Shown here in pieces: positions 1 through 64,000 of a stretch of DNA of 64,000 nt. The first letter of the stretch is position 1. Every line of letters begins with the position of its first letter. This DNA comes from Elsinoe ampelina (taxonomy: Eukaryota): positions 2,359,320 to 2,423,319 of the forward strand of contig ML992501.1 in assembly GCA_010093995.1 (NCBI GenBank), given 5' to 3'. The translations under genes and the position numbers were made by a program. The notes under the pieces were generated by a model. The model saw only the letters and a list, made by a program, of their open reading frames with translations. It was not told the DNA's origin and made no database searches.

Positions 1-1473
1 CACCTCAAAATCGAACCACTCGTTATGCACACGATCACAGACTCCGCATTGACCGACACGAGCCTTTTTGTTCTGCAGAATCAGATGGATGAGCCTTTCA
101 GCCCTGTGGGTATCTGGCACCAGCTCCCTCTCACCGAACGGTGTTTTCTCCCGGTCATACCACTCACTCTTGCCCGAAAACTTCTTGCTGAGCGGAGTGG
201 CTGTGTGCCAGGATCGGTCCTTGATCGAATGCGTGGTCGGATATGAGACGAAGGTCAGGCAGTCGTGTTCGCATTCGGACATCCAGCCGTCCATGCGGGC
301 GTGAACGTCAGTGGCTCTACCGATCTTCAGGCGAATGAATTTCTCGTTAGCCTGGCGAGGAGTGCCGAAAGTGTTCTCTCGTATCCGTTCTTTGCTTTCT
401 CCGAAGTTGAGAACGTCATAGAGGAGGTCCTCGCCACCTTCGTGGCTGTGACAGATGACACTGAGGCTGGTTTCTCCAGGCTCTTTGTTTGTTGAAGATG
501 ACGACTGCGGTGATGGACGTAGTGAGACCCGATCGGTCTTGGAGTGATCGACTTTGAAGACATAGATGTATCCTGACTTAGGCAGTGGTCTGGGCAGAAT
601 GAGGTTGACCAGGAAGTCGATGGTCTTTGTGCGGTCAAGATGATTTGGTAAGTTCTCGCGGATGACCTTGATGCTGTCCTCCACTTCGGGTTTGGTCGCT
701 GTGAATCGGATATTGAAAGTGTTGGGGAAGGGTGTTGAAGAAGAACCTGAAGCCTTACCAGACTTGAAGGGCGTCGTGTCTGGTGTCAGATATTGTGCAG
801 GAGGTGATTCGAAACGCACTCGTGGAATTTCGCGCGGTGTCGTCGGCATATTAGACTGGACTAACATTGACCGTTCTGCTGCGTTCTGAGATTCGTCGCT
901 CGAAATGACGATCGGTGACTTCAATGTGGACCCTGGGCCCGGAAGAGCTTCTCGTGGACGGCGACTTGTTGGTTCTGGCGTTGTGGATAGACGACGACGT
1001 TTGCCTGCCCTTCGAAGTGAGATCAGCCCATCATCGTCGTCTTCCACTGTATTTGTTGTGCTCATGATGGGCTCATTGTCGCTGTCGCTGTGCGTAGGCA
1101 CTTCGGAGCGCCGCGATATTGACGGAGGTCTCGCTTTGGATGCATCTGAGTCGAAAGCGGAAGAAGAGCCTCCAGGACCGTCCTGTAGATGATTGGAGTG
1201 GGCAGCACTCGAGGGTCCATCTTTTGCTTGTCCGTTCTGTGCACGAGACCGGAAGCAGGACATGATGATGTTGAAGTCAAAGTCGGTAAGCGCAGACATG
1301 CATTCATACGGAGCATCGGCAGGCTGATGATCGAAGCAGTACAAGGACCACGGCAGCTTGATACCGACGCATCTGTCCCCGTTGTCCGCACCCCTGCAGC
1401 GATTGGCGACTCTTGCAATGTCCGAAGACATGCTTTCATGAAGTGCGTCAAGAACGTCCGAATGTGGAGGCAT
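1..1473 (-). CDS. MUG113/T5orf172 (GIY-YIG-like) domain protein, 3' end runs off the window
   Basis: Not in the ORF track because it has no stop inside the window. Manual translation from ATG 1473 is open to position 1: MPPHSDV...RCRGADNGDRC...LYCFDH...GYIYVFK...IRLKIGRATDVHARMDGW...VPDTHRAERLIHLIL...CGVCDRVHNEWFDFEV. Confidence 0.85.
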   Translation of the reverse strand, partial: MPPHSDVLDALHESMSSDIARVANRCRGADNGDRCVGIKLPWSLYCFDHQPADAPYECMSALTDFDFNIIMSCFRSRAQNGQAKDGPSSAAHSNHLQDGPGGSSSAFDSDASKARPPSISRRSEVPTHSDSDNEPIMSTTNTVEDDDDGLISLRRAGKRRRLSTTPEPTSRRPREALPGPGSTLKSPIVISSDESQNAAERSMLVQSNMPTTPREIPRVRFESPPAQYLTPDTTPFKSGKASGSSSTPFPNTFNIRFTATKPEVEDSIKVIRENLPNHLDRTKTIDFLVNLILPRPLPKSGYIYVFKVDHSKTDRVSLRPSPQSSSSTNKEPGETSLSVICHSHEGGEDLLYDVLNFGESKERIRENTFGTPRQANEKFIRLKIGRATDVHARMDGWMSECEHDCLTFVSYPTTHSIKDRSWHTATPLSKKFSGKSEWYDREKTPFGERELVPDTHRAERLIHLILQNKKARVGQCGVCDRVHNEWFDFEV

Positions 1474-1864
1474 GGTGAGAACCGTTCTCGCCGAGAGTAG
1501 ATGGTTTGCTAATAGACGGGATGATCCTTGTCGCTGCCACCGTATGGAGATATATTAATGATCGTGACAAGGTGGTAGTGTGATGCTCGGGCGTGGGGAG
1601 TGGCTTGTTGCGAAGCCCTGTGCCGCAGCTGAATTCATTGGCTGTCGGGTGCGCAAAGAAGTGTAGCACTTATGCATCTTGCTGCGATTGAAAGAAGATT
1701 TCGAGCGATCATTCGACGATGAAAATAGATCAAACCAAAAAATACTGTTACCTGCTGGCATGCAAATCCTGACCTTGTTCCTTCGCATTAGTCTGCATAC
1801 CATTCCGGTGAAGCTGCAAGTTGTGTATCATTCAACGTAATCTTTGCTACACCATACCCACTCG

Positions 1865-3376
1865 TCAATGCTTAGCGTCACGCTGTTCTGCCCATGCAGT
1901 CCATCTGCGGACCACGTCGTCCACAGCCTTGACGCCTTGCTCAGTGGCTTCAATCTCAAACCACTCCCTATGCTCCTTGCCACAGGCCTCGCAGTTCCGC
2001 TTCACTCGTTTGTCTGCAAGCTCCAAATGGATAAGACGTTCAACGCGATGCACATGCGGGACTTTCCTGACTTGATCGGAAGAGCCTCGCGTGGCCAAAG
2101 ATGGACGTGGGCCACGAGGATGGAGGTGCGACGGTGGAACCTCTCGGCGTGGGGAGGGCTGCGGACTCGAGGATATGTATGGATACCAGCGTACCAGACT
2201 GAGCGCATAGCCGCATTGCTGCGTCCATTCTGTCATCCTGCGGTGCACATTGTTGGCACGTCCGATCTTTAGCATGATGGTGCGGTTCGTTGCTGCTTTC
2301 GACGCACGTTTCGAGTAGGTCCTGGCGAGTGAATCCAGGTCGCGGCCTCGACTAGCAGAGTGTGACAAGAGTGAAGAGGCTGTATCTGTGTCTGGCACTT
2401 TGTCGGTGTCGGTCAACCAGAAAATGTAAATATAGCCCTCATCGTCGTGGGGTGAGATCGGTTTTGCTAGTTCGGTGAGAAGTATCGCTGTCGTGTCAGG
2501 TTTTAGTGTAGGTGGGATAAACGAGAGATGTCTTTGGGTCGGGCTCGGTGTCAGTCTCTGGTTCCTTGAGGTAGGTGGCAGTTCGGAAAGGGCTCTCCTT
2601 GGCTGCGGCACGGCCTTTCGCTGTAGGTCTGGCTGTCGTGTATTGGGGAGCACAGGTGATGACTGTGTGTGCCTTTGAGAATGCGTACTTGCGGTAGGAC
2701 GTTGGCGTGCCGGAGGCAGGACTTGTACGCTTGTTTGCATCTCACGCATGGGCGGAGACGGCTTCCTCCTGTGCCGAACGATCTCGTAATAGTCGTCATC
2801 ATTGCTCGAGCTGCTGAAACAGCATAGCTGAGAGAGGAAACCACCTTTGTGCTTCTTCTTTTTGGTAGTTGTATGACCTTGCGATACCGGTAAGCCTGTT
2901 GGGCCGACAACCGGTTGCCGATGTGTATCCCGCCGATAGGATGATGACACGTCTCGATTATCATGTGGCACTTGAGTCGCAGGACTTTGGCCGTGTCGTA
3001 GATCTGGAGATGGGCCATCGATGCCCGAGATACCCAGTCTCTCAACAAGACTGTCCATGCTGGTTCGTTCATTGACAGTTACGAGACGAGATATTCGTGA
3101 CTGAGAATGCTTGTTCGGCTTCGGAGCATCTGTCACGGCCTGATCTTTGTGTTGCCAGCAGTAGAACGCAGCGTCAAGTAACTGTCCCTGGGCACCTTCC
3201 ACAACCGCAACCACGCCAGGTTGCAGGCTCTGTGATCGTGCCGACACGGTCTTTTTCGCTGCCAAAGACCGTCTGCATGGCTTGCCTGCTGTCGTTAAGC
3301 CATGACAGGTCGTTGCTGGATTCCTTGAGTCCGACCTGCCCAGAAGCGCCTCCGGTGTCTGATTATTGAATGACAT
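1865..3376 (-). CDS. MUG113/T5orf172 (DUF1766-type) domain protein
   Basis: 503-aa ORF with TCHG..GKPCRR..YCWQH, GYIYIFW, LKIGRANNVHRRMTEW, RVERLIHLEL and CEACGKEHREWF motifs. Confidence 0.88.
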   Translation of the reverse strand: MSFNNQTPEALLGRSDSRNPATTCHGLTTAGKPCRRSLAAKKTVSARSQSLQPGVVAVVEGAQGQLLDAAFYCWQHKDQAVTDAPKPNKHSQSRISRLVTVNERTSMDSLVERLGISGIDGPSPDLRHGQSPATQVPHDNRDVSSSYRRDTHRQPVVGPTGLPVSQGHTTTKKKKHKGGFLSQLCCFSSSSNDDDYYEIVRHRRKPSPPMREMQTSVQVLPPARQRPTASTHSQRHTQSSPVLPNTRQPDLQRKAVPQPRRALSELPPTSRNQRLTPSPTQRHLSFIPPTLKPDTTAILLTELAKPISPHDDEGYIYIFWLTDTDKVPDTDTASSLLSHSASRGRDLDSLARTYSKRASKAATNRTIMLKIGRANNVHRRMTEWTQQCGYALSLVRWYPYISSSPQPSPRREVPPSHLHPRGPRPSLATRGSSDQVRKVPHVHRVERLIHLELADKRVKRNCEACGKEHREWFEIEATEQGVKAVDDVVRRWTAWAEQRDAKH

Positions 3377-3843
3377 GTTATGCTAACACGACTTGCTGCT
3401 AGAGAACATCTTTATGGCATTATCTGATGACGTGAGCTCGGCCACAATCGTAGGTAGATATATGAATGCAGGAAACATGGTGTTGGCGTTGGCAGCGATG
3501 CACACCAAGGCGGCTGTGTGTGGCTGGATTGTGGCTGGGGGAGTCACGCAGGCCACATCTGCCAGGTTTGACTGTTTGATGTTCCTTGTGGTCAATCAGA
3601 AGAGACCTCACTGCCATGCCGAATGGGTTATCATGGGCAATTACATTGTGAGCCACGTACCATTGATTAAGCTCAAAGTGAGGTATGGTTAAAGAGCTCG
3701 CGGAGCAGAGACGGGAAAGAGGGAGCGAGAGAGCTCGCGTAAAATTGCCTTGTCAGTTTGAGTGGGCGGGCAGCATTTTTTTCGGCAAGCCCAGATCTTG
3801 ATTGCAAGTCATTTCTCCCTCTGCTCTCATCACAACTGACGAC

Positions 3844-4719
3844 ATGGGCGAAGTCGAAGACTTGTCCGATGAGCGGATAGACGAGCTCCTGCGTAAAGCT
3901 GAGGAGCGGCTCGGGAGCCAGAATGGTCAGACAGTGGTCAGATCCGACGAACACAAGTCTTACAGGTTCCCACAACTCGATACTGGAGCGCTTGCCAAAC
4001 CGCACATCCGTCAAGCCAAATATGGCGCAACAGTACTTCGCGAGGGCAACGAAATAGAGCAGGAGAAAAAGAAAGATACAATGCACATGCGCAAGGTGGA
4101 AAATCCTGTCATGATCCGCAAGCAACAGGCTGAGGTATGTCAATTCAACTTCTACACAGCATGGCTAGGAGGAAATCATATCCCAATATTTCTCTTGACG
4201 CAGATTCGCAGTACCGTCTTGGTCACTGTTCTGCACAATCTGAAAGTTCTTTTTATCATAGTTACTCTGAGCCTTTAGCAGTTACACACATCTGTACAGC
4301 CAACATGTGGAGCTCTTTGCTGACTCTCCATGCAGAAGAAGAAAGCCACTGCAGGCGAGCGGTGGTACAATCTACCAAAGACCGATCTTACCCCCGAGCT
4401 CAAGCGTGATCTTCAGATCTTGAAGATGAGAAATGTCCTAGACCCGCACCGACACTACAAGAAGGAAGGAGGCAAGATGAAGGCTCCGGAATACTCACAG
4501 GTCGGAACGATTATCGAGGGCCCCACTGAGTACTACAGCTCGAGATTGAACAACCGGGAACGAAAGAGGACCTTTGTCGAAGAAGTACTGGCTGGCGAGC
4601 AGGAGACAAGCCGATTCAAGCGTAAGTATGGAGACGTGCAGGCAAAGAAGACTAGTGGCAAAAAAGCTTTCTACAAGTCAGTCCAGGCGAAGAGGACAAC
4701 TTCATTCAAGAAGAGATGA
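3844..4719 (+). CDS. FCF2: rRNA-processing protein Fcf2
   Basis: Exons 3844-4134 and 4336-4719, phase-0 GTATGT..CAG intron. C-terminal Fcf2 domain: WYNLPKTDLTPELKRDLQILKMRNVLDPHRHYKK...QVGTIIEGPTEYYSSRL. Confidence 0.92.
4163..4273 (+). ncRNA. Intronic box C/D snoRNA, snR63/SNORD46-like (predicted guide for 25S rRNA Am2256)
   Basis: Inside the 201-nt FCF2 intron: short terminal stem (ggc/gcc), degenerate box C (AGGAGGA 4167-4173) and box D CTGA 4267-4270, directly preceded by TCATAGTTACT, which is complementary to LSU helix 69 AGUAACUAUGA. Confidence 0.8.
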
Positions 4720-4721
4720 AT

Positions 4722-5946
4722 CTAGAGGGAGGACACGATCTTGTACACCATAGCCTGGAGCGAGGTCAGCGAAAGGAGGAACGCAATTTGCCGCCTCGGT
4801 TGACTTGCCTGCATGTCTTTTGCGGCTTCACGGCCAGCTTCGAGCACTTCTTCGTGGTTGGCTGCTCCGCGGCGCAGGAACTCGTCGAGCTCGTCGTTGC
4901 TCATATTCTGGACCTTTGGATCATCGCCTCGCACGACAGGGTCAAGGACGGCTTTATTGGTCACCAGACTGAACCCAAGAACTCTGACGCCAGAATGTCT
5001 CGCAACGATGATCTCTGGTACCGTCGACATGCCCACGAGATCAGCTCCGAGCGTCCGCATCATCCGGCATTCTGCCCTAGTCTCGTAAGTTGGACCGCAA
5101 AGGAATGCGTATACTCCTTCCCTCAGCTTCCGCGCGCTGTTCGAAGGAGCGATTTCCTGCCATGCGAGATGCGCTCTCCTTCTGAGCTCAATGTCATAAG
5201 CATCAGATAGAGGTGGGAAACGAACGCCGAAGTCATCTGCGTTGGGACCACGGAGTGGATGGTATCCGGCGAATCCCGGCAGATTGAGGTGCTTGCCCAA
5301 ATTAGCAAGATGCATGATGCAGACCATCGGCACACTTACATCATTGAGGACTACAATGTCTCCGACGTTATACTCCGGATTCAGGCCTCCAGCAGCATTT
5401 GTCACTGTAGGTGGTCAGCAACAGTGCTCGCAAGCGGCAAGCGGCAAGCGGATCCTGGCGAACCGATCATGGTTTTGACCTGAAGAAGCACGCAGACTCG
5501 GGTGGCAAAGGTAACGAGGTTCATCTCATGGCCTTCGTAGAAGCTGGCAATATCAGTATAGACTATAAAGGGTGAAAAGGATGCCTGACTGAGCTCGTCC
5601 AACCAGTAGCACTACAGGGACTTTGGCCCTTGACATGAACCCGAATACAAGCTGTCCGGCATGTCCAACAACTGTACACTGTCAAACTTGATCCATTGTG
5701 TGCTCTAGTGTCCTGACCTGTTGTCTGCGGGAAATGCGGTATCGTCGAGTACGGCACCTCGAACTTGGTTTCTTGATCAATCACATCTGCAATTCCTCCA
5801 AGCCCAGATCCACAGACAACCGCTATCCGAGGTTGATGAAGTTCCTGATTGCCAATTTTCGATCGGATGAAGCTCACAGCCTCAGTGGCCTTCGTATAGA
5901 TCTCCGACGCTGGCTTTGCCGGAGTTTGATCTGTTACTGCCGCCAT
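4722..5946 (-). CDS. PNP1: Purine nucleoside phosphorylase
   Basis: Multi-exon. Motifs [52 protein letters not shown] and NHEEVL. Confidence 0.95.
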
Positions 5947-7010
5947 GATGTCCTTTTGATATGCACGAGAAGCACCAGAAAATCCGTGGTGGAATTGCTC
6001 TGGACAGGGTAATTCTGATGCTTCGGAGCTGGCCGAAGACCCACCTTGATGATTGCGGCTCTGATAATCCCGTCTCATTCGCTGCACGAATCTCGCGGCA
6101 CGTGATCTTTTTGTTCCGTTTTCATCTTGATCCTCCGATGTCATCTCCCTTTCCCCATCTCAGCCACAAACCAATCTCTGGAACAGGATGCCCGACGTGC
6201 GTTGGCAGACTGCCGTGCTTACTTCTGTGACAGACCATAGCTCAGCCGCACTCATTTTGCACTCTCAGTGACGTGCATAAGCGAATCGACACCACAAGAT
6301 CTGATTGTTACGATCATCTACTGGTCGGGGAAATGCCGCCGTATGAGCACACCGCAGGAACAAATTTTGCTTCTGGACGCTGGCGTCGAAGGAATATTGA
6401 ATCCATGCATGACCTCGTGGTCGTGTAAGCCGTCCTTACCGCTCTGTTGACTATGAGGCGCTCTGGTTAGAGCACTTTGACAGAAAAGCTACAAAAGCGA
6501 AATGTCTAGGTGAAGCGTTGTCGACTATGGGACTCATCAACACTCCCTATACGGCTCTGCTAATCTTGTTGGTAGCAGATACATGATGTTGCGTGCCTAA
6601 TAGCCGCCTGATCTAGCTGTTTACCTCCTTTCCCCACTGGACGGGACCAATGCAGACCAGGCGTCCAGCTCCTTGGGCATACCGCGCACGCGCCCCTTAC
6701 CGCACCTCACATCTCACCTCTTGCTATTTTCGCCTATAGCACCTACCAGCCCTTGTCATCTTTGCTGCAACCATACTGCCCGACTGGCTGCTAACCGACT
6801 TTGGCAATGACAAAAGCATGGAAACGCATAATCCAATCTTAGAGCCCACCAGGTGTGAGTCCCGGCACTGTATCCGTCATCGTAGGTGTACCTCACCCTC
6901 TTCTACATAAGTACTGCCATGCCAATTCGTTTGCACCTCTACTCGCCTAGCCATCTCTTCCAAAGACTTACCTCCTCTCCCACCACCACCTCCACCCACC
7001 ACCACCAACC

Positions 7011-7802
7011 ATGCGTACCACCACCCTCCTCCCCCTCCTCCCCCTCACCGTCCTAGCAGTCGACAAAACCTCCAACCCCTCCCTCGTCGCCTCCCTCAAA
7101 ACCGCCGCCACAGCCAACGACCGCCTCTCCCTCCTCCCGGGCACCCCGTCCTGGACCTTCGACTTCACGCAACAACCCAACTCGCACTTCTCCCCAGGCG
7201 GCGTCATCAACGCCAACGCCGCCACCTTCCCCGCGGTAACCGGCAACGGCATCACCATGGCCATCGTCAACCTCGGCCCTTGCAGCCAACTCCCGCCCCA
7301 CTTCCACGCCCGCGCAAGCAACTACGTCGTCTCCATCCACGGCGACATCCAAACCTACATGATCGGCGAGAACGGCAGCCCGACGGTCGGGACGCTGCTC
7401 AAGCCCGGCCAGATGACGATATTCCCTCAGGGGGCGCCCCACACGATGTGGAACACTGGGTGCGAGAACGCGCAGCTCGTGAGCGCGTTGAGCAACGAGG
7501 ATGCCGGGACGATGAACTTGGCGAATGCGTTGTTCCAGTTTGGGGATGAGGATGAGGAGTTGGTCAATGCGGCGTTGGGGTATCAGGATGTGGTCAACGG
7601 GGCGAGTAAGGGGAGGGTGCCGCCCAGTGGGAGTGGGGCGAATTATGGGCCCAAGAGCTGTTTGGCCAAGTGTAAGCAGGTGAACGGGGGTAAGGCGCCG
7701 GAGGAGACGTGGGGGATGAGGAAGGGGGAGTTTGATTATGATGCTGGGGAGGGAGAGGTGAAGAGGAGAGATGGGTTTGTGAGGTATGGGAGGGCTATGT
7801 AA
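7011..7802 (+). CDS. Secreted cupin (spherulin/germin-like protein)
   Basis: Hydrophobic signal peptide; ANAATFPA, PPHFHARA and IFPQGAPH germin-box motifs. Confidence 0.88.
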   Translation: MRTTTLLPLLPLTVLAVDKTSNPSLVASLKTAATANDRLSLLPGTPSWTFDFTQQPNSHFSPGGVINANAATFPAVTGNGITMAIVNLGPCSQLPPHFHARASNYVVSIHGDIQTYMIGENGSPTVGTLLKPGQMTIFPQGAPHTMWNTGCENAQLVSALSNEDAGTMNLANALFQFGDEDEELVNAALGYQDVVNGASKGRVPPSGSGANYGPKSCLAKCKQVNGGKAPEETWGMRKGEFDYDAGEGEVKRRDGFVRYGRAM

Positions 7803-8122
7803 GTTTGAGGATTGATTTTGCTTAATGTCATTGTAATGTATACATATGTGTCTACCTCGTCGTGGTTGTTGGCGACCTACGTCGTCGTATGTATGCCACG
7901 GCACTCGTCTGCTACCTTCCTCTGATTCGTATGCCTGACGACGATCCTGGTATTGTGGATATAGGCTTCCAGTGTCTTAGTCTCGCTGCAGCGATGTGTG
8001 TCGGCTATGAGCGCAGACTCTGTCTCTCTATTTAATGCTGGGCGAGATCCCTGGATCGCGTGGCTACCGTGACTGGTGATGGTTTGGTATGTTGGTGGTC
8101 AAGGCGAGGACGCAATGCGAGC

Positions 8123-9007
8123 TCATCCCATTTCCTCATCCTCCAACTCGTCCTTGGGCTCCCTTGGTTCCTGGGCTTCATGATATTGTATAGCATCGTC
8201 GATGTAGCTCAGAATCGCACCGACACTATCCTCATCGTTTGCATCCAGTTTCAGAAAGGACACCAAGGAAAAGTCATCGATCAGCTGACCTACCGCCCGA
8301 TTGAGCTTCTGGAATGAAGCACCCGACATGACACTCTTCGGATCTTTGACTTCCTCATCCTCTTCGTCATCGTCGGCGTAGACAAAGTTGTTGGCCGGAG
8401 TCTCGTCCAGCAGACTTATATCCGGATCGATGAAGCGTTTCAGATCCTTCTTCGCCACTTGGCCCTTGACCAGATCCATCTTGCTCAAAATGTTCACATG
8501 AGGCACCTCAAGCATGAGCATGGCGCTCATGGCACTAAGAGTGCCGGCGAAGAATTTGGCCCGATCTGCGACGAAAGTGCTCTCAAGCAGATATGCGGCG
8601 CAGAGGTTGATATTCAGACTCCCTCTCGTGAGATGGCGGACCAGACTGGGCAAGATAGGCACATGAGTATACAGCTCAATCTGCCCAGGCATATCGATGA
8701 TAATCAAATAATCCTCGCCGACACTCTCAATCTCATCGGTGAGGAAATCGAGATTTTCAAGCAAAAATTCGAAGCAGTATATCAAGCCGCCGTTGGGGCC
8801 GAGCTCAAGTTCTTCCATCACATCCTGGAGCGAGATAAGATCCTTGATATCGACATCCGGCTCATAGGCAAAGTCCTCCGCCGCCGGGTCGAGGTTGATG
8901 TAGAAACACGACCGGCGATTGTTCCGCAAGTGCTGTATGAGGGCTGAACAGAACGTCGTCTTCCCGGCGCCCGCAGGGCCGATGGCAAGGACCCCGAACT
9001 TTGACAT
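8123..9007 (-). CDS. GPN3: GPN-loop GTPase 3
   Basis: [10 protein letters not shown]-loop, [28 protein letters not shown]. Confidence 0.93.
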
Positions 9008-9622
9008 GACTGGGAGAGATGGAGATGGGTTGCCTGTCGAAAGATGCGGCAGTTGAGAACGTCCTATTGTTCAGGCATAATCGGTGACTGTGTTTCCCGT
9101 GGCAGAGGCGATCGAGTGCCCGAGGTCGTTAGCGTTGCTCTTCTGTCTGAGAAGCAGAAAAGAAAGCTCCGAAACGCGGGACCAGCGTGCAGGACCTTTG
9201 ACCCGCAGAGCACGAATCAGGTCAGGGCAGCTCTTGAGCGGAGGCAGGTCAAGGGAAAGAGAAAGACTGTGGTGGAGCTCACGCCAGAGGTTGGCCAGTG
9301 CCGAAGATCTTGACCGCGCCAGAAAAAATGGCGTCAGGTCGGTCAAGTCACGGCGGGCAAGCACGTTTTCTCCAAAGTGCCGCCGCGACAAAGCGTGTTA
9401 CCCCATCGGCGACTGTGAGCTCGTCAGACAACAGAAAATTCCCGGCCCATTCTTTTCCCCTTCCTTCTTCACAAACCTCAATCCCTTTGCTCGTTCAAAC
9501 ACAACCCTCTGCGACTTCACCTTCAGCCTCTGTGAACTTTTTGCATCCTTCGCGCATAAATTGTCCGCGGCACAAACGCTCACCCATAACCCCGCCCCCA
9601 CCTCACTCACACAACAATCACA

Positions 9623-10974
9623 ATGGCCATTTCAAACGGCACAAACGGAACTTCTTCCGCAGGGAAGACTTTCCTCTTCACCTCCGAGTCCGTCGGCGAG
9701 GTCAGCAAGTTGTGCCGGCGACATTCGAGCAAGAACTGACATTTTCCAGGGTCACCCAGACAAGGTATGAATAAGGCAAACCAGCTGCGATGGGGAAGTG
9801 GGAGTAGGAAAAGCGGCCACTAACGAGACATAGATTGCTGACCAGGTCTCTGATGCCGTCCTCGATGCCTGCCTCAGGGAGGACCCGCTCTCCAAGGTCG
9901 CATGCGAGACTGCCACCAAGACCGGTATGATCATGGTTTTCGGCGAAATCACCACCAAGGCCCGCCTCGATTACCAGAAGATCATCCGTAACGCCATCAA
10001 GGACATTGGTTACGACGACTCCAACAAGGGTTTCGACTACAAGACCTGCAACGTTCTCGTGGCAATTGAGGAGCAGTCCCCAGACATTGCTCAGGGTCTC
10101 CACTACGAGGAGGCTCTTGAGAAGCTCGGCGCTGGTGATCAGGGTATCATGTTCGGCTATGCCACTGATGAGACCCCCGAGCTCCTCCCTCTCACTCTTC
10201 TCCTCGCCCACAAGCTCAACTCTGCCATGAAGGAAGCCCGCAACGACGGCTCGCTCCCGTGGCTACGACCAGACACCAAGACCCAGGTGACCGTAGAATA
10301 CGAGCACGACAATGGTGCTGTCATCCCCAAGCGTGTTGACACTGTCGTTGTCTCCGCCCAGCATTCCCCAGATATCACCACCGAGCAGCTCCGCAAGGAG
10401 ATCAAGGAGAAGATCATTAAGAAGGTCATCCCAGAGAAGTATCTCGATGAGAAGACCGTCTACCACGTAAGTCAGAAATGTGGATTGAGATTGGCCAGCT
10501 GGCTAATTTGCACAGATTCAACCTTCCGGTCTATTCATCATTGGTGGTCCCCAGGGTGACGCCGGTCTGACTGGCCGCAAGATCATTGTTGACACATACG
10601 GTGGCTGGGGCGCCCACGGCGGTGGTGCCTTCTCCGGAAAGGATTACTCCAAGGTCGATCGCTCTGCTGCCTATCTCGGCCGCTGGATTGCCAAGTCGCT
10701 CGTCAACGCTGGCCTCGCCCGTCGTGCCCTCGTCCAGCTCTCGTACGCTATTGGTGTCGCAGAGCCCCTCTCCCTGTTCGTCGAGACCTACGGCACTTCG
10801 GACAAAACATCAGAAGAGCTCGTACAGATCATCCACAACAACTTCGACCTTAGGCCAGGTGTCATTGTCAAGGAGTTGGATCTTGTCAAGCCAATCTACA
10901 ACCAGACTGCAAAGAACGGTCACTTCACCAACCAGGACTTCACCTGGGAGAAGCCTAAGACCCTCAAGCTATAG
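9623..10974 (+). CDS. SAM1: S-adenosylmethionine synthetase
   Basis: [32 protein letters not shown]. Introns 9701-9749, 9765-9833 and 10467-10515. Confidence 0.97.
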
Positions 10975-12689
10975 AGGGCCTCTCACGAAGCCATGGACTG
11001 ATGTTTATTACTTCGTTTCTTCTTGCACGAGTTTAGACGACGATTTGTCGAGCGGGACTTCGAAATACCCTCCAGCGGAGGCGGCGATGGGAGTTATGAT
11101 TTAACATCTAGATGCGGCATACAGCCAATATACCCTGGGCGGTCGGGGTTATTCAACATAGAATCATGGGATGACAATGTGGCAACTTGTCAAAATGCAT
11201 CTGGCGAAGGCGTTATGAGATTTTTCAACATTATCTCCCTCCACAGCCGAGGCATGTCCCAGGAGATGGATCTGCAGTAGCAAATACCAATCGAAAAGCG
11301 AATGTTCGATCTTGAACTGTTCAAGACGTTTTTGTAATTGTATGCACTTCGTTCGTGAGCGGCGGAAGGGAGTATTCATCCAGCGTAGATTCAAATCAGA
11401 GGTCCAAAGGGCACTGGCAACTCCGTCCCTGATTCTCCGGCACTCTCTGTGTGATCTCGGCCATCATTGGCATGGGTGGGTCCCTCTAATCACTCGAGGC
11501 TAAGTGAAGAAGGACAGGAGATCAGTAAGCAAGTGAACACGGCCTTTTCGCTACGTCCCCCACTCTCTTGACTGGCCGTACCCCTTTCATCTCTATTGGT
11601 AGACTCTTAGCTGACCACAATCTGTGCGTGACTCTAACTTGATGATCGAAAGAGAAGCAGCTGCGTTTCGAGCCTTCCCCGAAGAACCGCGTGACGGACC
11701 GACGACTTTGCAACAACTCGACTCTCGGAGATTTTGCAAGCCTCCCACTAGCCTGTGCCTAATATGCATGATCTTGCATGCGGTGGGCTCGACCTGTTGA
11801 TAAGATTCGTGTCGTCCATGCTAAAATTTGAGCATGGGCGGGAGGGATGCTGGATCAGACCAGTCATGGAGCTCCCTTCAACTCCGGAACACTTTTCCTG
11901 TCAGTGGAATGTTTGACAGGCGGCCGCGGAAGGGCCGTGCCACCTCTTCGTGACTCTCTTGAAGCATTGTCGACCAGAAGACATGCCAATCTTGCCCCGA
12001 TCTCACTCACGCAAGCCCGAATGAAGGCTATCAGCCATTGTGCACATCTCAAAGCCTATGAGGCTCAGAGACATTACTATCGATAGTGATCAGAGTCTCT
12101 CAGCCTTTAAGATGCCGATATTGTCTCACATTGAAAGACCAAAGATATAGCAGATGCCGCAGATCCAAAGATAGAGATACAGTTTACGCTACCCGCATCG
12201 GGCCGGCGGCTCCTCGGGTTCATCGGAGAATATTCCCGGATCCCCACTGACAGTCCACCACTCTTGTTCTCATCTGCATCACATCTGCATCCTCACTACC
12301 ACGGATCCCCGCCATTACTCCCTTAGCTTGGTCCTTCGACCTCAAAAGACATCTCGTACCAAGCCAGTCAAGACGCCAGCCTGAATTTAATTGTTTTAGA
12401 TGAATCGCGTGCCCTGAGACACACCCATCAGGCCTCACCACCAAGTCGACAGGAGCGGGGCCAAGTAAGCGATATCGACAGAATGTCTTGAATGCCGCGG
12501 CTTAAGCGAAGCCTCATGGCTTGATAGCGTCTCAGAAGAGCAGTATTAGGGACATCTGAGGCGATCTGGCCGAGAATAAATAGGTAGGGGATCGACCAGA
12601 GGTAGGGTTGATTTCGACAACAGATTCTGTCTGCATCTTTCCTCTCTTCAGACAAGATTCGATATATCACAGAAAGAGACGCATCAGAC

Positions 12690-14122
12690 ATGTCTTCTCT
12701 CACGGATCTTGCCATTTCCATCCTAGTCAACTCCAAGAAGTTGGATGACTATGCACAGGAGAAGGGGCTTTCAACAAGCTCTGAAGACCGCCCAGACTGG
12801 CGCAACGCACCCGCTGAGATCGAGAAGGCTCGCCTTGCCGTTGAAGATGCCGCCGACTCTTTGAAGCGGGTAGCTCGCCAGCCCGGCGCATTTCTCTACG
12901 AGCAGTTCTTCCGCGTCGGTCACCCCATATCTGATCGTCTACCACATCTGACAACATCAGTACACCGACATTTCCGTCATGCAGTTCCTTTACTACTTCA
13001 AGATCCCACAACTCATTCCCAAAGACGGCTCAATGTCCTACGACGAGATCGCCTCGGCCATCGAAGTCCAAAAAGTCGTCATTCAACGCTTCATCCAAAA
13101 CGCCATCGTAATCGGCTACTTCAAAGAAGACCCCACCACGTCCCGCGTCTCCCACACCGCCGACTCCAAAGCCCTCGCCAACGACCCCCTCCTCTTCGAA
13201 TCCCTCGGCATGATCCTCGAAGAAATCATGCCCGCCTTCCTCAACGCCGTCCCCGCCCTCCGCAAATGGCCCCTCTCCCTCGAAATCAACGAAACAGGCT
13301 TCACCCACGCCAACAACACCACCAAAACAATGTACGAAACCTTCGAGACCGACCCCCTCCGCGCCAAGCGCTTCGGCGGCGCCATGTCCGTCTTCAACCG
13401 CGAAGCAGAGAACTCCCTCCCCCACCTCCTCTCCCACCCAACCTGGTCCGCGCTCGACGCCCGCCCCAGCCCCGCCCTCGTCGTCGACCTCGGCGGCTCA
13501 TTGGGCCACCTCTCCATCGCCCTGGCTCGCATAACCAAAAACACCACCTTCGAAGTCCAAGACCTCCCCAAAACAGTCGACGCAGCGACCAAAGCCGCCC
13601 CCGCCGAGCTCACAGAGACAGGGAGGCTGCGGTTCAAAGCGCACGACTTCCTCACCCCGCAAGACGAGGCGAAAGGGGGCAAGGACGTGGTGGACGTCTT
13701 CCTCGTGGCGCAGGTCTTCCAGAATTGGCCGGACAAGAAGGTGGCGCAGATTGTGAGGAATCTGTTGCCCAGGATGCGCAGGGGGAGCAAGGTGTTGGTG
13801 CATGAGAGGATGGTGCCCGAGTGGGCCCGGGAGACGAATGAGGGGAGGAGGGCGAGGTGAGTTTTCCCCGTCTCTTTGGGCTCGTATGGTTCTGATGTTG
13901 GGGGGGGGGGCCTATGTCGGGGATGTTTATTTACGTTTGGAGAGATTGGGCTGACGTGGTGTTAGGTCGGGGGATATGCTCATGGGGTCGCTCCTCAATG
14001 GCATGATCAGGACGCCGAAGCAGTGGGGGGCGGTGTTCAAGGAGGCGGATGCGAGGTTTGGCGAGGTAAGCTTTAATACGGTGAATGATAGGGGGTTGAT
14101 TGAGGTTACGCTTGAGGGGTGA
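12690..14122 (+). CDS. Class II O-methyltransferase-fold protein
   Basis: Exons 12690-12914, 12961-13856, 13966-14122. Dimerisation/wHTH region, NETGF, RFGGAM, SAM motif VVDLGGSLGH, VQDL, HDFL. Confidence 0.88.
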
Positions 14123-14470
14123 GGGGTCAGCCGACCCTGTTGTCGGATTCATGTTGGATTGTGCGGCTTCAGGTTCGGTCTCACGAGAAGAGGAGGAACG
14201 GGGGTTGGGCGTTGAGTACATGCTTGGTCGTCGGTTCATAGAGGCTATTCATATTCATCTCTGCGTGTCTTTATGATGAGTGTATTCTGTGTTCTGTGCT
14301 CATGTGATTACTTGAGTCAAGTGGCTAAATGATGCTATATCTTTCTCCATATCAGGTTGTATCCCTATTATCGCCGTGTGGCTAGATGATCTCGTCATAT
14401 CTTTCTGGTATGTCATGCATGTGCTTGTAAATTGCAACATGTGTCCTTCGTCACAAGTCTCGCGTAGATC

Positions 14471-15806
14471 TCACGCCCCACGTAGACGCCTCTCCTCTTC
14501 CAACCAGGAAGTCTCCCCATCTTCGGACAGCGGACGGCTGCACACCTCGATGTCAAATGTCTTCTCGATGAAGGGCATAGGGATGTGCTCAAAGTCTGCA
14601 GAATAGGTCTTGTGACTGCCGTTGGATGACTTGCGGGATGTGATTGTCGGCGAGGCGCGGAGGGTTTCGTCGTCGCTATGAGATCTCGAGGAGTTGGTGC
14701 CGGAGCGCTTGGCGGACGAGATGATGGCAGCCGCAGGTTTCTTGATGAACTTAGGGATCTTGTCGGCCAGAGCAGCGCGGATGGGTCGATTGCGTGAGCT
14801 GTGTGTGGAGTCGGATTGAGATTTGCGGAAGAGTGAGCTTTTGAGGAGTGGGGCGAGGGTGGGAAGGGAGGTCGTGATGATCTGCAGTGAAGTGTTAATG
14901 AGATCACAATGAGGGTTCATGGTGGTCTTACGCCGATATTCATCTCGATGATCGCCCACCTAATCAGGTACTGCGGGTCGTTGTGCTTGGGCACTTTGAT
15001 GCTGCCAATGAGTCGCATAACGGAGCAGAGTGTGGTGATGAAGCCGAGAAGGAAGGTGATGATGAGTCCAATTTTGCGGCGGCGGTTCATGCGCAGTGGC
15101 AGGACAAGTGGGATTGGTAGGAGGAACAATACTATGTCCACAATGATTGTGATGACGGCTGGACTATAGTAGACCATCGGTACCGGCAGACATTTTCCTG
15201 GTGTTTGTCGATCCCAAAACTTGTGGATTGGAGTACAGGCGAATATGACAATCGCACAGTAGTAGATCATAAAGGCCAAAGTGAAGGCCATAGTGGCGAT
15301 GATGACCCTGCGATAGATACGCACAGCCAGACCATTGGTCGTGATTCGCAGGTAGGCAAAGCAGAGCGCAAACTTGAAGAAGCTTACGGCAATGCAGTAC
15401 AGGAAGCGAAAGGCATAATTGAGCTGAGAGGGTTTAGCGCTGTGAGGCGTCCACGGATTCATGACATATACCTTGAGGCCGTGGACGATATTTTCTGATG
15501 GGTAGAGTGTTGGAGGGAGCCCCAAGCCATAGCGTGTCTGGATGACTCCACCGACGGTATAGCCGAGTGCTGTGATCTGTATCCAGATTAGCTCCGGTAG
15601 CTGTGGTGTAGGACGATGAGGAATACTGCAGAGATGATGATGCACCAGTCATCTGCGCCGAGACTTTTCACAATTCTCACACGAACGTAGCCGCGCAGTA
15701 GGACTGTCATCAGCATCAGGGTGGAAGTGGCGATGGCAGCCCCTATAATCTTGCGGTAGTTTGATTGAGCGTCAAGCTCTGCGTTGCCGTTGATTATCCA
15801 GGCCAT
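14471..15806 (-). CDS. Pth11-like (fungal rhodopsin-domain) integral membrane protein
   Basis: LRGYVR..LGADDW, K...FAYLRI, FACTPIHKFWD..GKC, DIVLFLLPIP, R.KIGL, WAIIEMN. Three apparent introns. Confidence 0.88.
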
Positions 15807-16936
15807 TGTGATGAGTGCGACAATAAGGTAGTGTGTAGTATGAAAATTCCCATGATCGGAAAGAGGTGATCGAGGGGTATGCGTTGTCATTCATCACGTG
15901 TCAAGTGCTGCACATGATATACAGTGGCGTCGTCGCCCTCACCCCTCGGGCCTACATTTTTGCGTTCATCTCTGGGGCCGCAGTCACAACAGCGACATAG
16001 TATACTTTGCCATTTTCATTCGTTTCTCTTTCCTTGTCATCAGGGTAGTGAGTGACCCAGAAAATACAGTCTCGTTTTTGCTGCTCTGCATCCCGATCGG
16101 AACACTTCGCTGCAGCACGTGAGCCTGGTGCTCGTAGAAAGCCGCCACCAGTTACATACTATCCTCTGGAATCGAAGTCCACGAATACTGCGAGCACTCG
16201 ACTAGATTCGATTATAAGGTACCGGTGTATGTGTATTGGAGCATCGATGAAGAAACGAATTCGATGCTCAGCAATCTCTCGTCGGTCACGGTCGCCGTCT
16301 GGAGAGGAAGTGGGGCCGTGTGGGGCAAGCCAATGCCCGAATTCCCTCTCGCCTTCAGCTCTTCACCACTTTGTGCCACGTCTCGAAGGCATGCCTCATC
16401 ATGTCCTTGACACATACATCATTTCACCAGCCGTCATCAATCTAAAGTGATGCGTTGTCTAGCATTCCTCCGAAAATCTCTTTCGGTGTGCTCGCGTCTG
16501 GAGAGCACAAGGACACGCCCAGGTCACGGACAGCTGCATGGCGTCCGTGCTACGAGCCTGTCAATTCTTGGGAATGGTATCGGAGACCTGCATGGCATTG
16601 TGTCACCGTTTAGCTTCAAGCTTGGATTCCTCTTCCACCCCGGTCGCTCTCTGAACTTGGATACACAGGTTGTTTCCTGGGAGGAAGATCATGCAGAAGC
16701 GCTTGAGTACTCTCAATCATTCGCGGAGGGATGACGAAGCTGCAGCGCCTGACCGGGCGAGTGCAGGAGGATGAGTACTCCCATGAGAGGGCGGAATCAG
16801 CAGAGTCTGCTTTTGATCATGGCAACCTGGTAGTATTTGACTGCGTCCTTCCCTTTCGTTTTCGTCGCCTCCGAGTCTGATATCTTGTACTCCCCCACTT
16901 CTCTGACATCTGTCATCCACGATAATCCACTTCGAG

Positions 16937-18635
16937 ATGAATCCCAAGCGATCTTCCCATACCGACAAGGAAGTTGGCAACGTGGGCGCATGGCCGTCTT
17001 CATCAGTGCTCAGCGAAGCTAGCCCCAACCACATTGAGCTGAGGAGTGCTGACCAGGCGTATGGGTTCCTGACCAATGTCCAAGTATCCGGTTCCGAGGT
17101 CCGATCGGTCAATCTGTCCGCGCTTCGGCGGCGAATCGATTACAGATTGATACCCTTCATGTGGCTGTGCTACACCATGTGTTGGCTGGACAAGGCCATC
17201 TTGAATGTGAGTGGCGAACTGCATGAGGTCTGCTGATATATGCTGACGCGAGATGCAGTACGCCGCGGTCATGGGACTCCACAAGGATCTCCAGCTGAGG
17301 GGTAACGACTTCAGCAATGCCAACACCTTCTTTTATGTCGCTACCACCCTCGCCGAGCTCCCTACCGGGTTCATTCTGAACAAAGTATCTGCGGCCAAAT
17401 GGGTATGCAATGTCTTCTTTTTATGGCTTAGTCGAGTCGAGTCTCTCTGACGACCTGTAGATGGGTGGCAATGTCATTCTCTGGGGAGCCGCCACTGCTG
17501 CCGTCGCTGCATCAACAAACTACCAGACCCTTCTTGCCACAAGAATTCTGGTAGGTATTTTTGAGGCGGCAGTCGCACCATGTTTGCTGCTCTTGGTAAG
17601 CCAGTGGTACACCAAATCGGAGCAAGCACCCCGTTTCTGCTTTTGGTATGCCGGTTTGGGTACGGGACAAATTGTCGGCGGTCTTCAATCTTATGGTTTC
17701 CAGCATGTTGTGAATCCTTCCTTTGCTGGTTGGCGCATCATGTTCATCACCATGGGCGGCATCACTGTGGTTCTTGGTATCTTCACCTTGTTCTTCTTGT
17801 CCGAGAACCCATTGAAGGCCAAGTTTCTCAGCGAAGCCGAGAAGACCGCTCTCCTCAACCATGTCTCGGTCAACCAGACCGGAGTTGTCAACAGGCACTT
17901 CAAGTGGGGTCAGGTATGGGAGCTGCTGCTGGACGTACAAATCTGGTGGCTCATGCTGATCACGGTTCTGGTATGCGAATCGCTGAATTTACGTTCCTCA
18001 GTAACTGACAGCAGCAGATTTGCATGACCAGCGGTGTCGTCTCTTCATACTCGACGACCCTTCTGAACAACTTCGGCTACTCTCCGAAGCAAGCGGCGCT
18101 GCTCAACTCCATGAGCGGCATCATCTCCATCTTCTCGGCTGTGGTGAGTGGCATCGGTGTTCACAGGACTGGTAACCGCTGGGCATGGATCATCGTTCTC
18201 CTGATCCCTGCCATCCTGGGTGCTGGTCTGATGTCGTTCATGCCCAGGACGCAAAAGTCTGGGATCTTGGCCGGTATCTACCTCGTGAACACCTGCACAG
18301 CCACTCTCCCGCACATCTACCAGTGGACGGCAGCGAATATCGCGGGCCAGACGAAGCGATCGGTAGCCGTGGGGTTTGTGAGTGCAGCTTTCGGCGTAGC
18401 AAGTACCATCGGACCACAGACCTTCCAGGCCCGCGACGCCCCTCTGTACCAACCTGCTCGTCTGACGGTGCTTACGACGCTCTCCGCCGGTGCGGTTCTC
18501 ACTGCTCTCCTGGCCGTTTACTACAAACGGGAGAACCGCCGCAGGGACAGATTGAGCACGACGGGACCTGGTGAAGCCGAGAGGTGGGGGAACATGACAG
18601 ACAAGGAGAATCTGTCTTTCCGCTACGTCTTCTGA
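16937..18635 (+). CDS. MFS transporter, allantoate permease (Dal5)-like
   Basis: RRIDYRLIP..LDK, GIFEA, WYTKSEQAPR, NIAGQTKR, GPQTF..DAP.Y, ENRRRD, TDKEN.FRY. Three introns. Confidence 0.92.
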
Positions 18636-19587
18636 GAGGGAGTCGGCGCTCGGTTTTGGCTGGTGGTGTGGCGCAGGTGAGGAATGCAGGATGCAGGAGG
18701 TGGAGCGTTCCAGGCAAATCAAGAATTGCATTACGTGACGCAGCCGATGATACTACCAGCATCTCTGTATTTTGGTTTATCAAGTGCCCTCGAAGGAATG
18801 TCTAGCATGTGATAATTCAGAGGCTCTATTTCACACTGCTGGTAGTAAATATCGATGTTTCGACGTGCTCCGAACTGTGCATGGTTGTGATCAGCGTCTT
18901 GCAGAATCTCATCTGGAAAGAGAAACGCTTGCCGGGAGATCTGATCTCATTGCCGTTGGCCGTTTTACATGCAGGAGATCCTTCAACGTGGACTGGAGTG
19001 TACGAAAGACGCGAAGAGGGATGGCCTGCATGACGCTGTCCAATTTCGAAGGTGGTGAAACATATCCCACAGACACGATCTGGCGATTCCTTGGATTCGA
19101 AACAACGCTATCGGCGGTATAGAGAATTGCGAATACCGCCATCTCGAGCCCTATTCGACCGGCTCTTTTGCTGGCTTGACTGGTGACGTATCTCTGCAGG
19201 CCCCGTGCCCGACAAAGTTCCAACAAGGTTCAACCTCTCTGACCTTGCTGATTGCTAACTCGCAGAAGACCAAAGACCCCGTTGGCGCGACTTCCACGAT
19301 CCCAGCGCCGTGAGTAAGCATCGTTGGCCGCATTTTCCCATCTGCCCCAGCGGGAGATCTGCATTTCGACATCCTCTTGCAACCTCTGGCACAACCTCCG
19401 GTCGGACGTCTTCTCTTCCACACTCCAATCATTTGCTTGAAGCCACGGTCCAGCAATTCAGTACCGGCAACGTCAAATGTCCCCCCTCTGGTATGGAGAT
19501 TCTATCGCATAGCACAACAAAATTACGGTGGACCATGTATTGATCTAGATCGAGCTTGGAGGTCGTCATTCTGCCGTGGGTTTCGCC

Positions 19588-22500
19588 ATGGATCCGAAGG
19601 CGAGGGCCGAAGCGGACAATGAGCAACTGGCTACAAGGATATTCGCCCGTCTTCAGCAAGACGTGCAAGGATATGAGTGGGACACCAGTGTACCACCATT
19701 CCACTCGGTAAATACACTTGCGGAGCATCTCATGCGTAACTAATCACGTCTTCAGTCCTACGATCACTGGCATGTATGGGGTTTCAAGCTACCCACCAAG
19801 ACTCAAGAACCTTCGACGAACGGCACTGCAAGCTCGACAAATTCTAGGAAGAGCGTCGATGATCTGACAGACCAACCCAAGCCCGAACAGACGGAGAAGC
19901 TATCTGTAGTGGCCAGGGTCTCACGACATGCCCTACGGCTTGAACGAGAATTCAAGCTTGCACAAAAGCTTGCACAAGAGGCAGGAGAAGGGCAGAACAT
20001 ATTCATCAATGCGATCGATTTCTTCCGCCTGCCGCCTCGGCAAGCTGGCGACAGTAAACTTGTCGTCATGATCTCCGAGTCGCCTGGTAGGAATTCGCTG
20101 ATAGAGCTTGTAGGACATTCTCGAACCATTTGTGGTGCAGGACTGACAAACATGTCACAGGTTGAACTTGGCCCTAGTTTCTACCGAGCAAACTCGCACG
20201 ACACGAAAGAGCAAATGCAATGGGAGCGATTCCCGAGGAGACCGAGCCACCACAAGACACCTCTGCGACTATTCATTTCCTTTGCCATAGGCGCGGTCAA
20301 ATGCATAGAGCAATTACATCATGGCAAAGAGATGGTACATGGAGATCTGCGCGGCGATGCCTTTCATTTCAACAAAGACACTGGTGTCGTTCGCCTTATA
20401 AATTTTGGATCTGGAGCACGGTCATTCGAGAATGGACTGACTAGCGCTGGATGGTCCACTCTGACCGCGCAGTTGGGCGTAGAACACAAACTACAGTTTA
20501 TCGCTCCGGAGCAAACTGGTCGCATGCCGGCTGAACCTGACAGCCGGACGGATATCTACAGCTTGGGAATACTTTTCTGGATCATGCTCGCAGATGAGCC
20601 AGCTTTCGCGGGAAGTGGACCGCTGGATATCATGCAGAACGTCCTTAGTCGCCGGATACCACCGATCGACTCTAAACGACCAGATATCCCTGCCGGATTA
20701 TCCAAAATCATTCAAAAGATGACACAAAAGAACATGGCCGATCGATATCAATCTGCCGCAGGACTGCGTCACGATCTTCTCGAATGCAATCGTTTGTTGG
20801 AGGAGGGGGCTTGCGAAGCGCTGGATAATTTCAAGCTCGGAACTCGTGATGTATCAAGCGCTTTCAACCATCCTACCAGATTGATCGGACGAGCGAAGCA
20901 ACTGGATGCGATCCGGAAAGTCATGGAGAGAGCTGCCAGCAAAGCGACTCATCGCGCTGCTATAACCAAGCAAGGTTTGAATGGACTGCGTGCGGCTTCC
21001 ACCTACTCCGGTGATAAGCTTGAACACCTCGGTGACCACATAGGCTCGGATAGTGCCAGCTCGGCTTCACGCGAAAGAGGTGACAGCCAGTTGCCTTCGA
21101 TAAGCGAAGCAAATGCCCCTGAGGGACTCAAGAAAGTGTTCGACTCAAGTCACGACGTACCCGAGCTCGGCATCAATGAGCTGGAGCCGAAACTTTCCAT
21201 GGATAGCAGAATATCAAATCCAAGCATTGACGCCGCCACATCTGGCTCGATGAACCACAGCCACGCCCCATCCAAAGAATCGCTTTTGCGGACGGCGCAG
21301 AAATTGCGGAAAGCAGGACGCTGTGAACTCATCAGCATATCTGGTAGCGCCGGACTCGGCAAATCATCCATACTGCAGATCGTCCAGACACATGCCCGAG
21401 AGCATGGCTATTATGCTCTCGCGAAATTCGACCAGGTCAAGAAAGTACCTTTCGAACCAGCCTTCCGAATCATGTCTTCGCTATTTCGACAGATCTTTTC
21501 GGAGGGGGACGTCAGCACCGAACTCCATCAACAAGTCAGGGCTCTAGTAAGGCCAGTGTGGGCTTCATTGCACACTGCGCTCGAATTGCCTCCTTGGCTG
21601 ATCTCACCTGATCTGCATCACGCAAAGCTTTCCGACGTCGATACCGAGGCCGCTATGCACGAAGGAGCCAAATGCGGTGATAAGGGCAATACCGCTGCAG
21701 ATTGGCTTCATGCTGGTGGCGTCATTCGGGATCGCAGATTTGTTAACACGTTCATGGACTTTCTACGACTCCTGGTAATGCATAAATTCATGTGCTTATG
21801 CTTGGATGATTTACAGTTTGCTGATGAGGAGAGCCTGGACCTCATTCACTCCGTCGTGGCAGCTGGCATCCCCATCGTCCTCATGCTGACCTTCCGGACC
21901 GAGGACACTCTTCCTGCCAAAACACGAGCACTTCTCGACAAAGCGACGTGTGTTGAACTGACTCCTTTCACCGAGGAACAGACGTCCGAGTATGTGGCAG
22001 AGACCTTGCATCGATCCACGCAGTACGTGCTGCCCCTGGTGGCTGTCATTCAGCAGAAGACCGAAGGCATTCCATTCCTTGTTCGTGAGGTTCTGGATCA
22101 GATTCATCGCTCGAAATGCATATACTACTCGTGGAGATCGTCGCAATGGGAGTTCGACCTTGATGCAATCTTCACACGATTTGCAGACACGGAAAGTACC
22201 TCGCTCGCACCGGACGATTACATCTTTCGCAGGCTTGCAGAATTACCACAAGATGCCAAAACGCTGCTCTGCTGGGCAAGTCTGGTGGGAAATAGCTTCA
22301 GTTTCCAGTTGGTCAACAGGGTGATTGTTTGTGATTGTTCAAAAGCATCTCCCATGGAATTCCTCCCGACGAGAGCCGACGATCCAATATCTGGTCTCCA
22401 GTCTGCCCTAGCTTCATACGCGATCATGGCGACCGAAGACGAAGATAAGTTCCGCTTCAGTCATGATCGGTACATGGGTGCGGTCTCCGCTTTACGTGCG

Positions 22501-25500
22501 CCTTACGCCAAGGAAGAAATGCACTATGTACTGGCTTGCGCTATGCTCAAACACGACCCGTGGCGACCATCACGACCGACACAGATCCTCTTTGATCAGA
22601 GCCGGCACATTTGCAGTGCCGTGGCAGTCATCCGGAACCGAGCACACAGCTACAAGCCGTTTCGTCAATTGTTATACGAGGCAGCCGAAACTGCGAGAGA
22701 ACAAGGTGCTCGGCAAATCTCACTGTATTTTCTGAAGCATGCCCTTGCGCTCCTTGGCAAAGACATATGGGACGTCGACGACAAACAAGCAGATACAACG
22801 TACACCGAGGTGCTCACCCTCATGACACAGACCGCCGGATCCTACTGGTTCCTTGGAGATTTCGATTCGACGTCCAAAATAATCACCGAGATATTCGAGC
22901 ATGCCAAAGATCCCGCGGACCGTAGTGCTGCCTTTGTCATTGAGTCACGTATGCATGCGCAGCGTGGCGACAGCATCAAGGCGTTCCTATCGATGAGGCA
23001 GGCACTCGCGGATCTTGGCCATGAAACTTCGCCCATGACTTGGGATCAATGTGATGACGAGTTCAGGAGAATTGCACCGCTATTGGCGGGTCGGGAGCCA
23101 GAGATTAACGCGGGTCAAGACATCGATCCCAAGCTCGTCACGACAGGTGCTGTGATGATAGAATTGCTGTCTGCGGCGTTCTGGTCTGACCCTCTGCTAT
23201 TTTTCCAGATGACGATCAAGATCTTGAACCTTTACCTAGACAAGGGAATCTTTCCGCAGCTGGCTCTGGGATATGTCCACATCGGATCCATCGCCATCGG
23301 ACGGTACGACATGCTTGAATTCGGTCTGCAGATGGGGGCCACAGCGAAGAAAATCATGCAAACGTTTGAGCGAGAGGCGTACACCAATGGCAGAGGCTGG
23401 ACCCTGCACTCTCTTTTCCTAGGTCATATCGAATCATCTATGGATGAGCAACTGCCGATCTTAGCACGAGGGCTGGACAACACAGTCTCTGCTGGAGACA
23501 AGATTCTACAGACACTCAACATCGGCGTCACGGCTGCCTATCGGCTTTGGGCGAGTTACGAGCTTCCAGAAGTCGAGGCATTCATCTACGAACAGAACGA
23601 GCAGATACCGGATTGGAGGAACGATCTGCGAGGTGGCTCTTTCCTCATCGGCGTGCTTCAATATTCTCGTGCTCTACAGGGCAAGACATACTACACGGAC
23701 CCGGCACACATACTGGACGACGATTCTCACTCGACTGTTGCCTACCATGAGTTTGTACGCAAAAAGGCATCTGAGCCATCACGCCCACTCACCATTTACG
23801 ACTGCTATCGTCTCGCCGCTTTGTACCGTTTCGGACACCTTAAGCAGGCACTAGAACTTGGAGAAGCTCTCTATGAGCCCATCAATTCTCTGTTTTGCAT
23901 GCGGTATACTTATTTCGCATCTTTCTTCCTAGCATTGGCTCTCGTAGAGAAGGTGCGGGCTGAACCGGGTTCTCCTGACAACAAGAAGCACTTGGAACGT
24001 GTGAAGACAATCGAGAAGAAGCTTCAATCAGTCAGTCTGGCCAACGACACCAACTTCACTGGGTACCTACAAATACTTCAGGCCGAATTAGCGGAATTGG
24101 AAGGCAGATTCGATGTCTCGATCACCTCTTACGAGGCTGCTGTCACTCACACGGTCCTCCACGGAATTATCATGGAGGAAGCGCTCGCGAACGAGCTCTA
24201 TGCCGAGTTTCTGATCCGACGAGGCTCGACCAGGCCAGCTCGCAGTCTACTTGACGATGCCATCGCTGCTTACCGTCGAATTGGAGCGACGGGTAAGGTA
24301 CAACAAATCACTGACAAGCATGCTTTCACGATGCATCGCACTCGATCGGGCTTGCAGATAGACCAAGGCACTCAGACCATCGAGTCTCATCCTTCGGCCA
24401 CACCCTATAAACTCGGGCGTCACGAAGACGACTTGATCTCGCAGACATCCGAGGAGAGGACAAAAGCCTGGCTTGCTCCCCCTCCTAATTCCTCACCTCA
24501 GCTCGACCGCGATGGCAAGACTAAAGACGACGCAGGCTTGTCTGCTGTGGGTCTGGACGTCATTGATCTTGCGACTATACTTGAGTCATCTCAGCTTTTG
24601 TCGTCGGAGCTCGACGTGGAGAAGCTTCTCTCCAGCCTCACTGAGATCATCACCGATGCTACGGGAGCTGAGATCGGTGGTGTCGCCGTGCGAGACGAAG
24701 AAGATCAATGGAGACTTGCGGCCATCAGGGGGCCTGAGGGCAATGTGGAAGGCATGTACGGTCAGCCCTTGGATGAAATCCCAGACTCGGTCGCGCGTTC
24801 CGTTACCCTATACTGTTTGCGATTCCGAGAGTCTCTGTTCATCCCTAACGTGCTTGAGGATGAAAGATTCGCCGCAAGCAGAGAGTACAAGCAAACCCAT
24901 CCCGACGGACGCGCCATGATCGCGCTACCAATCCTGCACGGCGACAATCAACTGTTGGGCAGTATTTACATCGAAGGTCCAGCCCGGTCTTTCAAGGAGA
25001 ATGCTACTACGGTCCTGCGACTCTTGGTGAATCAGGTGGCCATTTCGATAGCGAACGCCCTTCTTTTCAAGCGCCTGGAGAAAGCAAATGCAAGCAACGC
25101 AGCGATGCTGGAGATCCAGAAGCAAGCTCTCTCTCAAGCAAGAGAAGCTGAGCGCAAAGCCAAGGAGGCAGAGGCCCAAGCCATGGAAAATGTCCGTCTG
25201 AAGGAGGAGGCTGCCAAGGCAAAGTCCATGTTCCTGGCGAACGTCTCACACGAACTGCGCACACCACTTAACGGTGTCATTGGCATGTCAGAGCTGCTGA
25301 AGCAGAGTCGATTGTCCAAGGAGCAAGAAGGTTATGCGGACTCGATTCGTGTCTGTGCCGATACTCTTCTCTCGGTCATCAACGACATTCTGGATTTTTC
25401 CAAATTGGAAGCTGGAAAGATGAACCTATTCAATGTCCAATTGTCACTGAAGGAGACCATTTCCGAGGTCGTCCGCGCTCTTTCATACACCAACATGGAG

Positions 25501-26664
25501 CGGGGTCTTTCGACCATCGAAGAGCTCGAGATTGATGCCGAAATGCTCGTGATGGGTGATCCTGTCAGACTTCACCAGGTCTTCATGAATCTCCTCAGCA
25601 ATGCTTACAAGTTCACGGCCAAGGGCAAAGTCACAGTCCGGGCCATACTCGAATACGAGGACGAGCACTCGATTCAGGTCCAATGCTCCGTCACCGACAC
25701 TGGTATCGGCATCTCCGAGGAACAAAAGAAGAAGCTCTTCCTACCTTTCTCGCAAGCAGATTCGTCCACCGCTCGCAGCTACGGCGGCACCGGTCTCGGT
25801 CTGTCCATTTGCAAGAGCATCATCGAGATCTGCGGCGGTCGCATCTGGCTTTCGTCAGAGGTTGGAGTGGGCACGACTGTGGCCTTTACTCTTCCCTTCA
25901 AGAAGGCCAGCGAGGCTGCAGGCGGTCAGGGTGCTGGCCATGCTGGTAGGTCTGCCGACCCGATGAGCATCTACCGCGTTTCCACAGACGAGGAAATTGC
26001 TGCTGGTAGTCTCGACCATATCGATCTGGCCTCGATTCCCAAGGAGAAGCTCAAGATCTGCATCGCTGAAGACAACCCCATCAACCAAAAGATCGCCATT
26101 TCCTTTGTGCAGAAGCTCGGCTTCAAGTGTTCGGCCTTTGCCGACGGCCAGCAAGCCGTCAATGCTCTCGAGGCGGCTGCCGAAGCGGATGACCCCTACC
26201 ACCTCGTGCTCATGGACTGCCAAATGCCAGTGCTGGATGGGTACAACGCCACACGTGAGATACGAAAACACAAGGACCCACGCGTCAGAAAGGTTCTGGT
26301 CATCGCCATGACTGCCAGTGCCATCCGAGGTGATAGGGAGAAGTGTCTCGAGGCAGGCATGAACAATTATCTGGCCAAGCCGGTCAGGGCGAATGTCCTT
26401 AAGCAGATGTTAGAAGGCTATCTCAACCGAGAAGCGAGCGAGGTCGGGGACCTACAAGGTTTGGCGGATGGAGTAGCGAGAGAGGTAATGGGCGTCAACC
26501 AGGGAGAGACGACGGAGCTGGGTGGGCAGAAGGAGAAGGCGCAGAAGGATAGGGTTGGGGAAGTGTCTCAGACGGATGGCGAGAAGGCTCCACCTCAAGT
26601 CGATACCGACAAGACCGCTTCGAAGAAGAAGAAGGACCTGCCGGTGGGAATAAAGAAGAAGTAG
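19588..26664 (+). CDS. Group X hybrid histidine kinase (Ser/Thr-kinase-like + AAA + GAF + HisKA/HATPase + REC), Chk1/Mak2-like
   Basis: First exon 19588-19707, intron 19708-19755, in-frame intron 20110-20160. Motifs HGDLR, APEQTGR, GSAGLGKS, LDDLQFAD, SHELRTPLNG, NLLSNAYKFT, GGTGLGL, AEDN, MDCQMP. Confidence 0.95.
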
Positions 26665-28192
26665 AAGAGGCGTTGGCATGGATATGGAGGACTTGTACAA
26701 TAGGTACTGGACTGGCGGAGGCTGTCAGTACGCATTTACACGACATGGTGAGCGCGCAAAGGGAGGTTCTGGGAGGACGTGGTTTGTGATACCCCAGTGG
26801 TGTTCTGGATGTAGATTAGGCGCGGATTGGGACGCGATGAGATTATGAAATGAAACCTCCTTATCAGAGACTGGTGTGATGGCTTAAAGTATCCATGGAC
26901 ATTGACCTCTGCGCGTGAATATCAATGGAGGGAGGTGGTCGTGGTCACGTCGAGCCAAGAAATATACGAGTACAGTAAAACTGCTTATGAAATGGACAGA
27001 TTTTAAGCTCTTTCTGTTTTACTATGAGGCAGGCTAAAACTCGGCGAGCGCGAGTAGTGGAGACTCGAGGAAATCTAGAAATTCCCTCGGCCGAGCTGAA
27101 GCCCGCGACGCCCGCACTCCACTTGTGCTTCACCTTCTCCGCGCCCAGTCTAGAGTGCATTGGCAGACAGCCCGCAGAGTGCAGACTAGAGGCAGAGGCT
27201 TGCTGACACGGACCTGACATGATCCGAGCTGCCTGGAGGCTGACACCTGCAGAAAGAGGAGAAGAACATGGCTTGCAGTGCCGATGTCGCACGAACACCC
27301 GATTACTGACAGTCATCCCCACTGATCACAGCCCAGGCACATGGCTAGCCTTGCCAGGCGTGAGGGGGGCGCTCTTGGTACGGAGACAGGCCAAGGGACG
27401 ATCAGGTCGGAACCGCAATTCCCTGCTTCTCCGCCTGACGGACGGTGTCGAATCTGCCTCGACGCGAACCTTCGAAGCTCGTCAAGCTCCTGGGACCTCG
27501 CATAAACCCGCTCTAGGGCTGGTAGGATTCACGTCGATCATGGTTGTTCACAAACATTATTCCGACGACAGCTGTAGCCCGACGACAAGCATGCGACGGG
27601 GTGCGTGACCACCTTTGTACCCCCTCAACATGTCCTCGTACCACGCCGCACCGCCTCCACCTCCCCTCGCACGACTCAAGCCCAAGCCACGGACACTTCT
27701 CTTCCGGGCCTAGTCCCTGTTTCCCTCGATAGATTAAACCACAATTATTCCCAGCCCACGACCTCGCGTACAGCCAGCCAGCCAGCCAGCGCCAGCCAGG
27801 TAAGCGTGTGATCTGTGATGGCCGTCTTCCCTGACGGGTTCCACAGACCGTGCATCCGCGCCAATTCGGTTAGCAAGCCACCAGTTTCATGAATATGGAG
27901 AAGCCACGGCAGTCCACAGTAGAACCTGATTGATGGCAATACGCCGCAGACACGCCTCTCGAAGCAGCGTCTGACAAAAGCCACCAATCTTCCGCATGGC
28001 CATGTGGTTGGATGGTTCCCCTGCAGAGTGCAACCCATACTACCTCTCTCCCCTCTTTTTGTCTTTTTTACTCGATATTAACATTGCCGCTCCGTCTGCA
28101 AGCCCTCTTTTTTGACAGCCTTCGATTGCCCTGCCTGTTCTTCTCGAAATTGACGGTTGCTGCGAACCGGCGTCCTGGATCAATATGTGAGG

Positions 28193-29378
28193 ATGCTCTC
28201 GCCGCGGAACCACGACAAGAACAATCCGCATGGCTATGTCAACCCGGAGGTGCCGTTGAATCTTGGGATATGGTTTTTGTATGCTGGGGCGACTGCTTTT
28301 TTGGCATTGCGGGTGTGGATCAAGGTCACGAGACGGCATGGGTTGTGGTGGGATGATTGGATATTGCTGGTTACCTGGGTATGCTCCTTCGGAATGATCG
28401 AAGGGGATGGCCAGGGCTGATACTTGCACAGGTTATTCTTACGATCAACGACAGCCTTATATCACTCGAGTACGCCACTGGCTATGTGGTCGACAAATGG
28501 GACGACCGCATGCAGATTCTCATCAATGTCACTTCCTGTGGCACTCTCATAGGACAGGCCCTCAGTAAGACAGCATTCGCCATGACGTTGATGAAACTCA
28601 CAAAAGGCTGGCCGCAATGGATCCTCTGGTTCTGTATCATCACCATGAATCTTTACATGATCATCAAGTGCTTTTTCCAGTGGGCCAAGATCACCGATAG
28701 ACCAAGCTACGACGTCTGGTACCGTCTTAACATCTGGCTGAGCTGGTCCTTTCGCGAGAACTTTAAAGAAGGCGGCAATGGTAAGGCAATTTTCAAAGAC
28801 CAATATCCCGAACATACTAACAACACCACCCAGTCTACAACATCATCATGGACTTTGTCATGGCCACCTTCCCCTGGTTCATCACTTGGAAACTCAACAT
28901 GCGCAAGGTCGAAAAAATAGGCCTCTGCCTCACCATGAGCCTCGGCATGATCGTCGCCATCATCGCCGCCATCCGCACAGGCTGGAAAGACGGCGGCAAC
29001 CCCAAGGACTCGCTCTACTTCTGGCGCAACGCCCACTCCAACATCTGGTACTCGTCCGAAATCGTAGGCACCATCATCGTCCAATGCATCCCCGTGCTCC
29101 GACCACTCATCCGCGACATCCACACGTCGCTGACGTCGAAACGCATCGCGTCGCACGCCAACGACACGGCGAGGAGGAGCAAGATGCCCGCTGGGTATTT
29201 GAACAGTAACAACCATCACAACGCGAGGATCTATTCGGATGCGATGGAGAACACGATTATTAACGATGATTCGTTGCCGGATTCGTGGGATAGTCAGGGG
29301 ATCTACACGACAAAGGAGATTGAGTTGACGACTGTCGAGGTCAAGGAGATGAAGAGAGATCCGCAGTCGATGGTTTAG
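28193..29378 (+). CDS. Pth11-like (fungal rhodopsin-domain) integral membrane protein
   Basis: LRVWIK..GLWWDDW, SKTAFAMTL, DFVMATFPW, EKIGL..MSLG, IIVQCIPVLRP. Two introns. Confidence 0.87.
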
Positions 29379-30047
29379 GTAGGCGAGAAATGAACTTCGT
29401 TTATCTATGAACTCCTTCAGGACCCATTGATGCTGTAGCGTTCGTGAGGGAATGATGTAGCAGTGAGATGGCTGAGGATTCTTGGGCTGGAGTAGAGGAT
29501 AGCCGACCGTCATTTCAGGATCACGATTCGCATCTGGCCTCTCTCTACATTACGCATTCCAGCCAATCGTAGCACGTAGCAAGTCTCAGCCTGTCACTCA
29601 ATACCGACCATGCTCGGCATCACCGATAGTCAACGCACCGCTCACGCATGCTTAGCACAGATCAAATGGTACACCAACAAGACCAACGACGAGCTCGATA
29701 CCTCACTACCGGACATTAAGTCTGCAATCTCTCAGTCCAGCCAGAACATCTCACATGGCCACTTGGGAGTGTTTTCTGCGATCCTACTAGGCTCCAATAC
29801 ACTGCCAGACCTTCCCCGAGGCACACTCTGCGCAACTCCACATGACGACCTTCAGCGCCCCTTCCCGTCCGGCTCGCACGATGCAAAACGAAGAACCAGT
29901 CCGATGTTGGGAGAATGGACGAATTTGCCAGAAAGATACAGCCAGGTAGACATACTCTGCTATTTCAGATCTACGAACGAAATGTATCTAGCATCCCTGT
30001 CATGCGAGATATGGTTCGGACCTCTCTGGAGATGCATGCCTTTCCAC

Positions 30048-30961
30048 TTAATTCGAAGATTCGAGCGGCAAGGCCATGCCAATCAAGAAACCTGGGTCGT
30101 CGATGTCGTGCTCTTGGTAACTGCATGGCTTAAGCTGATTCGCTTCTTGAGGCTCGTGGATACGTACCTGAGGACTCCAATTGCACCTGGGGGCAACATC
30201 ATAGGCACGCGATCCGGCATTGGGTATTTGAGAAATCGCTTTGCAAATGCTCTCAGGATGTGACCATGAGCGACCTGAATGGCGTTATATCAGCGCCGTC
30301 TCTGATGCACCTACATGAATGCGCTTCTGTCATGCTCACCACAACCACATCAACTGGTTTCTCGCCATGCATGTATGCACGTTGAATGTCTTGAATTTTG
30401 CGGACCAACCCGTCCAGGCGGTCGGTAGCTTGTTCAGCAGATCTGATGCAATTAGCCCGAAGTTGAAAGACGTCCACATTGTTGCCCATACTCGCCACCT
30501 TCGCATCCATCTCTCCAGATATTCCATGGTCGCTCATTGTCAAGGCCCTGTCCCTTCCTCCGGGTGCGAATCTCGTGGTCGAAAAGACCTTCATACGCCC
30601 GATGATTCCACTCGCCGATCTCCTCCGTCACCGAGACTCTCTCATCCTTCTCAGATATCGAGTCGCCAAATAGCAACTGGAAGGTCTGTCGAGCTCTCTT
30701 CCTGGGACTCACGAAGAACTTCGCTACACGACTCGGGTCGATCAATTTCCCGCTACCAACAAGAAGCCTGCCTGTCCCGAGCACCTGCTTCTCGCCATTC
30801 TGCGTGAGCTCCAACTCAGTGATGCCCGTATAGCGTCCATTGATGGTCCATTCAGTCTCGCCTGAGTGGAGTCATCAAAGCGGCTCTGCACAAATGCAAA
30901 GGTTGCACATACCATGGCGGGCCAGGAAAACGCGAGGCGTGCTTGCATCGCCGTCAGACAT
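30048..30961 (-). CDS. SHB17: Histidine-phosphatase-family sedoheptulose-1,7-bisphosphatase (Shb17-like)
   Basis: Manually spliced over 4 introns: MSDGDASTPRVFLARHG|ETEWTINGRYTGITELELT...SPRKRARQT...EW...YEGL...WNIWRDGCEGGE|SAEQ..RLD...|VAHGHILRAFAKR...LS|YQEHDIDDPGF. Fragmented in the ORF track. Confidence 0.9.
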
Positions 30962-31228
30962 TGCAGAGGTCCAGGAGGTCCTTCAAAACCCAAAGCTTGA
31001 CGGGCAGATATATGTGACAGACACAGACAACGAAACAGGTTTGGCGCTTGCCATTCTTTGCAGGCGGGGTCGCAACGTGACTGCCTCACCTCCACGCATG
31101 CACTACATGCACGTTCAGCCCCGCCACGGCGCTAACCTTAGCCCACGGCACGGACGACCAGCTGTGGGATCGCATATATAGTGAACAGTCGTTGCTCCGC
31201 GATAGAACTCACAGCGATATCTTTCAGC
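30962..31228. promoter_or_regulatory. Probable bidirectional promoter between SHB17-like and SBPase-like genes
   Basis: 267 bp between divergent ATGs; TATA-like tracts near 31008-31012 and 31175-31180. Confidence 0.55.
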
Positions 31229-32239
31229 ATGTCCGAGGCTGCGTTACCCCAGCTCATCGCCCACCTGAGCTCACTGATGCCAGGGGACGACAGACGATCA
31301 CTCATCCAGGACGTAATTCCGACTCTGATACTGTCGATCTATCAGATAGCGAAGAAGCTACAAACCTCCCACCATGTCTCCCAAGTCGGCACCGCGAATG
31401 CATTTGGAGACGACCAATTGAACGTCGATGTCATAGCAGAGCAGACCATCCGTCGAGACATCGAGAAAGTGGCATCAATTTCGACAGCAAGCAGTGAAGA
31501 GGATCCCATCGAGAAGCCAGCCCGCGAGGGTAGGACAGACCATTGCGGCGAGGAAACATACACGCTGGCTTTCGATCCGCTCGACGGCTCGTCCATCATC
31601 GCACCAAACTGGTCCGTTGGTACCATCATTGGGATCTGGGACGGCGATTCTGCACTACGATCATCCCCTGAGAGGCATCTGATTGCTTCAATTCTGGGAA
31701 TCTACGGTCCACGCACCACAGCGATCGTTGCGCTTCGCCTCCCTCAGCTTTCGGGTCCAGCCTGCTTTGAGATAGGGCTCGGAAGCGACGCCACGGGCAA
31801 TACAACATGTGAGATAATACGGCCATCCATCGAGCTGAGCTCGCCACCGTACAAGACCAGGTACTTTGCCCCTGCGAATCTGAGGGCTGCAGCAGAAGAT
31901 ACAGCATATATGGACCTAGTCACGAACTTCATCACAGCCAAATACACCCTTAGATACAGCGGGGGACTCGTGCCGGATGTGGCGCACGCCCTCACAAAAG
32001 GCCACGGGCTGTACGTATCGCCTGTGACAGAGAAAAGCAAAGCGAAGCTCCGAAAGCTGTACGAGCTTTCCCCCGTCGCGTTGATCATCGAGGCTGCGGG
32101 TGGGCTGGCATTGGATGCAGGCACCGGCAGGAGGATCCTGGATCAGGAGATCAACGATTGTGATGAGCGTGCGGGTATCATCTGCGGAAACAGAGACGAG
32201 GTCGAAGATGTTGCGAAGGCTTTCGGCATGGCTCGATGA
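31229..32239 (+). CDS. FBPase-fold (class I) sedoheptulose-1,7-bisphosphatase-like protein
   Basis: FGDDQLNVD, SSEE, FDPLDGSS, FAPANLRA, YTLRYSGGLVPDV, AKLRKLYE. These signatures resemble SBPase more than cytosolic FBP1. Confidence 0.88.
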   Translation: MSEAALPQLIAHLSSLMPGDDRRSLIQDVIPTLILSIYQIAKKLQTSHHVSQVGTANAFGDDQLNVDVIAEQTIRRDIEKVASISTASSEEDPIEKPAREGRTDHCGEETYTLAFDPLDGSSIIAPNWSVGTIIGIWDGDSALRSSPERHLIASILGIYGPRTTAIVALRLPQLSGPACFEIGLGSDATGNTTCEIIRPSIELSSPPYKTRYFAPANLRAAAEDTAYMDLVTNFITAKYTLRYSGGLVPDVAHALTKGHGLYVSPVTEKSKAKLRKLYELSPVALIIEAAGGLALDAGTGRRILDQEINDCDERAGIICGNRDEVEDVAKAFGMAR

Positions 32240-32937
32240 GTCTGGAGACAGTGATCCGACTTTCTTCAGTGTTCGTCACCCGACTTCGCCTCCTTGCAGC
32301 AATGCGTAGACCACCTCCGCTAGCGTTGAGATTAGCGAGGAGTAGCAATCGGCAAAGGCTGCGAGCAAAGGCCATTGCATGCGAGTAGTACTATTTCTGC
32401 GAGCCGAACGGTCTCCTTTCTAGACCAATGACACTACCTTCCAGATCCACTCTCGCAGCACTCCTCCTCGAACATTCACAGATCCTCGTCAAACGGATCA
32501 ACCATCGTATAAGTTCAAATGCAATCAATCCACCGTACTCACTCCCCTTTACTTCCGTGTCCGCCTCTCGCGAGTCACGTGTCCAGTAGATCCACCGCAG
32601 CAGCCTTTCCCTCCTACGCCGGCCTCGAGTGCTCCGGTGAGGACGCTGAGGCGAGACGCTGTAGGTAGACCCGTGGGTCTCACGTCAAGGGTACAAAGCA
32701 CCGTCAAGCCGGTCTGCTCTCAGCTCGAAAGGAGGTGGCGGGGAAGGCTAGCAGAGAGATTGCAAGGAAGAAACCCACCGGGAGACATGCTGCAGAATTG
32801 TCTCGACGTTGGTCTAGTAAGTCTTGACTACATGCATCAGTGAAGTGTATATCTCGACCTTCCACTCGTGCAGTTGCGCCACGCGGGCATCCACATCAAA
32901 GACACAGCACTGCATCGTCTTGCACCTCCCAGACTAT

Positions 32938-33576
32938 TCACTTGGACACGACCCAGCCAAGCTTCTGTGCGGCTCGCGCGATGTCAGGGTGCAATGCACC
33001 CCCATGAACTCTGGCTACTATGGTCCCCAAAGAGGAAATAGTCCGTACTGCATTATCCAACTCCGCCAGCACGTCATGTGCATTTTCTGATCCCGACGTG
33101 AGTGTGTCCTCTAGATTCCTCTTGCTGACAGCGTTTAGTCCGAACTCGAGAGTCGTGAGGCCGTCACAGTGCTGACGGATGAGCTCTACACGCTGTAGGC
33201 TGTCGTGATGTATCTCGAACTTACCAGCTTGACGCTGGAAGAGGGGGAAATCGAGGCATAGCCAATTCAAAGCCGCCGAGTTGGTGGGTCCGATGCGGTC
33301 GAGGAAGAGGCGCAGGAGACTAGTCTGCTCCTCTGCTTGGTCGAGTAGTGCAAAGGCATTGGATGCATACAGGACTGCGCTGGACTCGCGACTGAGCTGT
33401 CTATTGGTGTAGAGTAGTGCGGTCCATTGTCTAGGCTTTGCAGGTGCAAAGACTTCGATGCGGCTTGGATGGTCCCGGAAGAGGTATAACGGCTGTGCAA
33501 CCGCGAGGACGTAAGTCAAGATGGCCTCCCTGACATGAAGCGGAAGCGAAAGGAGACTCGGAGCATCGTCGCTCAT
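32938..33576 (-). CDS. Hypothetical protein with F-box-like N-terminus
   Basis: MSDDAPSLLSLPLHVREAILTYVL...LLYTNRQLSRESSAVLYASNAF, a pattern common in fungal F-box-like/DUF proteins. Confidence 0.75.
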   Translation of the reverse strand: MSDDAPSLLSLPLHVREAILTYVLAVAQPLYLFRDHPSRIEVFAPAKPRQWTALLYTNRQLSRESSAVLYASNAFALLDQAEEQTSLLRLFLDRIGPTNSAALNWLCLDFPLFQRQAGKFEIHHDSLQRVELIRQHCDGLTTLEFGLNAVSKRNLEDTLTSGSENAHDVLAELDNAVRTISSLGTIVARVHGGALHPDIARAAQKLGWVVSK

Positions 33577-33990
33577 TGTTCTTGTTGATTCAGCTGAACG
33601 TTGGCGAAGGTTTCGTGTCTGAGGGGTACGCCCGCGAGCCAACTTCAAGTGTGATTAGTCAGCGCTGTAGGCCTCACCTTTCTGGCTGACTGCCTGACGA
33701 GGAATGTAGCTCGCTACTGTTCCAAAAGCTATGCCTGCGAAAGGCTCGCAGAAGCCTGCACTCAGCGGTCCCTTCTGCGCGGGCGCTAGCCAATTGAGTG
33801 TCATTATACACCATGCAGGCAGTGTCGAGCGGCGCGTCCTCCAAAAGTGTCATTGGCCGCCGCACGCCCGCCCCGCCTGAGCGGCGCAGCCGTGGGAGAT
33901 ATGGAGTGAACTACTTCCGGTATATTAGGTCAGCCTGTGCTCACGGACTTTCACAGGCTTCCACCGACACTCTGTAAGCGCCTTTCAGCC

Positions 33991-36900
33991 ATGCCTAGAA
34001 AGCTCACATGGCCGTGGTCACGCCTGTCGAAGCGACCCCGTGTGTCCAGCACATTCAAGAACGAAGCCCAGCCCTGCCAGGCATCTGGTGATGCCGTCAG
34101 TCAATCAATTGCAAGCGGATCTCACACCTCGGACGGCTCGACCAAGACCTCGCAACATCAACGGCAACAGCTCCAATCGATCTCGCAGGACTTGGAAGCA
34201 GTGGGGGGCGCGGAATCGGGACAACTGGAGAGTATCAATTGTTCTCAAACTGCCGGGCGTCTTGCCCCAGGCTGTGTTGACGATCATGGTGTCGCAAGCA
34301 CAAATGCCGATCTTCCGAATTCATTGGTCACAGGCGATGTGTGGACCGCCGCCTTTCGTGAGGCTGTCCAAGTATGGGGAGGGCACAATGGCTCTTTGAA
34401 CCCACACCAGCAGACCGCAGAGAGATTGCTGCTGGACTTGGAAGTAACAGGAAAAAAGACTGTAGAAGGGTCGACTTTTCTAAAAGGCATCGAGATACTA
34501 CGGTTGGCTCGGGTACCGCTTGAAAGGATCAAAGCAGCACTGGACCTTGTCTCTCCGCTGACAGGGATGGAACCAACGGCAGGCCTGGTCTTTGGTGTCG
34601 CCAAAAGTGTCACAGCTGTAGGTCGAATGTTCTATGATCTACCTGCACAGCTGATATGTCTTTCAACAAGATAGCGATTGGTCTCGCAAGCGCCGATGTC
34701 CAATTCGCTGCTGCGATCGGAACCATGCTGGATCGGATGACCTACATCGACGAATGCGACACACTCGGGCAGAAAGTTGGCGACGCAGCGATCCACCGGG
34801 TATGTTTCCTTCAACTTGTCAATCACAGCTTCCTGAACTTCCCAGGCATTGGTCAAAGTGTATTGCACTATCTTGGATTTTTGCCACGCGGCTCAAGAAG
34901 TCTTTGCGAGAAACGGTGCAATTCTGTTGCTGGAAGTGCTTACGAGCGAGCGAATACCAGAAAAAGTGGACGACTTCACCAAGAACGCAGAAATGCTACG
35001 CGATGTCGTCCAGAAAGCGACTCTTGAGGTCACGGAGGATATCAAACGCACGCTTTATGATCTTCAGAGTGAGTTGAATTTCGTGACATTCTCATGTACC
35101 CATGCTAACTCACCTATGGTCAGAACATGGCTTGACGTCGGGGCTGTGAGGGACCTGGAAGGGTTCCACAACAATGAATTGCGCGACAGCCGCTCTGACG
35201 AGGCCTGCCGATTAGCAATCAATCATGCCAACTTCGATAAGTGGTCGCAGGGACATGGTCCGAGACTGCTCACATTGTTCGGGGCCATGGGGTCTGGCAA
35301 AACAATGACCATGTCATACCTTGCTGACGAGCTGAGGCAGACCAGCAAATCTCAGATACCGCAACCAAAGGTCATCACTCACTACTGCCAGGATAGCAAA
35401 AGTGGCCACCAAACCTTTGTGCTGTCAGCTTTGATCTTCTCGTTGCTCAAACAGTTGCCAGGCCTAAAGAAGGGCTTCTGTCAATGGTATCTCGAGAGCG
35501 AAAGAACCGGCGGCCCTTATCCTGCGAGCGATAACAGGAGACTGAGGGCTTTCTTGCAGGAGACGCTGGAAAATGTGGATCGACCACTATACATCGTCGT
35601 CGATGGGATGGACGAGTGCGACCCGAGATCACAGGGCGATCTGCTCGAGTGGTTTGTTCGAGTGTCTCAGACATGTTCGAGGGTGAGCATCCTACTTTCC
35701 GCCAGGCCTGAACAACAAATACACCGGAAGCTTGAGGGAACTGGATCCATGGACCTGAAGCCTGACATTGAACGAGATTCTGAGTTGGCTAAACACTTGG
35801 TTAATCAGAATCTTTCTGACCTACCTGAAGATACGCGATCCCTCATGGTCGAGGGAATTCGGCGTTCTGCTGGTGGTAGCGCGATCTGGTTGAGGATGAT
35901 AATCGAGCTCGTTCAGATCCGACAGGTCCATGAAGCAAGCCTTATTCGCCGGCTTTTGACTCAAGTGAGCTTGCCTCGGAGGCTCTCGGATCTGTACGAG
36001 ACTATTGTCGAAAATATGACAAAGGGTGATCCTGAGAACTATCGGGACATATTCACAGCTTTACGCTTCCTTGCCATTGCACGTCGACCGCTGAGTATAC
36101 TGGAATTAGCATGGGCCGTTGCCATGGCTGCATCCCCAGCTCAGGTTGTTTCTGTCGAGGCTTTGTCCGCCGAAGTAGACCCTCAGAGGGTGATACATCT
36201 GATACATCCATTCATCGCCATGATTGAATTTGACGACGTGCGGAAACGGCAAGTCAAATTAGCCCACCAGTCGGTCATGGAATTCCTTCGCGCAAGGGAC
36301 TCCTCGGACGAGCGCACAGCTGCGGGACCGACATTCAATATCTCCCAGCATGGTTCTGTACACCACCAAGCGGATCGCATGCATGACTTGGCTCTTGACA
36401 TCTGCATCCGGTATCTCTCGCTTGCCGAAATAGGCCAACGCGAGTTGTTCACATCCACTCAGATAGCTATCGACGAACTACCACAGGCCACAGACCTATT
36501 CGGTGACCCTGCCGGTCCTGTCGAGTATGACGGCAAATGCACCTGGGAAGAATGGGAAGAGGACATGATTCGCTACGATCCCACCGAACGAGGGTTCGGC
36601 GATCTTTTCGTCTATGCATCCTGCTACTGGCTCGAGCACCTAACACTGAGCAAGTCACCATACGACCTTGCCAATGTGGAAGAGCTCTGCCGGGCCGGAT
36701 CGTTGCGAATGAGCAATTGGATGCAGCAGCATTGCCGCCCTGACTGCGTCATGAAGCCGCGATTCGAGTTCGATAGCACACTTTATGACCCTCTCGGCAT
36801 AGTCGCCCTGTACGGGCCCGACCCAATGTTCCGCACAATGCTTAGCCAACTGCGCCTCGATTCTGATCTTTACCTGGAGGACACTGTGTTGGCCGCCGCT

Positions 36901-37173
36901 GACCAGATCCTGCAGTGGGGCGAGCCGGATCGGCTGGTCCAAATGTTCCATGATGATCGCCTGGGGTTTCAGCTCCAGACCCCGACGTTCATCTACATGG
37001 TCGCAGAGCGATGGTCGGACTCTCGATTTCGCTCCCGCAATTGGGAGCCAATCTTCGATTTGCTATCGACGGATGAAAAAGCGCGAGAGCTCTGGGAAGG
37101 AGTCGAGTCGACACGGTGCGGGGAGTTCGTACAGCGTCTCTTCTATAGATTGATATCTGACGAAGATCAATGA
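33991..37173 (+). CDS. NACHT (STAND NTPase) domain protein, fungal NLR-like
   Basis: N-terminal DVWTAAFREAV helical domain, Walker A GAMGSGKT, Walker B IVVDGMDEC, ARRPLS..EL, HQSV.EFL, YASCYW.EH. Introns near 34618-34670 and 34800-34846. Confidence 0.88.
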
Positions 37174-37380
37174 GTGACTTGGTCACGTCAATGTTCGGTC
37201 AATTCGGCGTTGAGATGTTGAAGTGTCATTTAGCAGCCCCAATCTTTTAGAATGTTTACATGGCGATGAAACTACCAGCAAGCATTGCGTCGCGGGATCG
37301 ACGCAGTCCGGCTCAAAAGACCATTGAATCGTTACCACAGGCCCGTCACCTCTCCTCAGATCGGCATCAAAAAGTACGCT

Positions 37381-39830
37381 CTATGCCAGCTCCATCAAAT
37401 CCCCATCGTCCAAACCCCCATACTCATCCCCCTCCATCTCCGCCTCCCTCATCGCCACGTCACCCGCTCCGCCACCAAACTCTTCCCCCCCCTCCTCCTC
37501 CCCATTCAACCTCCTCTCCCTCACCACCTCCTTGGCCTGCTTCTCCTTATGCCTCCTCAAATCCTCCAAACTCCACGTCGACACCCCATCCTGCATCTTC
37601 GCGGGGAACGGCGCCGCCATCTGCTTGAGAAACTTCTTGGCCGCGGCCACAGCCTGATCCACGCTCAGATTCGCGTCCGAATCATGCAGCGCCGAGTTGA
37701 TCCACTTGGGCAACTGCGTCTTCTTCTTCCCGAACCGGCGGTCCGCGAGCACCATGATGCCGTAATCGTCTTTGCCCCGCAACACACGGCCCAGGCATTG
37801 CGCGGCGTGCCGCATGGCGTCGAAGGAGAGGAAGTCGTTCTCGCGGATGTGGTAGTTCTCGCGGAGGAACTCGAGGCGGGCTTTGAGGATGCGGCTTTCG
37901 GTGTATTGGAAGGGGACGCCGATGCAGAGCACCGTGCGCCCGTAGTGGTGGTCGAAGTCGATGCCTTCGGAGACTTTACCGCGGGCGACGCAGAGGAAGA
38001 CGGCGCCGCGGCCGTTGGTGCAGGCGGTGCGGTAGGATTCGAGCGCGAGGGACGTTTCGTGGCTGTCGGGGGTTTCGACGAGGATGAGTTTGCTGTTCCA
38101 GACTTGGTCGAGGACGCCCATGCCTTTCCACATGGAGACGATGGATTCCATGTAGAGATACGAGGGGAAGAAGACGACCATGCCGTCGGGTGTGAGTTTG
38201 GAGAACTCGATGAGGAGGTTACCGTAGTTGCGCACAACGGAGGGGTCGTTGCGGATTTGGAAGGAGGAGGAGATGGAGCCTTGGTCGGAGCCTCGGGTGA
38301 CGACGAGGGGGAGGAAGGAGCGGCGGGCGAGGGTCATGGCGTAGGACTCTTGGACTACTGTGTTGAAGCCGAGCATTTTGGGGTACATCTCAAGAGGAGA
38401 GATGGTCCCGGATGTGATGATGACGGAGCTGAAGCGATCAAAGACTGGTTTGATAGCGATGGCTGCGTCTAAGCATGTGAAGTGGAGGATAGGGTTGGGA
38501 ACAGTGGCTGTCTCGCTTTCGTATGGTTCCTACGATAGAGGTGAGTCATGGACCAGAAACGAGTAAGTCATGGTCTTACCAGAATGAGAAGAAAGCCAGT
38601 CTCGTAGGTAGCGATTAGTGTGGCAAACGTAGCAACCTCCTGAAGCGGTTGATAGTCTTCGATGCTCGTAAGCTCCAAAGTACGCACCAGTGAGGTCAGT
38701 CTCTCAGCACAAAATCGTAACGGCTTCCTCTCGATGAACGTGAGCTCCCGAAGATGCTGTAGGAACGATGGTGGTGTTTCTGAAATGACATGGAGGACTT
38801 TCATCCTTGTCTTCAGATACTCCACAAATCGTTTCAGGAACGAAATGAAGTGTTCTGCTCTCCTAATATTGCCAGGTACTGCCTCCTTCAGCAGATCCTC
38901 TGGCAGTGCTGGGTTGGACATGAATGCCCCCTCATCCCGGGCCTCATCAGCCTCTCGAAGTCCTTGTACCAATTTCGCATACTCGTTTTGTAGCTTTGCA
39001 GCATCTGTCGACTTCATCTCTGTGATCTTTCTCTCCAAGTTTTGTGCTCCACGGGCGGCCTTTCGTAACGAGTCCTCTGTGAGGTCTATCGATAACGACT
39101 CGATACACACATTGTCGATGTTGTGTGCCTCGTCAAACACAACGATACAGTCCTTCGACAGCTCTCTCGATACTCGCTCGGCGATCTTGGGATCCAGCAG
39201 GTAGTGGTAAGAGTAAATGATGACATTGCAGAAGGGCATCATCCGTCGAGCTGTGAAGTAGGGACATTGCTTCTGCTGTTCACCATATCTCAGCATGCCG
39301 TCTATCGTCCATACCCCTGAGGGAATGAGGTTGTGTGGTTCCAGTAGATCCAGATTCTCATGATAGACGCACAAGTCTACGTCCTCGCCTCGATCTTTTT
39401 TCTCCTTCACAAAGCCAGCAGTCAGCGAGCGACATCGTGCATCAACAACAGAACCAGCCTTCTCCCTCCGTACTGATGGATGCAGACACAAGTTCTTCCG
39501 CGAAGTAAGTCCCAGGCCTCGAAAGTCTTCCTCCTTACCAAGCTGCTCTGCCCGATATTTCATCAGGTTCTTCAACTCAGCCAGTGCTTTCTCGATCTCA
39601 GACATCGTTCTCGAACAGTAAATGAGTTTCCTGCCCTCCGGGTAGTGCTGTTGATACGCCACGATCAAAGCCAGAAGTGTGATGGTCTTGCCGGTTCCGG
39701 AAGGCATCTCAAGGACGCAGTGACCACCTGCGTCCAAAGTCTTCTTGAGATCGCACATGTAGGCATATTGTTCGGGATAGATGCGTGGGTACGGAAAGAG
39801 AATGGGTAGGTCGTCTATGAAGAACTTCAT
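37381..39830 (-). CDS. RAD3: TFIIH DNA helicase XPD/Rad3
   Basis: EMPSGTGKT, DEAH, Fe-S cluster cysteines, ARGKVSEGIDF, QCLGRVLRGK. One intron near 38530-38579. Confidence 0.97.
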
Positions 39831-40400
39831 GTTTGCAAAAGTAAAGGCACGCCCGCCCCCTCAAGACTTGCACACGACGCTAGTGAAGAACAAGATCCGT
39901 TAACCAGTCATATTCCTGGGAAGTCGAATCTGCTCTGCCGCCTGATTTAGATATGTCTGCTCCCTTCGCCGCTGCTGCCGGTGGTGGCGAAGATCCAGAA
40001 GTTCTAGTTCGCGCAACTACGGGACTTCTTGCAGATAATGCGGCTGCCTAATACTCAGATATCCTCCAGCTCCAGTGAAACGTTCATCTGCCGAACAACA
40101 TTGTTGACCGCAGATATGACATGTTGCTGACCACTCACATTGAAGCCAATTGAGGTTGCAGACACGCTTGAGCCTGATAGAGCTAGGCCACGGGATTATC
40201 CGCAGAACTTAAGCTTAAATGCGCGTCATGAACTCAAATGCGGAGAAGTCGAGCTTCACCTCGGGAATGGCCCGGCGGAGAGGACATGGTTCTCCTCTTC
40301 TCGCATCTTCTTCACGGTTCACCTGCCGCATTCCTCTCCCTCTGGGCTTCGCAAACACCTCAATCCCCTTGATACGCCTCTGATCCTCACCAACCTCACC

Positions 40401-40919
40401 ATGTCCTCCGCAACCACCGCCCGCTCCCTCCCCGTCCTCACCCAACAAGCCGCCGAGATCGCCTCCGCCGGCGCCCAAGCAAAAGCCAAAGAACTGGGCA
40501 TTGGTCCTCTCCCCCTTCTTTCCCCTCTCCTCTCCACCTTCCTAACCCTCCCAGACTTCAACATCGCCCTCGTCGACGCAACCCTTCATCTCTTACACTT
40601 CACCCGCATGCCCAACGCCAAACTCACCTCGATCCAAATCTCCATCGACAAAGCCTTCACAGCGGCCGGCCACCGCCTCCCCACCTCCGCATACCAAGGG
40701 AAGAATTTCCTCCCCGGCGGTCCGGCGTATGGGATTCACAATTCGAATGGGGGCAGGTTCTCGTTGATTGGAGGCGGTATACCGATTGTTGTGGATGGGG
40801 CGGTGGTGGGTGCAATTGGCGTGAGCACGGGGACGCCGGCGCAGGATATTGAGGTGGCGCAGGCGGGGGTGGAGGCGTTGGAGGGGTGGACGAGGAAGAG
40901 GCAGGGGGCGAAGCTGTAG
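40401..40919 (+). CDS. GlcG/HbpS-like (DUF336) haem-binding protein
   Basis: NIALVD, SIQISIDKAFTAA, GGGIPI, GAIGVSTGTPAQD. In-frame intron about 40504-40554. Confidence 0.88.
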   Translation: MSSATTARSLPVLTQQAAEIASAGAQAKAKELGIGPLPLLSPLLSTFLTLPDFNIALVDATLHLLHFTRMPNAKLTSIQISIDKAFTAAGHRLPTSAYQGKNFLPGGPAYGIHNSNGGRFSLIGGGIPIVVDGAVVGAIGVSTGTPAQDIEVAQAGVEALEGWTRKRQGAKL

Positions 40920-41125
40920 GAGGATACGAGGAGGAGGATAAAGAGGAGGACATGGGTGGGCATGATTGTATATATATATGTATGGTCACGAATGGATGAC
41001 ATTGTAAGGCTATGGATACTCGTGAAAGGCGGATACGCTTGGACAACATGTGATGCTGGTGTCGTGCATGTCGGCAGCTGCAGAATTGAAGGTTGCATGA
41101 GCTTGATGGTGTGCGACTGCAGGTC

Positions 41126-42565
41126 CTAGTCCCTGCGTGCAAGACGAGCGGGGCGAGCAGGACGAACCGGAGCAGCAGGAGCGGCAGATGGGTATGTCAC
41201 CTGCATGTTGCCTGGAAGTGTAGGAACCCCTGATGGTGTCAGTCGCTTGTTGTAGCTGTGCTCTCGTTCTCACTTACAAGCTTGGAGATCGTCCACGACG
41301 CTCTGCGCTTTGGTACACTTGTTGCCTTCGGAAAGCCTCTGAGTTGGCAGCCCGTTGCAGGATGCTAGACCGCAGCGTTGATCGACGGCTCTCTGCAGAG
41401 AGTCGCCTTTCCACCCAAAGACATAATCGGCATGGAACCCATAGCCAGTGCTGTGCGTCAATGTCAGCAGAGCTATGGTATTGTCAGAATGTTTGCGGAT
41501 TGTTGACTCACGGATCACCTTGAGCCCAGACAAATGGCTGGCTGCCATCAGTAGGCCACTCAGACTGCGGGAAGATGCCTGTATTGAAGACCGTCTCGAG
41601 CATGATCTGCGGCAGACGGACGGGGTGAGTCGAAGGGCACCCATTGTAACCGCTTCTGACATGGCTCTTGTGGTCGGCGCTATCCAAGTTCTTGCCGTCC
41701 CAGCAGCTGTTGTGGTCAGGAAACAGCTGGATCGAGCTGAGGAGATGCTGCTTACTTGGGGAAATTGATGTTGACACGAATGCCACCGGGACAGTGCTGC
41801 TTCGGAAAGACCTGAGTGTCGGTGTCGGCCACACCCATAGGGTTGGGATCGAAGGCGCCATTCGAGTAGCAGCGGTAGATGTTGTATGTGCCACTCCTGG
41901 AGTTGGCTGTCCGGACTGTAGGATCACCGACCACCATGCGGAACCCCTTGATCGTCATCAGCCATGTCATTTGTCTGCCTTGTCGTCTCACTCACAGGTG
42001 GCGGAGCAGTAATCTTGACCGAGGTGTCTTCCGGAGATGTGTAGTACACAGTGATGCCACCGGAAGCTCCAAATATGCCTTGATTGGCAATGATGGGAAC
42101 GTGTCTGAATGTGCCATTGCGAGCACGGAAGTACAAAGCTGGGTGCCAGTAGTTGGAGGCATCGTCCGTGAAGCTGCAGGAGGTGCAGGTGCTCTCGTCA
42201 CCAACGTTGCCGGTCATGGTCGCATTGAAAGCGTTCTGCTTCGTTCAATCTCAAACCTCACTAGTGAGGGCAGTCATACGTACACCTCCCACGATCTAAG
42301 ATATTGTTAGAACCATACATTGCTTGAGTATCAGTCATGTCATACCGCATGTACGTGTTGCGATGGCACCTGGCCAGGCTGCACAAGCCTGCACAAGAAG
42401 GTCAGTGAGCATTCAGTATAAGCACCCATATCAGCCCTACGGATCAAGACGCTCAATCGAATGTTGAGCACAGCCGAAACGCATCATTGCCCCGAACCCT
42501 CCACCTTGGGCACTGGCGGTACCGGCAAGAAACGCCGCCAGGGCGATGAGAGATAAATGCTCCAT
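41126..42565 (-). CDS. Secreted DUF1996 protein
   Basis: Signal peptide then MRFGC, GG.NAFN, CTSCSFTDDASNYW, GFRMVVGDP, CWDGKNLDSADHKSH, GYGFHADYVFGW. Many short introns. Confidence 0.88.
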
Positions 42566-43890
42566 CGTCCCGATGAAGACTGTGAGGCCTGCTCAAAAAA
42601 GGCAGATTGAGATTGTAAAGACTGGATGCTTCGAAGAAGCGATGAAGAGAACGACTGTGCCGAATGGGAACAAAGCCAAAGCAGAGATTGAAGTATATGC
42701 TCGATGTATGATCCACCCAATATGTCCGGATACAAAGATACCAACCTTAGCGCCCTGCAATCCTGGAGATCATTGCAAAGTCAGCAGGTATGTTTCACGA
42801 CATCCTGGTGCCACAATAGGGTTTGTTTGGTCGAGGTTCGGGACTGAGCTTGTGCAAGGCTTTTTCGTTTCACTTAGAGCTGTAGTCCCATCTGTGGCTG
42901 ATTCTTACCCGCAAGAGCGGGCGGGACATGCCAGGCAGAGAATATTCGAAATTTTCCTCACCATCCAGATCATCAGAATCTCGCGACCTTGTACCGTGTT
43001 GGCAGCCTCGTAAGGCCTGGTAGCAAAGCCTGGTAAGATCATTTGTTGTACTACCAAGCTGGTACCATCTCAATTGACGCCATGGTTCATGAGTGGCAGA
43101 TGGTAGATGGCAGCGCTCGTCAATGGCGTTCCGGAGTGCACCGCGCTCTGACCCGTCGTGAAGGTAACGTGAGGATCGGAATTGAGTGGTGGAGAGCAGT
43201 TTCTCCCATATTGGGGTCGTGGAGGTTTTCCAAGGCCAAGACGCGGTACAATCATTTCCCCAAGTATAAAACGCATATCCGAAGACCCTTAATAACACAA
43301 TGCAGCATCCTTTAGCCCAATGATTGGACATACTGACCAGTACGGCTGACAAGGATCGACCCAATATCTTGCCTTGTATGTACCTTCTGTTCTCAAAGTC
43401 CGCCTCCAAAGTTGTTTGACCCTTGAGACAAAATATGTGCCTGGTTTGCAGCTGACTTCGAATAGCGTATAGTTGGGATGTATGCTTTGGTGAGTGAGCT
43501 ATGGTCAATTCCCAGATGGCTCTCCAAAGGCCTCAACGTTTTGGTTCTGGAGAGCTGAGCTGTCTTCTCGGATGCCGCAGCCCGCTTGCTCACGCCGCAG
43601 TACGGTATAGCGACCTGCAACAGGATATTGATCAGCTCAGCGCGAAGTTCGGGGAAGTAACACGAAAGACCGCCGACACGGATGGGTACAGAATGAGGAG
43701 GTGAGAAGAGTGATCGCGGTGAATGACCAGAAGAGGTCCAAGTGACGATGCTTGCAAAGCGTGACGGACAGTCTTTCTGCTAGGCGATCAGTTTTGTACG
43801 GTACATTCCCGGACCCTATACACAATGCGAAGTATCCTAGATAGGCCTCGGTCCATCGTCGCTGTAACTCGCCCTTCGGTAACACGAGTA

Positions 43891-43904
43891 GGTTGTTGGT
43901 AGGA
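43891..43904 (+). repeat. LINE target-site duplication, left copy
   Basis: GGTTGTTGGTAGGA, identical to 51744-51757. Confidence 0.92.
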
Positions 43905-43930
43905 TTGATTGATTGATTGATTGATTGATT
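43903..43930 (-). repeat. (AATC)7 3' tail of the LINE
   Basis: (GATT)x7 on the plus strand, abutting the left TSD and overlapping it by 2 nt. Confidence 0.9.
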
Positions 43931-45520
43931 ATTTCCTACAATTCCCAAGCCGGCTAAAGGCCGGCTTATGAAGGCCAGGTCAAAATATCTCGCTACTAAT
44001 CAGAAACTACTAAAATTCAGTACGTATATATTAAATATTGCTTCCTACAAACAAACAAAAGAAATAGAAAATGAGTAAGTACTTTAACAGACAGAGTAAC
44101 CCCTGTATGCCTCCGTAACTACGCCTATTAGAGGGCACCTCTAACCCCTATTACTGTCGCTATTACCCCCTAGTTCTACCTAACTTACTCTCTCCTCTCT
44201 CTTCTACTCTACCCCCTCTCCCCCCCTATCTCTATACTACTTCCCTAAGGTCCTTTAGGTACCTAGCAGCTCTAAGCTCCTTAAATAGTATATTAGGGAG
44301 CCTTAATATCTACTTAAGCTATATATAGAACCTTTAGAGATATTTATTCTTCTTACCTTTTTAGTTTATTACTATCTATAACTTATATATACTTTTATTC
44401 CTTTCCTTTATATATTTAAGCAGTTATTATTATATATTAATTAGAATATTCTATAGTTATATACCTTTTACCTACTTCTTAGTTACTCTCTAGTTATTAT
44501 TCTATATAATAAGCTACTTACTCTTTACTAACTTAATAGTAGTAAAGGCATAGTAGTACTATAGGTCGAAGTTCTACTATTTATAGCTAACCTAGAAGAA
44601 GATCTAGGTAGAGTAGATCCTAAGCTAGATATTATATCTACTACTATATAGTATATAGTAGACCTCTTTAAGTATTACTCTTTAGTACTAGTTAGGAATT
44701 ATATCTCTCTAGTTTACTCTTATTATTACGTTCTTATAGCTAATAACATTAGGGTAGACCTATAGTCTATTCTATGCCGGAGAGTTATTTATTAAGCTTA
44801 ATAGAAAGTAGTAGAGATAAGAGGCAAGCGTAGAAGAGTTAGTAGGTAGAGGGAGTAGTAACTCTCTCTCTAGAGTAGTAGTAAGGTATCTAGTAGCCTC
44901 TCTTTCTCTCTTCTAGTCTTATAGGATACCTGTAGTAAACTACTATACCTATTCCTAGTAACTAAGCTTAATAGGGAGTGTAAGCCTTAACCTCTTTACT
45001 ACTACCTATAGGGGTCCCTCTACTAAGTCTAATATCTCTACTTACCTATAGTCGATTTAGCTAGAGTTACCTAGGATACCTACTTTATAAGTTACTTAAG
45101 CGCCTATATATTTCTTTAGTTTACTAGAACTAGGTTTTAGCTAAGAGGTAGCTACTAAAATAGCTAGTAATAGGGGGCTACTCTATGCTTCTAAGGGTAT
45201 TACTCTTTAATTCGCTAGAGTAAACTCTCTACTCTAGCTTACCTTCTATATTAGGCACCTATAGAAGTTTAGAATAGCGCTACTAATTAATTTATGTACT
45301 ATTTACTTTGTCCTAGCTATCCTTAGTACTAGGGTTAGAGTTGCCTCTTCTACTAGGCTAGGACTGCCTTCTATAGTCTTAGGGATTAAGAGCGTTAATT
45401 TCTATATATCTAAATATATAGAAGAGTATATATTTATCTATATATTAGTCTATAATAATTTAGTTTTAATATGTAAGGAGAAAGAGAGTAGGTTAGTTAA
45501 GAAAGTTATTAGGGCTTAAT

Positions 45521-45560
45521 CCCTAGCGCCGAGAGATAAGATAATCTCTCGGCGCTAGGG
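45521..45560. repeat. Perfect 17-bp inverted repeat inside the LINE 3' region
   Basis: CCCTAGCGCCGAGAGAT-aagata-ATCTCTCGGCGCTAGGG. Confidence 0.9.
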
Positions 45561-45759
45561 CGTAAGACTTATATTCTATATATATAGTCTACACTAGTAA
45601 GGTATTACCTCTTAGCGTTACTGTCTTACTATTTGCGTATAGTAATCTAAACTAGCTAGTAGTAAATCTCTATATACTAACGAAAAAGTACACTAACGCT
45701 AAGGCCTAATATAACACTACTCTAGTAATCTATATCTAATATTATATTACTTAGTATAT

Positions 45760-48700
45760 ATTATATAGAGCTTATGTTTATATCGTTATATCGCTATCTA
45801 TTCTTAGAGCGCTATAGCTATAACTATATTAATGTCCTTAAATTGCCTAAGGTAGCGTATTATAATTAAGAAGTTTACTATTCTATATATGCTTTATAGA
45901 ATAGTAAGAAGGTTTTTTATGTCGGTAGAGTTTAGCCCTTACTAAAGGTATTACTACTAGAGGTCCTTAAACTCTAGGCATTTAGTAAGAAGGTGTCTTA
46001 TAGTGTTATTTACTTCTCTATAATGTAGGCATATTAGAGTCTCTTTAAGTTATAGAGTCTATAGGAAATATTAAAGTTCTATCTTCTCTATACGTGCCTA
46101 AATAAGCGCCGACAACTTAGCCTTTCGTAATTCTCTATAAAGCTTTAGTATATCTACTATTAGCGTCCCTATTTATTTTCTAGTTAGTGCTCTAGTAGCT
46201 TCTTTAGCCTATTCTCCTCTCTACGTGTCCTTAATAAGCTAGACAATTATACGTTTAATGCTAATAACGCCGATATAGAAGTATACTAAGATAGAATTAG
46301 AGGTAGAGGCATTCTATAGTTAGATTAGGAGTATTATTACTTGTTTTACTAACTTGTCTACCTCCTTGTTACTATCGATACTAATATAGACTAGAATCTA
46401 GTATAGACTAACCTACCGTCCTTAGCTATAGATCTTGTTAATAAGTTTAATAATTGTCTAAAGGATCTACTAGGACAGCTCGAGTTATAGGTCCTATACC
46501 TACTTAAGAGCGCTTTAATTATTAGTAAAGATATAGTATATATTAGTTATATATTTAAGGAGGTACTTTTTAATGTTCTCTAGCGCTATTATAATAGCGG
46601 CTAGTTCCCCTCTATATACTATAGCGTAGAGTATAGACTCTAGGCCCTACTTAAGGTGCTTAACTTATGCTTAGTAGTAGATAACTACTATAGTACTAAC
46701 TCTTCTATCCTTTCCTAAGCCGTTAGTATATACTACTATAGCTCCCTTAGTAAGTGCCTATTACGTTAGCTAGTTATAGTACTCTATAGCTTATTCCTTA
46801 CTATTCTCGATTGTTACGACAGGTGTATTCTACTATAGCGGTGCTACGAAGAGTAGAGGCGTCTTAATAGAGAGTATAATATACTTATTAATACCTATAT
46901 TACGTTACTATACTATAATTATACTCTTCTACTAATATTCTAGCTATTAAAGGGAGCTTTAGTTCCTATATCTACGTGTTTATATAGGCCTTTTACTCCG
47001 CGCAAGTTAAATCACTAGGTGTTTATCTAGCTAGAGAAACGCTTCTAGGCCTAGCTTATCGAGGAGTTATTTAATTAGTAAGACAAATATTTCCACGTTA
47101 AGTGCTAACCTTACTATCCTCTAGAATGCTCCTATAACTACGACTAGTACTTCTACTTAGACCTATATAAGCTAGTTCTCGATTGTTATATAGTAGCTAA
47201 TACTTCTATATTTATTCGTAGAGGTATACTAGATCGAGCTAGTATATATAAGTTATAGTATAATTATAGCTTAGTATAGCTATTATAGATCGAGTGTATA
47301 GAATCTCTATGTCGAACCTATAAGAGAGTATAACCTATTAATCTATTGTTCTACTAACGTAATAATCTTCTCGATGTATAGTTTATATATAAGCGCTAAG
47401 TCGACTATAACGCCGAGAACTCTTGTCGCTTTTAATAGTTAAATTACTAGATCTTAGATTAGAAGGGGAGTAGTCGTATTAGTGTCTACTCTAGTAAAAT
47501 AGACAATAGTAAACTTCTCTAGCACAAAGATAAAGAAGTATTACATTACCTATAGTAAGAGGTAGTTAGTATAGAGTATAGCTAATATAGTACAATTGTC
47601 TACGGCTATAGGTCTCTATACTATTGCTAGAGTGTCGTCGATGTACGCTTATCTCTTTGCTCCTCTAGTTACGTTAGTAATAATATTAAGAAGAGTAGAG
47701 TTATAGAATAGATATAGAATTAGTAAGATTAGTAAGCCTTATAGTATACTCGTTAGTATCTTAAAACTCTTAGAGGTGTATTCGGGCAACTATATAATTG
47801 TACTATAGTCTAATAGCTATAACTCTATCTAATAGACTACTAGTTCGGGAATATAGTAGTAGTAGAGCTTATAGAGTATTCTTAGCTTATTAGAGTTATT
47901 AAAAGCGCTAGAGATATCGGTGTAGAGTAGAGTAGTAATAGAGTTATTAGAGTCCTTAAAGGCAGCGTATATTTATTTAAGTAGGAGGTAAAGTATGTAT
48001 TCTATACTATTCTTATAGCGTTCTCTAATATGTGTTTATAGTAACAGTTAATATGTTTCGACCTAATAGAAGAGGCGAGTTACTACTACTAGTTCTATAA
48101 CCTTACTAAGCGTCTTAAGTAGCGCTATAGGCTAGTATACCTTCGGAATAGTATAGTTGCTTTTACCTAGCTTTTAGAGTGCTACTATTAGCGATTCCTT
48201 CTAGATCCTTAGATAATATTCTAATATTAAATACTAGTTTATTACTCGTGTAAGTAGAGAGGTAATTAGCTCCTTTACCTACTAGATAGCCCTATATAGA
48301 ATACTATTCGTATCTAGTACCTTATCTAGTTTAGTCTTCGCAATTATATAGAGTACTTCCCTAAGTATAATAGGCTTAAGAGGTACCTAGGGGAGGTGCG
48401 TTATATTGTCTATCTACTCTCCTATATTAGGGGAGGTAGAGAAGAAGCTATCCTTAAGTATTCTTACTTTTACCTCTAGCTCCTCTACTATTCTCTCTCT
48501 TATATTATGTAATATAGGCGTAAACCCTCTAGCTTTCTAACTACGTATTTTAACTTACTAGTTTAACTTCTAAATTGTATTTATATTCTCTATATACTAC
48601 TAAATAGCCTCCTAGTATAGCTTTGTTAGCTCTCTCTTAAGCTCTTTTGCTTTTCTATTCCTTGCGAATCTATAGTCCTTCTAGTCGTTAGAATCTCTTA

Positions 48701-49725
48701 TCTATTGCTAGCGCTAATAGAGGCGTTCTACCTAGCGAATAATTTTCTTATACTCTAGAGTGAATTCTAGCCTTATAAAGGGCATAATCTAGGTCTCTAG
48801 AATAGTGTTCTCCGCTGCTACCTAAAACGCACTCTTAACTCTCTATAAGAGCGATTTAACGTTCTATAGCCCGATCTAGCGCTAGTATTCTTAGGGAAGT
48901 AGTAAATGCTTTTATAGCTCCTTAAGAAACTTCTCTAGCTTAGCTTTCTTCTAGCTCTATTATATGCGTATAGAAGGGGAAGATAGCTAGAGCCTTAACG
49001 TAGTTAAAATTAGCCTATAGTCGATATTCTAGTCTATATTATTATAGATAATATAGCTCTTAAGTCTCTACTAGGTTTACTATATATATAGGGTAAAGTT
49101 AATAGTTATAAATTTATTTCTCTTATTCTATATAATCTCGCTATATTAGACTAGATTATCTATTAGGTGCCTATCTATTAGCTATTTTATATACTAGCTA
49201 GCCTAGTTAGTAGTAATACTATCTCCGCCCTATAGTAGATAGTAGGTGTTAAAGTCCCTAACTATAAGGTGTTTAGTAGCAAAGTCGAGGTGTTAGTCTA
49301 GTTCTTTAAGAGAGTATAGGCTATCCTCGTAATAGTACACGTTATAGATCTAGATAGAGTAATCTATGCCCTCTTCTTCGAATCGTATCTAAAGGGATTA
49401 GACCTTATCTGTCCTATTATATACTGTCTAGTTCGCTACTAGAATTAACTTATATATAAAAAGGTATACTATAGGCTTATCTACTAGGGGGAGAATTATT
49501 TTATAGTGTCTAGGTTATAGGTAGTATATAGTTATAGAATCCCTATATAGATTAAGCTATAGCTCCTAGACAGTAATAATCGAGTAGTAAAGGTTCTATT
49601 AGTTTCTAAATAGCCTAGCTATTACTACGCGCGACTTTCTTATATTATACTATAATATTATAAGGTTTAGGTGTACTCTTATTAACTAGCGTTAGTAGCT
49701 AGGCTCTCTATTAGTGTTAGGACAT
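45760..49725 (-). pseudogene. LINE ORF2 (AP endonuclease - RT - RNase H - CCHC), RIP-mutated; ends approximate
   Basis: V*EL* (VQEPW) ~49560, VRDFNTY (GDFNAH) ~49250, Y*PIALLKTLSK ~48120, DISSAFN ~47905, SIL*GLLILLILYLFY (GIPQGSPISPILYLFY) ~47730, YIDD 47634-47645, VYTNGLG (YTDGSG) ~46720, CLHY..HLLTKC ~46000. Confidence 0.9.
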
Positions 49726-51743
49726 GTGTTAGTAGTGCTAAGTAAGTGTTATAGTTGTTTATAGCTAATCTTCGGGACGTGCTATCGGTAGTAGATAAGA
49801 AGTATATAGAGCTCTCTTCTTCTATTATTCTAGCGTCGAGATTAGCACGCTTCTACTAATAAAGTAACTTCTTTAATAAGCTATTATTATTAGCTTACAT
49901 TGTCGCTGCCTTAAGGCTCCTTACTAGTTATTTATCTCTAGCTCTTACTTCTCTTTATAGTAGTAGCTAGGTCGCTACTAGCCTTAGGTCCTTAATGTCT
50001 ATATAGTTCTCCTATACCTTAATCTTCTTTCCTGTCTAGTATGTTATAGACTATGCCCTATAGTTAGCCGAGACTTCTATTAGTATATTTCTTCTCCTTG
50101 CTATAGTTACCTTATCTAGTGCCTATATCTTTTATACTCTACTTATATATAATTTTATAGAGATCCTTAGAATAGCTACCTTTACTAGTTTTAGTCTTAT
50201 AGTAAGGTCTAGCTCTAAATTGCCTAATTCGTCGATTGTTATTACTATTAGTTCTATTTCTACACTAGTTAATAGCGTAGTTAGTATAGAAGAGAGAGAA
50301 GAGTAATTTAAGAGAGAGATATATATTAGCTAAAAGGGAAGAGAGTTAGCTTTCTACTATAATATATATGCTACCTCTTTCTATCTATATAGGTAGCTTA
50401 AGTACTAGGTAATATATTTGCCCTTATAGGAGAAGCACTTAACTTAGCTCTCCTTTAGGTAAGAGAGACCTTTACTATATACTTCTCTATAGATACTATA
50501 AAGCTAAAGTTCTTCTATATAGAATGTACTAATATAGTTATAATTCTAGCATTAGAAGTACTATTAGAGCCTATAGTTATAATTATATTAAACTATTAGG
50601 AGGTACTCTCTCTTCTACTTTAATTACTATTAAATAAGTATATTAGCTATCTCTAGGAATTTACATTTAATAACAATTAAGCTCTATTTCTAGCTCTTCT
50701 TTAGCTACTTAAGCTAGCCTATAAATATAACTCTTAGGCTAGGGACATTTATAGTATTTATATTAGTAATTTCTCTTTTTATTTATAGCTATAGATAGAA
50801 ATAACTATCTACGACAAAGAAACTATAGAATACTACTCTAAAGGTGTTAATATATACTCTTACGCCTTTCTCTACTATAGCTATTTATCTTATATCTTTT
50901 TTAGTATAGTTCTTCTCCTCTACTATTTCTATAATAACTTTAATATTACTTAATCTAAGCTATTAAGTAGCTACGACATATAGTAGTTTCTAATCTTTAT
51001 TAGTTCTAATTGTCTAATTAATAGCGCCTTAGAGTATTATTCTCTATTCCTATACTATATGTCTTATAGCCTAGGTAGGCGTAGTTAGCTTTAGTATTTT
51101 AACTATTAGGTACCTTTCTATAGAGTATAATATTTCTATCCTTTAACTAGATAGCGTAATATAGAAGCTTAGTAGAGTAGTAGTAGAGAATATGTTTGTT
51201 TTAGTAACTTTAGCCTATGTCTGCCTGTTTTATTTCTTAATAGCCTTATAGTAGATAGTACTACTACTACTATCTTAGAATATTATATCCTTATTATAGT
51301 ATATACTTTTAACTATAGTAGCGACTTTCTTTACCTTAGTACTAGTTTTCTAGGACGTAACAACGAGCTAGTTAAGCTTTGTATTTATAGCCTAGAGGTT
51401 AGGCCTAGCTATTACTTTATTTAAAAGGTTATTAATGTTATTTAAGAAGCCTATAAGCTTTAATAGTAGCATTAACTTCTTATAGGACTCTAAAAGGGCT
51501 ATTACTAATACAATTACAGTCCTGATAATAATTATATGCTTATGTATAGAAGGTGTAGAATCTATTAATTTCGGCTAAGCTAGACCTGCTAACAGCGGCG
51601 ATAACAGCGCTATAATCAATCTAGTATCAAAAGATGTAGATGATCAAGGCGTGTCAATTGCCGATAAAATGACGCGTGTAGCGATGATATTCGTTAAGTT
51701 ATTCCAAGAATAAGATCTGAGCAAAAAGTGGTGTTTTTTTTTC

Positions 51744-51757
51744 GGTTGTTGGTAGGA
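51744..51757 (+). repeat. LINE target-site duplication, right copy
   Basis: GGTTGTTGGTAGGA, identical to 43891-43904. Confidence 0.92.
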
Positions 51758-52721
51758 GTATCGGGGTTTGCAGAAGCTGCGGTCGAAGCGGTCGCTGTGA
51801 CCGTTCTGTATCTATTTTTGCCTATTAAGTGTGATACCCGGGTCGCCAGGCTTAATTACCTCTTCATGCCTATCAAACATGGTGCTACTGTTTGCAAATC
51901 CGGAACGTGATACGTGTCACCATGAGACACCGAAATATCAAAATAGCATCTGTTACCAAGTTATCGCATGCCGCTGCATGCCTCATTCGAGGGCATGCAA
52001 CAGAATCCACACGGCAGCATCTTCCTTGAGAAGGTCTAAAAACGTCCGTCACGGGCATCTGGCCATCACCTAGAAGTGACCACCTAATACAAGGAAAGCC
52101 GAGGTTAGGGTACAATCCGGATGATTCACGAATCATCTTGACGGAGACCGCCACGTGACGGACGTTATATTCAAGCATCTGCCATGCATAGATTGGGAGG
52201 GTCTATACTCCCGAGCTCTTTCGCTATACAGCAGCGTGCCTCGATCAAAACCAAGAAGGTCAAGTATCTCCTGAACAAGGTATGAACGCACGTACGGAAA
52301 GACAGTTGTCAAGTCAACTTTGAGGACAAGAACGTCTCATAATGTTGTGGTAGGATAGGTTCGATGGTCTCCCTTCATCATGTGAGGGCTTGCAACACAG
52401 GACAGAGCGGCCGGACTGCTATTTACGGTCACACTGGTGGCATTTGATAAAGCTACGATAGCACAACTTTGACCATCTTGCCCTTGTACATGACCTTCTA
52501 GAGTGTCAGAGATGATAGGGTATATTGTGACCGATCAAGTATAGAAGAGGCCAGAATTCTGTCTAGGAGCAGACAGCTAGTCAACGGCCATCATCCTTCT
52601 CTTCAGACTTCCTTCAAGCCATCTTGCCCCCTTCAGCAGTACCATCGATTCCGATAATCACCAGCCAGCCCAGCAGACTTCAACCTTCTGGCGACCCTGC
52701 AGCTCCACATCTCACAACAAA

Positions 52722-53366
52722 ATGAAGTCCTTCGCAATCCTTCTCGCCGGTCTTCTACAGTCCGCGACCGCTTTCAAGGTCCACATCGTCTCGGACCCTA
52801 ACTTGGTCACGGTCGGAGACGCAAACATCTTCAAAATGACCTGGGAGAAAGTCTATGCTCTGCCCGGTAACGAGCAAGCCGTGAGCTACACTCTCCCCGA
52901 ACATGCTCGCGTCGGCAATTGTAGAGAGATCAAAAGCACAGTGGACTCTACCGTCACTGTCGAAGTGGATTCCCTCTGGGGCATCTCCAAGGACATTCCT
53001 ATCCATGAGACCCGCGAAGCAATCATGCAATCCTTCCAGCGCTACATCGAGGGCTTCGCGGAAAAGGAGAATTACAAAATGTTCGACCACTGCCTGGCTT
53101 GCCCGACGCCCCAGGATGGCCACTTCTGCCGTGCCTGGCACTGGGGAACCAAGCTCCCCGCCAGCGTAAAGGTTCTCATCGCAGACCACGCTGGTCATCC
53201 TACAGGTGATTATCTGCACGTCAGGTTCTCTTCGACCCGGCACGACAAGCCCGGTGGAGGTTGCGGTGTTGCCGGGGCCGTCGCCTCCGGACTTGCGGGC
53301 TTGCTGCCTGGTGCTGCGGCGCTTTTCAGCGTTGGTATTGACATTGCTTGTGAGGCGGTCGAATAA
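52722..53366 (+). CDS. Small secreted protein, effector candidate
   Basis: 214 aa, signal peptide MKSFAILLAGLLQSATA, six Cys, coding-like codon usage, good start context (acaaaATG). Confidence 0.8.
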   Translation: MKSFAILLAGLLQSATAFKVHIVSDPNLVTVGDANIFKMTWEKVYALPGNEQAVSYTLPEHARVGNCREIKSTVDSTVTVEVDSLWGISKDIPIHETREAIMQSFQRYIEGFAEKENYKMFDHCLACPTPQDGHFCRAWHWGTKLPASVKVLIADHAGHPTGDYLHVRFSSTRHDKPGGGCGVAGAVASGLAGLLPGAAALFSVGIDIACEAVE

Positions 53367-53746
53367 AATTAAGATGCGAATCTGGAGAAGAAAGAGCAGG
53401 GTCTCTTCTCATGAGAGTTCTACAACGAGTACTCGAGACCACTTACATTGTATGATCGAGCGTTACGGGCGTTAAATGAAGCGATGTTACACGGTCCACT
53501 TGAAAGGAAATTTTGATGTTTGGGACATGTAGTGGATAGTTGGCTTCGTGCTTAAAAATGGTGTGGGATTCCCGAACTCAAATGGCGGGGCGCTCTGCTC
53601 CAGCAACCTCGGCTAATCCACCACCTCTTCCCAGACGTCACCCCCCACCGCACACTATCGCCCAATCGTCGCAGCACGAAAACCACCACAGATGTCCCCA
53701 CCCCCTCTCACGCTTCCCTAGAAGCCCCTCCCTCCAAAGAGCAGTA

Positions 53747-54784
53747 ATGCTCGAATTCCGCACCGCCGGCTTCAACGGCTACGCAACCAAATACTCCCCC
53801 TTCTTCGACAACCGGCTCGCCGTCTCGACCGGCGCCAACTTCGGCCTCGTCGGCAACGGCCGCCTCTTCATCCTCTCCCTGACCGCGCGGGGCATCGCGT
53901 GCGAGAAATTCTTCGAGACGCAAGACTGCCTCTTCGACACTGCCTGGAGCGAGGCGCACGAGAACCAACTCCTCACGGCCGGCGGGGACGGGAGCGTGAA
54001 GCTCTTCGACCTAGGGGTGGACCAGTTCCCCGTCGCGCAGTGGAACGAGCACGGGAGGGAGGTGTTCAGTGTGCATTGGAATTTGGTGAGCAAGGATCGG
54101 TTCCTGAGCAGTAGTTGGGATGGGAGTGTCAAGATTTGGTCGCCCGAGAGGAAGGAGAGTCTGTTGAGTCTGCCGGTGCATAGTTGTGTGTATTCGGCGC
54201 AGTTCAGCCCGCATAATCCCGAGGTCATCACGGCGGTCGCGAGGGATAGTCATTTGAGAGTGTATGATTTGAGGACGCCGCCAGGCGCGAGCAATCATTT
54301 GACGTTGGCGGTGCCGATTCATGCGCCGGGCAAGGGGGTGGGGAGGTTTATGCCCGTGCAGACGCAGCCGACCGAGTGTTTGACGCATGATTGGAATAAG
54401 TACAGGGACAGTGTGGTGGCGACGGGGAATGTGGACGGGGTGGTGAGGAGCTTTGATATCAGGGCGCCGGGAGCTGGACCTGCTGCAGTCATGGTGGGCC
54501 ACGAATATGCTGTGAGGAAGCTGAGCTGGAGCCCGCATCTGAGTGATGTGCTCCTCAGTGCCAGCTACGATATGAGCTGTCGGGTGTGGACAGATGGGAG
54601 TGCCATCGGTGTGTCTGGCAAAGCTGGTCCAGAAGATGCGCGAGAACTCGGCAAAATGGATCGACATACAGAATTCGCGACAGGTGTGGACTGGTGTCTC
54701 TTTGGAGCCGAGGGCTGGTGCGCGACTTGTGCATGGGACGAAAGAGTGCTTGTGTGGGATGTGCGTGAGTACATGCGGCGCTGA
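53747..54784 (+). CDS. PEX7: Peroxisomal PTS2 receptor (WD40)
   Basis: MLEFRT.GFNGY..KYSPFFD..NFGLVGNGRL, WD40 repeats, HDWNKY, GHEYAVRK. Confidence 0.95.
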   Translation: MLEFRTAGFNGYATKYSPFFDNRLAVSTGANFGLVGNGRLFILSLTARGIACEKFFETQDCLFDTAWSEAHENQLLTAGGDGSVKLFDLGVDQFPVAQWNEHGREVFSVHWNLVSKDRFLSSSWDGSVKIWSPERKESLLSLPVHSCVYSAQFSPHNPEVITAVARDSHLRVYDLRTPPGASNHLTLAVPIHAPGKGVGRFMPVQTQPTECLTHDWNKYRDSVVATGNVDGVVRSFDIRAPGAGPAAVMVGHEYAVRKLSWSPHLSDVLLSASYDMSCRVWTDGSAIGVSGKAGPEDARELGKMDRHTEFATGVDWCLFGAEGWCATCAWDERVLVWDVREYMRR

Positions 54785-54846
54785 ACCATGTAACATGCAT
54801 ATCTGAGTCGTTCTAAATGGGTATCATATGGGCTAAGGGCTCATTC

Positions 54847-56536
54847 CTACGACGCGCCGACGGGCCTGGCACCCGACAAATTCACCACCTGACCCGGACC
54901 AAACGCTGCCCTAGCGAAGGCTCCACCTGTCTTCATCTCCAGCTTCCATCCCGGCACCTCATCGCTACTACGAGCCGAAATCATCTTCCACATGTTGGGA
55001 AAGCCTGCGGCGACCGCGCCCTTCTGTCTCGCGCCTTGGATCGCTAGCTTCTGTGATCTGTGCGCCAGATATCCATTGACCAGATCCTGGTGTATCAGAC
55101 TGCTCATCCTGGAAATCACCGATGTCATGTCGAACATTTCGATCGAGTCGCCGATAGTAAGATCGATCCCCTCTGCACCCTCGAAGTCCGGGTCGACATA
55201 GGTGTTGCTCGAGTCACCACCGCCAGTCGTCTGAAGCAGATAAGTCTTCTCCTGCCACCGCCACGCCGCGAGCAAGAAATTCAGATCCAGAGTCGGTGCC
55301 TTTCTCTGCTCCGGTGCTCCGGGGTCTCCGCAGAGGATGAAGCACCTCCTGACCATCGATCGCCATACGAAGACCTCGCACCTATTCTTGATAGCCAGAT
55401 TGATCCTGTATCGAGAGTAGAAAGCGTAGTGCGGGCTGTCAGGATCCAATAATCTCCTGAATCCCACAAGATCGCCCTTCCTTATAGCCTGGCAAAGCGG
55501 CTCGTATCTCTCCCGTAGTCCAGGGCACCTATCCAAGACCGCCAACTTCGGGAACCTGCCCAGAACCAAGTTCGAAGCCACAAGGTATATCCCAATCAAC
55601 CTCATTTGCTTATCACACCTCGAATGGCACTCATCCCAAGCACCCTGCAACGCCTTCTGCGCCCTGTAGTAGTGTCCATTCGCCCAACTCCACCTCCCCA
55701 GATAATACAAATACGTCACCCTCTCCGCCTTCCCAAACGCCTTCAGCGGCGGTGACTGGTTGTAGATATTCTCAAAAATCTGCGCCGCTCCTCGGATCTT
55801 CCTGCACTGGAACAAGATCTTCAAGCACAAGTTTGCAATGGTGTAGATCCCTCTCTTCTTACCCTCGGGCTGGCCGCGGCTGTCGAGGCCGAAATGGCCT
55901 GTGCCCGTGCGGTCATTGAGGCAAGTGACGAATGCGTCGCGGATCGTGTTGGCGGCGCGCTCGGGGAGGGTTTCGCGGGCGCCTTCGTCGGAGGCTGTGG
56001 GGCGGAGGTGGGCGATCAGGTGGGGTTGTTTGTCGAGACCGATCGCGAGACGGGAGAGCATGCGGGAATAGGACACGACGGTCGGGAGGAGGAGGACGCC
56101 GGAGCTGGGGTGCTTGAGTGCAGAGTTGGCTTTCCTAAGGGGTGGGTCAGTCGATGCACCAACTCAAACCGATCAGAGTCAAAACATACTGCAACAGCTC
56201 CGAAAGCAACTCGTACGTAGCCAGCAGGTTCCCGACATCAACGTCGCGCAAAAAGAAAAAATACTGCGCTATAAACTTGTTGAATGCCGTCCATGTCTGA
56301 TCTCCTTCTGCGCCTTTGAGGACCGACTCGAGCTTGCCGAGACACGTGTTCTCGAGTCGTTGCGCTGACGTGCCATCTTGTGAGTTGAAGCTCGAGCGGA
56401 CTTCTGAGCGTAATGTCTCGTAGATTGGCGCATAAGGAGGCTCAATCACGAGGTAGGAGCATAGTTTTTGCGCGTCGCGGTTGGAGAGGATGCCGCTGAT
56501 CTCGGAGAGAAATTGGGTGAGGGTCGGTGTGAGCAT
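54847..56536 (-). CDS. PCI-domain protein, Csn12/Thp1/PCID2 family
   Basis: Two exons (intron about 56137-56188). GKKRGIYTIANLCLKILF, RVTYLYYLGR, LVLGRFP, SLIHQDLVNGY. Confidence 0.85.
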
Positions 56537-56884
56537 GGCGCTTTCATGAGTGATTTGGCTATCTGCGTATCATTTCGTATCCAATGGGGAGGTGTCCAGG
56601 CGATTTACGTGAAAGTTGTGTCGGACGAGACGAATGTTGAAGAAGTCGAGTCCTGAGTTTCGAGGTTCCATCACGAGCGGCTCTGCAGATGTGGGGCGGC
56701 GAACGTATGGTCTGTGCGCACCAGCGTCACATGCATCGACGATGAACACGTTTGGCTCATTGCTTCTTCAGAAGGTGAGGACCGGTATAACCAAGGCCGG
56801 GACTATGAGAGTACATCATGGAGACAGAAATGACATGAACATCCAGACCTAGTATACATGGGTATCATGAACAACAAACGCCCC

Positions 56885-59800
56885 TCATCCTAGATCAACC
56901 CTCCCCAGTCCCCTATCCTTCACAGCCTGGTGAACGCCTTCCTTGAGTCTAGCCAAAACAGCGCCCCACCTGGTCATCATCTCATCGCCTTCCCACTTTC
57001 CCTCTCCTTCAATCTCCACCACGTACGCTAACCACTTTACCACTCGGACTGCCTTGTCAAGATCCCTTTCCTCCTTGATGACTTTCTGCAGGTACTCGAT
57101 AATGGCGGTGACATCTTCTTCGAAAGGCTCGTCGTCCCAGAACTCTCTGACCCAATTCTGTATCATTTCCCGCAGGTCGGTCAGCTCAGTGAGCTTCTGC
57201 TTGGTGAAAGTCGGCTTGGGTTGACGAGGAGGCAGCTTGAATAGACGTTCGACAGCTTCCTGCTTCTCGTTCTTCTGTCGGCCACGCTGAGCACGAGGGC
57301 GTTGATGCATGGAGAGGTCGATTCCTCCGGTCCTCCTCAGACGTTCCTGACGGTGGTTGTCAATCACTTCCTGCCGCAATTCAGGTGGCAGAGCAGCCAA
57401 GAATTCTGCATCCAGCTCTGCCGACTCGGATTCTGCTCCCGAATCCACACCGCTCCCTCTGTCACCATTTCGGGACACGGGTCGAGCGACGAAGTTTGCC
57501 TGTGTCAGGGTTGTCGTGTCTGATCGTGTGGTTCGAGAAGCGAACAGGCCGCCTCGTCCACGGCGGCGGGTGATTGTCGTCTTCGTGGGTGGCAGGGTTC
57601 GGTTCTTGCGTGGTGACTGGGGTAAGACGCTTTGATTCCTGCTGGTAGTCGCACCTGTTTTGTACAACCCCAGGATCTCCGAGCGGACATCTGGAGGAAG
57701 TGCCGCAAGTGTCTCTGCATCCAATTGTGACTCAGTGGGAAGCTCGACGACCGGTGATTCTGTGCGGGTGCGGTCTTGGTCCCTTTCGCCATCAGAGACA
57801 GGATCCTTTGGCGCAGCATTTACTGAAGGAACCTTGGATTGCCGTAGCAACCTACTTCGAATATCCTCAGGGAGTTCGGCCAGAACTGCTGGATCCACCT
57901 GGGTAGGAAGTACAAACTGTGTACCGAAAATGTTGAGTGGCTTCTTGCTGGGACTATCCTCGAGTAATTTCATTGGTATGGCAGATACGTTGATGTTCTT
58001 CGTGCGTTGGGCTTGTGGCGTCTCGATGTCGTCTTGAATCGCTTCGGGGCGCTCCCGTGGCGCGGGTGCGACTGACGCAGGCTTGATAGCATCATTCAGC
58101 TTGAATTGAAGTCGGCGTTGGCTCCCTTGGGCAGATCCGTCAGCCTTGACAGGCTCAAGCTTTTGCATTTGTACACCTATACCACGTAGCTCTCCGGGCG
58201 AGAATCCAAACCCTCGCAGTATTGCCAGTGCCTCTTTGGTGATTACTTTCGCGTCATTGGTCAGAACACCAAGTTGAATGCTCTTGTTGAAAGTGTCGAC
58301 CTTTCCATGCCCGAGATGCTTCGGTGGATCCAGTGGAGCATCGGCAGCCCTGCGCATCAATTTGAGCGTCAGCTGTCTACCCTTGACTCGCTCCTTCTCC
58401 AAGCGCTTTTGCAGTTCTCCACAGAGATTTTCGATGAATTCGTCAACCTGTTCCTGATTCTCAAACCGAACCCCCCAATTGACCTCCGCGGACACACTTT
58501 TTCGGACGACAACGTCGCCAACTTCAACTCGATCAATGCCCCGAGCATAGTCCCAGAGCTTTTCGCCAGTCTTCGGGCCAAGCTTAGTGGTCAATCGCTC
58601 TCTGGTGCATTCCCTGATATCCTTGACGTATTTAATGCCGAGCTCTTCCAACTTCCCACCAAGACTCCAAGCGACACCCGGCAAGCTTTGTACTTCCAGC
58701 GCGCCAATGAAATCAAGCACGTCCTCTGGCTTCAGATGATATTGACCAGCGGGTTTCGCCTTTCGCAGAGCCACTTTCGCTAGTAGGATATTGCCACCGA
58801 TACCAACAGACACATTGCAGCCAGTCTCTTGAAGCACTTTGTCTCGCAGTGATTGTGCAATCTCGTCTGCCTTTGCTTCTTCTCGATGAGCGCCGCCTTC
58901 GTTCCTCCGGACACCATCAGTACCACCGACCTCGATGCATAGCATGCTAATGTCTACCAGAGCTTCATCGATGCTGACAGATTGAACAATACCGCCAGTG
59001 GCAAGAATTGCCTCGTAGAATTTGCGGCTTGCTTCTTCGTAGCCAGGAAAATCGTACGGAAGCACTTCGAGGTCTTTGCAGAGTTCTTGAGCCTTCTTCA
59101 TCCACATGCCATTGCTGACACCAAACTTGCGAGCTGGATAATTGCAACTGGCAATCTCGCTTCCAGAACCGCCTCCGTGTGCAACGACACACGGTCTGTC
59201 CTTGTACTGTGGTACCTTCTTCAATGACACGGCAACAAAGAAACTGTCAAAGTCGACATGCATGATGTATCGTCTCGCACCAGGAGGTCGTTTCTGCCGC
59301 GCTCGTTGCGATGACGACTTGTCTTGAGTCAGTGCCCGAAGCTGTGATTTCAGCTCGGCCTTCCAAGTGGAGAGATGGTGTAGACGAGATTCACGATAGT
59401 ACTGCTCCAGGAAGTCCGGGTGTACTACCGTGGATCTTCGGATTCGAGGATCAGCGAGCAATATGGCGTTATGTTCTTCCGCCGTCAGCTTAGCAGCTTT
59501 GCGAGGTGTGTCATCAGTAGAGCTATTGACCCGCTTCAGAGTCCGCCACACTTCTGGAGAGTGCTCTTCGAGGGGCGCGATCTCCTGTTGTGGCAGTCCG
59601 ACTTGAACATTTTCTTCAGGTCCTGCATGCTTAGGTTGGACGGAGCTCGACCTCGGCAGAGTCTGCAGCGACGATTCCCCTGCAGACGGTGGATCTGACG
59701 GACGTTCGGGAACAGCGTCCTCCTCGGCTTGGCGTAAGGCTTCATCTAGACGTTCTAAATCTGCTTGGTCAAAGCTTGATCCTTCAGCTGGCGTCAGAGT

Positions 59801-60436
59801 CTGCTGTGGCTGGGTATCTAGAAGATCCTTTGAGACTGGCGATGAAGATTGCTGCTGCTTTTGAATCTGCGAGGTGTACCAGCTGGCTTCAGTCTGATCC
59901 CGATAACCTTTGGTCTTTGCATTCACTTGTGAAATGACCTGACCATTTTGAAATCCGAGGACTTTTTGACCGACACCCTCGTCGACAACACGATAGTCAT
60001 TCCAAGGTAGAAGCCTGCCAGAACTGATGCTGTCCACGATCCAGGCTGGCTTGACAATGCGATACCTCTTGAACTCCACGACCTTCTTTGGCGTCAGGCT
60101 AGAAGCAATGATATGCGTCACCATCGTTTTGCCATCTAGATACTGGATGAAACCTCCACCGTTACTCACTATCATCTCATGGATATCATTTAGTGATGGC
60201 TGCGTATATCCATTCACATGAGCCACTATGCCTCTGAATATCTGAGGCTTGTCTGCAGAACGCGCTCGTATATCGGCATCCAGATTCTGCAGTTTGATTT
60301 TCTTCCTCCTAAAGTAGTCCGAGAACCCTCCGAAAGCTGATTCCTTGTATTCTTCGCCATCCTGGTTACCGTCGAAGGTGTGATTTTCGATACGTTTCCG
60401 CACCTCTGTCGACTTCTTGTCCAGCCGAGAACCCAT
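56885..60436 (-). CDS. REV1: Translesion deoxycytidyl transferase Rev1
   Basis: N-terminal BRCT, SRLHHLS, HVDFDSFF, SIDEAL, UBM repeats (LAELPEDIR) and Rev1 C-terminal domain. Confidence 0.97.
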   Translation of the reverse strand: MGSRLDKKSTEVRKRIENHTFDGNQDGEEYKESAFGGFSDYFRRKKIKLQNLDADIRARSADKPQIFRGIVAHVNGYTQPSLNDIHEMIVSNGGGFIQYLDGKTMVTHIIASSLTPKKVVEFKRYRIVKPAWIVDSISSGRLLPWNDYRVVDEGVGQKVLGFQNGQVISQVNAKTKGYRDQTEASWYTSQIQKQQQSSSPVSKDLLDTQPQQTLTPAEGSSFDQADLERLDEALRQAEEDAVPERPSDPPSAGESSLQTLPRSSSVQPKHAGPEENVQVGLPQQEIAPLEEHSPEVWRTLKRVNSSTDDTPRKAAKLTAEEHNAILLADPRIRRSTVVHPDFLEQYYRESRLHHLSTWKAELKSQLRALTQDKSSSQRARQKRPPGARRYIMHVDFDSFFVAVSLKKVPQYKDRPCVVAHGGGSGSEIASCNYPARKFGVSNGMWMKKAQELCKDLEVLPYDFPGYEEASRKFYEAILATGGIVQSVSIDEALVDISMLCIEVGGTDGVRRNEGGAHREEAKADEIAQSLRDKVLQETGCNVSVGIGGNILLAKVALRKAKPAGQYHLKPEDVLDFIGALEVQSLPGVAWSLGGKLEELGIKYVKDIRECTRERLTTKLGPKTGEKLWDYARGIDRVEVGDVVVRKSVSAEVNWGVRFENQEQVDEFIENLCGELQKRLEKERVKGRQLTLKLMRRAADAPLDPPKHLGHGKVDTFNKSIQLGVLTNDAKVITKEALAILRGFGFSPGELRGIGVQMQKLEPVKADGSAQGSQRRLQFKLNDAIKPASVAPAPRERPEAIQDDIETPQAQRTKNINVSAIPMKLLEDSPSKKPLNIFGTQFVLPTQVDPAVLAELPEDIRSRLLRQSKVPSVNAAPKDPVSDGERDQDRTRTESPVVELPTESQLDAETLAALPPDVRSEILGLYKTGATTSRNQSVLPQSPRKNRTLPPTKTTITRRRGRGGLFASRTTRSDTTTLTQANFVARPVSRNGDRGSGVDSGAESESAELDAEFLAALPPELRQEVIDNHRQERLRRTGGIDLSMHQRPRAQRGRQKNEKQEAVERLFKLPPRQPKPTFTKQKLTELTDLREMIQNWVREFWDDEPFEEDVTAIIEYLQKVIKEERDLDKAVRVVKWLAYVVEIEGEGKWEGDEMMTRWGAVLARLKEGVHQAVKDRGLGRVDLG

Positions 60437-60748
60437 ATCTGGCTACGAAAGACGCGCACATCATGTTATCCGAGATATTGCACACTTTGTCATGTGTACG
60501 AGGGCAACATGGTTTTGCAGGTGGAAGCGTGCGGCAAACACGTGTGGAGGCTTGAGTTCTTTGACAGGCAACGAGTGACGTCGGATCGGGGATCGGCGTT
60601 AACGAAAAAAGCTTTGACCACTTCAAGATCTGCACTAAAAAAAAGTTGTCAGGTTACCAGGACTACCTTTTTCGCTTGTCCTCGAATATATCCCTCCGAT
60701 TGCCCTCAGAAATTTCTCTCAGTCAATTCTTAGAGAAATAACAGCACA

Positions 60749-62343
60749 ATGTCTACCCTCCCTATGGCCGTCTACGGCCTCGAAGTCCCTGCTGGAGATG
60801 TCGCCATCCCCGCTATTGTCGACATCCCCGCTGCGGTCAGTGAGATATCGTGAAGACCCTGGATCTGTAACTGACCTTATGCAGTTCCGCATTACTATGG
60901 CAGCCATTGATCCGACTGCTGAGCCCGAGGAGAGTGGTACCACACCAGGCGCAAAGCCCCGAGCTACCCTGAAGCTCATCCGTCAGCCCCTCCTCGCCGA
61001 CGACTACGACGAGGAAGACTCTGACTTTGACGCCGACGAGATGGACCGCCTGCTTGCTGAGGGAGACTCTGAGGAGGAAAGCGAGGATGATGAGGAGGTC
61101 AACGGTGGTCCTTCCGACCCGTCCAAGAGCAAGAAGGCTCGCAAGGCTGCTGCAGTTGCAGACCTCATCAAGTCGCTCAAGGATGGCGCTGAGGATGAGG
61201 AGATGGATGTTGACATCCCCAATGGAGTCAATGGCAAGGCCAAGGGAAAGGGAAAGGCCAAGATCGCCGCTACTGAGGAGGATGAGGACGAGGAGGACGA
61301 TGAGGAGGATAGTGATGACGACTCTTCCTTTGAGCCAGAAGAGTTTGTGCTGTGCACCCTTGATCCCGACAGCGTTCGTAATTCTTTTACCTACTCATAC
61401 AAGCGATACTAACAGCTAGTAGCACTACCAGCAGACTCTCGATATCACCATCGGTGAGGATGAGCGTGTCTGGTTCAAGGTCTCAGGTACCCACTCGATC
61501 TTCCTCACTGGCAACTATGTCGAGCCGGCCGACCCTCATGCCCATGGATATGACAGTGATGAGGACTCGGAAGACTACGACTCTGACGAGTATGACCTCA
61601 CCCCCGACGAGGACGAGATCGATGATGAGGACGAGCTTTCCGAGGATGAGCTTGATGACCTGCCCCGTGTCACCGAGGTTGACTCAGAAGAGGAGGCGCC
61701 TGAACTCGTGGCTCCCAAGAAAGGCAAGGATGCAAAGGGAAAGAACAAGCGCCCCGCCGAGGAGGAGGCCGAGCCTGCCACCCTCGACGAGATGATCTCC
61801 GCAGCTCAGACATCGGCAGTCAACGGCGACGCCAAGCTCAGCAAGAAGCAAGCAAAGAAGCTCAAGAACAACGAAGGCAAGGCCGTCGCCACCGAGGAGC
61901 CATCATCCGCAAAGTCCGACAAGAAGGTCTCCTTCGCCGAGAAGCTCGAGACCGGTCCCACCCCGTCCCCCGCCGGCAAGGACAAGGCCAGCGCCACCGG
62001 CCCCCGCGTTGTTCAGGGTGTAACAATCGACGTTAAGAAGGTCGGCTCGGGTGAAGAGGCCAAGAAGGGCGACCGCGTCGGCATGCGCTACATCGGCAAG
62101 TTCGTCAAGGACGGCAAAGTCTTCGACTCCAACAAGAAGGGCAAGCCATTCTCCTTCACCCTCGGCACCGGCCAAGTGATCAAGGGCTGGGACATTGGTA
62201 TCGCGGGCATCCGCGTCGGCGGCGAGCGTCGCATCACTGTCCCCGGCCACCTCGCCTACGGTTCTAAGGGCACCCCCGGCATCCCACCCAACGCCGCTCT
62301 GCAATTCGACGTCAAGGCTGTGTCGATTGACAAGAAGAAATAA
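60749..62343 (+). CDS. FPR4: Nucleolar FKBP (nucleoplasmin-like + acidic + PPIase), Fpr3/Fpr4 type
   Basis: MAVYGLEVP, FRITMAAIDP, LCTLD, LTGNY, acidic tracts, FKBP domain (RYIGK..VFDSN..VIKGWD..AYG). Two introns. Confidence 0.93.
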
Positions 62344-62754
62344 GCGCGTCGAGGACTGTGGCATTTTCTTAGCTCTGTGTCTTCACCTGGATGTACAGTA
62401 CAGATACCCGACTTGCACATTGTCGACCTGGAGGTGGTCGTCTGCACATCACTGCAGGGATGAAAGGTCTCTGTTTCGGCGTTCTCGAATCGAGAGGGTT
62501 TGCGATGCGGTCTTCGCTTTGTCGAGATGAGAATGGGGGATCAAGTGAAAAAGTTCTCCTTATGTATGTAGAGTATGGCAAATGCAAGATCTAGGGTCAC
62601 TCACGCAGCCTTCTGGAGTTCAGCATGTGTGATTTATCCTTATGCTTCTTGAATTGAATACATGAGCCCTTGAGAGGCTGTGCGTTTGTCATTAATTATT
62701 CGCTAAGCTATCCGCCATACTAATACACCGTCCGTGTCCAACGTGTCTCCGCCC

Positions 62755-64000
62755 TCAGACACCCTCGACCCTCGCTTTCTTCCCGTTCGTGCCATTGCTA
62801 TCAGCATCATCTAATTTCCGCTTCGACGATGCTGCCCCCTCAGCAGCCGCTGGCGCTGGCTTTGCTGGCTTCTTCTTTTTGATCAATCCGCTCAGATCAT
62901 TCGCACCTTTCGTGGCCTCAGCAATCCTCGCCTTCTGCTCCGCTGCAGACTCGCCGAGCAGCGAGCCGAGTATACCACCTATCGCATCTGCGTCAGGGGC
63001 ACCAGCCGGGCCACCGTTCGGAGCTGTCACTGGGCCTTTGAGATCGGTCAACTGGGATATGTTAGCTTTGCCGCTTAGCACGGGATTGGGAAGTGGACTC
63101 ACCCTCTGCTCGAGGTCTTGCACCATCTCAACGACTTCTTTGATGTTCTTCTCCTTCTTCGCCTTCTCATCACCCGTGGCGGACGCTAGCAGAGCCTTCT
63201 CCTTATCGACGCGCAATCGGCAGCTAGCGATTGCTTTCTCCATGTGCGACGCGGCTTCCTTACGCATCTCCTCGTCGACCTCTGGTGGCTTCTCCGCTCC
63301 TGCTTCGGCTGCTTCGCCTTCCTGTTCTGCCTTTCGTATCGATGCGAATTCCAGAGCCAGAGAGAGCTTGTAGTGTGCTTCTGCTAGTAAGCTGCTTTCT
63401 GGCGGGAACAATTTGAGCTTGAGATCTAGACCGGCTTGGAAGTCAGGGATAGCGTCTGAGAAGCGTTCACTCTCTAACCAGATTTCGGCTTGTAGGTCGT
63501 GGGTATCAGCGAGACGTTCCATGACGGACCGCTTTTCGGGACTGATTGTGTCTGATGCTGCGCTTTTGCCCTTGCCTGCTCCGTCTTGTTCCGCTTGATC
63601 AACGCCTTCCAATTGCCTCGTCAGAAGCACTCTGGCCAGATCCAGTACCTCGTATGCGTTGGCGAAATCGTCCTCCTCATCTTCCTGCTCCTCCTCGCCT
63701 TCGCCGTCTTCCTCTTCGCCTTCACTGTCTGTCCAGTTCTCGTCTCCGGTGATCTGGAAGAATGGTTTGCTTGCGTCGTCCGCCTTCTTCCCATTCGTCT
63801 GTCCTCCTTCTTTCTCCTCCACCACCGCTTCCACCACCTCCTCTGCTGTTTTCTCCTCGCCTGACTTGAGCGCATCGCTGCTCTGACCCTTGTCCACTTT
63901 GCGCTTCTTCTTCTTTGGCTCTTCATTTCCAGAGCCAGCTACTTTGCTCCCGAGCACATCTGATTTGCTGATCGCGACGTGGTACAAGCAGCGGCCGTAA
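62755..64000 (-). CDS. NASP/Sim3/Hif1-family histone chaperone (SHNi-TPR), 5' end outside the window
   Basis: YGRCLYHVA, FQITGDENW, EDDFANAYEVLDLARVL, LADTHDLQAEI.LE.ERF, AEAHYKLSLALEF, ANDLSGLIKKK. Confidence 0.9.
   Translation of the reverse strand, partial: YGRCLYHVAISKSDVLGSKVAGSGNEEPKKKKRKVDKGQSSDALKSGEEKTAEEVVEAVVEEKEGGQTNGKKADDASKPFFQITGDENWTDSEGEEEDGEGEEEQEDEEDDFANAYEVLDLARVLLTRQLEGVDQAEQDGAGKGKSAASDTISPEKRSVMERLADTHDLQAEIWLESERFSDAIPDFQAGLDLKLKLFPPESSLLAEAHYKLSLALEFASIRKAEQEGEAAEAGAEKPPEVDEEMRKEAASHMEKAIASCRLRVDKEKALLASATGDEKAKKEKNIKEVVEMVQDLEQRVSPLPNPVLSGKANISQLTDLKGPVTAPNGGPAGAPDADAIGGILGSLLGESAAEQKARIAEATKGANDLSGLIKKKKPAKPAPAAAEGAASSKRKLDDADSNGTNGKKARVEGV

Follow-up and report, generated by a model that had tools for sequence, protein, structure and literature searches.

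In yeast, aldolase joins dihydroxyacetone phosphate to erythrose-4-P or ribose-5-P, giving sedoheptulose-1,7-P2 (SBP) or octulose-1,8-P2 (OBP). Teich et al. (2007) are said to have noted SBPases, the corresponding sedoheptulose-bisphosphatases, in fungi. Yeast Shb17 converts the aldolase-made SBP and OBP to the monophosphates S7P and O8P (PMC11817168, PMC4580311, PMC7164669). The Toxoplasma enzyme of the fructose-bisphosphatase (FBPase) fold, which is the top PDB match of the SBPase described below, has SBPase activity (PMC7164669). The Brucella enzymes Fbp and Bbp can each hydrolyse SBP and fructose-1,6-P2 (FBP), and an efficient bypass during use of erythritol appears to need both (PMC11005471); M. 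tuberculosis has redundant FBPases in GlpX and in Gpm2, a relative of Shb17 (PMC4535450). The peroxisomal xylulose-monophosphate cycle of Komagataella employs SHB17, FBP1, FBA1-2, RKI1-2, and TAL1-2 (PMC4580311), and a filamentous-fungal SBPase of the FBPase fold is listed as up-regulated during microcycle conidiation in Metarhizium (PMC4979188). The literature covered, at abstract level and with few subscription papers, contains no report of a pairing such as the one presented here, nor an assay of a filamentous-fungal FBPase-fold SBPase.

The pairing occurs in the window, by which we mean the whole stretch of 64,000 nucleotides of Elsinoe ampelina DNA that was analysed. A histidine phosphatase gene on the minus strand and an SBPase gene on the plus strand diverge head-to-head with 267 bp from ATG to ATG (30962-31228), and the coordinates and both gene models agree exactly with the arrangement proposed in a sequence-only reading of this DNA. 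The features are as follows.

30048..30961, minus strand: Shb17-like histidine phosphatase gene, 5 exons, 702 nt, 233 aa, without internal stop
30961-30913, 30861-30492, 30442-30340, 30274-30168, 30120-30048, minus strand: phosphatase exons 1-5 of the gene model
30862..30912, minus strand: phosphatase intron 1, 51 nt, interrupting the Gly codon of RHG; GT-AG, with spliced joints
30443..30491, minus strand: phosphatase intron 2, 49 nt; GT-AG, with spliced joints
30275..30339, minus strand: phosphatase intron 3, 65 nt; GT-AG, with spliced joints
30121..30167, minus strand: phosphatase intron 4, 47 nt; GT-AG, with the joint in runs X3 and X4 only
30599..30604, minus strand: codons of His103 and Arg104, which correspond to yeast Tyr102 and Gly103; other runs encode Gly at 104
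30962..31228, no strand: divergent spacer, 267 bp, with four SYGGRG matches and a TATA-like run at 31175-31180
31229..32239, plus strand: intronless FBPase-fold gene of the fungal SBPase type, 336 aa, a fast-evolving Myriangiales duplicate

By sequence, both genes belong to known families, and it is their pairing that is new. The linkage is patchy: a pair of Elsinoe species and a single distant mould show it.

The phosphatase model shows 0 differences from the annotated Elsinoe protein P0230 and places RHG at residue 15, EWN at 100, and HGH at 177. Exact intron-skipping joints occur in contigs from all four public runs (4/4 introns in X3 and X4, 3/4 in X8 and X11), which implies that the gene is transcribed and spliced. 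The four-intron structure proposed earlier thus stands, with every GT-AG intron supported by a spliced joint. These data are contigs whose source runs carry no RNA label; depth and uncovered parts are uninformative, and the genes are not rankable by expression. Pieces of the SBPase gene are present in contigs of the same four runs, which fits transcription, though these pieces may also derive from DNA. The phosphatase contigs of X4 and X11, from two studies, end at 30994-30995, a weak hint of the 5' end of that gene. One X3 contig spans the phosphatase and SBPase genes, which does not demonstrate a single transcript.

The designation of the phosphatase as Shb17-like is borne out by both sequence and fold. 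The protein matches Pfam His_Phos_1 (E = 4.5e-28; 98.7 bits, cutoff 21.7), its best PDB sequence match is yeast YKR043C/Shb17 (E = 4.5e-52, versus 8.6e-25 for Gpm2), and the top five fold matches of its predicted model (pLDDT 92.7) are all YKR043C, complexes with FBP and SBP among them. Kuznetsova 2010 and Clasquin 2011 are reportedly the source of the residue roles in yeast Shb17. We take R12, H13, R69, E99, and H176 to form the catalytic pocket, and Y24, H178, R181, Y102, and H244 presumably contact the substrate, with H244 assumed to reach the distal phosphate. The window protein keeps the positions equal to R12, H13, Y24, R69, E99, W131, H176, H178, and R181; yeast Y102 is replaced by His103, G103 by Arg104 (Gly in other runs), and H244 by Glu213. 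Since the equivalents of Y102 and H244 are not kept, we file the protein as Shb17-like and not as a yeast-type Shb17, and these changes to His and Glu mean that its SBP activity is not assured. A second intact Shb17-like gene, with the usual EWDYGDYEG, lies at about 164 kb on contig C1 of the same genome assembly (G000). Both intact copies are equally close to Lachancea Shb17 (45.7% and 45.0%), the yeast row being a long branch in the trees. A third copy, on C19, is a remnant that lacks most of its middle.

The second gene is, on its sequence features, a fungal SBPase and not FBP1. Its product has the Pfam domains FBPase and FBPase_C, with the motifs DPLDGS (116), FAPANLRA (213), and YTLRYSGGLVPDV (239). 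Among the 43 PDB sequences matched, the best are four SBPase sequences (E = 2.4e-48 to 1e-46), versus 1.4e-22 at best for FBPases, and ranks 1-10 of a fold search with the predicted model (pLDDT 87.9) are all SBPase chains. The window protein carries SEE, DPLDGSS, F.P.NLRA, YTLRY.GG.VPD, and AKLR..[YF]E; SEE, DPLDGSS, and KLR..YE are presumably the metal and catalytic motifs of the class I FBPase fold. The FBP1 motifs YS.NEG, Y..RY.GSMVAD, and GG.F.YP are absent from the window gene and present in a gene on C11, the FBP1 of this genome, which is a separate locus with 25-29% identity. Grouping with ordinary FBP1 was not seen; in the trees the window gene falls with the SBPases, so the earlier SBPase-like assignment is supported by sequence, fold, tree, and the contrast with the genome's own FBP1. 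The identification as ordinary FBP1 was rejected on the PDB matches, fold ranks, separate C11 locus, and motif contrast. Relative to its fungal homologues the window protein has no N-terminal extension, and it lacks the combination of transit peptide and Cys pair found in chloroplast SBPases, the Cys pair of the plant N-terminal loop being absent in the alignment to 5iz3.

The window genome thus holds three FBPase-family members: the window gene, FBP1, and a second, unlinked SBPase on C7 that is 64% identical to the window copy. Two SBPases are likewise present in E. australis; one shares 86% identity with the window gene and the other 72% with the C7 gene, which implies that the duplication predates the split of these species. 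Together with its E. australis orthologue, the window SBPase sits on a long branch (0.5) within a Myriangiales group (support 97; 92/86 in another tree).

The nearest relatives place the window in Elsinoe (Myriangiales). In E. australis, TKX21549.1 (SBPase, 86%) and TKX21548.1 (phosphatase, 90%) are consecutive accessions on equally long contigs, both intact as in the window; adjacency here is read from accession order and the contig record, in which orientation is not visible. SBPases of the Calvin-cycle type are widespread among filamentous ascomycetes (4543 relatives, a figure that comprises SBPase plus the wider family), and the literature covered lists no functional study of them. A metagenome scan took the best 80 of 483 SBPase loci, of which 56 fall in the fungal clade and form 39 groups at 95% identity; in 28 of these groups one flank or both reach 2 kb, for 43 such flanks, the others often being short. 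The remaining 24 loci (L071-L094) lie outside the fungal clade and were excluded from the 39 groups, with the neighbour screen itself covering all 80 loci. A Shb17-like gene is the direct neighbour in one fungal group (L041, L042, L044, and L045), where it lies upstream in a tandem arrangement, 533 bases ahead of the SBPase start. Its product shares 89% identity with a protein of Madurella fahalii, which points to the Chaetomiaceae. Adjacency is therefore not limited to this genome, since it recurs in E. australis and in the L041 group. Outside the fungal clade, L093 and L094 gave no more than a histidine-phosphatase match of 20-23%, some 6.6 kb from the SBPase.

The AU test rejects a single clade of paired SBPases (p = 0.00012) and, separately, a single clade of paired phosphatases (p = 0.0016), so the pairs are not one travelling cassette, and a mobile cassette moving between fungal classes was discarded on these grounds. 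Ancestral flank synteny was also rejected as a candidate: the sole match of the window flanks among the fungal loci is a 135-aa stretch of histidine kinase in L019, at 34%, which is not orthology. The flanks of the C7 SBPase gave no match among the fungal loci. As a separate observation made after the fact, the three known paired SBPases are the only rows of 213 with Lys276 together with Leu or Met at 151.

The EWNHRAYEG motif of the window phosphatase, which the sequence-only reading had singled out as departing from the family pattern, is indeed unusual. NHR occurs in no other row of 115 Shb17-like matches, and of the 107 rows aligned, 104 have Tyr at position 103 and 106 have Gly at position 104. 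The suggestion that the motif marks altered specificity fared less well. A G>C difference at 30601 in three of the four runs, each represented by one contig and X8 at a depth under 5, turns Arg104 into Gly, with X3 keeping Arg. Moreover, the E. australis orthologue, which is also in a pair, reads EWDYGSYEG, so the pairing predates the change in the motif; the E. fawcettii orthologue has EWDYG. As an adaptive change the motif was accordingly set aside as main evidence, given the Gly104 runs and the E. australis sequence. The His-Arg motif appears recent and partly polymorphic, and relaxed selection fits it at least as well as a new specificity would. The phosphatase branch since the E. australis split (0.11 in the window versus about 0) likewise appears to fit relaxed selection. 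Loss of the H244 equivalent is older than the His-Arg motif and common to the other paired copy, with Glu in the window and Asn in L041. Both paired phosphatases fall within a 21-row clade (92/96) that mostly lacks this His.

The 267-bp spacer presumably serves as a shared promoter. It contains four matches to SYGGRG, which we take to be the CreA consensus, versus 1.3 expected (P = 0.037, uncorrected, from a crude shuffle and for one of three patterns), and 3% of 239 window bins reach four. As the 600-base upstream regions of the L041 phosphatase and the unlinked C7 SBPase hold seven and five matches, respectively, these sites give a weak hint of glucose repression, one that would not be specific to the pair. 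GGCTAA, taken here as an XlnR-like motif, matches the spacer once, not above chance (P = 0.155), and comparison of the spacer with the L041 upstream regions gave no shared motif beyond 8-9 base matches with E above 1. To the left of the pair lie a membrane gene with a fungal-rhodopsin domain and a large hybrid histidine kinase, and to the right an ORF without a Pfam match and a NACHT gene. No kinase, aldolase, reductase, transporter, or regulator of the sugar-phosphate pathway was found beside the window pair or the L041 pair. The earlier idea of a mini-pathway loses ground here, as none of the genes that would flank one is present and the two partners lie apart in most fungi checked.

By analogy with Fbp and Bbp of Brucella, we tentatively favour an accessory pair of parallel isozymes that would draw aldolase-made C7 and C8 bisphosphates into the pentose phosphate pathway, a reading that we regard as plausible if somewhat short of probable. 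The two genes would be probably co-regulated 1-phosphatases of sugar bisphosphates. The FBPase-fold enzyme, presumably Mg-dependent, most likely strips the C1 phosphate of SBP, going by its family, and the Shb17-like enzyme, presumably metal-independent, may perform the same step with a broader tolerance that includes OBP and FBP. [quoted passage not shown] The spacer may conceivably switch on both genes together, perhaps upon release from glucose repression. The family placements, the kept pocket residues, the intact E. australis pair, the second and separate adjacency, the Brucella precedent, and the SYGGRG count argue for such a parallel pair; the rarity of the adjacency, its differing orientation, His103 and Glu213, the length of the phosphatase branch, and the apparent partner loss in E. 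fawcettii argue against it.

A real possibility, though we rate it lower, is that the neighbourhood is incidental. In an ancestor of Elsinoe, an SBPase duplicate may have come to lie beside a member of a fast-turnover Shb17-like family; alternatively, an ancient adjacency may have survived passively. The genes would then work independently, and L041 would be a coincidence or leftover synteny. The adjacency is certainly rare, being seen in 1 of 39 metagenome groups and 1 of 15 annotated taxa. In the other 14 (three Ilyonectria, Cylindrodendrum, eight Penicillium, Truncatella, and E. fawcettii) the copies lie apart, a count that rests on copies among the matches listed, with further paralogues possible. 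A comparison across 10 clusters yielded no additional pair from a single genome. The phosphatase orthologue persists in E. fawcettii, but the matches listed include no close counterpart of the paired SBPase from this species, suggesting loss of the partner. The lack of a third pathway gene near the pair, the turnover evident from the C19 remnant, and the drift suggested by His103 and the polymorphic Arg104 all fit independent genes. Against this, random placement (modelled as 2-3 copies in 10,000-12,000 genes, with passive old synteny outside the model) would yield one such adjacency with a chance of only 0.7-1.3% for the 43 flanks, or 1.2-2.2% with the annotated genomes added, and the second adjacency is phylogenetically separate. 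The change from a divergent orientation in the window to a tandem one in the L041 group, with no flanking gene in common, speaks against passive old synteny, and both genes have stayed intact in two Elsinoe species.

The earlier reading had the two enzymes acting in sequence rather than redundantly, and nothing tested here favours this. The FBPase-fold enzyme would take SBP or OBP to the monophosphate, and the Shb17-like enzyme, with part of its second phosphate site presumably missing, would take S7P or O8P to free heptulose or octulose, for synthesis of heptitols or storage sugars or for disposal of a dead-end metabolite. We consider this unlikely. The absence of the H244 equivalent from both paired phosphatases and from most of their clade is in its favour, as is the after-the-fact combination of Lys276 with a hydrophobic residue at 151 in the paired SBPases alone, and a difference between the two enzymes would make it easier to see why both are retained next to each other. 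However, that His is missing from 56 of the 107 Shb17-like rows, the majority of which show no hint of pairing, so its loss is not special to the paired copies; the H178 and R181 equivalents are kept; the C7 phosphate of a monophosphate would be a different substrate from a C1 phosphate; and no reductase, transporter, or kinase lies nearby. The precedents in Brucella and M. tuberculosis act in parallel on one reaction. A two-step module gathered more than once among distant filamentous fungi, in which the SBPase makes S7P or O8P and a Shb17 paralogue without His244 frees the C7 or C8 sugar, strikes us as improbable. If true, fungi would have a hitherto undescribed way of making free heptulose, octulose, or heptitols, and their orphan SBPase would gain a function.

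That the pair is mainly a backup FBPase system for gluconeogenesis is highly doubtful. Yeast Shb17/YK23 is FBPase-active in vitro, and M. tuberculosis uses the related Gpm2 as its second FBPase (PMC4535450). However, an ordinary FBP1 is at hand on C11, the window FBPase-fold gene has motifs of the SBPase and not the FBPase type, and yeast Shb17 reportedly lacks FBPase activity in vivo (PMC7164669). We give next to no credence to an ordinary FBP1 at this locus or to a cassette shared between fungal classes: several database names of relatives do read 'fructose-1,6-bisphosphatase', but FBP1 is a separate gene, the window SBPase nests with Myriangiales copies, and the AU tests reject joining the paired copies.

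The occurrence of an SBPase twice, on separate branches, beside an unrelated yeast-type SBPase lends guilt-by-association support to a role of this fungal SBPase in handling C7 and C8 bisphosphates, and it names a concrete pair of enzymes for assay. The window phosphatase shares the histidine phosphatase branch 1 fold with the riboneogenesis SBPase of yeast (Shb17, YK23, or YKR043C; PDB 3f3k, 3lg2, 3ll4, and 3oi7) at TM 0.84-0.87. It differs in its length of 233 aa, without the yeast insertion before the last strands, and in its genomic setting, with an FBPase-fold SBPase linked to it and a second intact paralogue in the same genome. The SBPases of Toxoplasma (4ir8), Chlamydomonas (7b2o and 7zuv), and Physcomitrella (5iz3) are the best sequence and fold matches of the other gene, whose fungal homologues are annotated as sedoheptulose-bisphosphatase. 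Compared with these known enzymes, the window gene is a long-branch duplicate without the plant Cys pair, and its activity is a predicted one. As in the Komagataella set, extra inducible enzymes would use SBP for sugar-phosphate rearrangement (PMC4580311). In contrast to that set, both window proteins lack a PTS1-like tripeptide at the C-terminus, as does yeast Shb17, and no methanol-pathway genes were recognised near the pair. Brucella and M. tuberculosis likewise combine a metal-dependent bisphosphatase with a metal-independent histidine phosphatase for one reaction in one cell. Both are bacterial, in contrast to the present case, the metal-dependent partner being a class I FBPase with SBPase activity in Brucella and GlpX in M. 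tuberculosis, and the passages cited do not describe the genes as neighbours. If the window enzymes act in parallel, they would be a eukaryotic counterpart of the Brucella Fbp/Bbp bypass, which would be useful but not surprising; if they act in sequence, they would constitute a new pathway.

Within the window pair, the Shb17-like histidine phosphatase carries an Arg104/Gly polymorphism, as evidenced by a G>C substitution at window position 30601 in three of the four runs. The same window also contains a histidine-kinase-type open frame:

19744-26664: open frame of 2306 aa with protein kinase, AAA, GAF, HisKA, HATPase and receiver domains.

A third Shb17-like gene occurs in this genome, on contig C19, as a remnant from which most of the middle is gone (L095:4361-4637, G000:C19). 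Its nearest relative is C1H76_5019 of E. australis, and it borders an AT-rich stretch (25-30% GC) with high TpA that looks RIP-mutated.

The ordinary FBP1 gene, located on contig C11, is directly adjoined by a D-erythronate dehydrogenase-like gene and a class II ketose-bisphosphate aldolase gene (L014:4520-7843, G000:C11), the former scoring 308 bits against NF043036, which is below the cutoff of 325. These surroundings possibly represent a tetronate or tetrose catabolic neighbourhood, one that could supply E4P and SBP. The second, unlinked SBPase, on contig C7, adjoins a flavin monooxygenase gene as well as a dihydroorotate oxidase-like gene of the class 1A type (L012:1468-2499 and 2973-5036, G000:C7).

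Among the relatives, the annotations of P0162, P0170, P0150 and P0200 fuse Shb17-like domains either to ankyrin repeats, as is the case in two genera, or to a P450 or a lipoate-ligase-like domain; such fusions may be artefacts of gene calling. The non-fungal, AT-rich contigs L093 and L094 (25% GC) each bear a divergent FBPase-fold gene, with a distant histidine phosphatase approximately 6.6 kb from it. In L041, a Chaetomiaceae-like metagenome contig group, approximately 3.6 kb separates the tandem pair from an upstream CBM1-bearing esterase gene (L041:1730-2952), which we take to be acetyl xylan esterase-like.
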